Origin: Octopus sinensis
Lineage: Eukaryota
Assembly: GCF_006345805.1 (NCBI RefSeq)
Contig: NW_021823632.1
Location: 1-21,808 of the forward strand
Direction of reading: 5' to 3'
Length of the DNA stretch: 21,808 bases
Shown: positions 1 through 21,808 of the stretch, piece after piece
Layout: every line of letters begins with the position of its first letter
How positions within the stretch are numbered: the stretch's first letter is position 1
The notes under the pieces: model-generated
Database searches by the model: none
Seen by the model: only the letters and a program-made list of their open reading frames with translations
What the model was told of the DNA's origin: nothing
Program-made: the position numbers and the translations under genes

Positions 1-353
1 CCTTAACCAAGAGCAGCACTTCCCTTTGCTCAACATGCAAAGAGAGGCTTTCAGCTGCGAGAAAGGCGATGCCACCTTTATCTTTTCTTCCTTTCTAGTC
101 AGCACCATGACTACCTTACTCTTTCCCTCTCTACAGACAGACAACCTTTTTCTACGTATGAACTACTAACTAGCGAGTCATCCTTGTTGTCACTATCACT
201 AGAATTACTACTGTCTCTGTAACAACCAGTTGGGCAAACGAATAGATATATGTAAATAACATTTCTTCCTTCTTGGACTTAATTCTTCGAACGCATTAAT
301 ACCAGCGATGTGTAACAACATCTGATGGTCTGGTCGGTCACGTGATCACGTGA
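1..353 (+). mobile_element. Probable 3' end of a non-LTR retroposon (LINE/SINE tail) running into (AT)n; 5' part lies outside the window
   Basis: The segment ends ACCAGCGATGTGTAACAACATCTGATGGTCTGGTCGGTCACGTGATCACGTGA and runs directly into (AT)n. I recall this terminus from cephalopod interspersed repeats but could not verify it. No ORF. Confidence 0.35.
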
Positions 354-480
354 TATATATATATATATATAATAATAAATATTAGGGAATAAATCCAAAT
401 TTACAGGGAAAAAAATCAGATTTAGGATTAAATCCAATTTTATAGTAAAATATATTAATATATATTAATTGTCTCTAATA

Positions 481-518
<38 letters not shown>

Positions 519-1230
519 TGAAATGTATTTCGACCGCTTGGATTGCTTTCAAGGCCACTACATCCTGTCCGATTGACTCCAAAATTTACAGGGACATGTA
601 AAAGGAGGTGTTGATGCCCGTGGGCTACGTTAGAAATCCCTATCTTAAAAAGTGTCGTTGCTAGGGCCAAAAACCCACTTTGACAAGTCCACTCCCATTG
701 TTTAATGTATCTGTCTTCCTCACTCACGCTATTTCCTCCATTCCCCTCTAACTCCCCTTCACTTTCCCTTTATAAGTTCGTCAAACGGCGTTCTTTATCT
801 CGCTGTCTGCATTCATAGAGAGAATTACCATCACCACAAACAACACACAATCATGAGAACAAATATTATGAATCAGATATTTCTTGCGTTCATTTATATA
901 TGTGTGTGTGTGTTCTATATATAAATATGTATATATAATGTATATATACAAAGCGTATATATCTGTATTTATGAATATTAAACTTTTTAATACTTTTTGA
1001 TAGTTATATATATTTTTAAACAAATTATAAATATAATTTAATAATTTTTATTTTAAATTTAAATAATTTAAATTTTTCAATTTTATATTTTATATATTTT
1101 ATATATTATATTTTTATTTTTATGTTTTTGTTTTTGGTTTTTCACTGTTTGATTTGTCTATTAGTGGTTTTATCTCTAATTTAATTTATACATATATATA
1201 TATATATATAATTTGTATATATATTGCGTG

Positions 1231-1262
<32 letters not shown>

Positions 1263-1509
1263 CATATATATATATATAATGTGTGCATTATGTGGTCGGT
1301 CAGTTCAGCTGAAAATATGCACACCTATGTTAAAAGTGCTGGCAAGTTTGCATGACAACTATTTTTTTCCTCAAATGAAAGGCGTCACCTCTAGGACAAA
1401 ATTCCTCATCTTATAAAATGTGGCCCCAGTAGACCCGAATGAAATCGGGTTATATTAACCAAAATGTGAAAAGGGGTCTAAATGGGGCTGGAAGGGGATT
1501 AAAATTTAA

Positions 1510-1627
1510 AGGAGCGAGTGTTTAGGAATTCTCTGTTACATCAAGCTAAAACATTTGCGCCAGCCTTTTAATCATCAATGTGTTGCCGTCCATGATGAAG
1601 AAGTTTTGAATGCTTGCCATGGTGAGT
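1510..1627 (+). other. Candidate upstream (5' UTR or first) exon of the ankyrin gene
   Basis: Near-consensus donor ATG|GTGAGT at 1621|1622 in a locally CpG-richer stretch. The 5' boundary is not determinable. Confidence 0.25.
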
Positions 1628-2076
1628 CTACTGTCGTGAGAAAGAATCACTTCAAAACTTGGTGTTTACAAATTTTCTTTTACATCAAGTTCAAAATTTT
1701 ACGCTAGCCGTTAAACTGTCAATACGTTGCTCTCCGTCGTTAAGAAATGCCAGTCATGGTGACTCTACTATCCTCACATTCTATCCCTTCAAACTTTGGT
1801 TTCCAATATTTTATTATTTTTATTCAGCTTGCAAGTTCGTCTGTCCCTTTTAAATGTTAGCGTTTTGCTGTCTGCTTGAAGCAGACCTTTCCGTTGCCAC
1901 TGCCTGATATTTCTGATTGATCTTTCTAAATATTTTATTTCTCAACTTACTCAAGATCTTTTGTTGTTTATAAATGGGAGAGAGATAGATAAAGATAGAG
2001 AGTAAGAGAAAGCGAGGGAGAGTCTGAGAGAAAGGAAGAGTAACAGAGTGGGAAAGTGAGAGAGAAAGGAGAGAGA

Positions 2077-2387
2077 ATCATCATCATCATCATCGTTTAA
2101 CGTCCGTTTTCCGTGCTAGCACGGGTTGGACAGTTTGACCGGGGCCTGGAAAGTCAGGAGGCTGCACCAGGCTCCAGTCTGATCTGGCAGTGTTTCTACA
2201 GGTGGATGACCTTCCTAACGCCAACCACTCTGTGAGTGTAGTGGGTGCTTTTTTCGTGCCGCCGGCACAGGTGCCAGCGGGGCTCGCAGCGGCAACGATC
2301 GGTTGGTGCTTTTTACGTGCCACCGGCACAGAAGCCAGTCAAGGCGGTGCTGCAATCGGCAACCTTCGGATGGTGCTTTTTACGTGC
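2077..2387 (-). mobile_element. Short element or 5'-truncated copy made of the RTE 3' tail with (GAT)n
   Basis: Reverse complement of ...GGAGTGGTTGGCGTTAGGAAGG...CCGTGCTAGCACGGAAAACGGACGTTAAAC(GAT)n. It matches 13850-14161, 17800-18047 and 20945-21257 in this window. Confidence 0.85.
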
Positions 2388-2423
2388 TGAAAGGAAGCAA
2401 CAGAAGGTAACAACCACACTCTT

Positions 2424-2454
2424 ACCCACGCGAGAGCGGGTCACCTTCAGCTAG
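2424..2454 (+). mobile_element. Helitron-like 3' terminus (remnant)
   Basis: Imperfect GC hairpin ACCCACGCGAGAGCGGGT, a 9-nt spacer, then CTAG|T followed by (AT)n. This is the same architecture as the end at 10755-10783. No 5' end identified. Confidence 0.4.
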
Positions 2455-2958
2455 TATATATATATATATATATATGTATCAATGCGTGTGTGATAGGATG
2501 TGCTCCATGCATGACACTGTTCCATCCAAATTTTGACACTTGAGGTTAATCAGTTTAAATTCCTTCCATTTTGAATTCAAACGGATCCTGTACAATCAGC
2601 GGAGGGCTGTAATAATATAAAAAGCACATCATTAACGAGAGAAACAAGCAGGGGCTTCAACCTGGCCCTCCTTCATTTCATGTTACACCTGTTTCAGTAT
2701 TTGGTAACACATCGTTGTGTCAAACAATAGCTGCAATTGGTAGATGCACCTCATAAGGGCAGCATGTATAAAGAAATACATGCAGTAACCAAAACGAAAT
2801 ACTTGAGAGGTACACGGCTTGAAGGGAAGGGAGATCAGGAGAAGGTAGAGTGGGAACACAACCCCCAGAAACACAATTGTGGACTAGTGTTGATGAGAAT
2901 GGGGGCTAAGAATTGACCAGAGTTTGGGGATATAGGCTGTGCTTACATGCCCCCTTAA

Positions 2959-3179
2959 CCCTTTCGTTACTGTATTTATTTTGAGATGATCTGTGTTTCT
3001 TTCAATTATTTTAAATATAACAAAGAATTTAGTAAAATAACTTAGTTATTATTAAGCTAGTGTTAGGAACATAAATTGTGACCAAGGTTTGATGGAAGAT
3101 TTTAATTCAAAACTTATGAAAACAAGACATTTATACTAAAGAGCCAGAGCCAGTTTCAGCTGGGTTGGTATCAAAAGGG
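2959..3179. mobile_element. piggyBac-type MITE, copy 1
   Basis: TTAA at 2955-2958 and 3180-3183. TIRs CCCTTTCGTTAC / GTATCAAAAGGG, giving the TTAA-CCC...GGG-TTAA piggyBac signature. 221 bp, non-coding. Confidence 0.8.
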
Positions 3180-3210
3180 TTAAGAATTGTTTCTCTATTA
3201 TATTTTTAAA

Positions 3211-3427
3211 GCCTTTTGTTACCATATTCTGTAGAGATGCTCTGTGTTTCTTTCAATTAATTTTAAATATAACAAAGAATTATTAAAATAATGTATTCAT
3301 CATTAAGCTAGTGTTAGGAACAAATTGTGACTAAGGTTTCGTGGAAGATTTTAATTCAAAACTAATGAAAACAAGACATTTTACCACAGAGCCAGAGCCG
3401 GCTTCAGCCGGGTTAGTATCAAAATGG
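3211..3427. mobile_element. piggyBac-type MITE, copy 2 (diverged, same orientation)
   Basis: Colinear homolog of 2959-3179 over its whole length, with degenerate TIRs (GCCTTTTGTTAC / GTATCAAAATGG). TTAA at 3206-3209 and 3428-3431. Confidence 0.75.
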
Positions 3428-3657
3428 TTAAGAGAGGGGAGATAGGCGGGTAAGTAGATAACATATCAGGTGACCAGTAAGAGATTCTGGGTGCAATAAT
3501 CAAGCACCACTGGGGTTTGTGGTAGCACCATTGATAGATGCGTCCAACTACTTACAAACCTGCGGATACGCATTAACACATTAATATGCTTGCTTCCCAG
3601 CCACTCATGCGCAGAGAGTTGGTGGGTTGGTGGGGGCGGGGAATGAGTAGGAGGATT

Positions 3658-3847
3658 CCTTGAGCAAGACCTTTATTTCACGTTGGTCCAGTTTACTCAG
3701 CGAAAATGAGTTGTGCCTGTATTTCAAAGGGTCAACCTTGTCACACTCTGTGTCATGCTGAATCTCCCTGAGAACTACATTAGGGGTACACGCGTCTGTG
3801 GTGTACTCAGCCATTTGCATGTTAATTTCACAAATTAGCTGTTCCGT
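3658..3847 (+). mobile_element. SINE body fragment (CORE-like domain), head missing
   Basis: Starts CCTTGAGCAAGACCTTTATTTCACGTTG, which resembles the CORE-SINE motif CCTTGGGCAAGTCACTT and the sequence following the tRNA-like head at 7621-7650. The family identity is from recall. Confidence 0.55.
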
Positions 3848-3920
3848 CTTCTTTAAATTGCTCTTACTTCATTTTATAAGTTTTTAAAAACCATCTTACT
3901 TTCCTTTTCATTCAAAAGAC

Positions 3921-4004
3921 ATGGATGTAAATAAGATTATAAGCAAGATTCTGACTGGGAACTTTGAAGATGTGAAACGATTTATCAAAGAAAATCCTGA
4001 AACG
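3921..4004 (+). CDS. Ankyrin-repeat protein (MIB-like), coding exon 1: MDVNKIISKILTGNFEDVKRFIKENPET
   Basis: ATG at 3921 with an in-frame TAA upstream at 3885-3887. 28 codons end at a consensus donor ACG|GTAAGT (4005), phase 0. It joins exon 2 in frame to give an ankyrin N-cap (GNFEDVKRFIKENPETVNQRN). Confidence 0.75.
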
Positions 4005-6535
4005 GTAAGTTTACTTTATATTGCTTCTTCAATGTTGAATGTTTGTTTATTATTTTATACACAATATTAAATGTTCCTAAATAACCAGATATATTTGTCC
4101 ATAATATTTCATATCTTTCTTTACCTCTTTCCTCTAATCCTCATCATTGTCACTTTTTATAAATATTCAACCAGACAATGAGGTATGCCAGAATTGATGG
4201 AATGTCAGTGAGAGAGAAACCCATCCTCACACACTGCAATGGAATATTCTGGCAGGAAATTCAGTCCAAGAGATGGGGGACAGATGGATCCTATAGATAA
4301 ATGGTGACTTTGTCAAGAAATTCTCTTGCCATACACAGTTGAAGGTTTTACCGATGTCAAGGGCTACACTATTTCTTTTGCAGAAGTTGTCAACATAACC
4401 AAAACATGGGGAGTCACGTAGGAATCAGACCCCTGCTTGAACTGGCTTTATGGAACTGTACTGGTGCTCTTTGAATAGAAAAAGATACCCAAAGGGACAA
4501 AGATAATGGTTGTTTATGACTTTTTACTTCATAATTGAAATATTGGAAGTTAGAATGACTGGCTGGTAGTCAGCAGATAGGACACTATCAGCAAAAATTA
4601 TAAAACAGGGCTTCTCTAATAGAGTAGTACTACCATTGGGTAGGGATTGTGGAAAATTTTATAAGGACCAGGGAGCCAAGGCGGCTGTGGTGGTACAAAT
4701 ATATGAAACTCAATGTGTAGTTGTGTTTGGATCAGAGAACCATCATGGTTAGGGAGCGGTGGGTGGAATGATTCTGTAAAATCTATAGAGATACTCTTGG
4801 TAAGAGACCAGAAAATGAGGCTTTAATTTGGAAGGGAAGATAGCTGACAAATGGTGAAATGCAGTAAAAAACATCCTTTATTTTCTTGATGACCATCATA
4901 CATGTATTTCAATGGTGGGTGAATGTCTGCCAGTTAGTGAGGGTAGGTGTTTTCCTCAAGGTGGAGTCGATAGTGTTGTTTGTACAGCTGTAATGCAGTT
5001 GTGTATGAACCACTCACACCTTTTTAAATATTGTATGGCTACAAACTAATGTAAGCCCTGATACTGCTGCCACATTTAGGCTCAAAATTCTGATCACTAC
5101 TTTCATAATATTTCTTATTTTCTCCATTGTTTCTTTTCATTTGTGTCTACTTTTCCATAGCTGCTCATATTTAGTTGTGATTGGTGTGTTCCAAAGATGT
5201 CACAGATGTCTAATTACAAGTAATTACTTTGTAATAGATTCAGTGACTAACATAAATAGATTATCAATCTTTTCCTTGAGCTTATGCATGAACTAAACAA
5301 TCTTTATTTACCTGTTTACCTGTTACACCTTGATTTACCTGTGCTCTACACCTTTCTTGTAGATTTGCTTTCATTCTTTTCCAAGTAGATCCCACATTGC
5401 TGTTTCACCAGACATATGACATCTGAAGATCCATGCTTCATTTCAAACATCCTGTTCTTCTCTCACCATTTCTTAAACTTCTTTCATCATTATAGCATGA
5501 AATGAAAGTGCTACTATGCCAGACATCAGTGATAACAAAGTGTAGAATTTCATGAGCTTTACCAGGGAATACTAAACTAAAATCCAGTCTGATATATTCA
5601 GAATCTACACAATTATTTCTGAGGTTTTGACCCTTTATAGCTCTTCCCCTTTTCAGTTACTTTATACACCATCTTATGGCCTAATCCCTACAGTTGTATT
5701 GTTTATATGGTTTCTCTTATTTACCTGTGTGTCTCCTATCAGATACCACGTTTGAAATCTTGTCAGTGTTCTCTTCAATTCATAATTGATATCATACATA
5801 CCAGTAATAAACTGGGATATTTTCTCAACTGATTTTTTCCCCTTCAGTCGGATAAAAGTAAGGTTGTAACTAAGACAGACATCTTATGTTTCATAAGAAA
5901 GACTCTTCCATCTACCATGAAACGGTATATTTGTACTGATTTCCCTCGATATTGCTCTGTCCACTTCTATGAAAATACAGAAAGTACAAGTCATGTAAAG
6001 AAAGACACCAATGACCATCTAAAGTGCATGCCATCGTACACGGGATAGAACACTAAAAGACAGAAAAGGGAGCAGTAAAAGGACCATAAAAAGGAAAGGG
6101 TGCATAGGAACCAGTGTTTCTGAATTACAGAAAGTGTGGTGTTTTTGAAGGTTACAGTGTTCTGACTGCTAACAACCAGTGTAGATAGTTTATTCCGTAC
6201 CCTGACAATTCTGAGCATAAAATATTTGTTTCCGATACCATGGAAACTGGAATGGTTTTGTTTTTTATTTTATAAGCATGTCTGAGAGTGGTAAAGATAT
6301 TAAATTCCAGAAGTGGTCAAAGTTGTTGTTGAAAGATGAGGGATAATCTTGTGGGATCAAGTGAGTTGCTAGAAAGGACAAAATTCTGTGTCGATGCATG
6401 GAGAAGCAATACATTTAAGAAATGATAAGTGATTGAGTGAGGCTAATTTTATGGTTGTACATCTATGGACAGCTTCCAGTAGATTGGCATTCTGGACAAA
6501 ATGAGCATACCAGATTGGAGACACAACCTATACAT

Positions 6536-6862
6536 GATGGCTGCCCCCTCGTTATCGAGTATGGCAATTGCACGAAACTTAACTGTTATTGATGCTGTGA
6601 TCGAATGTGACTTTTTAGCCCAGCTAAAGATCTACAATGTCTTGTACAGAATTGGCAACTAAAACCTTTACTGGTAATAGCCGGCTGTAGTTGTAACTGG
6701 GCTTCATGTACCTTTGCATGTCATTTAAGTCCTCCTGCCGAATTACACTCTCTTCCACATGCCCGACAGATATGATTAGTATGGTGTGTTACACCACCAC
6801 CAGTGGCCAGATTATCACTCATCTGTCTCGCTTTATGATTACAAAGATGACTCGTGAGTCAT
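6536..6862 (-). mobile_element. 5'-truncated RTE (BovB-like) LINE 3' end encoding two C2H2 zinc fingers
   Basis: The minus-strand frame 6768->6586 reads CRACGRECNSAGGLK*HAKVH...FSCQFCTRHCRSLAGLKSHIRSQHQ*, followed by a short 3' UTR ...CTCGATAACGAGGGGGCAGCCA. It is flanked by a 9-bp direct repeat CCTATACAT (6527-6535, 6863-6871), a probable TSD. Confidence 0.75.
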
Positions 6863-7021
6863 CCTATACATACATACATGCATACATATCAGTATATATA
6901 TAACAAAGTATGGATATAGTAATCTAATTAGGTAACAATGTCTAAGTTAAATGTTTGTGAGAATTTGAAGTTGTAGCTTTATTGTACTTAGACCAGTGGT
7001 GGGACTTGAATGACTGGAACT

Positions 7022-7054
7022 ATACATACATACATACATACATACATACATACA

Positions 7055-7084
<30 letters not shown>
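7022..7084. repeat. (CATA)n microsatellite
   Basis: About 15-16 perfect CATA units, read directly. Confidence 0.95.
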
Positions 7085-7087
<3 letters not shown>

Positions 7088-7089
<2 letters not shown>

Positions 7090-7486
7090 GGTGGCTGCCC
7101 CCTCGTTATCGAGTATGGCCATTGTACGAAGCTTAATCAATGTTGTTATCGTGCAATGCCTGTGCAAGAAGATTTTTTTTAAAGTGAGGAAAGGCTGTGC
7201 ACTGAGTCAATCCCACTTACTAAGCAACAGCCGACATAATCCGAAAAGAAGAACAAGTCAACATCATCGGTAACCACTGAGCTGCAGGTTTTATGCCGGA
7301 GTTATCCCAGTTACCTGAGTTACCTTCGCCTAGAAGAATGCCCTAACAAAGGCTAGGAGTTCTTCACTCCCAATGGTTTAACCATGCGATCGGGTATTCG
7401 GTCCGATTATTTCTATGTTCCCGTGCATGATACAGCCTTAAGACATTTATTGGATGGCCATTGACTCTCGAGAGTTCCTCCACCCG
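7088..7486 (-). mobile_element. Non-autonomous retroposon sharing its 3' end with the ZnF-RTE at 6536-6862
   Basis: 7092-7136 matches 6538-6582 (45 bp, 3 substitutions). The rest is non-coding and hairpin-rich. It is flanked by (CATA)n on both sides. Confidence 0.65.
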
Positions 7487-7538
7487 TACATACATACATA
7501 CATGTGTGTGTGTATGTATATGTGTATATGTATATGAA

Positions 7539-7652
7539 GGTGAATGGCTCAATGGTTAGGGCAACAGGTTCACAATCAGGAGATAGTGAGTTTGATTCCC
7601 AGTCTGGGCTGTGTGTTGTATTCTTCAGCAAAACATTTTATTTCATGTTGCA
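7539..7652 (+). mobile_element. tRNA-derived SINE head (degenerate)
   Basis: Pol III A-box-like TGGCTCAATGG (7545-7555) and B-box-like GTTTGATTCC (7590-7599), followed by sequence homologous to the SINE body start at 3658. Confidence 0.65.
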
Positions 7653-7656
7653 CACT

Positions 7657-7691
<35 letters not shown>

Positions 7692-7825
7692 CTTTCTTTC
7701 TTTGTCTTTCATATCCCTTTCTTTCACTCCAGCATCTTCTTTACTCTCTCTTCTCTTCACTCCTTTCTCTCTCTCTCTCTCTCTCCTTTGATATATTTTA
7801 TATATCTTCTCTTTCTTCTCTTCAG

Positions 7826-7977
7826 GTCAACCAAAGAAACTCACACAGTAAAACTTTCTTAATGGCAGCATGTGCACAGGGCAGCACAAGTCTAATGGAC
7901 TTCTTGATAGAATCTGGAGCCAATATGGACATGAGTGACAAAGCAGGTCTGACAGCTTTACATTATGCTGTGATTAA
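7826..7977 (+). CDS. Ankyrin-repeat protein, coding exon 2: VNQRNSHSKTFLMAACAQGSTSLMDFLIESGANMDMSDKAGLTALHYAVI(N)
   Basis: Long polypyrimidine tract plus TTCAG| acceptor (7825) and AA|GTAAGA donor (7978). 152 nt, phases 0-2. Contains ankyrin motifs GANMD and GLTALHYA. Confidence 0.9.
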
Positions 7978-8425
7978 GTAAGACTTGAATTAACTAAAAT
8001 CTTCAGATCTGCTTTTGTTTTGAAGTTTTTTGCAATTCCAGACTATTTGAATATCCAAAGATACCATAATAGTGGCAGTGTGACACGATAACAGCATGAT
8101 AGTAGTAACCAAATAACATCTTTTTCTCATTTTCTCCATGAATCCTCTTCATTGAATCACAAAAATCTTTTTCGTTATTTGTTGTCAAAACAGATTTTTT
8201 TGTTTTGGAGATATTCTTTGAGAGCCAACAGTTCTTAGAGAAATTATTTCTCACCTCCATCTGCAACTCACTCAACACATTTTGAGATCTATTATATTTT
8301 GAATTGTGCTTCATAAGGTCATCTCTGGACAATGAAACATGTTTTGAAGTTCTTGTTAGTTTCTATAGCTTCTGCAGTCACAAATTGTTCCAGAATTTTG
8401 CACAAACACACAAACACACACACAC

Positions 8426-8615
8426 CATCATCGTCATCGAATGTTCCTTTTCCATGCTGGCATGCGTAGGAGGGTTTGATAGGAACAGACAAGTCAGAAG
8501 ACCACACCAAACACTACTGTCTGCTTAGGTTTGGTTTCTATGGCTGGACGACCTTCCTAACACCAACCACTTTGCAGAGTGTACTGGATGCCTTTTACAT
8601 GCCATCAGAACCAGT
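8426..8615 (-). mobile_element. Older, diverged element carrying the RTE-type (GAT)n tail
   Basis: CATCATCGTCATC...TTTTCCATGCTGGCATG...CTTCCTAACACCAACCAC is homologous to 2077-2250 but more diverged. Confidence 0.6.
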
Positions 8616-8846
8616 GAGGTCACCAATTAATTGCGAGACAAAGACCTCTCGACTGGTTGAGGTGGTGGTGGGGGGGAGCTAATATTGCTGGAGAGAAAGG
8701 TGTCTTGCATTAGAAGAGGGACATGGCTCCTTCAGATGGAGAAGACAGAGGAGGGAAACACTAGTTAAAATCTTGTGTTTGGCCCAAGCAAAGAAAAAAG
8801 GAAAAAATAGTGCAATAGGTGTGAAACAACATGTAGTAAACGAATA

Positions 8847-9105
8847 CTCTTACTCTTTTACTTGTTTCAGTCATTTGACTGCGGCCATGCTGGAGCACAG
8901 CCTTTAATCGAGCAACTCGACCCCGGGACTTATTCTTTGTAAACCCAGTACTTATTCTATCAGTCTCTTTTTCCGAACTGCAAAGTGACGGGGACATAAA
9001 CACACCAGCATCGGTTGTCAAGCAATGCTAGGGGGACAAAAACAGACACACACGCACACATATATATATATACGACGAGCTTCTTTCAGTTTCCGTCTAC
9101 CAAAT
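8847..9105 (-). mobile_element. SINE 3' portion with internal (CA)/(TA) microsatellite
   Basis: On the minus strand it reads ATTTGGTAGACGGAAACTGAAAGAAGCTCGTCG-(TA/TG)n-...CATGGCCGCAGTCAAATGACTGAAACAAGTAAAAGAGTAAGAG. I recall this as an abundant octopus SINE; only one copy is in the window, so there is no internal confirmation. Confidence 0.55.
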
Positions 9106-9505
9106 GGAAAGCGTGTGTATAAAATTATAGAATTATTTTGTTTGTTAATGGTTTAAATTATTTTCCATTACTTTCGTTTTAGCCTTCCGTTTTTTACACG
9201 CGTAACAATTAATTAATTTAACAATTAAGAAAAAAAAACTTAGGGTGAGGTTTAGTGACAGGATGTTGTCTCAGTTTTAGACGCAGCAAATGATTTTAGC
9301 TCAATTAGAGGCGATTCATTGGTTAAAATTCGAAAAATTAAACTACGTTAAACAAACGAATTACAATTTTATCAAGAAAGCCAAAAGAAAAAAATGTTTT
9401 ATTTTGACACATTCTACCAGTATACGAAGTTTTAAAATGTTTAGTTAACTAGACATTGTGTTGACATTTGCCGTTCAAAAATAAAAGATCCATATATATA
9501 TATAT

Positions 9506-9541
<36 letters not shown>

Positions 9542-9549
9542 CATACTTA

Positions 9550-10237
9550 CACAACTGGGACCCCCGACGAATTTGTTTCCATATTTATAACTTTTAGATA
9601 GATGGATATCTTTTAATGAAATTTCTATGACAAAAATGCTTCAGATGATGAAGATTCCAATTATATTGGAATTTGTTGTGAAAACAAATTTTCAAACGTT
9701 GAGAAGTTGACTTAAATCCTTATAGAAACTTTCAGAAAAATGGATATTTTGTTTGTGTGAAAATTTCTACAAATCCCTTTCAAATGGATTAGATTAGGAT
9801 TATATCGGAATTTAACATGAAAAAACATTAAATATTTGGTGGATACACACACATATATACAGACACACATCACGGTTATTTTTCCAAAGTTCATCTTTTC
9901 ATTTTCTGATGTGTATTAGTGTATATCTCTGCAAATCCCAAGTTTTAAAATTTCTTCATATTAAATTCCGATATAAGTGAATCTTCACCATCTGAAACGG
10001 TTTTATTGAAAATTTCATTAGAAAATATATATTTGGGGGGGGGGGGATAAAGCAGAACTCGGGCGAACTTTCCCAAATTTCTCTCTGCACCCACTAAAAA
10101 TTTTTTTCTCACAATAAATTCCAATATAATTGGAATCTTCGCCTTCTGAAGCATATTTTTGAAAGAAATTTCATTAAAAAATATCCATTTTTCTAGAAGT
10201 TGCAGGGAAACAAATTCGTTGGGGGAGCACACTTGTG
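9550..10237. mobile_element. Foldback/MITE-like element with long (~140 bp) imperfect TIRs
   Basis: 9550-9692 is the imperfect reverse complement of 10097-10237 (e.g. CCCCCGACGAATTTGTTTCC / GGAAACAAATTCGTTGGGGG). A second inverted pair lies at 9800-9822 / 9955-9976. No credible ORF. Confidence 0.75.
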
Positions 10238-10275
10238 TTGTTATGTCTATACAGGCATGCACGCACACAGACATA

Positions 10276-10782
10276 TCTATATATATAAAACTCTAGTTGT
10301 GTGATTGTCTGTCCCCTTCGATTTAGATTCCTAACTACTCCCACATTTTGCGGTGCAGTTTAACCAAATTCGGGTATCTTATAGTCGTGATTCATATCGA
10401 GCCCGTCTGACTATTAACGCGCGTCAACGATGAGTCTATGATTTTAAAAATAATTTAACATAATTTTTTATTCCATTTTAATGCATAAAATGCATCGTAT
10501 GTCGATGGCGGCGGAGTTGGCGTCCACGCTCACAGCTGCACCTGTTTGCTTCTCCCCCTTCCCTCCCTCGTGAAGCTGTGGGGAAGGAGTGTAAAGAAAT
10601 CAACGTCGTAATGCGTTGTGAAGGAAACCAGCGTTCTTTTAGAACAACGACTTCATGGCTTGAAGACACCAAAACGAAAATGGCTAAGAAAGCCCGAATT
10701 TATAAGGGAAGTAACTCTCTAAAAATGCTTATATAGTAGTTATTCCCTTACAAACCCGAGCAAAGCCGGGCGATACTGCTAG
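10276..10782 (+). mobile_element. Non-autonomous Helitron (complete termini)
   Basis: 5' A|TCTATATATATAAAAC, a 3' GC hairpin CCCGAGCAAAGCCGGG (10755-10770), an 8-nt spacer and CTAG|T. The A|T insertion site without a TSD is the standard Helitron signature. Confidence 0.8.
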
Positions 10783-10822
<40 letters not shown>

Positions 10823-13800
10823 TTCACAGGCAAGGAATACAGGTACAAGATTTTCTGGGCAGGGAACACTGACGGGGTAGGGTGCGTGGGTATACTTCTT
10901 GCAGAGAAATGGGTTGATAAGGTAGTCGAGGTAGTCAGAGTATGTGACAGAATCCTTAAGATTAGACTAGTGCTTTATCATAGGTCAGCAACCATTATCT
11001 CGGCGTATGCCCCTCGGCCGGGGCTACCAGAAGGACAGAAAGACCGATTCTATGACACCCTATTACTGACTACCTCGTTGACAAATGACAGTGACCTTCT
11101 CTTTGTGGCAGGTGATTTCAATGGACATGTTGGACGGCATGTCGGGGGCTTCCACGGCATACACGGGGCCATGGTTTTGACTCTCGCAACGAGGAGGGAA
11201 CCAGGCTGCTGGAGTTCTGCGATGCAAATGACCTTATGATTTGCAATACCAACTTCAGGAAACCCACCTCTCACCTAGTCACCTACCGTTCTGGCAGACA
11301 CACTAGCCGGATCGACTACATCCTCGCCAGAAAGAGGGAAAAAGGGCTGCTTATTAATGCCAAAACCTTCCCAGGTGAGGAATGTACCCCTCAACATAGA
11401 TTAGTAGTTAGCGACTTCAGAATCAGGGCCAAATGGATGCCCAGAATAAGACCAGTTCGGAGGAGAAGAGTCTGGAAACTTAAAGATCCTGTAAATGGTC
11501 GGAGATTTAGAGAAGTTCTACTCGAAGCTTTCGACGAAATAGAAGGGGATATAGCATCACAAAATGTGGAAGCCAACTGGAGGTTTCTACGGGACAATCT
11601 GCTGAAAGCCACTGACCAGATCTGTGGATGGAGCAAAGTCCCATCTCGTCCCAGGGTAACGTGGTGGTGGAACAGTGTTGTAGACAGGGCTATTAGAGAC
11701 AAGAGACAGGCTTGGAAGGACTGGAAGAAAGGCGGTAGTAGGGAATTGTATCAGACTGCGAAAAGAGAAGCTAGGAGACAGGTATATTTAGCTAGAGGGG
11801 AAGCAGATAAGAAAAAGGACCAAAGACTTGAGGTGTTTCGTGTTGCAAGACAGTGTGTGAAGAGAATCGTGATGTGGTAGGAGAGAAATGTGTTCGCATG
11901 GATGATGGTTCACTTGCGCTGAATGAGGATGCAAAGAGAGAGGTTTGGAGATGCCACTATGAAAGGTTGCTCAACAAAGAGAATGAATGGGATAAAGAGA
12001 GTCTGCCGAATGTCGACCCAAAAGAGGGACCAGCTATCCGAGTTGACAGTTCCATGGTAGTTAAGGTAATTAGTAGCATGAAGAATGGGAAAGCCCCAGG
12101 CCCATCAGGAATTACTGCTGAGATGCTCAAAATATCTGGCAGTGTCGGCTATAGCCTAGTCACCCATATAGTTAACCAGGTGATACACGAAGGAGTCATA
12201 CCCAATGACTGGTGTAGTAGCATAATAGTCAACTGCTACAAAGGTAAGGGTGACGCTCTAGATACAAGTAATTACAGAGGTATCAAGCTGTTGGATCAGG
12301 TAATGAAGGTTACGGAAAGCATCATAGCCCAACTGATTAGAGAGAGAGTCAACCTAGACGAGATGCAGTTTGGTTTCGTGCCAGGGAAAAGCACCACTGA
12401 TGCCATATTTCTGGTGAGACAGCTGCAGGAGAAATACCTAGCGAAAGATAAAACTCTGTACCTGGCTTTCGTTGACTTGGAGAAAGCCTTTGACAGGGTC
12501 CCCCGTTCCCTTATCTGGTGGTCAATGAGGAAACTAGGTATAGATGAATGGTTAGTGAGAGCTGTGCGTGCCATGTACAGGGACGCTGTTAGTAAGGTGA
12601 GGGTTGGCAACGAGTACAGCAAAGAATTCCAGGTGGAGGTTGGGGTCCACCAAGGCTCAGTCCTCAGCCCCCTCCTATTTATCATAGTCCTCCAGGCAAT
12701 AACGGAGGAATTCAAGACAGGATGCCCCTGGGAGCTCCTCTATGCTGATGACCTTGCTCTAATTGCTGAATCACTATCGGAACTCGAGGAGAAGTTTCAG
12801 GTGTGGAAGCAAGGATTAGAATCGAAGGGCCTTAGAGTCAATCTAGCTAAAACCAAAGTCCTAATAAGTAGGAAGGTAGACAAATTTCAAACGCCATCAG
12901 GTAGATGGCCCTGCTCGATCTGTAGAAAAGGCGTAGGTAGGAACTCTATAAGATGCACCAAGTGTAAGCTATGGACACATAAGAGGTGCAGCAATGTCAA
13001 AGGAAGGCTAACTAGGAAAATAGTTTTGTATGTGGCAGATGCTCTGGTGCAATAAACACTGAAAATGCGCAGAGACCGTCTTCCGCCACATTCCAGGGAG
13101 AAAAACTAGAAATAGTTGATAGTTTCCGTTACCTAGGTGATCAAGTCAGTAGTGGGGGTGGGTGTGCCGAAAGTGTAACTGCTAGAGTAAGAATAGCCTG
13201 GACAAAGTTCAGAGAGCTCTTACCTCTGCTGGTGACAAAAGGCCTTTCGCTCAGAGTAAAAGGCAGACTGTATGACGCATGTGTGCGAACAGCCATGCTA
13301 CATGGCAGTGAAACATGGGCTGTGACTGCTGAGGATATGCGTAAGCTTGCAAGAAATGAAGCCAGTATGCCCCGTTGGATGTGTAATGTCAGTGTTCATA
13401 CCAGACAGAGTGTAAGTGCCTTGAGAGAAAAGTTGGACCTAAGAGGTATCAGATGTGGTGTGCAAGAGAGGCGTCTACGCTGGTATGGACACGTAGTAAG
13501 AATGGATGAAGATAGTTGTGTGAAAAAGTGCCACACCCTGGCAGTTGAGGGAACCTGTGGAAGAGGCAGACCCAGGAAAACCTGGGACGAGGTGGTGAAG
13601 AACGACCTTCGCTCTTTAGGTCTCACCAGAGATCAAGACCTTTGGAAGTATGCTGTGCGTGAGAAGACCCGGATGGACAAGTGAGGCCATACCCCATGGC
13701 CCCTATCTGGAACGTAGTCAGTGCACCTATGCATACCTTCCTTCTTGGGGCACATAACTCTACTTGTGAAGACCTGTTGAGGCAAGTGAAAATGGACAAA

Positions 13801-14161
13801 ATCAAAGCAAACTCGATGAACACTAATGGAATTTGTAGTTTTGTGGTACCAGTGCCGGTGGCACATACAAAAACCATCCGAACGTGGCCGTAGCCAGTAC
13901 CGCATTGACTGGCCTCCATGCCAGTGGCACATAAAAAAACACCATCCAAGTGGCCATTCGCCAGCCTCATCTGGCACCTGTGTCGGTGGCACATAAAATC
14001 ACCCACTACACTCTCGGAGTGGTTGGCGTTAGGAAGGGCATCCAGCTGTAGAAACACTGCCAGATCTGACTGGCCTGGTGCAGCCTTCGGCTTCCCAGAC
14101 CCCAGTTGAACCGTCCAACCCATGCTCGCATGGAAAGCGGACGTTAAACGATGATGATGAT
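10823..14161 (+). mobile_element. RTE-clade LINE, copy 1, 5'-truncated inside the APE endonuclease: EN-RT(PHD insert)-C-term, 3' UTR, (GAT)n tail
   Basis: APE motifs (SAYAP, AGDFNGHVG, SRIDYIL, PQHRLVV) and RT motifs (KAPGPSG, NYRGIKLL, QFGF, AFVDLEKAFDRV, GVHQGSVLSPLLF, YADD at 12741, FRYLG at 13124). The frame is broken only by -1 indels near 11168, 11860 and 13027. ORF stop at 13682-13684; tail CGGACGTTAAACGATGATGATGAT. Confidence 0.95.
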
Positions 14162-14279
14162 ATACACACGCGGCTGTAATAGATATAGGTTTTTAGGCGT
14201 TTAATTGAACACGAGTGTATATTTAATGTAATTGTTAAGTGAATGTCTCTGATGTTTTATGTTTTTTTCTTCCTTTCAG

Positions 14280-14436
14280 CCGTAAAATTGGTGCTGTGGC
14301 CTCCTTAGTCTCCAGGGGAGCAAATGTTAATAAGCAGAACTCATGGGGCAACACACCTCTACATCGGGCTGCGCAGAACAACTATGATGATGTAGTCAAA
14401 GTCCTGTTAAGTAGCAAAGGAAATAACATTTTACAG
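14280..14436 (+). CDS. Ankyrin-repeat protein, coding exon 3: (N)RKIGAVASLVSRGANVNKQNSWGNTPLHRAAQNNYDDVVKVLLSSKGNNILQ
   Basis: TTTTTTTCTTCCTTTCAG| acceptor (14279) and CAG|GTTAGC donor (14437). 157 nt, phases 2-0. The AA+C junction gives Asn and keeps the ankyrin register (GANVN, GNTPLH). Confidence 0.9.
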
Positions 14437-14519
14437 GTTAGCGAATACATTTATATTTGTGTATATAGATATGTATATATATGAATGTGTGTGTGTTATA
14501 TGTATATGATATATACATA

Positions 14520-15240
14520 CAGTTTAGTGCCCCAAATTTCGTTTCTTCATAACTGATGATTCATGTTTTTTTAAATAAAAGTTGCTGCAAGACTTCCTTT
14601 TCTACCCCACAAAAAAACCACCCTTTCTTTAAATTTTTTTCCCCGACACAAATCCCGCTTTTCGGTTAAGGGAAATATGAATCTGCAAAAAAATTGGCAA
14701 AAATCGGCATTTTTAAATTACCCCCCATCTCTATTTCCTTCATTCTTTACTTTTTTCACAATTTTTTTTTTCAGAATATGCGGAAAAATACGGAGATGAT
14801 GATTCGGACAAAAATTTCAAAACATTTCCATAGTTAGGGTTAGGGTTAGTGTTGGGGAAAAAACGTCAGAGTTGAAGAATTTGGGAGGGGGTGGAAATTC
14901 CACTGCTGATTTTTGGCAATTTTCCGGCAAAAAATTTTTTTAAATAAACAAATTTAGGAGAAAATGGTGGTGGCGGGGGGACTCTTTTGAAAGTTGCTCA
15001 TTTCCTTGTGTGTAGATGATGATTATGGTAATAAAATAAATAACTTTGATGAGTTGCAGATCAATACCCCTCCTCCCACAACACTCACTTTTTCACTTTC
15101 TTTCTCACAATCCAGACATAATTGTTTGCTACAACATGGAAAAGGGTGGATTTCTGTTAAATTTCATTGAAAAATGGGTGGTCTTTTGGAAATGGTCTCA
15201 CAAAATGGAAATTATTTGTTCAGCAGTTTCTCTAAACAGT
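14520..15240. repeat. Degenerate palindromic non-coding element (possible old MITE) with a central TTAGGG run
   Basis: Inverted pairs at 14690-14709 / 14904-14923 and about 14610-14627 / 15139-15157, with GTTAGGGTTAGGGTTAG at 14833-14849. Boundaries are uncertain. Confidence 0.35.
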
Positions 15241-15272
15241 TTATATTTTTTTAATTTTAAATTTTCTTCACA

Positions 15273-18047
15273 CAGACCTATTACTCAAAGCCTTTGACGA
15301 AATAGAAGGGGATATAACATCATATGATGTTGAAGACAACTGGAGGTTTCTACGGGACAACCTGCTGGGGGCCACTGACCAGATCTGTGGATGGTGCAAA
15401 GTCCCCTCTCGACCTAAGGTAACGGTGGTGGAACAGCATTGTTGACAGGGCTATTAGACAAAAGAAACAGGCTTGGAAGGACTGGAAGAGCGGTGGTAGC
15501 AGGGAATTGTATCAGACTGCCAGAAGGGAAGCTAGGAGACAGGTTTATTTAGCCAGAGGGGAAGCAGATAAGAAAAAATTTGCCAATGTTCTGTGCCATG
15601 AAGACCAAAGACTTGAGGTATTTTGTGTTGCAAGACAGTGTGTGAGAGAGAATCATGATGTCGTAGGAGAGAAATGTATCCGCATGAATGATGGTTCACT
15701 TGCATTAAACGAGACTGCAAAGAGAGAGGTTTGGAAATGCCACTATGAAAGGTTGTTCTTTAAAGAGAATGAATGGGAGAAAGAGAGTCTGCTGAATGTC
15801 GACCCAACAGAGGGATCAGCTATCCGAGTTGACATACCTTGGTAGATAAAGCAATTAAGAGTATGAAGACAGGGAAAGCCCCCAGCCCATCAGGAATCAC
15901 CACAGAGATACTCAAAATATCTGGCAGTGTTGGCTATAGCCTAGTTACCTGTCTAGTTGACCAGGTGATACATGAAGGACTCATACCTATGACTGGTGTA
16001 GTAGCACTATAGACAACTGCTACAAAAGTAAAGGTGACGCTTTAGATACAAATAATTATTGAAGTATTAAGTTGTTGGATCAGGTAATAAAGGTCACGGA
16101 GAGGGTCATAGCCCAACTAATTAGGGAGAGAGTCAGTTTAGATGAGATGCTGCTTAGGTTCATGCTAGGGAAAAGCACCACTGATGCTATATTTCTGGTA
16201 AGACAGCTGCAGGAGAAATACCTAGCCAAAGATAAACCTCTGTACCTGGCTTTCGTTGACATGGAGAAAGCCTTTGACAGGGTCCTCCGATCCCTTATCT
16301 GGTGCTCAATGAGGAAACTAGGGATAGGTGAATGGTTAGTGAGAGCTGTGCAAGCCACATACAGGGACGCTGTCAGTAAGGTGAGGGTTGGCAACGAGTA
16401 TAGAGAAGAATTCCGAGTAGGGGTAGGGGTCCACCAAGTATCTGTCCTTAGCCCCCGCTTATTCATCATAGTCCTCCAAGCAATAACAGAGGAATTCAAG
16501 ACATGATGCCCCTGGGAGCTCCTCTATGCTGATGACCTTGCTCTAATTACTGAGTCACTATCAGAACTAGAGGAAAAGGTTCAGGTGTCGAAGCAAGGAT
16601 TAGAATCGAAGGTCCTTAGAGTCAACCTAGCTAAAACCAAAGTCTTAATAAGTAGCAAGGCAGACAAATCACAAACACCTTCAGGTAGATGGCCCTGCTC
16701 AATCTGTAGAAAAGGTGTAGGTAGAAACTATAAGATGTATCCAGTGTAAGCTATGGACACATAAGAGGTGCAGTAATATCAAAGGAAGGCTAACTGGGAA
16801 GATAGTTTTTGTATGTGGCAGATGCTCAGGTGCTATAAACACGGAAAATGCGCAGAGAACAGCTTCTGTCACATTCCAGGGAAAAAAACTAGAAGTAGTG
16901 GATAGCTTCCATTAACTAGGGGACCAAGTCAATAGCAGGGGTGGATGCTCTGATAGTGTAGCTGCTAGAATAAGAATAGCCTGGGCAAAGTTCAAAGAGC
17001 TCCTACTCCTGCTGGTGACAAAGGGCCTCTCACTCAGAGTAAAAGGTTGACTGTATGACGCATGTGTACAAACAGCCATGCTACATGGCAGTGAAACATG
17101 GGCTGTGACTGCTGAGGACATGGCTAAGCTTGCAAGGAATGAAGCCAGTATGCTCCACAGGATTTGTGATGTCTGTGCATACATGGGAGAAAAGTTGGTG
17201 TGCAGGAGAGATGACTGCGCTGCTATGGTCATGTGTTGCGAATGAATGAGGACAGCTGTGTGAAAAAGTGTTACACCCTAGCAGTTGAGAGAACCTGTGG
17301 AAGAGGTAGACCCAGGAAAACCTGGGATGAGGTGGTGAAGCATGGCCTTCCAACATTGGATTTTACCGAGGCAATGACTAGTGACCGGGACCTTTACAGA
17401 TATGCTGTGCTTGAGAAGACTCGACAAGCCAAGGGAAACCATGGCCTATGCCAGTGGATGTAACCAGCCCACTTAGGAATACTCATTCATTGGAAGATAA
17501 ACCGAAGAACTATTGAGGCAAGTGAAATCAAAATTGCTGATGCGGCCGACGACAGTACCGCCTGATTGGCACTCATGCCAGTGAAACGTTAAAAGCACAT
17601 CCGAATGTGGGGTGTAACCAGGACACTTATGGGTACCCCTCATTCATTGGACAATGAACTTTGCTTGTGAAGACTTTTTGAGGCCAGTGAAAACAAACCA
17701 CAATCGCTGACGTGGCCGATGACAGTACCACTGATGCCAGTGGAAAGTTAAAAGCACATCCAAGCGTGATCGTTGCCAGGGCCATGGATTGGCTCCCGTG
17801 CCAGTGACACATGAAAAACAACATTCAAGCATCATCATTGCCAGTGCCACCGGACTGGCTCCCATGCCGGTGGCACAAAAGAGGACTCAACTAGACTCTC
17901 GGAGTGGTTGGCATTAGGAAGGACATCCAGCTGTAGAAACATTGCCTGACCAGATTGAGCCTGGTGCAGCCTCTGGCTCACCAGTCCTCAGTCAAACCGT
18001 CCAACCCATGACAGCATGGAAAGCGGACGTTAAACGATGATGATGAT
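15273..18047 (+). mobile_element. RTE-clade LINE, copy 2, further 5'-truncated and decayed (same family as 10823-14161)
   Basis: Colinear with 11510-14161 (8 mismatches in one 60-nt window compared by eye). It has multiple stops and frameshifts (e.g. TAG 15843, TGA 16504), a YADD remnant, a PHD remnant at 16696-16825 and the same (GAT)n tail. Confidence 0.93.
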
Positions 18048-18166
18048 ATCTATACATACATATGCAAATATACACACACATAAACACATATATACACAAA
18101 AATACATAAACAAGTGATCAGTGAAAATATAAAACATGTATGTATATATATATGGATGTGAGAGTG

Positions 18167-18210
<44 letters not shown>

Positions 18211-18376
18211 TGTGGGTACAGGTATGATATGAACCTCATTTATTTACTCCTCTCCAACTTCATTCCACCTGTTTATTAATCTGATTCTTTCTCTTTTTCT
18301 GAAATTTTTCATTTTTGCTCCGCCCCCCCATTCACTTGACGCCATCTTTAATGTCTTTATTGTTTATCTTTTTTAG

Positions 18377-19040
18377 GTCACTCAGCCAAATAATGATCAT
18401 TGGACCCCTCTACATGTTGCCTCTTATCAAGGACACACAGACACAGCTAAACTTCTCCTACAACAAAAGGACACTGATGTGAGGGTGAAGGACAAAGATG
18501 GTTGGACACCTCTACATCTTGCCTGTCAGAATGGACACACAGACACAGCTAAACTTCTCATACAACAAAAGGGCACTGATGTGAGGGTGGTGGGCAACAA
18601 TGGTTGTACACCTCTACATCTTGCCTCACTTCAAGGACACACAGACACAGCTAAACTTCTCCTACAACAAAATGGCACTGATGTGAGGGTGGTGGACAAA
18701 GATCGTTGGACACCTCTACATCTTGCCTCACTTCATGGACACACAGACACAGCTAAACTTCTCATACAACAAAAGGGCACTGATGTGAGTGTGGTGACCA
18801 ACGATGGTTGGACACCTCTACATCTTGCCTCACTTCATGGACACACAGACACAGCTAACTTCTCCTACAACAAAATGGCACTGATGTGAGGGTGGTGAGC
18901 AACGATGGTTGGACACCTCTACATCATGCCTCTTATAATGGACACACAGACACAGCTGAACTTCTCCTACGACAAAATGGCATCAATGCCAATAAAATGG
19001 ACAATGATGGTGACACTCCTCTCCATGTGGCAGTTCAAAA
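18377..19040 (+). CDS. Ankyrin-repeat protein, coding exon 4: six 34-aa repeats plus the start of a seventh; contains a -1 frameshift at 18857-18858
   Basis: TTTATCTTTTTTAG| acceptor (18376) and AA|GTAAGT donor (19041). W/C/D-TPLH cores start at 18401, 18503, 18605, 18707, 18809, 18910 and 19012. Restoring one A gives 665 nt, phases 0-2, and continuity with exon 5. Confidence 0.9.
18389..19038 (+). repeat. Coding tandem repeat, 102-bp unit, about 6.4 copies
   Basis: Core spacing is 102,102,102,102,101,102 nt. The block GGACACACAGACACAGCT is identical in all six full units. Confidence 0.97.
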
Positions 19041-19821
19041 GTAAGTCCCCAATGGATTTGGATTATCCAGATCTTTTTCTTTAATGTTTTCAATAACGTT
19101 TGTTTTCTTGTTTTGAGTCATTCATGTCATAATCCCACCATGGGACGTCGTGCTTCAACTCTCTCTCTCACACTCTAATGACACTGTAACCTACTTCATT
19201 AATTAATCATCATAATTATTATTGTTGCTGTTGTTACCTGACTAGATTCTTACTTCATCTCATCCTTCGTTACCTCAACGTTACAAGTTCAAATCTTTCC
19301 TTTTCTTCTTTTCATTCCATATAAAACCCTCACCCCCTCTCTCTTATAATTTTCCTCTTTCCTCTGACCCTGGGCTAAATGCAGAATCATTCCCTTACAG
19401 TGTTTAGTTTGATCTGTTTATGTTCCAAGTTCAAATCCTGCCAGAGTATTTATTAACAACCTGGAGTGAAAATCTGTACCAGTAATATCCAGGGGTTCAT
19501 TTAATAAATTGTCCTCCCTCTTTTCTCCTGTTTTTGTGTCTGATTGCTGTTGGGCAAAATACCTTGTGGTATTTATTTACCACACTTTATGTTCAGAGTT
19601 CAAATCCTGCTGAGGTCACCTTGTCCTTCCATCTTTGCTAGGCTAATAAAATACAATACCAGTCATGTACTGGGGTCCTTATAATCCACATTAACGCTTC
19701 TCCCCATCCTAAATTTCATGGCTATATAACAGTTGTTCATCATACCATATATAGACTGCCGTGTTTACTCAGGTGTGTATATATATCGTTGGTCTATAAT
19801 GTAGAGAGTATATCGAATATA

Positions 19822-20362
19822 CGAGGGGGTACCCAAAAGTGGCCGGAAAGGTTTCTGTAGGGCACGGCCATTGAAGTTCAGGCTTCTGCTGCTAGAAGCC
19901 ACTTGATGCGATACTCAGGCATCAGCTTGCCAAGTGGCATCTTTGAGGATGGTGCTGTTACCATGTGGTGCATCTTTGTTTTGCAGGGCTTCTCCCCTGT
20001 TCGAGTTTTGCAATGGCTGAAATGAAGGATCAGCTTGCTTCCATGAAATTCTGTTTTCTGCTGGAGAAAACGGCAGCCGAAACAGTTGTCATGCTTCAAA
20101 CAGTTTACGAGGACACTGCCATGATGCCACGAGCAAAACACAAAATCACGAGTGGTTTTCATGCTTTCGAATGGTCACTTGTCACTTGAGGTCCAACCTC
20201 ATTCAGGGCAGTTCCAGCACTGCTACAAATAGTGGGAAACATGTCGGGTCGATGCATTGCTTCAAATGGGGACTACTTTGACGGTGATAATAGTGTTAAT
20301 ACGTAAAACTAAGCAAAGAAAATAATATTGCAAAATTCTGGGCCTTCTAGGTCCCCACCTCA
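19822..20362 (+). mobile_element. Internally deleted mariner (Tc1/mariner) DNA transposon
   Basis: TA|CGAGGGGGTACCCAAAAG ... CTAGGTCCCCACCTCA|TA (degenerate TIRs, TA TSD). From ATG 20013 it reads MAEMKDQLASMKFCFLLEKTAAETVVMLQTVYEDTAM (mariner N-terminal HTH). This is fused near 20210 to the C-terminal FQHCYK*WETCRVRCIASNGDYFDGD, so the DD34D catalytic domain is absent. Confidence 0.85.
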
Positions 20363-20385
20363 TATATATATATATATAATATATA

Positions 20386-21255
20386 TTATACACTAACGTG
20401 CTTTGCTTTCCTTTTCTTTCTCCACGAAATTTAATTCTTTAAACCCCTCCGGTATAAAAGTTAATTTCGTTCATTTCTCTATGCTACCCTAAAACATCGC
20501 CATTTCCGCCATTCGTTCGTCTTTAAGGTACCTTCAATCCTTTAATTCGATCTTCGCCATTCGCGGTGCGCCGCCTTTTCCCACCCCCACCACCAATACG
20601 GTGAACACTGTTCACACCATCTACACCGGATATGCCCTCCCCCACCAACATTACGTGTGTCTCTCCCTCCTACCCCTCCTCCTCACATGCTTTCAATGGT
20701 ATTACCCCTCCCTCCCCACCAAGACAAGCAGCTAGCGCCGCAGCTCATCAACCGCCCCACTTATCTTACGTTTCCTCCTGTTTTGAATCTGTCACTGCCT
20801 CAACCAGCTATCTCCTTCCAGTCCCCTCCCCCACTCGTGATGTCCTACGTTTTATTTCCTACGAACCTGCACCAACCCTGCCTGTCATCGTTCCTCTTAC
20901 CCCAACCCTCCCCACTGGTGCTTCCCTATATTACCTGCACCCCCAAAAAGCACCATCCGAACGTGGCCGATGCCAGCGCCGCCTTGGCTGGCTTCCGTGC
21001 CACTGGTACGTTAAAAGCTCGAACCGATCGTGACCGATGCCGGACCCCCCCCTGGCACCTGTGCAGGTGGCACGTAAAAAGCACCCACAACACTCGCGGA
21101 GTGGTTGGCGTTAGGAAGGGCATCCAACCATAGAAACTCTGCCAGATCAGACTGGAGCCTGGAGCAGCCCCTGGCTTCCCAGACCCCGGTCAAACCGTCC
21201 AACCCGTGCTAGCGCGGAAAACGGACGTTAAACGATGATGATGATGATGATGATG

Positions 21256-21257
<2 letters not shown>
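20386..21257 (+). mobile_element. Composite element: ~560-bp C/CpG-rich 5' part joined to the RTE 3' tail with (GAT)n
   Basis: About 20945-21257 is homologous to 2077-2387(rc) and 13850-14161. The 5' part has no counterpart in either LINE copy. The whole unit is bounded by (TA)n on both sides. Confidence 0.65.
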
Positions 21258-21292
<35 letters not shown>

Positions 21293-21587
21293 GGCTCCAT
21301 GGATTGAGATGTAGGAAGGTGAGCTTCAAACAATCCATAGAAAATGTAAGAAACAACTTTCAGGAACAAAAGGGGTTTATTGGAGTGCAAGGTTGTTGGT
21401 TTATCCCTTACCGCATCTTCTGTGTTTGAACATGTGCCTCCTATTGATACTGTAAACTTGATTTAATCTAGACACCCTGGTCTGAAGAGTAGCCTGTGGT
21501 ATAAACTCGTTTGGATATTTACCAGTTCTGATGTTCCACCTGCTTTGAAACTTATGTAGCCCAGATTTTATCTACTCCATTACTTAA

Positions 21588-21590
<3 letters not shown>

Positions 21591-21649
<59 letters not shown>
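21591..21649. repeat. (AT)n microsatellite; others at ~352-371, 485-514, 2455-2474, 9494-9539, 10786-10822, 21259-21289, and (GT)n at 7657-7689, 18175-18208
   Basis: Read directly from the sequence. Confidence 0.95.
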
Positions 21650-21658
<9 letters not shown>

Positions 21659-21780
21659 GTATAATGTGTATTGTGTGTATGTAATTATTGATGTAATTAG
21701 GTTATAATGACCTAATTACATTTGTTTTCATTGGTTAATCTAATAATAATTTTTTCCTCTCCTCTTTGTATAACTTTCAG

Positions 21781-21808
21781 GCAACACTATGGTGTGGTAT
21801 CGTTGATG
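21781..21808 (+). CDS. Ankyrin-repeat protein, coding exon 5 (partial, runs off the window): (K)QHYGVVSLM
   Basis: TTTTTTCCTCTCCTCTTTGTATAACTTTCAG| acceptor ends at 21780. The AA+G junction gives TPLHVAVQKQHYGVVSLM, a correctly registered ankyrin helix pair. Confidence 0.8.

Follow-up and report, generated by a model that had tools for sequence, protein, structure and literature searches.

The repeat block in the window (the whole stretch of 21,808 nucleotides that was analysed) is a real, fast-reshuffling ankyrin array of the recognition type and, as judged from comparison with related sequences, forms the fourth exon of a multi-exon Octopus gene (vulgaris/sinensis complex). The explanation that we consider probable on balance has two parts: the block is a reshuffling array exon of an Octopus ANK-RING-Death gene, and the copy present in the window is probably decaying.

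Array exon and gene family

The features of the locus are listed in Table 1. TRF reported a tandem array at 18400–18982 with a 102-bp period, 5.7 copies, and 90% matches (score 893). The units start at 18389, 18491, 18593, 18695, 18797, and 18898. The register proposed in the earlier note was correct for the first five starts, but the unit at 18797 measures 101 bp and not 102, and the end of the block, previously set at 19038, was moved to 19037, where the exon ends (CAAAA/gtaagt). The Pfam Ank model (PF00023) matched in five stretches with 152.5 bits against a cut-off of 21.1, Ank_2 (PF12796) scored 144.6 bits, and the PDB sequence comparison also returned ankyrin proteins. The AlphaFold2 model, based on a 50-sequence alignment, predicted a helix pair for every 34 residues (pLDDT 97.7, pTM 0.92), and its best Foldseek matches were engineered ankyrin proteins (top match 4GPM) and DARPins, with TM values of 0.87–0.94. 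Thus, the ankyrin array with a consensus-like framework, as described previously, was confirmed. Its period is 34 residues (102 bp) rather than the 33 residues set for ankyrin repeats; a single 33-residue unit was present in the O. sinensis locus L002, and the period was otherwise 34. We regard this period as a tolerated variant, since the ankyrin repeats of fungal HiC (highly internally conserved) arrays are reported to have 33–34 residues (Dyrka et al., 2014; PMC4986451).

In the window, exons 1–3 and the start of exon 5 have open reading frames and good splice sites, and exons 1–5 are collinear with the relatives P0242, P0241, and P0121, with the same order and 70–84% amino acid identity. 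The window ends within exon 5, and the RING and Death exons lie outside it. Proteins from intact family members comprise about nine ankyrin repeats together with a C3HC4 RING finger and, at the C terminus, a Death domain. RING (zf-C3HC4_3) and Death matches above the Pfam cut-offs were found in P0242 and P0250, and both domains are also present at the loci L001 (O. vulgaris) and L002; no match to a NOD domain (NACHT or NB-ARC) was obtained in the relatives with Pfam. Retrieval of the long relatives required a composite query, as generic consensus-like ankyrin proteins dominated the results of the protein search with the array alone. Among the matches listed, the family was found solely in Octopus, where its members carry the NCBI names MIB2-like, ankyrin-3-like, secG-like, and RF_0381; two NCBI models of relatives are partly translated in a wrong frame. 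A literature search for an octopus or cephalopod ANK/RING/Death family returned nothing specific.

The source of the window is closest to the O. sinensis contig that carries L002, followed by the O. vulgaris chromosome OX597842.1. At the substitution level, the introns of the window are 97–98% identical to those of L002 and about 97% identical to those of L001; the substitution divergence of the introns was 1.95% between the window and L002, 3.15% between the window and L001, and 3.25% between L001 and L002. Two other interpretations of the block were rejected. These were a minus-strand gene and a non-coding satellite: no minus-strand ORF of at least 80 aa occurs over the array, and the plus-strand frame, the splice sites, and the homology are unambiguous.

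Table 1. Features of the array gene in the window (a slash marks a splice junction)
Feature	Position	Strand	Basis or remark
Exon 1 with start codon (MDVNKIISKILTGNFEDVKRFIKENPET), followed by gtaagt	3921–4004	+	tblastn of P0242, 77% identity; sequence and donor read
Exon 2 (VNQRNSHSKTFLMAACAQGSTSLMDFLIESGANMDMSDKAGLTALHYAVI-), first ankyrin repeat; starts in phase 0, ends in phase 2	7826–7977	+	Pfam Ank match
Exon 3 (-RKIGAVASLVSRGANVNKQNSWGNTPLHRAAQNNYDDVVKVLLSSKGNNILQ), second ankyrin repeat	14280–14436	+	Pfam Ank match
Exon 4, array exon (ag/GTCACTCAG ... GTTCAAAA/gtaagt)	18377–19037	+	661 bp
Six tandem 34-codon ankyrin units	18389–18999	+	TRF, unit cutting, Pfam Ank E = 5e-46
Site of 1-bp deletion, -1 frameshift	18857–18858	+	AA; the other 24 units have AAA or GAA at codon 21
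Donor-like motif GAT/GTGAGG in unit 5	18883–18891	+	Motif scan
Premature TGA in the frame entering exon 4	18887–18889	+	ORF 18479–18889 terminates there
Half unit (DNDGDTPLHVAVQ-) at the array end, running on into exon 5	19000–19037	+	
Exon 5 start (ttcag/G CAA CAC TAT GGT..., -QHYGVVSLM), truncated by the window end	21781–21808	+	

Reading frame of the window copy

The splice phases demand that the length of exon 4 be 2 mod 3 (662 bp), whereas 661 bp were observed. The missing base lies in unit 5, where GCTAAACTT is GCTAACTT. As a result of the deletion, the entering frame reads ...GHTDTANFSYNKMALM up to the premature stop, and unit 6 and the tail of exon 4 are legible solely in another frame. 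The open reading frame across the array exon is therefore broken in the window, whereas that of L002 (10 units, 1070 bp, 2 mod 3) is open throughout. The earlier note had overlooked this frameshift. Programmed frameshifting and RNA editing were considered around the deletion and rejected, since no supporting feature was found and A-to-I editing cannot restore a base.

Substitutions in the framework point in the same direction as the frameshift. The six units of the window carry 10 framework replacements (G4H, G28D, V34K, L24I twice, G4R, R32S, K21E, Q25R, and D30N), as compared with two in the nine units of L001 and two in the 10 units of L002 (binomial p = 2e-4), and three of those in the window fall on conserved glycines. 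This excess suggested relaxed constraint. Codons 4, 24, 27, and 32 vary in the window solely through substitutions that are absent from all units of L001 and L002, and those at codons 4, 24, and 32 strike framework residues that are conserved elsewhere, a glycine among them. On sequence grounds, these private substitutions look like decay rather than adaptive diversification, and part of the all-non-synonymous pattern of the window most likely reflects relaxed constraint. Some of the framework replacements could nevertheless be adaptive or derive from an unseen paralog. Unless the frameshift is an assembly error, the window copy is probably a decaying copy or a null allele; its pseudogene status would follow from the frameshift and the replacements.

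An assembly error is conceivable, because the deletion lies in an A-run and one-base indels are frequent between the three assemblies (4.2–4.7 per kb of intron, of which about half fall in homopolymers). Single-base deletions also occur in L002 and L001 (exons 1, 2 or 4), so that either decay has reached every copy or the assemblies often contain indel errors. The open exons 1–3 and exon 5 start of the window, with their good splice sites, likewise speak against decay. If the missing A were such an error, the gene could be intact and functional, with a germline variable recognition surface under diversifying selection. We see this as possible but doubtful. The open exon of L002 speaks for it, as does the full-length paralog P0242, which is intact and has four units of this type that differ from each other at the same positions; the excess of framework-damaging replacements in the window, those at the conserved glycines in particular, speaks against it.

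It is also conceivable, but in our opinion highly improbable, that the frameshift is real and tolerated, with splicing between 18885 and 18886 yielding a shorter in-frame protein with five repeats. The premature TGA overlaps the donor-like motif of unit 5, and an exon ending there would end in phase 2, which suits exon 5 (G/CAACAC..., 21781). The same motif is present in units 1–4 (GT at 18479, 18581, 18683, and 18785), the frameshift of L001 sits in the same relation to the donor of its unit 8, and the NCBI model P0121 (O. vulgaris), when mapped on L001, splices at the equivalent donor of unit 1. However, P0121 continues from this splice into exon 5 in a wrong frame, which hints at an artefact of the model, and in the rescued protein helix 2 of unit 5 would be replaced by ten residues from a nonsense frame. 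The use of any GAT/GTGAGG site is, moreover, a prediction from phase arithmetic and the motif.

Unit exchange and tests of selection

The array is not monomorphic: the three closely related collinear loci contain six (window), nine (L001), and 10 (L002) units, the window and L002 being either alleles or recent paralogs. The earlier proposal of recent amplification or exchange within the exon was supported by the presence of neighbours with identical sequence, by a higher-order pattern of 204 bp, and by the shuffling of modules. Units V2–V4 of L001 are identical, unit W2 of the window is nearest to S3 of L002 and V6 of L001, and W3 and W5 are nearest to S7. In the units of the three loci, 16 hairpin types and 13 helix-1 types occur in 23 combinations, and the mean pairwise nucleotide distance is 0.199 for nt 1–42 versus 0.028 for nt 43–102.

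We infer that recombination generates this pattern. Unequal crossing-over would alter the number of units, and gene conversion would move the hairpin and helix-1 modules among them, with the 3' 60 bp of the unit (helix 2 and loop) being held nearly identical, silent sites included. The outcome is a consensus-like scaffold with differences located in the beta-hairpin and at the end of helix 1, which in ankyrin proteins form the target-binding face. In the intact members, which would be E3 ligase/death-fold signalling proteins, the array would most likely be the part that recognizes substrates or ligands, and reshuffling may quickly re-deal the specificity of this recognition.

Among units 2–5, 11 of 34 codons vary (1–5, 12–14, 24, 27, and 32) and each changes the amino acid; the hairpin and the end of helix 1 together account for eight of these codons. 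The codons of TPLH and GHTDTA are nucleotide-identical across units 2–6, and the outer units carry SYQ and SYN. The codon table and the reading of units thus reproduced what had been noted earlier, and the stated coincidence with the positions randomized in DARPin libraries also stood, with six of the 11 codons on the seven positions (hypergeometric p = 0.002). The assertion that synonymous differences are absent proved true codon by codon in these four units; however, codons 12 (TGT/TCA) and 13 (CAG/CTT) need silent-type steps, amounting to 1.5 synonymous steps by the Nei-Gojobori method. The synonymous deficit in units 2–5 was not significant (binomial p = 0.21), and plain synonymous variants are found in units 1 and 6 and in the related arrays (ACA/ACC, CTA/CTC, TCG/TCA/TCT, CTT/CTC, and AAC/AAT).

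When the 25 units of the window, L001, and L002 were pooled, the variation was strongly concentrated on the canonical binding positions, and six different residues were found at position 13 and likewise at position 1. The overall dN/dS of these units was about 1.1–1.4 and not significant, with an M0 omega of 1.07. In the 22 internal units, eight synonymous and 35 non-synonymous minimal events were counted (omega about 1.4, not significant). The seven DARPin-library positions had 21 non-synonymous events on 17.8 sites versus 0.32 synonymous events per site overall; the corresponding Fisher test against the unit-wide synonymous density (p = 6e-7) was dropped as evidence of positive selection, since the synonymous variants, too, are concentrated in nt 1–42. 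Codons 1–14 hold synonymous events at a density 11 times that of codons 15–34 (Fisher p = 0.0017). For this reason, the local omega of codons 1–14 was about 1.16 (not significant).

The M1a/M2a comparison gave LRT = 25.6 (p = 3e-6) with omega = 5.6 at codons 1, 3, 5, and 13, although recombination between modules inflates this significance. The codon model was not relied upon because the hairpin and helix modules are recombined, and a tree-based test is invalid with shuffled modules. Between the nearest unit pairs of different loci, the non-synonymous divergence was 0.061, whereas the introns diverge by no more than 0.033 (Poisson p = 0.002). The pS of exons 2–3 (0.07–0.11) likewise exceeded the intron divergence, which suggested conversion from paralogs rather than selection. 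Together with the differing copy number, the M1a/M2a result and the cross-locus divergence would favour an intact gene under diversifying selection, but the recombination-robust omega of 1.2–1.4 was not significant and synonymous diversity is elevated in the same segment. Thus, of the diversifying selection suggested in the earlier note, the concentration of variable sites stood, whereas the tree-free omega was not significant and M1a/M2a was confounded. Diversifying selection on the array is plausible but unproven.

The same data may be explained across the family without selection for diversity, by a structurally constrained framework, gene conversion that is seeded in the identical 3' 60 bp and homogenizes it, and drift of the hairpin and helix-1 codons, as would apply to surface positions of any ankyrin protein, a scenario that we regard as somewhat unlikely. 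It agrees with the local omega of codons 1–14, with the clustering of synonymous and non-synonymous variants in the same 42 bp, and with the overall M0 omega. It is also in line with the choice of the DARPin library positions, which Binz and colleagues (in 2003) reportedly took from the surface positions not conserved among natural repeats (for the general point, see PMC8229355). Six residues at each of positions 13 and 1 among just 25 very young units, and a non-synonymous divergence above that of the introns, argue against this scenario. In L001 and L002, moreover, few replacements occur in the framework and the surface changes freely, a pattern expected if selection favours changes of the surface or at least tolerates them.

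Comparison with known ankyrin arrays

Near-identical variable ankyrin arrays are well documented in fungal immune-type receptors. The HiC ANK/TPR/WD arrays of fungal NLRs (PMC4986451; Paoletti et al., 2007, cited there) likewise consist of near-identical tandem ankyrin units of 33–34 residues, and share with the octopus array the differences in repeat number between alleles or loci, the reshuffling of repeats, and hypervariability at inner-helix and beta-hairpin positions. The top Foldseek match of the octopus array, 4GPM, was also the modelling template of Dyrka et al. (PMC4986451). The mean amino acid identity to the array consensus, a measure other than that of T-REKS, was 0.82 in the window (0.87 for the inner units), 0.89 in L001, and 0.88 in L002, against the HiC criterion of about 85% internal conservation over at least 100 residues; the nucleotide identity to the consensus was 0.91–0.93 in the three arrays. 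The octopus array differs from the fungal ones in its cephalopod host, in RING and Death partners (in the relatives) instead of NACHT or NB-ARC, and in its location in a single exon of an intron-rich gene; furthermore, the window copy is frameshifted and positive selection is not established. In metazoans, HiC arrays account for under 1% of ankyrin, TPR, and WD repeat proteins (Dyrka et al., PMC4986451).

Similarity to DARPins and to the designed proteins OR264 (4GPM) and E3_5 (1MJ0) extends to the consensus-like invariant framework, to the predicted fold, which superposes at 1.0–1.2 A with 35–46% identity, and to differences at positions 2, 3, 5, 13, and 14 and at the position preceding the loop glycine. 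The octopus array is natural, however, and has no designed capping repeats. Its unit of 34 residues is one residue longer in the stretch that joins helix 2 to the loop glycine (LLLQQxG versus LLKxG), positions 1, 10, and 12 vary as well, and library position 33 (here 34) is not among the variable ones.

Ankyrin repeats joined to a C3HC4 RING or a Death domain are also found in MIB2, ANKDD1, ankyrins, and NF-kappaB p100/p105. This likeness extends to shared domains only; those proteins contain no near-identical tandem units, and the ANK-RING-Death order in one protein was found solely in Octopus among the matches listed. By analogy, the ankyrin part of the family would be expected to bind a substrate or partner. 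An immune or self/non-self role is a guess, drawn entirely from the RING and Death domains of the relatives.

When only one copy is considered, an "all non-synonymous" pattern may just as well be a sign of decay, and such arrays are where assemblies and gene models fail. An array of this sort in a cephalopod gene family with RING and Death domains offers a tangible candidate for a mollusc system of intracellular recognition that evolves fast. The most far-reaching proposal, which we consider unlikely, is that these genes encode Octopus ANK-RING-Death E3 ligases with a germline "cassette" recognition array that is re-dealt by crossing-over and conversion and maintained by diversifying selection. 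If true, decayed copies such as that in the window would be by-products of array turnover, and the family would be an animal counterpart of the hypervariable repeats of fungal NLRs, with recognition coupled directly to ubiquitination and death-fold signalling.

Gene structure and related octopus loci

Within the gene that carries the array, every piece matched Pfam ankyrin models far above the cut-off. The initial protein search returned mostly generic ankyrin proteins, yet entries of Octopus vulgaris and O. sinensis surfaced. Narrower queries led to the relatives P0121 (O. vulgaris, "secG-like isoform X17"), P0241 (O. sinensis), and P0242 (O. sinensis "ankyrin-3-like X4," 607 aa, intact), and to several others named "MIB2-like" and "RF_0381." P0242 and a further octopus relative, P0250, each contain about nine ankyrin repeats. 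Each also passes the cut-offs for a zf-C3HC4_3 RING (27 bits; 40.6 in P0242 and 39.4 in P0250) and for a Death domain (22.6 bits; 34.8 and 45.1, respectively). Five exons of the gene could be placed in the window, and the RING and Death exons lie past its end.

Coordinates of the gene, the array, and neighboring elements (window positions unless another locus is named)
Feature	Position	Strand	Remarks
Exon 1	3921-4004		carries start codon
Exon 2	7826-7977
Exon 3	14280-14436
Exon 4	18377-19037	+	ag/GTCACTCAG to GTTCAAAA/gtaagt; 661 bp
Exon 5	from 21781		ended by window edge
Array unit starts	18389, 18491, 18593, 18695, 18797, 18898	+	register of the earlier note
Tandem array	18400-18982		period 102, 5.7 copies, 90% matches, score 893
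Retrotransposon, intron 2	10287-14160		400-aa RT ORF, 11853-13055
Retrotransposon, intron 3	15012-18136
Short repeat, four copies	2080-2341 (+), 13861-14161, 17747-18066, 20945-21251 (-)		~260-300 bp
Short repeat, L001	29205-29471
Intron 1 segment	5585-7777		~2.2 kb
Second array, L001	26207-26918		spacing 166 bp

Two related loci, both collinear with the window, were reached via P0121 (L001, O. vulgaris OX597842.1 at 29.58 Mb) and P0241 (L002, O. sinensis contig VCDQ01005398.1). Intron substitution divergence was 1.95% between the window and L002, 3.15% between the window and L001, and 3.25% between L001 and L002; thus, the window can be assigned to the O. vulgaris/sinensis complex. L002 is the locus nearest to it, and the window copy is either an allele or a recent paralog of L002. 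Window positions 1-8237 align with L002 1-8301 at 97.4% identity, first base to first base, and the two records seem to share a starting breakpoint, as for haplotigs or contigs broken at the same repeat. The tabulated intron 1 segment is present in both and absent from L001.

Introns 2 and 3 each hold a non-LTR retrotransposon insertion with RVT_1 matches. Both lie in the gene's orientation, are 84% identical to each other, and are missing from L001 and L002. Two of the four short repeat copies form the 3' ends of these LINE insertions, and the repeat looks like a SINE with a tail common to that LINE family. In L001, a second intragenic tandem array, made of mini-exon-like units coding VCPKSEEKAVQAVVESV, is located between the RING and Death exons; the copy number of a related (E/V)CP(K/R)..EKxVxxVxES motif differs among P0241, P0250, and P0252, the last another relative. 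The NCBI model of P0121 contains ATLWCGIVDAGPG, which is exon 5 (QHYGVVSLMLAQ) translated in the wrong frame, and that of P0241 lacks four array units and gives the last unit out of frame as LNFSYNKMASMPIKRTMMVTLLSIWQFKGK.

Frameshift and probable decay of the window copy

Tandem Repeats Finder detected a single strong array in exon 4. Its fifth unit is 101 bp long, having AA at 18857-18858 (GCTAACTT in place of GCTAAACTT), and this moves the start of the sixth from 18899 to 18898. In the frame entering the exon, the six TPLH/GHTDTA repeats can be read only until ...GHTDTANFSYNKMALM, followed by TGA at 18887-18889; a different frame is needed to read through unit 6 and the terminal half unit (LLLQQNGTDVRVVSNDGW...DGDTPLHVAVQ). 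Exon 4 is thus one base short, since its neighbors demand a length of 2 mod 3. No ORF of at least 80 aa was found on the minus strand across the array.

The L001 array exon (9 units and a half unit) has a separate one-base deletion in unit 8, at a different A-run, and that of L002 (10 units, one of 33 codons) keeps an unbroken 1070-bp frame. Taken together, the coding exons of the related loci carry single-base deletions at ~4010 in L002 (exon 1) and at ~9989 (exon 2, outside a homopolymer and introducing a stop) and ~15445 (exon 4) in L001. This leaves two readings, decay of the entire locus across several genomes or frequent indel errors in the assemblies. Introns differ between the assemblies by 4.2-4.7 one-base indels per kb, half of them in homopolymers, and together with the coding deletions this makes an assembly error possible for any single indel. 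We consider the window frameshift somewhat more probably real than artefactual.

The frameshift could conceivably be rescued by splicing, which, judged from the sequence, appears very unlikely. The -1 shift puts the premature TGA over a donor-like GAT/GTGAGG in unit 5, a transcript spliced at this motif would enter exon 5 in the correct phase, and L001 has a matching geometry. The NCBI model of P0121 employs the unit-1 equivalent of this motif, but then takes exon 5 out of frame.

Framework codons (4, 6-9, 11, 15-26, and 28-34) were compared with the pooled consensus. The 6 window units showed 10 replacements and 1 synonymous deviation, vs. 2 and 5 in both the 9 units of L001 and the 10 of L002 (binomial p = 2e-4 for the replacement excess). 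Three of the window replacements (G4H, G28D, V34K, L24I twice, G4R, R32S, K21E, Q25R, and D30N) struck conserved hairpin or loop glycines, and three others are downstream of the frameshift. The pattern looks as expected from relaxed constraint after inactivation, and the window copy is probably a decaying family member.

Variation among units and the test for diversifying selection

The earlier note described the array accurately in most details. Of the 34 codons, 11 (1-5, 12-14, 24, 27, and 32; 15 nucleotide columns) differ among units 2-5, always with a change of residue, whereas TPLH and GHTDTA have the same nucleotides in units 2-6. The statement that there is no synonymous difference applies to whole codons, none being purely silent in units 2-5, but silent-type steps occur at codons 12 (TGT/TCA) and 13 (CAG/CTT). 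Nei-Gojobori counts gave 1.5 synonymous vs. 14.5 non-synonymous steps, a deficit with a binomial p of 0.21, and plain synonymous differences come in with units 1 and 6. Four of the 11 codons (4, 24, 27, and 32) vary through window-only substitutions; 4, 24, and 32 belong to the framework, and 27 is itself among the variable positions.

The positions of the library of Binz and colleagues (2003) are reportedly 2, 3, 5, 13, 14, and 33, plus a restricted 26, in 33-residue numbering. As had been claimed, the variable codons largely coincide with designed ankyrin repeat protein (DARPin) positions, 6 of the 11 falling on these seven (hypergeometric p 0.002). Randomised DARPin positions lie on the concave binding face (PMC8229355). 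An AF2 model of the in-frame 160 residues, based on a 50-sequence alignment (pLDDT 97.7, pTM 0.92), has helix pairs spaced 34 residues apart, with unit positions 1-5 in the hairpin loop and variable positions 10 and 12-14 in helix 1 (positions 7-14). The top Foldseek matches were the engineered ankyrin OR264 (4GPM) and many DARPins (TM 0.87-0.94, rmsd 1.0-1.2 A, identity 35-46%); thus, "DARPin-like" is fair for the scaffold, although the octopus unit has one extra residue per repeat.

Tree-free minimal-event counts over 22 internal units gave 8 synonymous and 35 non-synonymous events (omega ~1.4, not significant). At the seven a priori DARPin positions, the non-synonymous density was 1.18 per site vs. 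a unit-wide synonymous density of 0.32 (Fisher p = 6e-7); when codons 1-14 alone supply the synonymous density (0.72), the ratio falls to ~1.2-1.75 and is not significant. Our own GY94 implementation yielded an M0 omega of 1.07, and M2a was favored over M1a (LRT = 25.6, p = 3e-6; omega 5.6 for 11% of sites, codons 1, 3, 5, and 13) on one NJ tree, but the modules are shuffled, and shuffling makes a single tree wrong and inflates site-class tests. The nearest cross-locus unit pairs had pN 0.061 and pS 0.038, pN exceeding the intron divergence of <=0.033 (Poisson p = 0.002). The concentration of variation at sites is robust, amino acid change in the array is likely accelerated, and positive selection is plausible but unproven. 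By the refutation criteria set in the earlier note, the diversifying selection proposed there is neither refuted nor established, and that interpretation is supported in part.

Turnover of the array and comparison with fungal repeats

Unit number differs (6, 9, and 10 in the window, L001, and L002) across very close genomes, and several unit types are common to more than one locus. The second window unit is 4 nt from the third of L002 and 6 nt from the sixth of L001; the third and fifth window units are 4 and 3 nt, respectively, from the seventh of L002; and units 2, 3, and 4 of L001 are identical. Window units two apart are closer (distances 7 and 5) than neighbors (12, 9, and 7), which indicates a 204-bp duplication pattern. 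The 25 units combine 16 types of hairpin with 13 of helix 1 in 23 ways, a single helix-1 type being paired with up to five different hairpins. These observations, together with the two contrasts within units given next, suggest that the array evolves by unequal crossing-over and the conversion of short tracts.

Mean pairwise distance was 0.199 for nt 1-42 and 0.028 for nt 43-102, and codons 1-14 had an 11-fold higher density of synonymous events than codons 15-34 (Fisher p = 0.0017). The sparsity of such events in codons 15-34 indicates that the "invariant framework" is kept at the DNA level too, beyond protein constraint alone. Exons 2-3 diverge from L001 and L002 (pS 0.07-0.11, pN 0.06-0.09) more than introns do (0.02-0.03), silent sites included, which suggests gene conversion from paralogs into exons.

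A literature search found no paper on this octopus ankyrin-RING-Death family. In the highly internally conserved (HiC) arrays of fungal NOD-like receptors, the number of repeats is polymorphic, repeats are reshuffled, and positively selected sites lie on the hairpin and the inner helices; among metazoan ankyrin/TPR/WD repeat proteins, repeats of this kind account for only 0.8% (Dyrka et al., 2014, PMC4986451). The octopus array is real and moderately interesting. It has the same anatomy and dynamics as the fungal HiC arrays, but is joined to RING and Death domains, whereas theirs are joined to a NOD domain.
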